Below are positions 1 through 32,000 of a stretch of 32,000 nt of DNA, one piece after another; the first letter of the stretch is position 1, and every line of letters starts with the position of its first letter. A model generated the notes under the pieces. The model did not search any database. It was not told the DNA's origin and worked only from the letters and a program-made list of their open reading frames with translations. Made by a program: the position numbers and the translations under genes. Source of the stretch: Mycobacterium asiaticum (GTDB taxonomy: Bacteria > Actinomycetota > Actinomycetes > Mycobacteriales > Mycobacteriaceae); assembly GCF_001673315.1 (NCBI RefSeq), contig NZ_LZLQ01000078.1:58578-90577 (forward strand). The letters are read 5' to 3'.

Positions 1-84
1 ATCGGGTTCAATCTGGAAGACACCGAACCCCAGCTGCGGGATGGTGTTCCCGTCGTTGAGGGTGATAGCCGGAACATTGCTCAT
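1..84 (-). CDS. aldo/keto reductase, N-terminal 28 codons only (gene runs off the left edge)
   Basis: The reverse complement of 1..84 begins with ATG (cat at 82..84). It reads MSNVPAITLNDGNTIPQLGFGVFQIEPD, a typical N-terminus of 2,5-diketo-D-gluconate-reductase-type AKRs. It is not in the ORF track because the window edge truncates it. Confidence 0.6.
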   Translation of the reverse strand, partial: MSNVPAITLNDGNTIPQLGFGVFQIEPD

Positions 85-153
85 AGTTGTGGGGTGCCCA
101 CTTCCGGCGGTAACCCAACCACCGGCACCCCACGACAGAAAGTGACCGACTGC

Positions 154-1029
154 ATGGCACCCACATTGCGTCCTCGCCGATCCGCGCTCTATCTGCCCGG
201 CAACAAGCCCAGGGCACTGGAGAAGGCCAAGACGCTGCCGGCGGACGTGCTGCTCTTCGACCTCGAGGACGCCGTGGGACCGGACGCGAAAGCAACGTCC
301 CGAGCGCAGGTGTGCGAGGCGGTTTCGTCAGGGAGTTACGGACCGCGGGAGGTCGTGGTGCGGATCAACGGCTTGGGCACCGACTGGCACGACGGCGATC
401 TCGCCGCCGCGGCGGGTTCGGCCGCCCACGGGGTGCTGGTGCCGAAGGTCGAGACCGGTGAACAGGTCGAAACGCTCACCGCAGCCCTGGACAAACTCGA
501 CGCGCCGGAGTCGATGCAACTGTGGGCGATGATCGAAACGCCGCGGGCTTTTCTCCGGATTGAGGAAATCGTTTCCGCGAGCGAACGATTGGCGGTGCTG
601 GTCATCGGCACCAACGACCTGATCAACGAACTGCATGCCGTGCACCTGCCTGGCCGCGCCCCCGTGGTGCCCGCGTTGGCCCTGGCGGTACTGGGCGCCC
701 GAGCGGCCGGCAAGGTCATCCTGGACGGCGTCTTCAACGACATCACCGATGAAGATGGCTTCCGGGCCGAGGCACGCCAAGGCCGGGAGATGGGGTTCGA
801 CGGCAAGACCCTCATCCATCCGTCCCAAGTCGGTCCGGCCAACGACGTGTTCGGTCCGTCGGAGGACGAGTTGACGCACGCCCGCAAGGTGGTGTCGGCA
901 TACGAGGAAGCGCAGGCTGCCGGCAACAGCGTTATCACGGTCGACGGCCGGATGGTCGAAAGTCTGCACGTGCGGGACGCCCAGCGAATCCTGGCACTCG
1001 CCGACGCCATCGCCGAGATGGGCTCCTAG
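154..1029 (+). CDS. citE: HpcH/HpaI aldolase / citrate lyase beta subunit-like CoA-ester lyase (CitE family)
   Basis: Track ORF 94..1029. Motifs LLFDLEDAV, VVVRING, VPKVE, IETPRA and LIHPSQV are typical of CitE / malyl-CoA lyase-like enzymes. I prefer the ATG at 154 (MAPTLRPRRSALYLPG), since homologs begin just before the LPG..P motif. Confidence 0.85.
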   Translation: MAPTLRPRRSALYLPGNKPRALEKAKTLPADVLLFDLEDAVGPDAKATSRAQVCEAVSSGSYGPREVVVRINGLGTDWHDGDLAAAAGSAAHGVLVPKVETGEQVETLTAALDKLDAPESMQLWAMIETPRAFLRIEEIVSASERLAVLVIGTNDLINELHAVHLPGRAPVVPALALAVLGARAAGKVILDGVFNDITDEDGFRAEARQGREMGFDGKTLIHPSQVGPANDVFGPSEDELTHARKVVSAYEEAQAAGNSVITVDGRMVESLHVRDAQRILALADAIAEMGS

Positions 1030-1035
1030 CGGCGG

Positions 1036-1641
1036 TTAACTGGTCGATTGGGCGGTGCTGTGCTGCTCGATCCACTTGGACAGGGCATCCTCGAGCGCGG
1101 CGGCAGCATCCATGCCGGCACTCTCGGCAGCCCGCTCGAACTGCTCGACGATCTCCGTCGGGATCGAGGCATTCACCCTGGAGCGCGTCGGCTTGGGTTT
1201 GGGCGCAGGGGCTTCCGACACGTGCCGAGCCGCCGTCGCGTCCATGGTTTCCCGTAGCGCCGGAATCTCGTCCAGCAGCCGGGCCAAGTCGTCGCGCTCG
1301 ATGCGCAGCATTTCGGCCGGTCCGATCGTGGTCACGGTGGCAGACCGCAGTTTCCCGCGGCGCAGCGCGGATTCGCCGATGACTTCGCCCGCGCCCACCA
1401 CGGCGACGCGGTCGTCACCGACGTACACCCCGGCCTCCCCGCTGAGCAGGATGAAACACGCGTCCGACGGGGTTTGCTCCCGGATCAACGGCCAGGGCAC
1501 CGACTGCGAAGTGTGATGCGCCGAGCGCACCAGGCGTTCGAGGTCGCTGTCGGAGAACTTCTCGAAAGCGGAGAACTCGCGTAGCCGACGGGCGTCTCGA
1601 CGGGCTTTTTCTTGTTCAGAGTCCACGTCGTCGTGTTTCAT
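1036..1641 (-). CDS. cyclic-nucleotide-binding domain protein with a short C-terminal ribbon-helix-helix-like tail
   Basis: 201 aa with an ATG start (cat at 1639..1641) and GGGAG about 10 nt upstream. The core FILLSGEAGVYVGDDRVAVVGAGEVIGESALRRGKLRSATVTT..MLRIERDDL matches the cNMP-binding beta-roll (G.GE.GE..L....RsATv). An AP/KP-rich linker follows, then VNASIPTEIVEQFERAAESAGMDAAAALEDALSKWIEQ. Confidence 0.8.
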   Translation of the reverse strand: MKHDDVDSEQEKARRDARRLREFSAFEKFSDSDLERLVRSAHHTSQSVPWPLIREQTPSDACFILLSGEAGVYVGDDRVAVVGAGEVIGESALRRGKLRSATVTTIGPAEMLRIERDDLARLLDEIPALRETMDATAARHVSEAPAPKPKPTRSRVNASIPTEIVEQFERAAESAGMDAAAALEDALSKWIEQHSTAQSTS

Positions 1642-1751
1642 TTGGGCTCCCGTTGGGCTCGCGATCGGACAATGTGACCGACGTCGCAGAGCCTAACGCG
1701 AAACGGCGCTATTTCCTCGAACTCATTTCAAGACGGCCGAAAATGGCGCTT

Positions 1752-2009
1752 CTAGTGTCGCCGGGAGTTCGCTGTCGGGCTTTGCGCGGATTCCCACTTG
1801 GCAGCCAACGACCTCGTTACCGTCGTGCCGGCAGCGAGTTCGACTTGGAACGTCTCGCCCTCGTCGCCCTCGAACGTGATGACGAACCCGTTGTCGGTGG
1901 AGTCCTTGAACACCACTTTGTAGGCCCCGGCACCGTTTCCGCGGTCCATGGCGATGACGTCGCCGGGAGCGACGTCATCAATACGATCGTTTCCGGAAAC
2001 TCCAGTCAT
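1752..2009 (-). CDS. small acidic hypothetical protein (85 aa)
   Basis: This is the C-terminal part of track ORF 1752..2246(-): MTGVSGNDRIDDVAPGDVIAMDRGNGAGAYKVVFKDSTDNGFVITFEGDEGETFQVELAAGTTV... Third codon positions are almost all G/C on this strand (for example aaa gtg gtg ttc aag gac tcc acc gac aac). The overlapping + frame has poor GC3. The start is uncertain: ATG at 2009 or ATG at 2054. Confidence 0.45.
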   Translation of the reverse strand: MTGVSGNDRIDDVAPGDVIAMDRGNGAGAYKVVFKDSTDNGFVITFEGDEGETFQVELAAGTTVTRSLAAKWESAQSPTANSRRH

Positions 2010-2069
2010 GCCCTCGAAGGTAGCCGATCGCCGGGAACCCCAACGGGCGCGCATCCGTTGGACGTGGCA

Positions 2070-3182
2070 ATGACTGCGACGCTTCCGGATCACGAAATGC
2101 GCGGCGCGCGACCGGTTGATCTGGCCGACCGCCTGCTCGAGGTCAAACGCATCTACCACGAACCCGGCATCGAACGTTTCGAGCGGGCGCGTGAAGTCCT
2201 GGGCCGATTCCCCGACGCCGAGCGCGTTCAAGTCGCCTCGCATCAAGCCATATCGTGCCTGTACGGCAACGAGGGCAACGTCGAGGACTGGGTGCGGATC
2301 AAGCGGGAAACGCTGGTGCTGGGGGAGAAGAAGAGTCTGTCCGCGCGCCGTAACGAGCGGTCCAGCGACTGGATCGCACCGTCGACGGCCAATGGCTGCG
2401 CGATGGCGTGCTCATACTGCTACGTCCCGCGCCGCAAGGGATACGCCAACCCGATCACGGTGTTCGCCAACATCGACACGATCACCGGCTACCTCGAGCG
2501 ACACGCGGCCCGCCAGGGTGTCAAGCCGGAGCCCAACCAGTGCGATCCAGTCGACTGGGTCTACGACATCGGCGAGAACAGCGACTGCTCGGTCGACGCC
2601 ATGGTGTCGGACAACGTTCGCGATCTCGTCGACCTCTTCGCGCGAATCCCCAACGCCAAAGCCAGTTTTGCCACCAAATTCGTCAACCGGGATCTGCTCG
2701 GCTACGACCCGCGCGGCGGCACCCGGGTGCGGTTCAGCCTGATGCCCAAAGAGACGTCCCGCCTGGTCGACATCCGCACCTCCAAGGTGGCCGACCGGAT
2801 CGCGGCATTGGATGATTTCGTCGAGGCCGGCTTCGAGGTGCATCTGAATCTCAGCCCGGTCGTCGTTTACGAAGGCTGGCAAGAAGACTGGGCTGAGTTG
2901 CTCGATCAGATCGCCGACGGCACCAACGAACGCACCAAGCAACAACTCGCGGCCGAGATCATCTTCCTGACCCACAACGAGGGTTTGCACGAGGTCAATC
3001 TCGGATGGCACCCCAAGGCGGAAGAATTGCTGTGGCGACCCGATCTGCAGCAACTCAAGCGCAGCCAGAGTGGCCAGTGGAACGTACGGTACAAGAGTCC
3101 GTGGAAGGGCCGGTGGGTGCAGGATCTCACGGACCTGCTCGCGGTGAAGCTGCCCACCTGCCGGGTCCGCTACGCGTTCTGA
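2070..3182 (+). CDS. radical SAM enzyme, spore-photoproduct-lyase (SplB) family
   Basis: This is the C-terminal 370 aa of track ORF 1653..3182. The CX3CX2C cluster motif is present (ANGCAMACSYCYVPRRKGY). The overall pattern (LVLGEKKS, DWIAPSTANGC, IGENSDC, FATKF, RFSL.P) matches SplB-family proteins of non-sporeformers. The 1653..2069 extension has low GC3 and overlaps a better minus-strand gene. The start is ATG 2070 or ATG 2097. Confidence 0.8.
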   Translation: MTATLPDHEMRGARPVDLADRLLEVKRIYHEPGIERFERAREVLGRFPDAERVQVASHQAISCLYGNEGNVEDWVRIKRETLVLGEKKSLSARRNERSSDWIAPSTANGCAMACSYCYVPRRKGYANPITVFANIDTITGYLERHAARQGVKPEPNQCDPVDWVYDIGENSDCSVDAMVSDNVRDLVDLFARIPNAKASFATKFVNRDLLGYDPRGGTRVRFSLMPKETSRLVDIRTSKVADRIAALDDFVEAGFEVHLNLSPVVVYEGWQEDWAELLDQIADGTNERTKQQLAAEIIFLTHNEGLHEVNLGWHPKAEELLWRPDLQQLKRSQSGQWNVRYKSPWKGRWVQDLTDLLAVKLPTCRVRYAF

Positions 3183-3191
3183 GGTGACCAA

Positions 3192-4265
3192 ATGGGACAA
3201 CGCGACGACGACGCGACCGACAAGCTGCTGCAGGAACTGCTGTGGACCTACGGGCCGTGCGGTCAGGAAGACGAGGTGCGCGCCGTCTGCGCGCGCGAAC
3301 TGCGCCCCTTCGTCGACGACATGTGGACAGATGACGCCGGGAACCTGGTCGGCCATATCCGTGGTAGCAACTCTGCCCGCGAGGGCTCGGGGACACGGGT
3401 CATGGCGCATATGGACGAGTTGTCCATGCTCGTCAAGCGGGTGGAATCCGACGGCACGCTGCATTTGACCCAACTGGGCGTGATGTATCCCGGCAATTTC
3501 GGGTTGGGCCCGGTGGTGGTGCTCGGCGACCATGACGTCCTCACCGCGGTGCTGACCCTCGGATCGGAGCACACCACCAAAGAGAGCCAGCGCATCTGGG
3601 AGACCAAACCCGATCAGGGCGATCGGGCGCTGGATTGGCAGCACGTCTATGTCTTCACCGGCCACACCCACGACGAACTCGTTGCCGCCGGAGTCCATCC
3701 CGGCACCCGGGTCTGCGTGCACCGCAGCAAGAGGACGCTGGTCGAGTTCGGCGACTACGTCGGCTCTTACTTCCTTGACGACCGCGCGGCGGTCACTGCT
3801 CTGCTCAACGTCGCGCGACTGCTCCGCGAGAGCGACCAACGACCGGCCGAGGATCTGTATCTGGTTTTCACCACCAACGAAGAGGTGGGTGGGATCGGCG
3901 GTTCCTACGCCAGCGCCACCCTCCCCGGCACCCTCACGCTCGCTTTGGAAGTCGGCCCCACGGAGGAGGAGTACGCCACGACGGTCAGCGGCGGTCCGAT
4001 CGTCGGCTACAGCGACGCGCAGTGTGTCTACGACAAAGCCGTTGCCGATCGGCTGATGAAGGTCGCGCGCGAGCGAGGGCTCGACCCGCAGGCGGCCGTA
4101 CTGGGCGCGTTCGAATCCGACGCCTCGCACTCCAAGACCGCCGGTCTCACGCCGCGAGCGGGACTCCTGTGCCTACCGACGCTGAGCACGCACGGTTTCG
4201 AAGTCATCGCCCGCCACGCGATCGACGACATGGCCGCGGTAATCGTCGATTTCGTGCGCGAATGA
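3192..4265 (+). CDS. M42 family metallopeptidase (glutamyl aminopeptidase / FrvX-YsdC-like)
   Basis: 357 aa. GAGGTG lies 5 nt upstream of the ATG, which is 9 nt after the SplB-like stop. M42 metal-ligand motifs are present: AHMDELS, FLDDRAAV, TTNEEVGGIGG. Confidence 0.85.
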   Translation: MGQRDDDATDKLLQELLWTYGPCGQEDEVRAVCARELRPFVDDMWTDDAGNLVGHIRGSNSAREGSGTRVMAHMDELSMLVKRVESDGTLHLTQLGVMYPGNFGLGPVVVLGDHDVLTAVLTLGSEHTTKESQRIWETKPDQGDRALDWQHVYVFTGHTHDELVAAGVHPGTRVCVHRSKRTLVEFGDYVGSYFLDDRAAVTALLNVARLLRESDQRPAEDLYLVFTTNEEVGGIGGSYASATLPGTLTLALEVGPTEEEYATTVSGGPIVGYSDAQCVYDKAVADRLMKVARERGLDPQAAVLGAFESDASHSKTAGLTPRAGLLCLPTLSTHGFEVIARHAIDDMAAVIVDFVRE

Positions 4266-4327
4266 CCGCGAATAACCGCCAATGACCGCCGATGACCGCC
4301 GATGACCGCGAATAACCGCGAATGACG
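4261..4327. repeat. 10-bp tandem repeat, about 6.7 copies (RATRACCGCS)
   Basis: The units read aatgaccgcg aataaccgcc aatgaccgcc gatgaccgcc gatgaccgcg aataaccgcg aatgacg. The first unit contains the TGA stop (4263..4265) of the M42 peptidase. The repeat lies between convergent genes. Confidence 0.9.
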
Positions 4328-4340
4328 TGGGCGAGGGGCC

Positions 4341-4877
4341 TCAGCTCGAGGCGCTGAGGATCTTGATCGCGAAGACGAGCGAGTCGCCCGGCCGGATTCC
4401 GGCGCTGGGCTGACCCTCCGGGTAACCGTCGGCCGGCGTCATCGCGACGGCGACAGTCGACCCGACCTTCTGTCCCGCGATCGCCTTCTGGAAGCCCGTT
4501 ATGACACCGGTCAGGGAGAAGGAGACCGGCGCGCCCCGTTCGAAGCTGTTGTCGAATACCGTCCCGTCACGTCCGTTGACGCCCATGTAGCAGACCGACA
4601 CCCTCGCCATGGCCGGTACCACCGGTCCGTCTCCGGCGTGCAGCGTCTGCACCTGGGTCTGGTTCACGCTGAACGGACCCGTCACGGCCACTCGCGGTGC
4701 CGTCGCGTCGGTGGGTCCGGTGACCGCGACGCTGCCGGTGGTGCCGTTCAGCGTCCAGTCGGGGGTGGCGCTGTTCTGCGGGGCCGCGGTGGGGCAGGTG
4801 CCGGCCGCGTTCGCCGTGCCGGCCGGTATCAGAACGGTGGCCGCGACGCAGGCCGTGATCGCGGCGAAGGATTGCAT
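4341..4877 (-). CDS. FKBP-type peptidyl-prolyl cis-trans isomerase, exported (possible lipoprotein)
   Basis: Track ORF 4341..4931(-). The C-terminal FKBP fold motifs are VCYMGVNGRDGTVFDNSFERGAPVSFSL..VITGFQKAIAGQKVGSTV...PADGY. The N-terminus MQSFAAITACVAATVLIPAGTANA is signal-peptide-like, with an ITAC lipobox-like motif or cleavage after ANA. ATG 4877 is preferred, but an upstream start up to 4931 is possible. Confidence 0.85.
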   Translation of the reverse strand: MQSFAAITACVAATVLIPAGTANAAGTCPTAAPQNSATPDWTLNGTTGSVAVTGPTDATAPRVAVTGPFSVNQTQVQTLHAGDGPVVPAMARVSVCYMGVNGRDGTVFDNSFERGAPVSFSLTGVITGFQKAIAGQKVGSTVAVAMTPADGYPEGQPSAGIRPGDSLVFAIKILSASS

Positions 4878-4939
4878 CCAGGAGGGCTTCACGGGCGTGA
4901 CGCTACAGAAGCGGGATTGGCCTGGCGCCACCCGCCTCG

Positions 4940-5028
4940 GTGCGCCGCTCGCCCGACGGGAGCTCAGTGCGCCGTTCGCCCGACGAGATCCGGTGCGCCG
5001 CTCGCCCGACGAGATCCGGTCCGTCCGG
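4940..5028. repeat. 26/27-bp tandem repeat, 3 full copies plus a degenerate partial copy
   Basis: The copies are gtgcgccgctcgcccgacgggagctca (4940..4966), gtgcgccgttcgcccgacgagatccg (4967..4992) and gtgcgccgctcgcccgacgagatccg (4993..5018), followed by gtccgtccgg. The repeat lies between the arr stop (5030) and the FKBP gene start. Confidence 0.85.
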
Positions 5029-5029
5029 A

Positions 5030-5479
5030 TCAGTCGTAGATGACAGCCAGACCCCGACGCTCGAGGTCAGCCAACCCGTCACGCATCGCTTGCAGCTGTT
5101 CGGGCGAATGCCCCGACCAGTCGGTCAGCTCACCGACGATCCGCACCGGATCGCGGGTGCGGTAGGAGCAGGTGGGGTTTCCGGGGAGCTTCTTGTCGGT
5201 GACGTTCGGGTCGTCCTCCAACGGACCTTCCGGCTCCACGATGTAGATGCGGCAGCGCCCGTCGCCCTGAGCTAACTCGGCGCCCCAGACCGCGGCATCC
5301 AACGTGGCCGTCACGTAGACGTGGTTGGCGGTGCGGCCGCCGCCGTAGTTCGAACGGCGCCCCGGCACCAGCCGGTCACCTACCGCCAAGTCGGCCTTGG
5401 TTCCGTGCAGCAGCACACCTGACTCATAGACAACGAAAGGTTGTGGCACGCTCGGCACAAACAACTCCGTCCGTTTCAT
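5030..5479 (-). CDS. arr: NAD(+)-rifampin ADP-ribosyltransferase (Arr)
   Basis: 149 aa with an ATG start. The sequence LHGTKADLAVGDRL...HVYVTATLDAAVWGAELA...RIYIVEPEGPLEDDPNVTDKKLPGNPTCSYRTRDPVRIVGELTDWSGH...LADLERRGL follows, nearly motif for motif, the Arr sequences I recall (YHGTKANL..GD.L, H.YF.A....AVWGAELA, YIYIVEPTGPFEDDPNLTNK.FPGNPT.SYR...PLRIVG...W.GH). Confidence 0.9.
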   Translation of the reverse strand: MKRTELFVPSVPQPFVVYESGVLLHGTKADLAVGDRLVPGRRSNYGGGRTANHVYVTATLDAAVWGAELAQGDGRCRIYIVEPEGPLEDDPNVTDKKLPGNPTCSYRTRDPVRIVGELTDWSGHSPEQLQAMRDGLADLERRGLAVIYD

Positions 5480-5566
5480 ACGTGGTAGAGAAATTGTGCA
5501 GCACGGTAGCGTCGGATGTGATGGCTGGTGACCCGCAAGGTCAGATCAGAAAGGGAATCGACGGGC

Positions 5567-6817
5567 ATGGCAGCGTTAAGAACCGGCGAAGGTTTCCCCG
5601 ACGTCGTAGTCACCGCGGTCGCATCCACAACCGCGATTGCGCCGGACGCTGAGGATACCTGGCAGCAACTGTTGCAAGGGCGCAGCGGAATTCGCCAACT
5701 CGACAAGACGTTCGTTACCGAATTCGACTCACCGGTGCGCATCGGCGGACCGCTGCATGAGGACTTCGACGAACACCTCAACCGCGTCGAGTCGCGTCGA
5801 TTCGCGTTCATGCAGAAGATGGCGACGGTGCTGGGCCGGCGACTGTGGGAGCAGGCGGGCTCGCCCGAGGTCGACACCAATCGGTTGATGGTGGCGATCG
5901 GCCTGGGTCTGGGCAGCACCGAGGACATTCCGGCCTGGTATGAGGTGTGGAAGGTAAAGGGCATGCGCGCGGTCACGCCGCTGTCGGTGCAGAAATACAT
6001 GCCCAACGCTCCTGCCGCTGCCGTCGGACTGGACCGGGAGGCGAAGGCGGGTGTCGTGTCGCCAGTGGTGGCCGATGCGTCGGGCGCCGTGGCCATTGCG
6101 CAGGCGTGGCGGCAGCTCGTCCTCGGCGAGGCCGACATTGCGATTTGCGGCGGCGTGGAGACCGTCATCGAGGCCGTCCCGACCGCCACGTTCTGGCAGC
6201 TGGGCATGCTCTCCACCAACAACGACGACCCCGCCGGCGCCTGCCGGCCGTTCGATGCGCACCGCGACGGCATGGTGTTCGGGGAAGCCGGCGCGTTGCT
6301 CCTGGTCGAGACCGAGGAGCACGCCAAAGCACGTGGCGCGACCATTCTGGCCCGCCTGATGGGCGCGTCCGCAACCTCGGATGGATACGACGTCGTCGAA
6401 CCCGACCCGACCGGTCAGCGCGCCGGTGACGCCATCTCCCGCGCCGTCGATCTGGCCGGGCTGACGCCGGTGGATATCGACCACATCAATGCCCACGCGA
6501 CGGGAACGAAGAGCGGAGACCTGGCCGAAGCCCGGGCCATTCGGAGAGCGCTCGGTTCGCATACGCCCGCGGTGTACGCCCCGAAGGCGGCGCTGGGCCA
6601 CTCATTGGGCGCGGCCGGCGCGGTCGAGGCGGTACTGACCGTGCAGGCGCTGCGCGACGGAATCGTGCCGCCCACCTTGAATCTGAAGGAGCTCGACCCC
6701 GAGATCGATCTGGACGTCGTCGCCGGTGAGGCCCGGCGCGGCGACTACCGATATGCGGTCACCGAGTCATTCGGGCTGGGCGGAAATAACGTCGCCGTGG
6801 TGTTCGGCGCAGCCTAA
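5567..6817 (+). CDS. beta-ketoacyl-ACP synthase I/II (KasA/KasB/FabF) family paralog with active-site Cys replaced by Asp
   Basis: Track ORF 5528..6817 starts at GTG. The ATG at 5567 gives 416 aa, starting MAALRTGEGFPDVVVTAVASTTAI, which parallels the KasA N-terminus. Family motifs present are DIAICGGVE, RPFD..RDG.V.GEAGA.L..E..EHAKARGA, HINAH.TGT, YAPK.ALGHSLGAAGAVE, PPTLN and D.RYAV..SFG.GG.N. The nucleophile position reads SPVVADASG, with GAT at 6074..6076. Confidence 0.9.
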   Translation: MAALRTGEGFPDVVVTAVASTTAIAPDAEDTWQQLLQGRSGIRQLDKTFVTEFDSPVRIGGPLHEDFDEHLNRVESRRFAFMQKMATVLGRRLWEQAGSPEVDTNRLMVAIGLGLGSTEDIPAWYEVWKVKGMRAVTPLSVQKYMPNAPAAAVGLDREAKAGVVSPVVADASGAVAIAQAWRQLVLGEADIAICGGVETVIEAVPTATFWQLGMLSTNNDDPAGACRPFDAHRDGMVFGEAGALLLVETEEHAKARGATILARLMGASATSDGYDVVEPDPTGQRAGDAISRAVDLAGLTPVDIDHINAHATGTKSGDLAEARAIRRALGSHTPAVYAPKAALGHSLGAAGAVEAVLTVQALRDGIVPPTLNLKELDPEIDLDVVAGEARRGDYRYAVTESFGLGGNNVAVVFGAA

Positions 6818-7983
6818 CCCGCCAGTTCGCGAGCGATGGCGTCGAAGGCGCGCAGCGTATCGAGTGTGTGCGGTTCGTGCGAGTCCGGTTGGGCCGACAG
6901 TTTGGCGGCAACCATGTCCGCGGCTCGGTTCACGTAGATCATCTGACCGCACATCCCCATGCACAACATGACGTTGTTGCCCTGGTAGGGGAACCACATC
7001 TGGTTGCGGTACATCCCGCCCGGCATCTCGTTGTCGTCCGGACTGGCCGCGAATGCCTCACGCGAATCCGGGCCACCTTCCAACGTGTCGGCGATCCAAG
7101 CCGGCGGCACCACCTGAAAGTCTGTCAGCGATACGCCATCGCGCAGGAACAGCGACCCGAACCGGATCATGTCGGCAAGGCACGCGTTGACCCCGCCGTC
7201 GAACAGTCCGGTGCCCTCCGTATCGACGCCGATGGTGGCGTCAGCCTGGGCGCCGATGCGACTCCACAGCAGCTCCGACATCAGCTCGGGCATGCGTTGA
7301 GCGCCGGCCACCTCGCATATCCAGCCGAGTACGTCGGTTTCACATGACCGGTATTGAAACGGTCCGCCATGCGCCGACTCCTGCCGCAGGGTCAGCAGGA
7401 ACTCCTTCAGTGAGGAAGGGGAGTCCGGACTGCTCTTCGGCGCCCACCCGATCGCCTGGTCGAGGAGGTGAACCTCGGCGGCCGGGTCCCGGTAATTCTC
7501 GGAGAACGCGATACCTGACCTCATATCGAGGAGGTGGCGCACCGTCGCACCGTCGTATCCGCAGTTTCGCAGGGCGGGAACGTAATTCGTGACGGGCGCG
7601 TCGGGATCGATCAGCTTCGCCGCGTGCAAGGCGCCGACGACAGCGGCCACCAGCGATTTGCTCACCGAGAACAGCAAGTGGCGGGTCTGGGGTCCCAGCT
7701 CAGTGCAGTACTCCTCGGCCACCAGCGATCCGCGGTGGCAGACGGCCCAGCCGTCCGTCGCGGTGGTAGCCATCACCGTGCCAACAGTGGTTGTCACCCC
7801 GCCGGTGTTGGTCACCGCGATCTCGGCCAGGGGAGCCGTGGCTGCGGGCAAATCCGCGGCCGGCCCGGGCCCACGAGAAATGGTCGCGGTCGGCACCATG
7901 TCTTCGACGTGCTGAAAAGACCACTCCGCGTACGGTGCCGAAAACCAGTTGACCAGCGAGACGCCAGCCGGGACGCGAGTCAT
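6814..7983 (-). CDS. serine hydrolase, beta-lactamase-related (class C / esterase-like) family
   Basis: Track ORF 6814..8001(-), whose first codon is TTG. The ATG at 7983 (MTRVPAGVSL) sits 1 nt after the TGA stop (7985..7987) of the upstream ATP-grasp gene. The S-x-x-K nucleophile motif is LFSVSKSLVAAVVG. The length and composition fit the AmpC-like esterase or peptidase family. Confidence 0.8.
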   Translation of the reverse strand: MTRVPAGVSLVNWFSAPYAEWSFQHVEDMVPTATISRGPGPAADLPAATAPLAEIAVTNTGGVTTTVGTVMATTATDGWAVCHRGSLVAEEYCTELGPQTRHLLFSVSKSLVAAVVGALHAAKLIDPDAPVTNYVPALRNCGYDGATVRHLLDMRSGIAFSENYRDPAAEVHLLDQAIGWAPKSSPDSPSSLKEFLLTLRQESAHGGPFQYRSCETDVLGWICEVAGAQRMPELMSELLWSRIGAQADATIGVDTEGTGLFDGGVNACLADMIRFGSLFLRDGVSLTDFQVVPPAWIADTLEGGPDSREAFAASPDDNEMPGGMYRNQMWFPYQGNNVMLCMGMCGQMIYVNRAADMVAAKLSAQPDSHEPHTLDTLRAFDAIARELAG

Positions 7984-7984
7984 C

Positions 7985-9448
7985 TCACGCTCGCGCGACA
8001 AGGCGCGAGACGATCGGCGAGGCGGGCACCAGGGGAGTAGAGGCGAACTTCGCCTTCATGCCCTTCACCCATCGCCGGCACCGATCGGTGAGCTGATAAT
8101 CGTCGGTCTGCAGGTGGCCGCGGGTGACCAGCACCCCGAGTTGGGCGCCTTCCGAGCGCAAGTCACCGGGCGCGGCGACCCGCATGTAGAAGGCCTCAGA
8201 CCCGTCGAGCAGCGTTGCCCAGTCGTTCGCGGAACGGGCAAACGAGACGCGGCCTTCGTCATCGATCCGCCACACACCGGTGCGTGGCGTCGCGGTGAAC
8301 AGCTCCACCTCCGGCGACGTCTCGGTGATGATCGCCTGCCCCCACACTTCGTCTTCGCCGTAACCGCGCTCCCAGCGTGTGTTGATCTCTTCGATGTCGA
8401 GTTCGTACTCCACGTCCATGTACTCGAGGAGGTGGAAGAGAAACAGCGGCATGTCGGCATAGGCCTCGGTGGTCAGGTTCGTCATCGGACTGGCGCCGCT
8501 GAGCCGCGGGTTGACCTCGCCGAGGTAGAGCTCGCCGGAGTCCAGGTCGTGCAGGAGGTCCACCTCGAAGTAGCCGCGGTAACCCTCGCGGCTCAGCACG
8601 TCACCCAGCTTGCGCACCATTCCCCGAGCGGCGCGCGTCTGGTCCGGCGGCAGCACCTCACGCCAGATGTCATTGCCGCACCAGCTACCCCGGTGCGGAG
8701 TCAGTTCCGAATAACCAACGAGACTCGTCATCGCAGGTCCGATCACGGTGCCGTGCCGGGTGACGACGCCTTCGATGCACACCTCGACGTTGCGGATCCG
8801 CTTCATCACTTTGACTTCCTGCTGTCCGCTGAGGTCTGCAGCGTGCTCGTCCCAGTCGCGCTCACCGTGCACAAAGAAGGTGCCGCTGCCGGCGTTGCCG
8901 TAGGCGACGGAGATGACGAGGTCATCGCCGAGACCGGCATTCTCGGCGAGTGCGAGGAGTTCGTCGTAGGAACCGGCCCGTCCGATCGCGTGCGGCACGC
9001 TCGGTACGCCGGCCTCGTTGGCCAGTCGCGTCATGACGATTTTCGAGCCCAGGCGTTCACGCAGTTCCGCCGGTGGGTGCATCACCTCCAGACCAGCCTG
9101 CCGCGCCAGCGACTGGGTTTCGCTGTCCAACATCACGAAGCAAACTTTGCCGCCTGGCCCGCGGCCCGCGATGAATTCGAGGGTCTCGGAATCGGACAGG
9201 AGGTGGTTGCACACGTCGCCCATGGAGTCGAAGTCGAGGCGGTCGCGTCGCCGGGGGACGAACACGCGCGAATGCGTGCCCTCGAACGAGTCGAAGTAGG
9301 TCAGGTAGAAGAAGTTCCGTATCCACCGGTCAATACCCAGCAGGTTGAACGGGGTCGGGGAGATGAAGTACAGGGGAACGGTGTTGTTGTGAAAGAACGC
9401 GCGAACGTCCGACAGTCCGTTCAGTGGGCGGCGGGCCGCAGAGTCCAT
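7985..9448 (-). CDS. ATP-grasp domain protein (carboxylate-amine / peptide ligase-like)
   Basis: Track ORF 7985..9526(-). The central region, SKIVMTRLANEAGVPSVP...SYDEL...LVISVAYGNAGSGTFFV....EVKVMKRI....CIEGVV......GP...LVGY....PHRGSWCGND......GYRGYFEVDLLHD..SGELYLGEVNPRLSGA, has the ATP-grasp layout ending in E.NPR. Candidate starts are ATG 9448 (MDSAARRPL) or ATG 9466. Confidence 0.75.
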   Translation of the reverse strand: MDSAARRPLNGLSDVRAFFHNNTVPLYFISPTPFNLLGIDRWIRNFFYLTYFDSFEGTHSRVFVPRRRDRLDFDSMGDVCNHLLSDSETLEFIAGRGPGGKVCFVMLDSETQSLARQAGLEVMHPPAELRERLGSKIVMTRLANEAGVPSVPHAIGRAGSYDELLALAENAGLGDDLVISVAYGNAGSGTFFVHGERDWDEHAADLSGQQEVKVMKRIRNVEVCIEGVVTRHGTVIGPAMTSLVGYSELTPHRGSWCGNDIWREVLPPDQTRAARGMVRKLGDVLSREGYRGYFEVDLLHDLDSGELYLGEVNPRLSGASPMTNLTTEAYADMPLFLFHLLEYMDVEYELDIEEINTRWERGYGEDEVWGQAIITETSPEVELFTATPRTGVWRIDDEGRVSFARSANDWATLLDGSEAFYMRVAAPGDLRSEGAQLGVLVTRGHLQTDDYQLTDRCRRWVKGMKAKFASTPLVPASPIVSRLVARA

Positions 9449-9568
9449 TGCACAAGTTTGCGCCATGCCAGTGGCCGTGTCGTCTTTTCTGGCTCGACCG
9501 GTTGAGTATTGCGCTTTCAGCGCCACGTCGGATCAACTTGTCTATCGGTAGAGCAGGAGGTTCATCTG

Positions 9569-9883
9569 ATGGTCAAGCGAATTCTCGTCGTATCGGCTGC
9601 ATTGCTCGCCGTCACACTGACGAATACGGTGACTGCCCCTCCGGCCGCAGTCGCGGACACCTACTGCGGCAAGTCAAGTCGGGGAGCGTCGGTCTACGCC
9701 GGCAACTCGGAGACCTCCTGCGAATTTGCCCTCAGCACTGCGGAGGCGTACCACGCCTACGGAAAAGGCTCACAGCCGTTCGACGTGCAGAGTCCGGTTA
9801 CCGGCCAGACCTACTCCATGACCTGTACGGCCGCTGGCTCGGTGTGCCAGGGCGGCAACAATGCCCTGGTTTACCTGCGTTAG
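9569..9883 (+). CDS. small secreted Cys-containing protein (104 aa), unknown function
   Basis: AGGAGG lies 7 nt upstream of the ATG at 9569. MVKRILVVSAALLAVTLTNTVTAPPAAVA is a signal peptide. The mature part is about 75 aa with 4 Cys (YCGK, SCEF, MTCTA, VCQGG). GC3 is consistent with coding. Confidence 0.65.
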   Translation: MVKRILVVSAALLAVTLTNTVTAPPAAVADTYCGKSSRGASVYAGNSETSCEFALSTAEAYHAYGKGSQPFDVQSPVTGQTYSMTCTAAGSVCQGGNNALVYLR

Positions 9884-9961
9884 ACGCGCGCCAAGGCTTC
9901 GGCCGCGCTGATCGATGCGTGAAAGTGCAGCGATGGGGGATTATTCGGTCTGTCGATCGGC

Positions 9962-9973
9962 GTTACATGTAAC
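9962..9973. promoter_or_regulatory. perfect 12-bp palindrome GTTACATGTAAC, candidate antitoxin operator
   Basis: The sequence is self-complementary. It ends 8 nt upstream of the antitoxin ATG at 9982, the usual position for a type II TA autoregulatory operator. Confidence 0.45.
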
Positions 9974-9981
9974 ATGTTCGC

Positions 9982-10188
9982 ATGACAGTGCGACAGAGGG
10001 TCGGAGAGTACCGACGGCGGATGCGGGAGCGGGGCCTGCGGCCGCTGCAGGTCTGGGTGCCTGACGTTCGCACTGAGGGTTTCGCCGCCGAGGCTCATCG
10101 TCAAGCCGCGTTGATCGCATTAGCGGACGAAAGCACCGATGACCAGGACTTCATTGAGGCCCTCTCGACGCCGTGGGACGAGGAGTGA
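9982..10188 (+). CDS. mazE: type II antitoxin, DUF3018/MazE-like
   Basis: 68 aa: [46 protein letters not shown]...[14 protein letters not shown]. The pattern (R.YR.R.R..GLRP.Q.WVPD.R...F..EA.RQ) matches the DUF3018 antitoxin family, which pairs with MazF/PemK toxins. Its stop overlaps the toxin start in a GTGA. Confidence 0.75.
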
Positions 10189-10517
10189 ACAGAGGGGAGA
10201 TCTGGACCGTAGCCGGCGGTGTTTACGCGACCAAACCCCGTCCCGCGGTGATTATTCAGGACGACCTCTTTGCTGCGACGAATTCCGTAACGGTTGCTCC
10301 CATGTCCAGAACGCTGCTGGATGCGCCATTGATGCGCATCCGCATAGGCGGCGGAGACGGCCGGTTATCCGGACTTGATCACGACAGTGACGTCATGATC
10401 GACAAGCTCACGACAGTCAAGAGGTCGAACGTCCAGTCCAGAGTCGGTCGGCTGACAGCGGAGCAAGTCGTGGAGGTCGAGCGAGCGATGATGGCATTCC
10501 TCGGCCTTGCGCGTTAA
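10185..10517 (+). CDS. mazF: type II toxin, PemK/MazF family endoribonuclease
   Basis: The GTG at 10185 overlaps the antitoxin TGA (10186..10188). [12 protein letters not shown]...[11 protein letters not shown]......VTVAPMS........R..I....SGL...[10 protein letters not shown]....V..RVGRL....V..VERAM..FLGL is the canonical PemK/MazF layout. Confidence 0.85.
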
Positions 10518-10624
10518 CCCGTTGTGCCACACCCCATTCGATAGGGCATATCCAGGTCGGTCGAATTCTCTCGTCACGCCTACCGCTGCTAACCTCGCCT
10601 CCCGCCACATGTGCGGCAGTTTCG

Positions 10625-10654
10625 CCTGGAAACACCTGGAAACACCTGGAAACA
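10625..10654. repeat. 3 x 10-bp direct repeat CCTGGAAACA with an overlapping hairpin
   Basis: cctggaaaca occurs three times in tandem. AACACCT (10641..10647) pairs with AGGTGTT (10656..10662) to form a 7-bp stem with an 8-nt loop. The element lies about 70 nt upstream of the bestrophin-family gene. Confidence 0.7.
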
Positions 10655-10728
10655 GAGGTGTTGCGTCAGACATCGAAATTTGGGAGTATCCGGCGGCGGT
10701 GCCCGTCCATCCCATCTACGCGAAATGA

Positions 10729-11595
10729 ATGATGATTCAATACGATTCGCACAAATGGCTCGACCACTTTTTTGACATCCGCGGGTCGCTGGTCCGGGAG
10801 ATCATCGGTCGAGTCTCCCTATGCGTCGCGTGGTCGGCGGCGGTTGTCGCCTTTCACAACTATGTCGCTCCGGTCGGCATGCCGATCCAGCTGCACACAC
10901 TGATGGGCCTCGCCCTCGGTCTCCTTCTGGTGTTCCGCACCAGCTCCAGCTATGACCGTTTCTGGGAGGGACGCAAACTGTGGGGAGGGATCGTGAACGA
11001 AACACGAAACCTCGTCCGGAGCGCCAGCGTCTACATGAAGGCGGATCCTGCGCTGGTCGCCCGACTCACCCGGTGGACGGCCGCCTTTCCTTGGACAACC
11101 ATGCACAGCTTGCGCGGCACCGAAGGCCGCTGGCCGCACATCACCGAGCTTCCGCCCGCCGAGGCACAGGAGGCGATGGACGCCCAGCATCCAGCTCTCG
11201 CTGTCGCCGCCAACATGTCCGATTGCCTCCGGGAGGCGCGGGAGCGCGACCTGATCTCAGACATCATGCTCACGTCGATGGACCAGAACATTCAACTCCT
11301 GGTCGACTACCTCGGCAGCTGCGAACGAATTAGCAAGACGCCCATGCCCTTTGCCTACGCCGTTCACCTGCGCCGGTCGCTGGTCCTCTATTGCTTCACG
11401 CTGCCATTCGCCATGGTCGAGACCTTCGGCTGGACGACCATTCTCGACGTCCTCATCATCGCCTACACCTTCTTCGGCATCGAGGAAATCGGCGTCGAGA
11501 TCGAGAGCCCCTTCGGACATGACGCGAACGACCTGCCTCTCGAGGACATCTGCGAAACGATCCACAAAAACGTCTACGCGCAGGCGGGCATTTAG
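10729..11595 (+). CDS. bestrophin-family (UPF0187/YneE) anion channel
   Basis: 288 aa. The motifs are W......F...GS.......R, LG.ALG.LLVFRT..SYDRFWEGRK.WG.IVN..RN and PF.Y..H......Y....PF, and the hydrophobic segments are typical of bacterial bestrophin homologs. Confidence 0.85.
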   Translation: MMIQYDSHKWLDHFFDIRGSLVREIIGRVSLCVAWSAAVVAFHNYVAPVGMPIQLHTLMGLALGLLLVFRTSSSYDRFWEGRKLWGGIVNETRNLVRSASVYMKADPALVARLTRWTAAFPWTTMHSLRGTEGRWPHITELPPAEAQEAMDAQHPALAVAANMSDCLREARERDLISDIMLTSMDQNIQLLVDYLGSCERISKTPMPFAYAVHLRRSLVLYCFTLPFAMVETFGWTTILDVLIIAYTFFGIEEIGVEIESPFGHDANDLPLEDICETIHKNVYAQAGI

Positions 11596-11883
11596 ACGAG
11601 GGGCGCCAAACGCCACTGACGACCGCGGCCCCAAAAAGTCGTTCGCCGGCTTGAGGCGATGGGCCTATCGCCGTGGCTGACGTTCCACGCCGCTCGCCGC
11701 TCATGGACCTCCTGGCAAGCCGAGGCGCGGTTGGCCAGACCACTACTTTGTGCTGTGACCGTTAGGGATCGTTACCGCAATCGCGATTTCGCGCTCGTAT
11801 CTTCGGACGTACGAGAATGCCCAACCTGAGCGCTCGACCCGCATTACGCCTGTAGGCGTCCGCAAGCCTTGGGGGACTGTGAC

Positions 11884-12129
11884 ATGACTACCGCTATCGG
11901 CGCGTACCACCCAATCGAGAAATACGCGGCTGACGAGTATGACGATTTCACCTCGGCGGTTGCCAGCATCAACGCAATCGGCGGCCGGAGGGACGACGTT
12001 GTCGTTGAATTCAAGCCATGGTGGCGACCCACCGAAGAAGAGATCGTGCGCGCGGCGATTACCGCAATTTTGATATCCCTCGTGGCCCTGATCGGCCTTG
12101 CGGCGTGCGCGATCTTGACGATGGGTTAG
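11884..12129 (+). CDS. small tail-anchored membrane protein (81 aa), hypothetical
   Basis: Track ORF 11869..12129 starts at TTG. I prefer the ATG at 11884, which is preceded by GGGGGA. The soluble N-terminal part is acidic and is followed by a single C-terminal TM helix (AAITAILISLVALIGLAACAILTM). GC3 is moderate to high. Confidence 0.5.
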   Translation: MTTAIGAYHPIEKYAADEYDDFTSAVASINAIGGRRDDVVVEFKPWWRPTEEEIVRAAITAILISLVALIGLAACAILTMG

Positions 12130-12144
12130 CAGCGCCTGAGCCTG

Positions 12145-12173
12145 GTTTCGCCTGCGGGCCGAAACGCTTTTCC
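12145..12173 (+). terminator. possible intrinsic terminator hairpin
   Basis: GTTTCG (12145..12150) pairs with CGAAAC (12160..12165) across a 9-nt loop, followed by GCTTTTCC. It lies 16 nt after the stop of the small membrane protein gene. The stem is short and the T-tract weak. Confidence 0.3.
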
Positions 12174-12207
12174 GGTGCGTCCCTTTCTTATCGGCAGAGA
12201 CCGCAGA

Positions 12208-12438
12208 TCAGGACGCGATGAACTCGAGCAGATCCTCGTTGAGGACATCCGCGTGCGTGGTGAGCATGCCGTGCGGGTAGCCGGCATAAGTCTTCAACGC
12301 GCCATTCCGGAGTAGGTCGACGGCTCGGGGAACCGAACTGGCAAACGGAACGATTTGATCGTCGTCGCCGTGCATGACCAGGACCGGGCGCCACTGAGAG
12401 CAATGGCCGAGACGATCGAGACGCGCACATTCTGTTTG
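12208..12438 (-). pseudogene. alpha/beta-hydrolase C-terminal stump (76 codons, no N-terminal part)
   Basis: This is a minus-strand frame not listed in the ORF track. It reads QTECARLDRLGHCSQWRPVLVMHGDDDQIVPFASSVPRAVDLLRNGALKTYAGYPHGMLTTHADVLNEDLLEFIAS, with the stop at 12208..12210. That is the classic C-terminus of esterase / non-haem haloperoxidase-type hydrolases, with the catalytic Asp in HGDDDQIVP and the catalytic His in PHGM. An in-frame stop at 12439..12441 cuts it off, and no nucleophile-elbow region lies upstream. Confidence 0.6.
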
Positions 12439-12491
12439 CTACCGGCCACACCGGTATTCGCTGGATAGGTGCTGCCGGATGAAGAACGCTC

Positions 12492-12770
12492 ATGCGGATC
12501 CAGCGGTCGTCTTACAAAACGTCGTACACTGTTGCGGTGGCTGACACGATCACCTTCAGGCCCGACGAAGACACATCGAAGGCGCTGGAGGTCCTGACAA
12601 AAGACGGAACCGCCGTGTCCGTAGCCGTTCGATCTGCTCTTATCGATGCCGCACGACGGAAGGCCGGCGCGGCGATCCGTGCCGAGGCGGAAAGGCTTGC
12701 CGAAGACGAGTCCGACCGCGCTGAGGCCATGCAGGTACTACGCGACATGGAGACGTTGCGTGCGTGGTGA
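12492..12770 (+). CDS. type II antitoxin, ribbon-helix-helix type (MazE-like partner of the downstream MazF)
   Basis: 92 aa. TITFRPDEDTSKALEVLTKDG...SVAVRSALIDAAR fits a beta-strand plus two helices, as in RHH antitoxins, followed by an acidic C-terminal tail (AEDESDRAEAMQVLRDME). It overlaps the toxin start by 11 nt. The true start may be the GTG at 12537. Confidence 0.7.
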   Translation: MRIQRSSYKTSYTVAVADTITFRPDEDTSKALEVLTKDGTAVSVAVRSALIDAARRKAGAAIRAEAERLAEDESDRAEAMQVLRDMETLRAW

Positions 12771-13071
12771 GGTCTTTCAGTTGCGTGCCCCGCGGGGGAG
12801 TCGCGGTCACGAACAGTCCGGTTCCCGCTACGCCGTAGTAGTCCAGTCAGATCAACTGCCCCTGTCGACGTGGCTGGTTGCACCAACATCTGCGTCGGCT
12901 CGTGCCGCGAGCTTTCGTCCCGAAGTTGAAATCGGCGGCGTGAACACCCGCGTGCTTGCCGAACAGGCCGCCGCAGTCGACCCGAGCCGACTCGGCACGA
13001 GCGTCGGGTTCCTAAGCTTCGATGAGATGCGCCGCGTTGATGCGGCACTGCGCATCGTCCTCGATCTATGA
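12760..13071 (+). CDS. mazF: type II toxin, MazF/PemK family endoribonuclease
   Basis: This is the C-terminal part of track ORF 12646..13071, starting at the GTG at 12760. VRGEVFQLRAPRGSRGHEQSGSRYAVVVQSD......LVAPTS.S....SFRPEV.I.G..T.VL.EQ..AVD..RLG...G.LS..EM..VD.AL..VLDL resembles mycobacterial MazF toxins (RGE.W...L.P..GSE....RPAVVV). Confidence 0.8.
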   Translation: MRGEVFQLRAPRGSRGHEQSGSRYAVVVQSDQLPLSTWLVAPTSASARAASFRPEVEIGGVNTRVLAEQAAAVDPSRLGTSVGFLSFDEMRRVDAALRIVLDL

Positions 13072-13210
13072 GCGTCGGACTCGCAGTCAACGACCTGAAG
13101 AGACCATAGACCTCGCCAAATCCCAATCACCGTGTCATCCAACAACGGGCCCTCTCAGTTCGGCCGGTATCGAAAACCGATGTACCACGGGGTAATACGG
13201 CATACTTAAC

Positions 13211-13238
13211 TTGACATAATGTCGCTTATCGGTAAATA
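13211..13238 (+). promoter_or_regulatory. sigma-70-like promoter candidate (TTGACA-16 nt-TAAATA) in an AT-rich patch
   Basis: A perfect -35 hexamer TTGACA lies at 13211..13216, and TAAATA lies 16 nt downstream at 13233..13238. CATAAT at 13214..13219 is an alternative -10. This is the only markedly AT-rich patch in a 590-bp gene-free interval. The direction and function are untested. Confidence 0.3.
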
Positions 13239-13460
13239 GCAGACCTGCGGTTATGTGCGCCGTGCGTACGCACGCCCAAGTTGACCATGCGTTTCCCCCA
13301 AATCACGCCTCGACGCGGGCCACGACGCGGTTGTCGTCCGGTCGATGCCCGGGCTGGCCGGGACCGCCGGCCATCTGTCGATTGCGGGGTGCGGCAGCAG
13401 TTCGGCCGCTCTTGCTCGACCCAAGCCTCACGAGCCGCGGAAGGCTCGCGGGCAACAAAA

Positions 13461-13539
13461 TGTCACTGTGACGGAATCGTCGTCCGCTACCCGACCGGAA
13501 GACCGCCCTGCCACGGGGCGGTGATTTGTCACTGTGACG
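13461..13539. promoter_or_regulatory. two identical copies of the palindrome-containing 13-mer TGTCACTGTGACG, 66 bp apart (candidate operator pair)
   Basis: The copies lie at 13461..13473 and 13527..13539. Each core, GTCAC-T-GTGAC, is a perfect inverted repeat. They sit 120-200 bp upstream of the DUF302 gene start (13660). Confidence 0.4.
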
Positions 13540-13659
13540 AATTGCGTTGCGCCACTGGGCTATTCGAGTTGCACACGCAGACGGCAATCGCGCGGATTAC
13601 CACAATCTTCGGAGGGTACCCAAGTCACGTACGGACGACGGGTTCGGCGGAAGGAAGCA

Positions 13660-14070
13660 ATGATGACACTCGCACTGGCAGCGGCCCTCGATGTTCCGTT
13701 CGATGAGGCGGTCGAGCGCACCCGGTCCGCGCTAGCCGAACAGGGTTTCGGAGTGTTGACCGAAATCGATGTCCAAGCCACGCTCAAGGCCAAGCTCGAC
13801 GAGCAGATCGAGCCCTACCTGATCCTGGGCGCCTGCAACCCCAACCTGGCCCACCGCGCCCTTGGAGTGAACCGCCAGATCGGCCTTCTACTGCCGTGCA
13901 ATGTCGTCGTACGGACCGACCCCGACGCGCCCGGCTCCACGCTCGTCGAGGCGATGAACCCGGACCTCATGGTCCAGGTCTCTGGCGAATCCGAACTCGA
14001 ACCAGTCGCCCGGGACGCCACGGAGAAACTCAGTGCCGCGATCAAAGCTCTGTCCGGAGGTGCACGATGA
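13660..14070 (+). CDS. DUF302 domain protein
   Basis: This is the C-terminal 136 aa of track ORF 13534..14070. GGAAGGA lies upstream of the ATG at 13660. F.EAVERTR.AL.EQGFGVLTEIDV.ATLK.KL.......YLILGACNP..A..AL......G.LLPCNVVV resembles the DUF302 family as I recall it. Confidence 0.8.
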   Translation: MMTLALAAALDVPFDEAVERTRSALAEQGFGVLTEIDVQATLKAKLDEQIEPYLILGACNPNLAHRALGVNRQIGLLLPCNVVVRTDPDAPGSTLVEAMNPDLMVQVSGESELEPVARDATEKLSAAIKALSGGAR

Positions 14071-14672
14071 CGGCCATCGACTTCTACTTCGATCCGGTGT
14101 GCCCCTTCGCCTGGGCCGCATCGCGCTGGCTGCTCGAACAGGCCGATCACCGCGACCTGGACATCACCTGGCACCTGATGAGCCTGGCTGTACTCAACGA
14201 AGGCCAGGAGCCCGACTCGGAGAAAGAGCGCGAACACCTTGCGTTGTCACGTCAACTAGGGCGCGTCGTGCTCGCCGCCGTCGAAGTCAGCGGTCCCAAG
14301 TTGACCGAGCCGCTGTACACCGCGCTCGGCCGGCATCTTCACGATGCGGGCGAGGACATGACACCAGAGCTAGTCGGCGAGATTTTGTCCGAGTGCGGAG
14401 TCGACAGCAGTCTTGCCGAGGCGATGTTCGATGACGAGCGTGATGACGTGCTCAGCCTTGCGCACCAGGAAAGCCAAGATGCACTCGGCGAAACCGGCGG
14501 TTGCCCAATCCTGTGCATCGACGACAACTGCTTTTTCGGTCCGGTGCTGTGCGGAATCCCTACCGGCGACGAGGCGGACGACCTGTTCGAGGCGCTCGTC
14601 ACCCTCGCCCACTCACCGAAGTTCGCCCAGCTAAAGCGACCCCACAGGAAGCCGCCGACGGCATCCTCGTGA
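14067..14672 (+). CDS. DsbA-like thioredoxin-fold protein
   Basis: This is the C-terminal 201 aa of track ORF 13896..14672. Its ATG at 14067 overlaps the DUF302 stop in an ATGA, indicating translational coupling. The N-terminal motif [22 protein letters not shown] is typical of actinobacterial DsbA-family / FrnE-like proteins. Confidence 0.8.
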   Translation: [201 protein letters not shown]

Positions 14673-14835
14673 TCCGCCGAGCGTGAATTCCTGCCGCCGA
14701 CCGCCTCCTCGCGGCTCGCCGAGCGTGAATCCTGCCGCCACCTCGTGGACCCGCCGAGCGTGAATCCCGCCGCCGACGCCTCGTCGTGATCCGCCGAGTG
14801 TGAATCCTGCGACGCGACACGCCGAGAAGCCGTCG
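14664..14835. repeat. imperfect 35-41-bp tandem repeat, about 4.5 copies, core CGCCGAG(C/T)GTGAATCC
   Basis: Core copies start near 14676, 14717, 14752 and 14792, with a partial copy at 14820 (cgccgagaag). The first copy overlaps the TGA stop of the DsbA-like gene (ctcgtgatccgccgag), and the same tcgtgatccgccgag string recurs at 14783. Confidence 0.85.
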
Positions 14836-15245
14836 GGAAATGCACAGTCGGGATTCCCCTGCGAGACTGCAGCGGGCCGCCACCTGAGATTTTCTCAGCA
14901 AACAACAGATGCTCCAATACAGATGGCCTACCGCGCGCAATACAGGTGCTTTAGACCAAGATCAGTGCCCATCCAGGCGAGCGCTGGTGCGGGCCAGCCG
15001 CAGCGCACCGTCGCAACTGAAACCTGAGAAAAATTCACAGGAACCTGAATCCAGGGCTCTCTCCGCAGGTCAACGCCCATTTGTAGCCGCATTGACCAAA
15101 ACGTCAATTCCCATACGTTCGCAAATCAAATGTATTCACCCACTCAATCCGATATCGCATGGCATTATCGGCCCGTATCGGATGGCTTCGTGCATTGAGC
15201 AAAGACATTGCCGGAGCAACGTGATACAGAAAGGTTGACCCAGCG

Positions 15246-16640
15246 ATGAGCTTTTTCATGCTTCCCCCGGAAATCACTTCTGCCAGGATGTTCTCCGGCG
15301 CCGGTTCGGGACCCATGTTGGAGGCAGCGGCGGCCTGGCGCTCGCTAGCCACCGAATTGGATTCGGCGGCGGAGTCTTTCTCGACGTTGACATCGGGGCT
15401 CACCGCCCAGGCATGGCAGGGTCCGGCGGCCCAGGCAATGGCAGCTGCCGCGGCACCATATGCGAATTATTTGGCGACGGCGGCGGTACAAGCGGTCGGA
15501 ACGTCGACGCAAGCGCAGGCAGTCGCCGGCGCCTTTGAATCGGCACTGGCAGCCACGGTTCACCCCGCGCTCATCTCAGCCAACCGATCGAACCTGGTGT
15601 CGCTAGTGCTGTCGAATCTCTTCGGACAGAATGCCCCGGCGATCGCCGCGGTCGAGAGCCTCTACGAAGAAATGTGGGCTGCGGACGTGACGGCCATGCT
15701 CGGCTATCACGCCAATGCGGCGGCTGCGGTAGCGCAACTAATTTCGCCCGCCGCCAGCGCGTTGCCCAGCTTCGGCTACGGCAACATCGGCGAAGGCAAC
15801 ATCGGGTTCTTCAACACCGGCACCCTCAACTTCGGCCTCAACAACGTCAGCCCCTTCTTCACCCCCACCGACCCCATCACCACCTTCGGCGGCTTCGGCA
15901 TCGCCAACAACGGCACCGAACTCGTCGGCGCATTCAACACCGGCAACCAAAACGTCGGCATCGCCAACAACGGCGTCTTCAACATCGGCATCGCCAACAC
16001 CGGCACCTACAACTCCGGCCTGCCCATATCCCTGCTCACCGCACTCGGCGTCGGCAACCAAGGCAACTGGAACCAAGGCTTCTTCAACACCGGCAACCAC
16101 AACCTCGGCATCGGCCTGGTCGGCGACAACCTCATCGGCATCGGACCACTGCACATCAACGCCGCCAACCTGCCCAGCCTGCCCAGCTTCCCGAGCCTGC
16201 CCAGCCTGCCGTCGATACTGCCCGCCGCCAGCGTGTTGCCCAGCTTCGGCTACGGCAACATCGGCGAAGGCAACATCGGGTTCTTCAACACCGGCACCCT
16301 CAACTTCGGCCTCAACAACGTCAGCCCCTTCTTCACCCCCACCGACCCCATCACCACCTTCGGCGGCTTCGGCATCGCCAACAACGGCACCGAACTCGTC
16401 GGCGCATTCAACACCGGCAACCAAAACGTCGGCATCGCCAACAACGGCGTCTTCAACATCGGCATCGCCAACACCGGCACCTACAACTCCGGCCTGCCCA
16501 TATCCCTGCTCACCGCACTCGGCGTCGGCAACCAAGGCAACTGGAACCAAGGCTTCTTCAACACCGGCAACCACAACCTCGGCATCGGCCTGGTCGGCGA
16601 CAACCTCATCGGCATCGGACCACTGCACATCAACCGATAG
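15246..16640 (+). CDS. PPE family protein with MPTR-like Asn/Gly repeat C-terminus
   Basis: 464 aa. The N-terminus [33 protein letters not shown] is canonical for PPE proteins. The PPE domain is about 170 aa and includes NAPAIAA.E..Y.EMWA.DV.AM..Y. The tail is made of NxGxGNxG-type repeats ([32 protein letters not shown]). Confidence 0.92.
15746..16634 (+). repeat. 474-bp-period tandem duplication inside the PPE gene: two 415-bp copies with 1 mismatch
   Basis: 15746..16160 equals 16220..16634 except at one position (c at 15760 versus t at 16234). The track independently shows identical antisense ORFs at 15776..16006 and 16250..16480. The protein block [11 protein letters not shown]...IGIGPLHIN therefore occurs twice verbatim. 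Confidence 0.95.
16170..16214 (+). repeat. 9-bp microrepeat (CTGCCCAGC-like) x5 encoding [15 protein letters not shown], the linker between the two PPE duplicates
   Basis: The units are ctgcccagc, ctgcccagc, ttcccgagc, ctgcccagc and ctgccgtcg. They read in frame within the PPE CDS. Confidence 0.85.
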
Positions 16641-16675
16641 CAGACGCTGCAGAGCAGACAGTCGCTGCCGGTAAA

Positions 16676-17497
16676 TCACCGCGGCGGAAAGTACATCTCC
16701 TGCCGCACGGTGGCCACCAAATCGCCGTTACGGTTGAACATGGTCCCACTGGCAAGAGCGATCGAGTCCGCGCTGCTCGGTGAAGACCGTTCCAGCAGTA
16801 GCCAATCCGACAATATCGCCGGAGCATGGAACCACACCGAATGGTCACGCTGCGCGGACTCACCGACACCGCCGCGTGCCACGAACGCCGGTTCGGTCAA
16901 CGTCACCGCCGACAAATAGGCGACCAGACTCGCTGCCAGCGCCGGGTCGTCGGGTACCTCTCCATCGGGCCGCCACCACATCAGGGAGCGGGCCGGCGGC
17001 GCGTCGTCGGTGTCGATGACGCGGCGCTCGAACCAACGCAGGCTTGCCCACCGCCCCTGGGTGCTCTCGCCGGACTCGGCTAAATGCGATGCCACCCACG
17101 GCAGCGACTCCGGTTGCGGCGCTTGCGGAATCGCTGGCTGGTAGACACCCTGAGCCGACGCGGGATCAGCCACCTTGAACGACGACATCGCTTCCATCAG
17201 GATCTTGCCGTCTTGCCGGGCGGTAACCCGGCGCGCTGAGAACCTGCGCCCTTCTTGCAGATCGGTCACTTCGAAGTCGACCGGCCGTCCGGAGTCGCCT
17301 GGCCGCAGGAAATAGGTGTGCACGCTGTGCGGTGCTCGCCCGGGTGCCGTATGGCTCGCCGCCAACAGAGCCTGAGCGGAAATGTGACCACCCAGGATGT
17401 GGTTGCCCGGCGCTGAAAGTTGTTGGCCGACGAAAAGCCACGGGCCAACCCGCGCAAGCTCCATGGTGGCAAGCACGTCAGCCAGCGAGGAAGACAT
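16676..17497 (-). CDS. tesB: acyl-CoA thioesterase II (TesB family, double hot-dog)
   Basis: 273 aa with an ATG start. LFVG......G..ILGGHI.AQAL.AA......R..HS.H.YFLRPGD...P..FEV..L..GR.F..R.V.A.Q.G..I......SF, followed by a second hot-dog half with D......HS.WFH, matches TesB. Confidence 0.85.
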   Translation of the reverse strand: MSSSLADVLATMELARVGPWLFVGQQLSAPGNHILGGHISAQALLAASHTAPGRAPHSVHTYFLRPGDSGRPVDFEVTDLQEGRRFSARRVTARQDGKILMEAMSSFKVADPASAQGVYQPAIPQAPQPESLPWVASHLAESGESTQGRWASLRWFERRVIDTDDAPPARSLMWWRPDGEVPDDPALAASLVAYLSAVTLTEPAFVARGGVGESAQRDHSVWFHAPAILSDWLLLERSSPSSADSIALASGTMFNRNGDLVATVRQEMYFPPR

Positions 17498-17516
17498 CGC
17501 GCGTATTTTGCCGGAC

Positions 17517-17590
17517 GGTGCCGGCGATCGCCGCGCTGGCCCAGCGATCGGTGCCGGCGATCGCCGCGCTAGCCCAGCGATCGGTCGACG
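17517..17590. repeat. 33-bp tandem duplication (2 copies plus a partial copy) that includes the 3' end of the ANTAR gene
   Basis: ggtgccggcgatcgccgcgctggcccagcgatc (17517..17549) and ggtgccggcgatcgccgcgctagcccagcgatc (17550..17582) differ at one base (17538 g versus 17571 a). That base creates the TAG stop of the upstream minus-strand gene. A partial ggt follows. Confidence 0.9.
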
Positions 17591-18270
17591 AATACGAGTT
17601 TGCGGGCCACCTCATATATAGGTGTGTTGGACTCCTGGGACAGCTTGGTCAGCAGGGTGAAAGCCTCGCTGGACGTCACCTTTTGGCTCTCCATGATGAT
17701 GCCTTTGGCCTGACCGATGATGTCGCGGGAGGCCAACGCACTGCGGAGTTCGTCGTTGCTTCTGGCGCCTGCCAGACCGACCGCTGCCTGCGCTGCCAGC
17801 GCCAGCGCAAGGTCCTCGACTTCCGGCGTGAAAGCCCCGACGTCTTCGGAGTACAGGTTGACCGTCCCGAGCTCGTTTTCATTGGTGTAGAGCTGGATCG
17901 ACAAACTGGAGCGCACTGCTGTCTGCTGGATCAGATCGGCGACGAAGTCGGGCCAACGAGTCTCTTGGTGATAGTCCTCGACGCGGACCGTGTACTGGTT
18001 CCACAGCGCTTCCAAGCAGGGGCCTTGCTGGTGCTCGTCCTGCAACCTGTCGAGCGTTCTGGGGACCGTGCCCGTGGCGGCGACCGATTCGATTGTCCGG
18101 CGGCGCCGATTGACTACAAGCGTCACGCCGGCGTGCGCCACCCCCGGCAAGATCTGGGTGGCAGTTTCAGTCACCCCACGTAATAGTTGATCTGAATCAA
18201 AATCAACGTCCTGCTGACTGTGCAAGCTGCGCGCCAGCTGCGCCAAAGTGGCATAAATATCGTCGCTCAA
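17569..18270 (-). CDS. GAF domain plus ANTAR domain RNA-binding regulator
   Basis: 233 aa. The start is TTG at 18270, with GGAG 7 nt upstream. The N-terminal two thirds are GAF-like. The C-terminus LRSALASRDIIGQAKGIIMESQKVTSSEAFTLLTKLSQESNTPIYEVARKLV matches the ANTAR consensus (L..AL..R..I.QAKGILM.......EAF..L...S...N.K...VA..). Confidence 0.85.
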   Translation of the reverse strand: MSDDIYATLAQLARSLHSQQDVDFDSDQLLRGVTETATQILPGVAHAGVTLVVNRRRRTIESVAATGTVPRTLDRLQDEHQQGPCLEALWNQYTVRVEDYHQETRWPDFVADLIQQTAVRSSLSIQLYTNENELGTVNLYSEDVGAFTPEVEDLALALAAQAAVGLAGARSNDELRSALASRDIIGQAKGIIMESQKVTSSEAFTLLTKLSQESNTPIYEVARKLVFVDRSLG

Positions 18271-18459
18271 TACCTACTCCAGGCCCTTGCTGATCAATCT
18301 GACGGCGCCCGACGTCCGACAGGGCAGTATAACGACCGCAAAGAGAGTACGGTTCGCGTAGCGACGGAGATGGCATGGTTGCCTCTGTTCTCCGCGTGAG
18401 GTGATCAGCGGCGAGCAACTTCGGTGTTGAGAAGACAGCACAGGGCCGCTGATCCCCGA

Positions 18460-19584
18460 TCACGCGCTCCATCGCCGGTAACGCTGCAGCCGCCGCAAAC
18501 CGTCCTGCGACGCCGAAGCTGCGGGCTGCAGGGCCGCACCCAGCCTCGCCCGCACAGCGGGAACGTCCAGCTCCATCCCGATAGCAACCAGACAATTGGG
18601 CACGGCCGACGCCGGTGCGTCCCCGATGTGGATCGCGCCACCTACGACATTGACGACATAGTTTCGTACGCGTGCCCGTTGCTGCACCGCCACAACGCCT
18701 TTCAGCCGGAACACGCCGGGCGGCGGTTGCTCGACAAGGTCGATCAACGCTTCGACGTCGACACACCCGCTGCTGGTGACCGTGACGGCGTCGGCCTCGA
18801 CGTGGTCGTGGGCGTGGTCGGCCTCCAGCAGCAACTCTCGAAACGACAGCTGCCCAGCGTCCTCGGCCGTGTCCGACGAGTCGAAAAGCAGCGCCGGATC
18901 GATCCGGCCATCCGTGGTGCCCACCACCTCCACGCGCGGATTGCGTTGCGATACACGTTCTTTGACGCGCTGTAGCACTGCCTGCCGCTGATCCGACCGA
19001 ACTTGGTCGAGTTTGTTGACCACGATCAACGAGGCCGCGCCGTACCGCGCCGGAGGCAGTTCGGTGCGGTCGACGGTGTCGAAATGGTTCGCGGCGTCGA
19101 TGACGTCGACGAGCCCACCGGGCCGCACCCCGGTCACCTCGCTGAATCCGATGATCCGCGCGATCGCCACGGGATCTGCCAGGCCGCTGGCCTCAACGAC
19201 GATGGCGTCCAGGCGCCGGGCTGGGTCGGCGAGCTTAATGAGCGCGTCCGGAAGGCCGCCGTCGTCGGGCAGGCAGCAGATGCATCCGCCGGCAATCGAC
19301 GCCGGTTCGTCGATCTGACCGGCGACCAGACCGGCGTCGATGTTGAGTTCACCGAAGTCGTTGACGACGACCCCGATGCGGGTACCAGGAGTGCGCAACA
19401 GGTGGTTGAGCAGCGTCGTCTTGCCCGCACCCAGATGCCCGGTGAGTGCGATCACAGGTATCGCTGACAAAACCCCTCCCCGCGTCGGCGTCCGGCCTTC
19501 CGAGGTTAACCGGCTCGCGGAGCTGTTTTCGTGGGCATGGCGACCTGCCGTAGGCTTTGCGGCGATTTGTGAAAGCTCATCCAT
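18460..19584 (-). CDS. COG0523 / CobW-family G3E P-loop GTPase (putative metallochaperone)
   Basis: 374 aa with an ATG at 19584. The P-loop is [17 protein letters not shown]. The metal-binding motif GCICC is present, followed by ..[15 protein letters not shown] and a CobW C-terminal domain (FRLKG.V........V.N.VG). The N-terminal extension of about 40 aa is uncertain. Confidence 0.85.
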
Positions 19585-19601
19585 CGAACGGACGCAAGCA
19601 A

Positions 19602-21140
19602 GTGATCATCGGAATACCACGCGAGTCCCTCCCTGGTGAGACGCGCGTCGCCGCCACGCCGCAAACGGTCGGCCAGCTCATCAAGCTCGGCTACGCGGTG
19701 GTTGTCGAATCTGAGGCCGGTGCCGCCGCGAGCTTTCCCGACGGTGCATATGTCGAGGCCGGCGCCGAGATCGGTTCGTTCGAGCAGACGTGGGCGGCCG
19801 ACGTCGTCTTGAAGGTGAACCAACCGAACGACGACGAGATCAACGCCGTGCGCGAAGGCGCCACCCTGGTCAGCCTCATCTCCCCCGCCCTGCAGCCGGA
19901 ACTGGTGGAGAAGCTCACGAAACGCCCGATCACCGTGCTGGCCATGGATGCGGTGCCCCGCATCTCCCGGGCACAGTCGCTCGACGTGCTCTCGTCGATG
20001 GCCAATATCGCCGGCTACCGCGCGGTGGTGGAGGCCGCCCACGCGTTCGGCTGGTTCTTTACCGGGCAGGTCACCGCCGCCGGCAAGGTCCCGCCCGCCA
20101 AGGTGCTGGTGGTCGGAGCGGGGGTGGCGGGACTCTCTGCGATCGGGTCGGCGGGCAGCCTCGGTGCCATCGTGCGCGCCACCGACCCGCGACCGGAAGT
20201 CGCCGATCAGGTCAAATCCCTTGGCGGCGAATACCTTTCGATTGAATCCGAGGAAGCCGAAGTTTCGGCCACCGGGTACGCCAAGGAGATGAGCGACGAC
20301 TACAAGGCGCGCGAGGCGCGGTTGTATGAGGAGCAGTGCAAAGACGTCGACATCATCATCACGACGGCACTGATCCCCGGAAAGCCCGCCCCGCGGATCA
20401 TCACCGGCGACATGGTCGCCTCGATGAAGCCGGGCAGCGTGATCGTCGACATGGCCGCGGCCAACGGCGGCAACGTCGAAGGCACCGTCAAGGACCAGAA
20501 GGTCGTCACCGACAACGACGTGACCATCATCGGTTACACCGACCTGGCCGGACGGCTGCCCGCGCAGTCCTCGCAGCTGTATGGAACGAACCTGGTCAAC
20601 CTGCTCAAGCTGATGACCCCGGAGAAGGACGGCCAGCTCGTCCTGGACTTCGACGACGTCGTGCAGCGCTCCATGACCGTGGTACGCAACGGCGAGAAGA
20701 CCTGGCCCCCGCCGCCCGTGCAGGTCAGCGCGGCGCCAGCGGTCGCCGCGACGCCCGCCGCGCCCGCCAAGCAGCCCCAGGCCAAGAAGCCGATGTCCAC
20801 TGGACGACGGCTGGGCACCGCGTTCGTGGCCGCCGCCGTGCTGTTCGCGCTCATCGCGCTCTCCCCCGCTGCCCTACAGGTGCATCTCACGGTTTTCGCG
20901 CTGGCAATCGTGATTGGTTATTACGTCATCGGGCACGTGCACCACGCGCTGCACACCCCGCTGATGTCGGTGACGAACGCGATCTCGGGAATCATCGTGC
21001 TGGGCGCTCTGCTGCAGATCGGCCGCGACGACCTCGCGATCACCGTGGTGTCAGCCGTGGCGATTCTGCTGGCCAGCATCAACATCTTCGGCGGCTTCGC
21101 GGTGACGCGGCGAATGCTGGCCATGTTCTCGCGCAGCTGA
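19602..21140 (+). CDS. pntA: NAD(P) transhydrogenase alpha subunit, single fused polypeptide (dI domain plus 4 TM helices)
   Basis: Track ORF 19557..21140. The GTG at 19602 gives [33 protein letters not shown], the canonical PntA N-terminus. The Rossmann motif [11 protein letters not shown] is present. The C-terminal membrane part ([32 protein letters not shown]...GA......INIFGGF.VT.RML.MF) is in the same ORF. Confidence 0.9.
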
Positions 21141-21168
21141 GCCCGCGCAACCAACCGGAGGATTTCCT

Positions 21169-22590
21169 TTGTTCACGGTAGAAACCACCGCAACCGCGGC
21201 CTACGTCGTCGCGGCGCTGCTGTTCATCCTGGCGCTGGCCGGGCTGTCCCGGCACGAGACGTCCAGGGCCGGCAACACCTTCGGCACCGTCGGCATGGCA
21301 GTGGCGCTGGTCGCGACCATCGCGCTGGCGCTGGACCACACCATCAAGCCCCTGGGGCTGGCGCTCCTGGTGGGAGCGATGCTGGTCGGCGCCTCGATCG
21401 GGTTGTGGCGGGCCCGGGTGGTCGAGATGACCGGCATGCCCGAACTGATCGCCCTGCTGCACTCGTTCGTCGGTCTGGCCGCGGTACTGGTCGGCTGGAA
21501 CGGCTACCTGCACATCGAGGGCCATCCGCACGGCGCGGACGCCATTGCGCTGCGCGCCGAAGGCCTGGCCGGGATCCACTCGGCCGAGGTCGTGGTCGGC
21601 GTGTTCATCGGTGCGGTGACGTTCACCGGGTCGATCGTGGCGAACCTGAAGCTCTCGGCGCGGATCAAGTCCGCCCCCATGATGCTGCCGGGCAAGAACT
21701 TCCTGAACCTGGGTGCGCTGGTGGTCTTCGCCGCGCTGACGGTGTGGTTCGTGATCGACCCGACGATCTGGCTCCTGGCCGCGGTGACCGTGCTGGCGCT
21801 GTTGCTCGGCTGGCACCTGGTCGCCTCGATCGGCGGCGGCGACATGCCGGTGGTGGTGTCGATGCTGAACAGCTACTCCGGTTGGGCCGCGGCCGCGTCC
21901 GGCTTCCTGCTCAGCAACGACCTGCTGATCATCACCGGCGCGCTCGTGGGTTCCTCCGGTGCGTATCTGTCCTACATCATGTGCAAAGCGATGAACCGGT
22001 CCTTCATCTCGGTGATCGCCGGCGGCTTCGGCATCGAGGCCGGTCCGGCCAGCGACAAGGACTACGGCGAACACCGCGAAATCACCGCCGAAAGCGTCGC
22101 CGAGCTACTCGACTCGGCCGACACGGTCATCATCACGCCCGGCTACGGAATGGCTGTCGCCCAGGCCCAGAACGGCGTCGCCGAGCTGACCCGCCGGCTA
22201 CGGGCCCGCGGGGTCAACGTCCGCTTCGGCATCCACCCTGTCGCCGGTCGTCTGCCCGGCCACATGAACGTGCTGCTGGCCGAGGCCAAGGTCCCCTACG
22301 ACATCGTGCTGGAAATGGACGAGATCAACGACGACTTTGGTGACACCGCGGTGGTTCTGGTGATCGGCGCCAACGACACGGTCAACCCGGCCGCGGCAGA
22401 GGACCCGAGCAGCCCCATTGCGGGCATGCCGGTGCTGACCGTGTGGGAGGCCGACAACGTGATCGTGTTCAAGCGGTCCATGGCCTCGGGTTATGCCGGT
22501 GTGCAGAATCCGCTGTTCTTCCGGGACAACACCGCCATGCTGTTCGGCGACGCGCGTGACCGGGTGGACGCAATCTTGGCGGCGCTCTAG
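21169..22590 (+). CDS. pntB: NAD(P) transhydrogenase beta subunit
   Basis: 473 aa. The start is TTG at 21169, with GGAGGA 6 nt upstream. An N-terminal multi-TM region is followed by a C-terminal NADP(H)-binding dIII domain ([74 protein letters not shown]). Confidence 0.92.
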
Positions 22591-22794
22591 TTCGGGATGT
22601 GCTCGCGAGCGGAACCTGGCGGCGATTTTCGGCCCGGACTCTCGCAGTGCGGTTCGGCTCGAGACGATTACGTGGGTAAGGCGCCGTACGTGTCACCCAC
22701 AGGTAACATTCCGAGTGCCGAAAGCCGAGATCCCGGGGTGGGAATCTGGATAGGCTTTAGAGCGCAGCGCGCTGGTCGACGTTAGGGGGGCGAC

Positions 22795-24294
22795 GTGTCG
22801 TTTCTAGCCGTGGCTCCTGACTGGCTGTCGTTGGCCGCAGCGGACCTGGAAGGCATCGGATCTTCGCTGCATGCCGCGAGTGCGGCCGCGGCCGCTCCGA
22901 CCACCGGGCTGGCGGCTGCCGCGGCCGACGAGGTGTCCGCCGCGGTGGCGACGTTGTTCGGGGAGTTTGGCGACGAGTTCCAGTTGGTGAACGCCCGGGT
23001 GGCTGCGTTTCACCAGCAGTTCGTGCAGTCGCTGAATGCTGCGACGGGCTCGTACGCGTCTGCCGAGGCGGCGGCCGCGTCGGTGCTGGACCCCGTTTTC
23101 GATGTCATCAACGCGCCCACCCAAATTCTGTTAGGCCGGCCGCTGATCGGCGACGGAGCACCTGGTACTGCCGCGAATCCGAACGGTGGCGCCGGCGGGA
23201 TCTTGTGGGGTAACGGTGGCGCTGGTTACTCACCAACCACCCCGGGCGCAACAGGTGGCGCCGGCGGTGCGGCCGGTTTGATCGGCAACGGCGGCCCCGG
23301 TGGTACTGGTGGCGGTATCGCCGGAATTAACCGGGGGCTCGGCGGTCCCGGCGGGGCTGCCGGCCTGCTGTGGGGCAACCCCGGTTTCAGCGGTGCAGGT
23401 TTGGACGGTCGTACCGTCCCGATGCCGACGATCAACGTCACCGAGCCAGTCGTGAATCTTGCGGTGAACGGCCACAGCACCGGGCCAATACTGGTCGACA
23501 CTGGTTCCGCAGGACTCGTCGTTCAAATGAAAGACGTCGGCGGGCCGCTGGGGCTGCTGCGCATGGGCCTGCCGACCGGATTGAACGTCAGTGCCTACAG
23601 CGGCGGCCTGACGTACCTATACGCCACCTTCCCCACGACGGTGGACTTCGGAAACGGCCTGGTTACCGCGCCAACCGGCGTGAACGTCGTGCTCTTCTCG
23701 CTACCGACGTCGCCATTCGCGATCTCGGCGTACTTCACCGAGTTCTTGAAGAACCCGTTCACCACTCCATTCGACGCCTACTTCGCGACCGCGGGGGTGG
23801 ACGGTGTCTTGGGCGTTGGACCCAATGCGGTGGGCCCGGGGCCGAGCATTCCCAACATGGCATTGCCCGGCAACCTCAACCAAGGCGTCCTCGTCGATAT
23901 GGACAACGCGATACTTCGCTTTGGTCCCAACGACTATCAGAACCCGATCCCCTATGCCTCACTGAACGGCTCACCCATCACCACCCTCTACGTGCAAGTC
24001 GGTAACACCCCTGTCGTAGCCGTGCCTTCCATTGTCGACTCCGGCGGCGTGTATGGCACCATGCCCGCGTCGGTAATCGGCGGCGCTGGCGCGTTGCCCG
24101 CAGGCACGCAGATCACGGTCTACGCGGACTCCAACATGCAGAAGCCGTTGTACTCCTTCAACACGAACGGCCCTTATCAACCGACGGTTATTTCGTCAGG
24201 GCTGATGAACACGGGCTATCTGCCCTTCGCCAACCGTCCAATCTATATTGACTACACCACGCCCGGTGGTAGCACCATTGTTAATAACCCTTAA
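22795..24294 (+). CDS. PE family protein with a short Gly-rich (PGRS-like) linker and a C-terminal pepsin-like aspartic protease domain (PecA-type)
   Basis: 499 aa. The start is GTG, preceded by GGGGGG. The PE domain reads MSFLAVAPDWL..AA.DL.GIGS.L.AA.AAAA.PTTG...AAADEVSAA.A.LF......F......AFH..FV..L......YA..EA. The linker consists of GGAGG runs. The two catalytic-type motifs are ILVDTGSAGLVV and IVDSGGVYGTMP. Confidence 0.85.
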   Translation: MSFLAVAPDWLSLAAADLEGIGSSLHAASAAAAAPTTGLAAAAADEVSAAVATLFGEFGDEFQLVNARVAAFHQQFVQSLNAATGSYASAEAAAASVLDPVFDVINAPTQILLGRPLIGDGAPGTAANPNGGAGGILWGNGGAGYSPTTPGATGGAGGAAGLIGNGGPGGTGGGIAGINRGLGGPGGAAGLLWGNPGFSGAGLDGRTVPMPTINVTEPVVNLAVNGHSTGPILVDTGSAGLVVQMKDVGGPLGLLRMGLPTGLNVSAYSGGLTYLYATFPTTVDFGNGLVTAPTGVNVVLFSLPTSPFAISAYFTEFLKNPFTTPFDAYFATAGVDGVLGVGPNAVGPGPSIPNMALPGNLNQGVLVDMDNAILRFGPNDYQNPIPYASLNGSPITTLYVQVGNTPVVAVPSIVDSGGVYGTMPASVIGGAGALPAGTQITVYADSNMQKPLYSFNTNGPYQPTVISSGLMNTGYLPFANRPIYIDYTTPGGSTIVNNP

Positions 24295-24529
24295 TGCGTT
24301 GCGGGACTGACACTTCCGCACACCAGTCAGCACCGACCGCCAGCTGGTAGCCATCAGCGGGTTCGGCACTCTCTCCGCACCCTGAACCGACGCCGCGTTT
24401 ACTGGCACTCCCAACGGGTAACGCTAAGTCCACGTTCGCCATAGCGAAGAAAATCACGCTCTCGACTCTTCAGGCCGAACGTGGATAACATTTGTATTGC
24501 AGCGAAGCGAGTGTTTGGCCCGAGGCAAC

Positions 24530-25000
24530 ATGACGATGAAGTTCAAGGTTTTGGCCGTCTTCTCATTTTGCGCTGCTTTCACAACGGCTTTCGGCTCGCT
24601 TGCTGGCGTTACCGCCCACGCCGATGATTCCGCGCTCTACAACGGCATCAACCAGCTGCGCCAGACATGTGGGGCGATCGCCGATGACCCGCGTTTGACA
24701 GAAGCAGCGCAGCGGCACGCCAACGACATGTTGAAGAACGCGGTGGACGGCCATCTCGGTTCGGATGGCTCGCTCCCGCAGGCACGGATCGCGGAGGCCG
24801 GCTACCGGGCTGGCCGCACGGGAGAGATCGTCTATTGGGGCACCGGTTCTGCCGCGACTCCGACCGCCGCGCTCGACGGTTGGATGGCAAGTCCGCCACA
24901 CCAAGCGATCATCCTGAACTGCGCATTCACCGCTGGCGGCTTCGCCACAGCCCGGGACGGCAACAAGATGACTGCCGTCGGCGACTTCGCGGGTCTTTAA
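24530..25000 (+). CDS. secreted CAP/SCP (YkwD-like) domain protein
   Basis: Track ORF 24497..25000 starts at TTG. The ATG at 24530 gives MTMKFKVLAVFSFCAAFTTAFGSLAGVTAHA, a signal peptide. It is followed by N..R......L..D..L..AA..HA.DM......H.GSDGS....R....GY.....GE....G.......L.GWM.SP.H...IL, the CAP-domain pattern. Confidence 0.75.
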   Translation: MTMKFKVLAVFSFCAAFTTAFGSLAGVTAHADDSALYNGINQLRQTCGAIADDPRLTEAAQRHANDMLKNAVDGHLGSDGSLPQARIAEAGYRAGRTGEIVYWGTGSAATPTAALDGWMASPPHQAIILNCAFTAGGFATARDGNKMTAVGDFAGL

Positions 25001-25179
25001 CCCAACCGGCTCAAGCCATTTCGGGTCGTCATCGCTTCCGTGGCTGGCCCTGGATGAATGCAGGTGCGGAACGCCTCACAGTGCATGATCCAATGGCAAT
25101 ACGAACAGCGACGTGCAAGTCCCCAGTCCGCGCGTAGCGAGCCTTGCCAAGTGTCGGCGGCCTGACATAGGAGAACCGC

Positions 25180-26334
25180 ATGCTGCAGACGGTCGCGGTG
25201 CGCGGCTATCGCTCACTGCGCGAACTCATCCTGCCGCTGGGCCGGCTGTCCGTCGTCACCGGTGCGAACGGCACCGGCAAATCCTCGGTGTACCGCGCGC
25301 TGCGGCTACTGGCCGATTGCGGTCGCGGCGAGGTCATCGGTTCCCTGGCCCGGGAGGGCGGGCTGGAATCGGTGCTGTGGGCCGGGCCGGAGCAACTCGG
25401 CGGGGCCCGTCGGGAAGGCAAGGCCCAGGGCACTGCACGCACCCGGCCGGTATCCCTCGAACTTGGTTTTGCCGCAGATGATTTCGGTTACCTGGTCGAC
25501 CTAGGCATACCGCAGATGGCCGGCTATCGGTCGGCGTTCGCGCGTGACCCGGAAATCAAACGCGAAGCCTTGTTCGTCGGACCGGTACTGCGACCCGCCA
25601 CCACGCTGGTGCGACGCACCCGCGAATTCGCGGAAGTCAGCGGGGATTCGGGGTTCGAGGAGCTGTGCCGGACGCTGCCGGCGTACCGCAGCGTGCTCGC
25701 TGAATATGCTCACCCGCAAGCACTTCCGGAGCTTGCCGCCGTGCGGGAGCGGCTGCGCGGCTGGCGGTTCTACGACGGCTTTCGCGTCGACGCCGCCGCG
25801 CCCGCCCGCCAACCGCAAGTGGGGACCCGCACGCCGGTGCTGTCCGATGACGGCAGGGACCTAGCCGCTGCGATCCAGACGATCGTCGAGGCGGGCTTCG
25901 ACGACCTGAGCCGTATCGTCGCCGACGCATTCGACGGCGCCACCATCGCGGTCGATGTCAGCAACGGCCTGTTCGATCTTCAGCTGCAGCAGCGGGGCAT
26001 GTTGCGGCCACTGCGGTCAGCCGAATTGTCGGACGGGACACTGCGTTTCCTGCTCTGGGCCGCCGCGTTGCTCAGCCCGCAGCGACCGTCGCTCATGGTG
26101 CTCAACGAACCCGAAACCTCACTGCACCCCAGCCTGGTCGGTCCGCTGGCGTCGCTGATCCGTATCGCGGCCGAACACACCCAGGTGGTGGTGGTCACCC
26201 ATTCCGCATCGCTGCGCGAACTGCTCAACGACGACGACGCGGTCGAGATCGAACTGTACAAAGATTTCGGCGAAACGCGGATCACCGGTCAGGGTCTGCT
26301 GACGACGCCGCCGTGGGACTGGGGCAAACGGTAA
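25180..26334 (+). CDS. ABC/SMC-like AAA ATPase (RecF/OLD-type fold), no adjacent partner gene
   Basis: 384 aa. AGGAGA lies 5 nt upstream of the ATG. The N-terminus L..V.VRGYRSL.......L..L.V.TGANGTGKSS.Y.AL.LL contains the Walker A motif. The signature-like motif is LSDGTLRFL, Walker B is LMVLNEPETSLHP, and the H-loop region is VVVVTHS. Confidence 0.75.
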   Translation: MLQTVAVRGYRSLRELILPLGRLSVVTGANGTGKSSVYRALRLLADCGRGEVIGSLAREGGLESVLWAGPEQLGGARREGKAQGTARTRPVSLELGFAADDFGYLVDLGIPQMAGYRSAFARDPEIKREALFVGPVLRPATTLVRRTREFAEVSGDSGFEELCRTLPAYRSVLAEYAHPQALPELAAVRERLRGWRFYDGFRVDAAAPARQPQVGTRTPVLSDDGRDLAAAIQTIVEAGFDDLSRIVADAFDGATIAVDVSNGLFDLQLQQRGMLRPLRSAELSDGTLRFLLWAAALLSPQRPSLMVLNEPETSLHPSLVGPLASLIRIAAEHTQVVVVTHSASLRELLNDDDAVEIELYKDFGETRITGQGLLTTPPWDWGKR

Positions 26335-26337
26335 CGC

Positions 26338-26922
26338 TCAGCCCGAAGCCACCACCGACGCCGAATTCCACGGCGCCACAACGCCTCCCGACCTAGCTGC
26401 CTCCGGGAGATCGTCACTGACGTCCCACGTCGCCGAGAGACGTCCGATTCCCAGTCCAATCGCACAATGCAGGCCGAGTTCCACCAGTTGATCCTCGGTG
26501 AAGTGCTCGCGCAACTCGTCGTAGACCGCGTCGTCGATGGCCAGGTGGTCGGTGGCGAACAGCTCCGCAAAACGCAGGGCGGCCCGTTCGGCGGCGGACA
26601 GGTTCGCGGCTTCGGCGGGTCGCTCCAGTGAGCAGACCGCCGCCTCGTCGAGACCGTCGGCGACGGCGCTCTCATAACGCACCGCAATGCAGCTGCGGCA
26701 CTGGTTGAAGAAGGCGATACGCAACCGCACGAGTTCGAGAAGCCGGGGTGGCAAGGTCCCGTTGCCGCGCAGCGCGGCCGTCAGGTTGCCGACGGCTTCG
26801 GCCACGCCAGGAATGCGACTCATGATCGCTGCCACGCCAAGGTTGATCCGGTCTCCTTGAGCGAGGTCTTGCGTCGGGACATCAGCAAAGACCGCTGATC
26901 GCGCGATTCGAGGCACTGCCAT
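26338..26922 (-). CDS. carboxymuconolactone decarboxylase (AhpD-like) family protein
   Basis: This is the C-terminal 194 aa of track ORF 26338..27204(-), starting at the ATG at 26922 (MAVPRIARS). The sequence LP.RL.ELV.LR.AF.N.C.SC and the second half with ERAAL.FAE........D..Y..L...F.E.Q.VEL resemble CMD/AhpD-like proteins. The upstream extension would overlap the TetR gene. Confidence 0.8.
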   Translation of the reverse strand: MAVPRIARSAVFADVPTQDLAQGDRINLGVAAIMSRIPGVAEAVGNLTAALRGNGTLPPRLLELVRLRIAFFNQCRSCIAVRYESAVADGLDEAAVCSLERPAEAANLSAAERAALRFAELFATDHLAIDDAVYDELREHFTEDQLVELGLHCAIGLGIGRLSATWDVSDDLPEAARSGGVVAPWNSASVVASG

Positions 26923-27010
26923 CTCCCCTTCGATGCGGAATGTCTCTCTGAGTATCGCCCCAGTAGAGCCGCCGGCAAACCCGGCGCCAGTAATCTGTGC
27001 CACTCGATGA

Positions 27011-27040
27011 GTGCAAAGTGTGCATTTCGTGCAAATATTG
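27011..27040. promoter_or_regulatory. GTGCAAA direct repeats / TGCAAATAT motif in the CMD-TetR divergent region (candidate TetR operator)
   Basis: The sequence is gtgcaaagtgtgcatttcgtgcaaatattg. GTGCAAA occurs at 27011 and 27029, immediately upstream of the TetR ATG (27047). It shares the TGCAAA(A)TAT core with the palindrome at 27688..27704. Confidence 0.35.
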
Positions 27041-27046
27041 ATTGCT

Positions 27047-27655
27047 ATGTCGACCCAGTTAGGCCTGCGCGAGCGGCGCCGCCGCCAGACCAGTGCGGAC
27101 ATCCGCGGCGCTGCCGTGCGTTTGGCACAGGCGCGGGGCTGGGACAAGGTCACGATCGAGGAGATCTGCGTCCAGGCGGGAATCTCGACCCGCACGTTCT
27201 TCAACTACTTCCCGAACAAGGAAGCCGCGATCGCCTACGGCCCCTCTGACCTGCCGCCGGAGCTGGCCGCCGAGTTCGTCGCCGCCGGGCCGGCCCCCTA
27301 TTCGGTGGTGCTGGAAGAACTCATTACCCTTGCCGCACACCATCTGCGGGACATGCCGCCCGAGCGCGAGCAGGCGGTATGCATGCTGGATCTGGCTAAA
27401 ACGACACCGGCGGTGCTCGCGGCGTTCCTGGCAGATCTGGAACGGTTTCAGACGCACCTCACCGACATCGTCGCCCAACGCCAAGGCATGCGCGCCGATG
27501 ACGAAATTCCGGCATTGATCGCCGCTTTGGCGTTGACGGCCGTGCGTTCGGGTATAGAACGCTGGTCAAGCAGCGATTCGCAAGACGCCGGGGACACGCC
27601 GATGCCCTACGTCGAACGAGCTGCCGCGCTGGTCAACAGCATCTTTTCCACCTGA
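27047..27655 (+). CDS. TetR/AcrR family transcriptional regulator
   Basis: Track ORF 27011..27655. The ATG at 27047 gives MSTQLGLRERRRRQTSADIRGAAVRLAQARGWDKVTIEEICVQAGISTRTFFNYFPNKEAA, the TetR N-terminal HTH signature (T.E.I...AG.S.RTFF.YF..KE.A). Confidence 0.88.
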   Translation: MSTQLGLRERRRRQTSADIRGAAVRLAQARGWDKVTIEEICVQAGISTRTFFNYFPNKEAAIAYGPSDLPPELAAEFVAAGPAPYSVVLEELITLAAHHLRDMPPEREQAVCMLDLAKTTPAVLAAFLADLERFQTHLTDIVAQRQGMRADDEIPALIAALALTAVRSGIERWSSSDSQDAGDTPMPYVERAAALVNSIFST

Positions 27656-27687
27656 GGGCGTGACCAGCGACACACAAACTTGCATAG

Positions 27688-27704
27688 TCTGCAAAATATG
27701 CAGA
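27688..27704. promoter_or_regulatory. perfect inverted repeat TCTGCA-AAATA-TGCAGA, candidate operator upstream of mmpS-mmpL
   Basis: The arms are 6 bp and separated by 5 nt, in an AT-richer patch between the TetR stop (27655) and the mmpS start (27855). Confidence 0.45.
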
Positions 27705-27854
27705 TCATGTATCCATGGTTCGGCCGCTGCGCCCGACCATGCCTCGGTCCCCCGGGGCATTTTTCCACTGCACGTTCGAACACGTTGTGACGCAAGGCGA
27801 CTTGTCAGCACCACCAAGCGGGAAAGGGATCGGGCAGTTGTCAGTGAATGAGCG

Positions 27855-28283
27855 ATGACGAAGATCGTGCGCAACGCCTGGTTGCCGCTGTTGATCGTGG
27901 CCGTCGTGGTTATCGGCGGCTTTGCCGTGGCCCGCGTCAAGTCGTTTTACGCCCTCAATCAGGAGGACACGCTGACCAGCGCGAAGGTGGACGACTCGAA
28001 GCCGTTCAAACCCAAGGTCGTCAAGTACGAGATCTTCGGTTCGGCCGCCAGTGCCAATGTCAACTATCTGGATCTCAGTGCTTCACCGCAGCGCTTGGAC
28101 GACGCGCCGTTGCCCTGGACGTTGGTGCTTAGCACCACGGCGCCCTCAGTGTTCCCGAACATCTCCGCACAGAGCGACGGCAATTACCTCGGCTGCCGCA
28201 TCACCGTCGACGACGAAATCAAGGACGAGAAAACAGCCACCGGCGTGCACGCCCTGACTTCCTGCTTGGTGAAATCCGCATGA
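27855..28283 (+). CDS. mmpS: MmpS family membrane protein
   Basis: 142 aa. [28 protein letters not shown] is the N-terminal TM anchor. The size, the ..KVVKYEIFG....A.V.Y.D......... pattern and the C-terminal C...V.DE........G....C match MmpS. Its stop overlaps the mmpL ATG in an ATGA. Confidence 0.88.
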
Positions 28284-31186
28284 GCACAGCTACCCACGAC
28301 GCGCCGACCGATTCGATCCCGGTCACCAAACACGCTGCGCGCGGGGCGATCCCACGTTTCGTCCGTAAGTTCGCCCTGCTGATCATCCTGGGCTGGATCG
28401 CACTGATCGCGCTGCTGAACGTGGTCGTCCCCCAGCTTGACGAGGTCGGCAAGATGCGGTCGGTGTCGATGAGCCCCGACGACGCGCAATCGGTGATCGC
28501 GACCAAGCGCGTTGGCGAGGTGTTCAAGGAGTACAAGTCCAACAGCTCGGTGATGATCGTGCTGGAGGGCCAGAACGCGCTGGGCGCCGAGGCGCATGCC
28601 TACTACGACCAGATCGTCAAGAAGCTCGAAGCCGACCGCGCACACGTTGAGCACGTCCAAGACTTCTGGAGCGATCCCCTCACCGGGGCCGGCGCCCAGA
28701 GCAACGACGGCAAAGCCGCTTACGTCCAGGTCTACCTCGTCGGAAACATGGGCGAGACGAAGGCCAACGACTCGGTCGAAGCCGTCCAGAACATCGTGGA
28801 AGGAACCTCCCCACCCAAGGGGGTCAAGGCTTACGTCACCGGCCCTTCTGCGCTGGAAGCCGACCAGCATCTGGCCGGCGACCGCAGCCTGCAGGTGATC
28901 ACGGCCGTGACCTTCTTGGTCATCATCGCGATGCTGCTGATGGTCTACCGATCCGTCGTCACGGTGTTGCTTACGTTGGCGATGGTCGTGTTCGAGTTGG
29001 CCGCGGCCCGCGGTGCGGTCGCGTTCCTGGGCTACCACAAGATCATTGGGCTCTCCACGTTCGCCTGCAATCTGCTAGTGACCCTGGCGATTGCGGCCGC
29101 GACTGACTACGCGATCTTCCTGATCGGCCGATATCAGGAAGCCCGGGCCGTCGGTGAATCCCGAGAAGACGCCTACTACACCATGTTCGGCGGCACGGCC
29201 CACGTCGTGCTCGGCTCCGGCATGACCATCGCCGGCGCGACATTCTGCCTGCACTTCACCAACCTGCCCTATTTCCAGACGCTGGGCGTCCCGCTGGCCA
29301 TCGGCATGGTGGTGGTGGTGCTCGCAGCATTGACGCTTGGGCCCGCGGTCATCTCGGTGGCATCACGCTTCCGCCAGATTCTCGAGCCCAAACGCGCGCA
29401 ACGCATCCGCGGCTGGCGCAAGATCGGCGCCCTCGTCGTGCGGTGGCCGGGCCCAATCCTGGTCGTGACCATCGGGATTGCGCTCGTCGGTCTACTCACC
29501 CTGCCCGGATACCGAACGAACTACAACGACCGCAACTACCTGCCCGCCGATCTACCGGCGAACGCCGGCTATGCGGCCGCCGATCGACACTTCTCCAAGG
29601 CCCGGATGAACCCCGAGCTGCTGATGATCGAAAGTGACCACGATCTACGGAATTCCGCGGACTTCCTGGTCATCGACAAAATCGCGAAAGCGATCTTCCG
29701 GGTACCCGGAATCAGTCGCGTGCAGGCCATCACCCGGCCCGAGGGCACGCCGATCGAGCACACGTCGATCCCTTTCCAGATCAGCATGCAAGGCGTCAGC
29801 CAGCAGATGACGCAGAAGTACCAAGAAGACCAGATCGCCGACATGCTCAAGCAGTCCGACGAGATGCAGACGACCATCAACAGCATGGAGCAGATGCAGG
29901 ACATCACCGTGCAGATGGCCAACGACATGCACGTGATGGTCGGCAAAATGCACTCGATGACCATCGATGTCGCCGAGTTACGGGATCACATGGCCGATTT
30001 CGAGGACTTCTTCCGGCCCATCCGGTCGTACTTCTACTGGGAGAAGCACTGCTACGACATTCCGGTGTGCTTCTCGTTGCGCTCGGTGTTCGACGCCCTG
30101 GACGGCATCGACACGATGACCGACGACATCCAGAGCCTGCTGCCCGTCATGGATCACCTGGACACCCTGATGCCGCGGATGGTGGCGTTGATGCCCGAGA
30201 TGATCGCGAACATGAAGAACATGAAAACGATGATGCTGACCATGTATTCGACCCAGAAGGGTCTGCTGGAACAGCAACAGCGGGCACAGCGCGACTCCGC
30301 CGCCATGGGCAAGGCCTTCGACGCGTCCAAGAACGACGACTCGTTCTATCTGCCGCCGGAGACGTTCGACAACCCTGAATTCAAGAAGGGTATGAAGAAC
30401 TTCATCTCCCCCGACGGCCACGCCGTGCGTTTCATCATCAGCCATGACGGTGATCCGATGTCGGCAGAAGGTATTTCGCATATCGATGCGATCAAGAAGG
30501 CCAGCTACGAAGCCCTCAAGGGCACGCCGATGGAGGGTTCGAAGATCCTCCTCGGCGGAACGGCGGCCACCTTCAAGGACATGCAGGAAGGCAGCAACTA
30601 CGACCTGTTGATCGCCGGAATCGCCTCCATGTGCCTGATTTTCATCATCATGCTGATCCTGACCCGCAGTGTGGTGGCTTCAGCAGTCATCGTGGGCACC
30701 GTATTGCTCTCGCTGGGTGCATCTTTCGGCCTCTCAGTACTGATCTGGCAGCACCTCATCGGGATCGAGCTGCACTGGATGGTGCTGGCGATGTCGGTGA
30801 TCATCCTGCTGGCCGTGGGCGCCGACTACAACCTGCTACTGGTGTCCCGGTTCAAGGAAGAGATCCATGCCGGCTTGAACACCGGCATCATCCGGGCGAT
30901 GGGCGGCACCGGTTCCGTGGTCACGTCGGCGGGACTCGTGTTCGCCTTCACGATGATGACGATGGCCGTCAGTGAACTGACGGTGATCGGGCAGGTCGGT
31001 ACCACGATCGGGCTCGGCTTGCTGTTCGACACGCTGATCGTCCGGTCGCTGATGACGCCGTCGATCGCGGCACTGCTGGGCAAGTGGTTCTGGTGGCCGC
31101 AACGGGTCCGGCAGCGGCCCGTTCCGGCGCCGTGGCCGAAGCCTGCTCAGCGCGCCGAGAAGACGGAGTCTTTGGCCAACGCCTGA
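28280..31186 (+). CDS. mmpL: MmpL family RND transporter
   Basis: 968 aa. The sequence IPRF.R.FA..II..W......LN...PQL..VG, the two 6-TM bundles (..[14 protein letters not shown]; ..[14 protein letters not shown]) and the large periplasmic/coiled insert are typical of MmpL4/5-type proteins. Confidence 0.92.
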
Positions 31187-31301
31187 TCTATGCCTTATCG
31201 GTGGCCTCAGGCATGGAGCCATCGGCGCGAGGTAAGGGATTGTCCGCGTACTGATTTCACAGCGGAGCGGATTTGTCGTACCCCCCTGTGATGATGGGGT
31301 T

Positions 31302-32000
31302 ATGTCTTCGGGTGCGTCGGCTGTGGTGAGTCCTAAAGAGCGCTTGGCGGTGTTGTTTGAGGAGTTGGCGGAGTTGGCCGGTCAGCGCAACGCGATTGAT
31401 GGGCAGATCGTGGAGATTGTGGCTGAGCTGGAGCGCGATGAGTTGTGTGGGATGACCGGGGCGCGTTCGGTGGAGTCGTTGGTGGCCTGGAAAACCGCTT
31501 CGTCTTCGGCTAATGCGAAAACGATCACCACCATCGCGCGCCGGGTGGAGGAGTTCCCGCGTTGTGTGCAGGGGATGCGCGAGGGCCGGTTCTCACTGGA
31601 TCAGGTCGGGGTCATCGCTTCTCGGGCCGGTGCGGGTTCGGATGAGCATTACGCGCAGTTGGCCGCGGTGGCCACGGTCAATCAGTTGCGTACCGCGGTC
31701 AACCTTGAACCGCGACCCGAACCTGAGCCGGTGGCGCCGCCGGCGCGGCCGGTGATCAGCAAGACCTCCGATGAGGCCGGCAGCTGCTACCGCATCAAGC
31801 TCGACCACCACGATGCCGCGAAATTCGATGCCGCCCTGGCTTCGCACCGCGACGCGCTGATCGCGGCGTGGAAACGCGACCACAACACCGGCAGCGGCAG
31901 CGGCGGCGCGGGTGTTTCCGAGTCCCGGCCGCCGCTGCCGGGCACCGCCGACGCGTTCCTGGCCCTGATCGAGGCCGGCTGGGACACCGTGCAGGTCCGC
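31302..32000 (+). CDS. DUF222 / HNH-endonuclease family protein of the mycobacterial REP13E12 repeat type, N-terminal 233 codons (runs off the right edge)
   Basis: The ATG is at 31302 and the frame stays open to the window end, so it is absent from the ORF track. MSSGASAVVSPKERLAVLFEELAELAGQRNAIDGQIVEIVAELERDELCGMTGARSVESLVAWK...FP.C...M.EGR.SLDQVGVIA is the characteristic DUF222 N-terminus of the 13E12 family. Confidence 0.8.
   Translation, partial: MSSGASAVVSPKERLAVLFEELAELAGQRNAIDGQIVEIVAELERDELCGMTGARSVESLVAWKTASSSANAKTITTIARRVEEFPRCVQGMREGRFSLDQVGVIASRAGAGSDEHYAQLAAVATVNQLRTAVNLEPRPEPEPVAPPARPVISKTSDEAGSCYRIKLDHHDAAKFDAALASHRDALIAAWKRDHNTGSGSGGAGVSESRPPLPGTADAFLALIEAGWDTVQVR

Follow-up and report, generated by a model that had tools for sequence, protein, structure and literature searches.

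Few drug targets and chain-length determinants of the mycobacterial envelope have been studied as closely as KasA and KasB. Meromycolate elongation is completed by KasB (Rv2246; PDB 2gp6), a beta-ketoacyl-AcpM synthase of FAS-II. Ketosynthases (KS) that lack the acyl-accepting cysteine have been described elsewhere. The KSQ loading domains, together with the KasA C171Q and FabF C163Q/C164Q variants, keep both catalytic His residues and the Lys, and replacement of Cys by Gln is a known route from a condensing enzyme to a decarboxylase or to a mimic of the acyl-enzyme. The chain-length factor (CLF) of type II polyketide synthases, likewise a KS paralog without the Cys, has been kept by selection and is non-condensing; it adjoins or is fused with a KS and usually lacks the catalytic His.

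We analyzed a stretch of 32,000 nucleotides from Mycobacterium asiaticum (the window), in which a ketosynthase-like gene encodes a member of a group of proteins with Asp in place of this Cys, referred to here as the Asp clade. The features of the locus are given below, with counts taken over the 264 clade proteins collected.

5030..5479, minus strand: arr (PF12120; NF000318, 250.5 bits)
5480..5566, no strand: divergent intergenic region between arr and the ketosynthase-like gene, 87 bp between the two starts
5567..6817, plus strand: KasB-derived paralog gene of the Asp clade, ATG to TAA, stop included, 416 aa
6074..6076, plus strand: Asp170 codon GAT, at the position of the KasA nucleophile Cys171 by alignment to KasB and KasA
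6203..6205, plus strand: Gly213 codon GGC, replacing Arg214 (Gly in 256/264)
6272..6274, plus strand: Met236 codon ATG, replacing Phe237 of the aromatic cavity beside the active site (Met in 256/264)
6389..6391, plus strand: Asp275 codon GAC, replacing His276 in the loop before the malonyl-site Val278-Ala279-Pro280 (Asp in 258/264)
6494..6496, plus strand: His310 codon CAC, the first catalytic His (KasA His311), in HINAHATGT (His in 263/264)
6584..6586, plus strand: Lys340 codon AAG, in YAPKAALGHSLGAAG (Lys in 264/264)
6599..6601, plus strand: His345 codon CAC, the second catalytic His, also in YAPKAALGHSLGAAG; kept here and not fixed in the clade
6776..6778, plus strand: Leu404 codon CTG, replacing the gatekeeper Phe404 of the GFGG loop by alignment

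The 416-aa protein matched PF00109 (1.6e-42) and PF02801 (5.2e-32), and it scored 728.5 bits against the 'KasA/KasB family' model NF005916, for which the cutoff is 560. It therefore has the thiolase-fold KS domains and the family score of a KasA/KasB protein, in agreement with the original prediction of a KasA/KasB-type reading frame. An in-frame GTG lies upstream at 5528, and the start was set at 5567 because homologs begin at the motif MAxLRTG encoded there. The protein is 100% identical to an M. asiaticum database entry (P0001). It was found on three contigs, one of them in a Logan assembly of run SRR3391852 in which the neighbouring genes are the same, so an assembly or sequencing error is unlikely. 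The divergent arrangement with arr was likewise as predicted. A sigma-70-type consensus, which is uninformative for mycobacterial promoters, was absent from 5480..5566, and terminator and Rfam scans gave no informative match. Pfam and NCBIfam searches of the window returned no fabD, acpM, kasA, accD6, partner KS, ACP or other FAS-II gene, which places the gene outside the fabD-acpM-kasA-kasB-accD6 operon, as had been claimed.

The central claim of the original prediction was that Asp had replaced the nucleophilic Cys, and alignment to KasA and KasB confirmed that Asp170, within the peptide SPVVADASGAV, occupies the true nucleophile column. In a phmmer comparison with PDB sequences, the residue falls opposite the Cys of KasB 2gp6 (PVSACASGA vs PVVADASGA; E 8e-187) and opposite the KasA Cys171 position, occupied by Gln in the C171Q entries. 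The alignment has no gaps in this region, so no Cys from elsewhere in the protein can fill the column. Asp was found in all 264 family proteins, with neither Cys nor the Gln of KSQ domains encountered, and its codon was GAC in 31 and GAT in 7 of 38 species-level genomes. All 79 genes of the KasA/KasB comparison set carry Cys, encoded by TGC or TGT, and the step from TGY to GAY takes two substitutions. Among 321 KS domains sampled, Asp with an intact His was confined to the Asp clade. Since a carboxylate should not be able to hold the acyl-thioester intermediate of a ping-pong Claisen condensation, the clade proteins are predicted to be unable to perform the fatty-acid condensation that their annotation implies.

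We determined that the best solved relative of the protein is M. tuberculosis KasB (69% identity), followed by KasA at 58%. The Asp clade was monophyletic in 100/100 bootstraps and joined KasB in 100/100, with KasB alone recovered in only 55/100; the clade is sister to, or nested in, KasB. The predicted 'KasA-like' scaffold was thus correct as to the KasA/KasB family, but the protein is specifically KasB-derived. A KasB duplicate arose within the Mycobacteriaceae, and its acyl-accepting Cys gave way to a fixed Asp. Around the old active site the clade also fixed Met at Phe237, Asp at His276, Gly at Arg214 and Leu, Ile or Met at the gatekeeper Phe404. An AlphaFold2 model built on a shallow alignment of 72 sequences was poor (mean pLDDT 66, pTM 0.74) and unfit for active-site geometry, and its top Foldseek match was KasB 2gp6. 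It was noted that annotation pipelines call members an ordinary 'KasA/KasB family synthase', and the clade is for this reason an overlooked third widespread KasB-derived protein. Literature searches on KasB paralogs, Cys-to-Asp ketosynthases, MSMEG_1203/1204/1205 and kasB1/kasB2 yielded no description of it, in line with the original remark that the variant could not be placed in a described family; the name 'kasB2' simply denotes MSMEG_4328 (PMC5430705).

The clade has evolved faster than its relatives, with root-to-tip lengths of 0.70 for the Asp clade, 0.54 for KasB and 0.46 for KasA. Median pairwise dN/dS was 0.21, 0.13 and 0.12, respectively, and fell to 0.08-0.09 between the window gene and its closest relatives. 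We found that 133 of the 193 positions invariant in KasA and KasB are kept in the clade and that no region has decayed, the cap and core included. A ketosynthase deprived of its nucleophile would be inactive, and the dN/dS of the clade lies somewhat above that of KasA and KasB (0.21 vs 0.12-0.13), both of which would suit a decaying pseudogene. However, the 416-codon frame is intact and dN/dS of 0.08-0.21 is well below 1, which refutes decay. A strain-specific inactivating mutation or a sequencing error, which the original prediction had already thought unlikely in the second case, is refuted by the presence of Asp in 264/264 relatives and in 38 genomes, by the synonymous GAC/GAT variation and by the identical protein in independent assemblies. 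We regard this whole group of explanations as scarcely credible. The Asp clade is under purifying selection in many environmental mycobacteria, and the gene is, with high confidence, a selected and non-condensing KasB derivative.

We assessed the remaining active-site residues across the clade, using the roles reviewed for KasA and KasB, including that of Phe404 as gatekeeper (PMC9519891). The rest of the decarboxylation and condensation machinery had been described as apparently intact. This was true of His310, Lys340 and His345, all present in the window protein, but Phe404, Phe237, His276 and Arg214 have changed. Phe404 is present in 79/79 KasA/KasB sequences, and the clade has L in 130, I in 73, M in 36, F in 23 and V in 2 of 264 proteins, so that the residue is aliphatic in about 90%. 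The other replaced residues are equally constant in the comparison set, with Phe237 in 78/79, His276 in 79/79 and Arg214 in 79/79. We take Arg214 to be the equivalent of the ACP-docking Arg206 of E. coli FabF. Malonyl-site Ala279 has become variable and mostly charged (E 98, K 66, Q 22 and R 21 of 239 sequences). The claim that both His residues are kept holds for the window protein, as in KSQ domains; across the clade position 345 is H in 230, N in 27, Q in 5, P in 1 and D in 1 of 264, with Asn or Gln in about 12%.

Much of the remaining site is conserved. Arg74/78/79, Asn148, Pro206, Asp273, Gly405, Gly406 and Asn408 are kept in all 239 sequences (239 each), and Arg135 (as R/K, 238), Met146 (238), Thr315 (237), Glu203 (236) and Glu199 (235) are near-invariant. 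The clade accordingly retains the acyl-channel residues Glu199, Ile202, Glu203, Pro206, Met146 and Asn148, the loop hinge of Asp273, Gly405-Gly406 and Asn408, and, through the invariant Gly405 and Gly406, the backbone oxyanion-hole loop.

One reading is that the protein acts as a KSQ-like decarboxylase of malonyl-AcpM or a related acyl-AcpM. Polarisation of the thioester carbonyl and stabilisation of the enolate would fall to His311 and residue 345, the small gate residue would admit malonyl-AcpM without prior acylation, and Asp170, located where the acyl-Cys meets C-alpha, would protonate the enolate to give acetyl-AcpM. Consistent with this are His311 in 263/264 and Lys340 in 264/264, the H, N or Q at position 345, which are all hydrogen-bond donors and recall the Cys-His-Asn triad of KAS III, and the replacement of both pocket Phe residues by other hydrophobic residues rather than polar ones. 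Natural KSQ domains (QHH, 10 of the 321 KS domains) are moreover Cys-less KS with both His. Other points speak against it. In the animal FAS, Witkowski et al. (1999) are reported to have found that only Gln strongly raised decarboxylation and that Asn, isosteric with Asp, did not. A carboxylate would repel the malonyl carboxylate, Ala279 has given way to variable charged residues, Arg214 is lost, and there is no obvious tie to the methyltransferase genes described below. No physiological need for acetyl-AcpM is known to us, since FabH primes the FAS-II of mycobacteria with long acyl-CoAs. Decarboxylation is on balance a rather unlikely function, yet a serious alternative, as is the Asp-based chemistry considered next.

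Alternatively, Asp170 could itself have become a catalytic residue, nucleophile or general base, acting on an AcpM thioester. It might hydrolyse or transfer the acyl group by way of an acyl-aspartyl anhydride, in a thioesterase-like release of a meromycolate intermediate, or abstract a proton at C-alpha or C-gamma in an enolisation of the isomerase or epimerase type. Asp, His311 and Lys340 are strictly conserved even though the sequences share only 66-99% identity with one another, the oxyanion-hole loop is kept, and a second acidic residue has been fixed at position 276 (258/264); the confinement of Asp with intact His to this one clade makes the combination look selected rather than drifted. 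The idea is however wholly inferential, Asn, Gln and, rarely, Thr or Pro occur in place of His345, and the conserved neighbourhood holds no acceptor, transporter or other partner gene. To our knowledge, the thiolase superfamily offers no precedent for Asp-based catalysis of this kind, and we consider such a role for Asp170 doubtful. Stated more broadly, Asp170, His311, the His, Asn or Gln at 345 and Lys340 would form a new catalytic centre for a non-condensing reaction on meromycolyl-AcpM, a proposal that is unlikely, if slightly less so. Double-bond isomerisation by proton transfer at C-alpha or C-gamma, decarboxylation with Asp as the proton donor and anhydride-mediated release are possible options. 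The reaction would reuse the thioester-enolate machinery of the ketosynthase and supply or process substrates of the neighbouring methyltransferases.

The genomic neighbourhoods of the clade were examined in 38 genomes. The gene had been called an orphan, which describes the M. asiaticum locus but not the clade, since mycolic-acid methyltransferase genes adjoin it in 28 of the 38 genomes. A methyltransferase gene lay within 6 kb in these 28/38 loci, and at least two did so in 25, compared to 1/42 kasA-kasB loci. In the 28 genomes the Asp-clade gene is tail-to-tail (convergent) with the methyltransferase genes, which form a tandem pair in 25. Species that carry the KS-MT-MT cluster include M. 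rhodesiae, M. monacense and M. novocastrense. These neighbours matched NF040660 (443 and 463 bits), and their nearest solved structures are UmaA/MmaA1 and CmaA1/PcaA. The other ten genomes, M. asiaticum among them, lack methyltransferase neighbours, and the gene is still under strong constraint there; we infer that in M. asiaticum the absence reflects loss or relocation. Other recurrent neighbours, each at no more than 9 loci, were a StpK7-like kinase, a hemophore-related protein, APH(6)-like and MprF-like proteins, DUF2237, an aldehyde dehydrogenase and MmpL. No adjacent kasA was found at any of the 38 loci, whereas nearly all Cys-type kasB loci have kasA just upstream, and no partner KS, ACP or other FAS-II gene recurred among them.

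A similar arrangement appears in annotation tables of M. smegmatis, in which MSMEG_1203 (methyltransferase), MSMEG_1204 (3-oxoacyl-ACP synthase 2) and MSMEG_1205 (methyltransferase) stand together. As at the Asp-clade loci, a KS-type gene lies among methyltransferase genes and near a Ser/Thr kinase gene (MSMEG_1200), but the order is MT-KS-MT rather than KS-MT-MT, and MSMEG_1204 is, going by these tables, a candidate member of the clade. An M. smegmatis ortholog was absent among the best 120 matches of the homolog searches, which closer relatives filled, and from the genome scan. In expression tables, MSMEG_1203 and MSMEG_1205 are induced by cold (log2FC about 3.8-4.0), and MSMEG_1204 is not (0.19). 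If MSMEG_1204 is a member of the clade, the question of function becomes directly testable in a model organism.

The neighbourhoods also bear on whether the protein is a CLF-like obligate heterodimer partner, itself non-catalytic, that alters the chain length made by KasA or KasB. Its KasB-derived scaffold is conserved uniformly, in the cap as in the core, pairing with an active KS is the classical use of a Cys-less KS, and condensing enzymes bind each other (PMC3245277). KS-CLF pairs are however normally adjacent and co-translated, and no second KS lies within 6 kb in the window or at the 38 loci. The CLF-type second domains sampled lack the His (D-S-D, G-A-D), which the Asp clade keeps, and such a partner role is improbable. 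Resistance-type neighbours, namely arr here and APH(6)-like and MprF-like proteins elsewhere, would suit a decoy that sequesters thiolactomycin-type ketosynthase antibiotics, and KasA C171Q binds thiolactomycin more tightly than the wild type (PMC9519891). The residues that contact thiolactomycin are nevertheless the ones that have changed (Phe404, Phe237 and the 278-280 segment), and the neighbours vary between genomes, with only the methyltransferase association consistent. A decoy function would therefore be very improbable.

The Asp-clade protein probably does something else in mycolic-acid tailoring. Our preferred reading, to which we give somewhat less than even confidence, is that it serves a specialised FAS-II/methyltransferase assembly as a subunit that binds meromycolyl-AcpM and does not elongate the chain. 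Because Arg74/78/79, Arg135, Thr315 and the acyl-channel and loop-hinge residues are kept, the protein is predicted to dock AcpM still and to guide a long acyl chain into what was once the active site. There, Asp would stand in for the thiolate in the Cys(-)/His311(+) ion pair of the resting enzyme, and the smaller gate residue would admit the chain without prior acylation. The protein would then keep the chain in place for the methyltransferases or offer it to them, or else act as a competitor of KasB. Such a platform fits the finding, from yeast two-hybrid and co-immunoprecipitation, that each of the eight methyltransferases of M. tuberculosis binds KasA and KasB (PMC3245277), which are thus known docking partners of these enzymes. 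Several observations argue against it. A pure binding platform has no obvious need for invariant Asp, His311 and Lys340, a pattern suggestive of catalysis. Being convergent, the gene and the methyltransferase genes do not form one operon, MSMEG_1204 does not share the cold induction of MSMEG_1203 and MSMEG_1205, the loss of Arg214 could weaken AcpM docking, and 10 of the 38 genomes keep the gene under constraint in the absence of methyltransferase neighbours.

The Asp clade warns against reading extra condensing capacity from 'KasA/KasB family' annotations, and it amounts to a Cys-to-Asp experiment made by nature at the KS active site. That it is repeatedly paired with two methyltransferases offers a handle on how these enzymes gain access to AcpM-bound meromycolate chains. 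If there is indeed a new catalytic centre, the tailoring of mycolic acids in environmental mycobacteria would include an enzymatic step not known so far.

Compared to the described systems, the clade shares with CLF the loss of Cys, retention by selection and a predicted non-condensing function. It differs in having no adjoining KS and in its invariant His311 and Lys340. Like the KSQ domains and the engineered Cys-to-Gln variants, the window protein lacks the nucleophile and keeps both His and the Lys, but the residue in its place is Asp, charged and shorter than Gln by one carbon, in a stand-alone protein of the FAS-II type rather than a polyketide synthase loading domain, with a remodelled gate and malonyl pocket. 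KasB differs from the clade at positions 171 (Asp in the clade), 404 (aliphatic), 237 (Met), 276 (Asp) and 214 (Gly), in its operon location and slower evolution, and in its covalent acyl-thioester catalysis, which is predicted to be impossible for the clade. KasB is nonetheless the top match by both sequence and fold, 69% identical over the full length, of the same length and thiolase fold, and His311, Lys340, the acyl-channel residues and Arg74/78/79 are common to both.

The protein encoded by the ketosynthase-like gene of the window is a selected KasB derivative that lacks the thioester-forming residue.

5567 (ATG) to 6815..6817 (TAA), + strand: ketosynthase-like ORF, 416 aa

An upstream in-frame GTG at 5528 is an unlikely start, because homologs begin at the same MAxLRTG that matches 5567. 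The protein is 100% identical to the representative P0001, named by NCBI 'KasA/KasB family beta-ketoacyl-ACP synthase [Mycobacterium asiaticum]'. Both ketosynthase domains were detected with Pfam, and NCBIfam NF005916 (KasA/KasB family) scored 728.5 bits (cutoff 560). Among all PDB sequences, the top match was M. tuberculosis KasB 2gp6 (E 8e-187), with KasA entries next (E about 3e-152). These alignments are gap-free around the nucleophile and set PVVADASGA opposite PVSACASGA, so that Asp170 (GAT 6074..6076) occupies the nucleophile column. The Cys-to-Asp exchange of the original prediction was therefore borne out, and the His310, Lys340 and His345 that it named are all present. An identical protein with the same neighbours was found in the Logan assembly of run SRR3391852 (three contigs in all).

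Starting from several parts of the family, homolog searches listed at least 263 cluster representatives 69-100% identical to the query, all with Asp at the nucleophile column (hereafter the Asp clade). A genome scan with one genome per species gave 80 loci in two clean groups, comprising 38 at 70-89% identity with Asp and without a neighbouring kasA, and 42 at 67-70% identity with Cys, which are true kasB with kasA just upstream in nearly all. The Asp codon was GAC in 31 and GAT in 7 of the 38 genomes, and TGC or TGT was found in 79/79 KasA/KasB genes. One scanned locus (L049, JBLNEK010000108.1) lies on a contig labelled 'Candidatus Sericytochromatia' and holds a typical mycobacterial kasA-kasB pair, whose members are 68% and 60% identical to the query; this contig is probably a binning contaminant. 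Named carriers of the Asp form were environmental slow and fast growers, alongside many soil metagenome sequences, and include M. asiaticum, the M. gordonae group, M. rhodesiae, M. monacense, M. litorale, M. novocastrense, M. celeriflavum, M. pulveris, M. crocinum, M. pallens and others; among the named matches listed, none belonged to the M. tuberculosis complex.

A neighbour-joining tree was rooted on eight FabF-type representatives out of a 50%-identity library. Because the Asp clade together with KasB was monophyletic in 100/100 bootstraps and KasB alone in only 55/100, the tree places the Asp clade (itself 100/100) as a KasB-derived duplicate, and a faster-evolving one (root-to-tip length 0.70 vs 0.54 for KasB and 0.46 for KasA). 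Median pairwise dN/dS (Nei-Gojobori) was 0.21 within the clade, 0.13 for KasB and 0.12 for KasA, and it was 0.08-0.09 between the window gene and other M. asiaticum-type sequences. Conservation was uniform over the length of the Asp-clade protein, with no decayed region, and this evenness and the dN/dS values rule out a pseudogene.

Among the 193 positions invariant in KasA and KasB, 133 are unchanged in 90% or more of the Asp-clade sequences. Residue roles were taken from a KasA review (PMC9519891).

Residues switched and kept in the Asp clade (KasA numbering)
Cys171: Asp in 264/264 sequences
Phe237, aromatic cavity beside the active site: Met in 256/264
His276, loop before the Val278-Ala279-Pro280 malonyl-site segment: Asp in 258/264
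Arg214: Gly in 256/264
Phe404, gatekeeper: Leu/Ile/Met, Phe retained in only 23/264
Ala279: variable, E/K/Q/R
Gly115 to Ala, Ile/Val347 to Leu: fixed or near-fixed switches
His407: variable
His345, second catalytic His: H 230, N 27, Q 5, all H-bond donors
His311, Lys340: kept, 263/264 and 264/264
Glu354, Asp319, Glu322: kept
Thr315: kept, 237/239
Basic cluster Arg74/78/79: kept, 239/239; also Arg135
Acyl channel and cap (Glu199, Ile202, Glu203, Pro206, Met146, Val142, Leu116, Asn148): kept
Loop elements (Asp273, Gly405, Gly406, Asn408): kept

Judged from these columns, remodelling affected the nucleophile and the gate together with part of the malonyl pocket, so the expectation that the remaining machinery would be intact was only partly right; it stands for the His/Lys core and the AcpM- and chain-binding apparatus, which are retained. 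KasB is regulated through threonine phosphorylation on the HATGT motif, and the threonines of this motif are kept in the Asp clade.

The surroundings of the window gene were as follows.

5030..5479, - strand: arr, rifampin ADP-ribosyltransferase (PF12120 4e-47; NF000318 'rifampin_ARR_Ms' 250.5 bits, just at the cutoff of 250)
6814..8001, - strand: beta-lactamase-fold protein (PF00144)
7985..9526, - strand: ATP-grasp protein (NF005096 'biotin carboxylase' PRK06524, 864 bits)
12646..13071, + strand: MazF/PemK-like toxin
13534..14070, + strand: DUF302 protein
13896..14672, + strand: Rv2466c-like mycothiol-dependent nitroreductase/DsbA-like protein
15246..16640, + strand: PPE protein with pentapeptide repeats
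22795..24294, + strand: PE-PGRS protein with a C-terminal aspartyl-peptidase-like domain
25180..26334, + strand: AAA_21/AbiEii-type ATPase gene, GC locally lower (0.605 at 24-25 kb)
27011..31186, + strand: TetR regulator, then an MmpS-MmpL pair
31302 to past the window end: DUF222 (13E12-repeat type) gene

As predicted, arr lies upstream and divergent with 87 bp between, and the gene sits outside a fabD-acpM-kasA-kasB-accD6 context; nowhere do the 32 kb contain a methyltransferase gene, an ACP gene or any further gene of FAS-II. It was noted that arr adjoins the ketosynthase-like gene only in M. asiaticum-type loci (the window, L001, L003 and L081). The beta-lactamase-fold and ATP-grasp genes form an overlapping, convergent pair downstream, the former overlapping the ketosynthase-like stop by 4 bp; this pair is conserved only in M. 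asiaticum-type loci, and only the three closest of them share the whole flanking arrangement. The stretch with the ATPase gene may represent a small insertion, either a defence or a mobile element. Between 11.6 and 15.2 kb no ORF has the usual high third-position GC, although the toxin, DUF302 and Rv2466c-like genes lie there, and GC is about 0.62 vs 0.65-0.69 nearby.

Elsewhere, mycolic-acid methyltransferase genes lie tail-to-tail after the Asp-clade gene in 28/38 loci, usually as a tandem pair. Within 6 kb, a methyltransferase was present in these 28 (two or more in 25) vs 1/42 kasA-kasB loci. The tandem genes match NF040660 (443 and 463 bits), the proximal being nearest UmaA/MmaA1 and the distal nearest CmaA1/PcaA. 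Other neighbours recur in a minority of loci only, such as the kinase and hemophore-related genes upstream in about 9, as in locus L008.

L008 2724..4358, + strand: Ser/Thr kinase (best NCBIfam match StpK7/MSMEG_1200, below cutoff)
L008 4784..5116, - strand: hemophore-related small protein
L008 7259..9318, - strand: tandem mycolic-acid methyltransferase genes adjoining the Asp-clade gene, likewise in 27 other loci

For M. smegmatis, entries in the supplementary tables of two transcriptome papers give three adjacent genes near the kinase MSMEG_1200, among them MSMEG_1204 (3-oxoacyl-ACP synthase 2); by annotation MSMEG_1203 and MSMEG_1205 are counterparts of the methyltransferase pair, and they are among the most cold-induced genes in PMC10454040. 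In the cold-shock data both were strongly induced and MSMEG_1204, known here by annotation alone, was not. The arr gene of M. smegmatis is MSMEG_1221, suggesting that in M. asiaticum the adjacency to arr is a remnant of one ancestral neighbourhood from which the methyltransferases were lost or moved.

KAS I/II catalysis requires that the acyl group be transferred to Cys before malonyl-ACP is decarboxylated and the C-C bond is formed (PMC9519891), and we infer that the window protein is incapable of condensation. That Asp, His311 and Lys340 are absolutely invariant would suit a decarboxylase resembling KSQ (Cys-to-Gln ketosynthase) domains, with His311 and H/N/Q345 stabilising the enolate and Asp donating a proton; the variable charged residue 279 and the loss of Arg214 speak somewhat against this, and we consider it rather unlikely. 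The same invariance favours new Asp-based chemistry (for example enolisation, or an anhydride route to hydrolysis or transfer), which we regard as less probable still. Our tentative preference is for a binder or platform, because the gene is linked to methyltransferases and the chain-binding residues are kept. In such a protein the thiolate of the resting Cys(-)/His311(+) pair would give way to Asp, a smaller gate residue would allow chain entry without acylation, and AcpM cargo would still be bound through the Arg cluster, Thr315 and the acyl channel, all of which are retained. Meromycolyl-AcpM could then be held for or presented to methyltransferases, which bind KasA and KasB (PMC3245277); alternatively, the protein may compete with KasB. 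Beyond these readings and the heterodimer discussed below, decoy and artefact readings share the small remainder.

Across 321 KS-domain alignments drawn from 150 diverse representatives, the Cys/His/His columns read C-H-H in 271 and Q-H-H in 10; Asp with intact His occurred only in Asp-clade fragments, and D-S-D in one second domain resembling a chain-length factor (CLF). Three representatives (P0243, P0251, P0331) are fused two-domain KS/CLF-like proteins of about 820-880 aa, whose second domains carry D-S-D, G-A-D or G-H-H; this D-S-D, in which the His residues are absent, is the only other nucleophile-column Asp in the sample.

No description of the Asp clade was found in the literature searched; the clade is of real interest for mycolic-acid biochemistry. 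By HMM score the window protein belongs to the KasA/KasB family. Since the nucleophilic Cys and the gatekeeper Phe, both of them defining for catalysis, are missing from it, as is the operon context, filing it as a functional KAS is unwarranted. We class the Asp clade as a predicted non-condensing ketosynthase paralog of putative function. KSQ domains and CLFs are likewise Cys-less ketosynthases; KSQ domains, however, are Gln-type, which the window protein is not. A CLF-like heterodimer appears improbable, for in contrast to CLFs the window protein has no adjacent KS and retains its His/Lys core.
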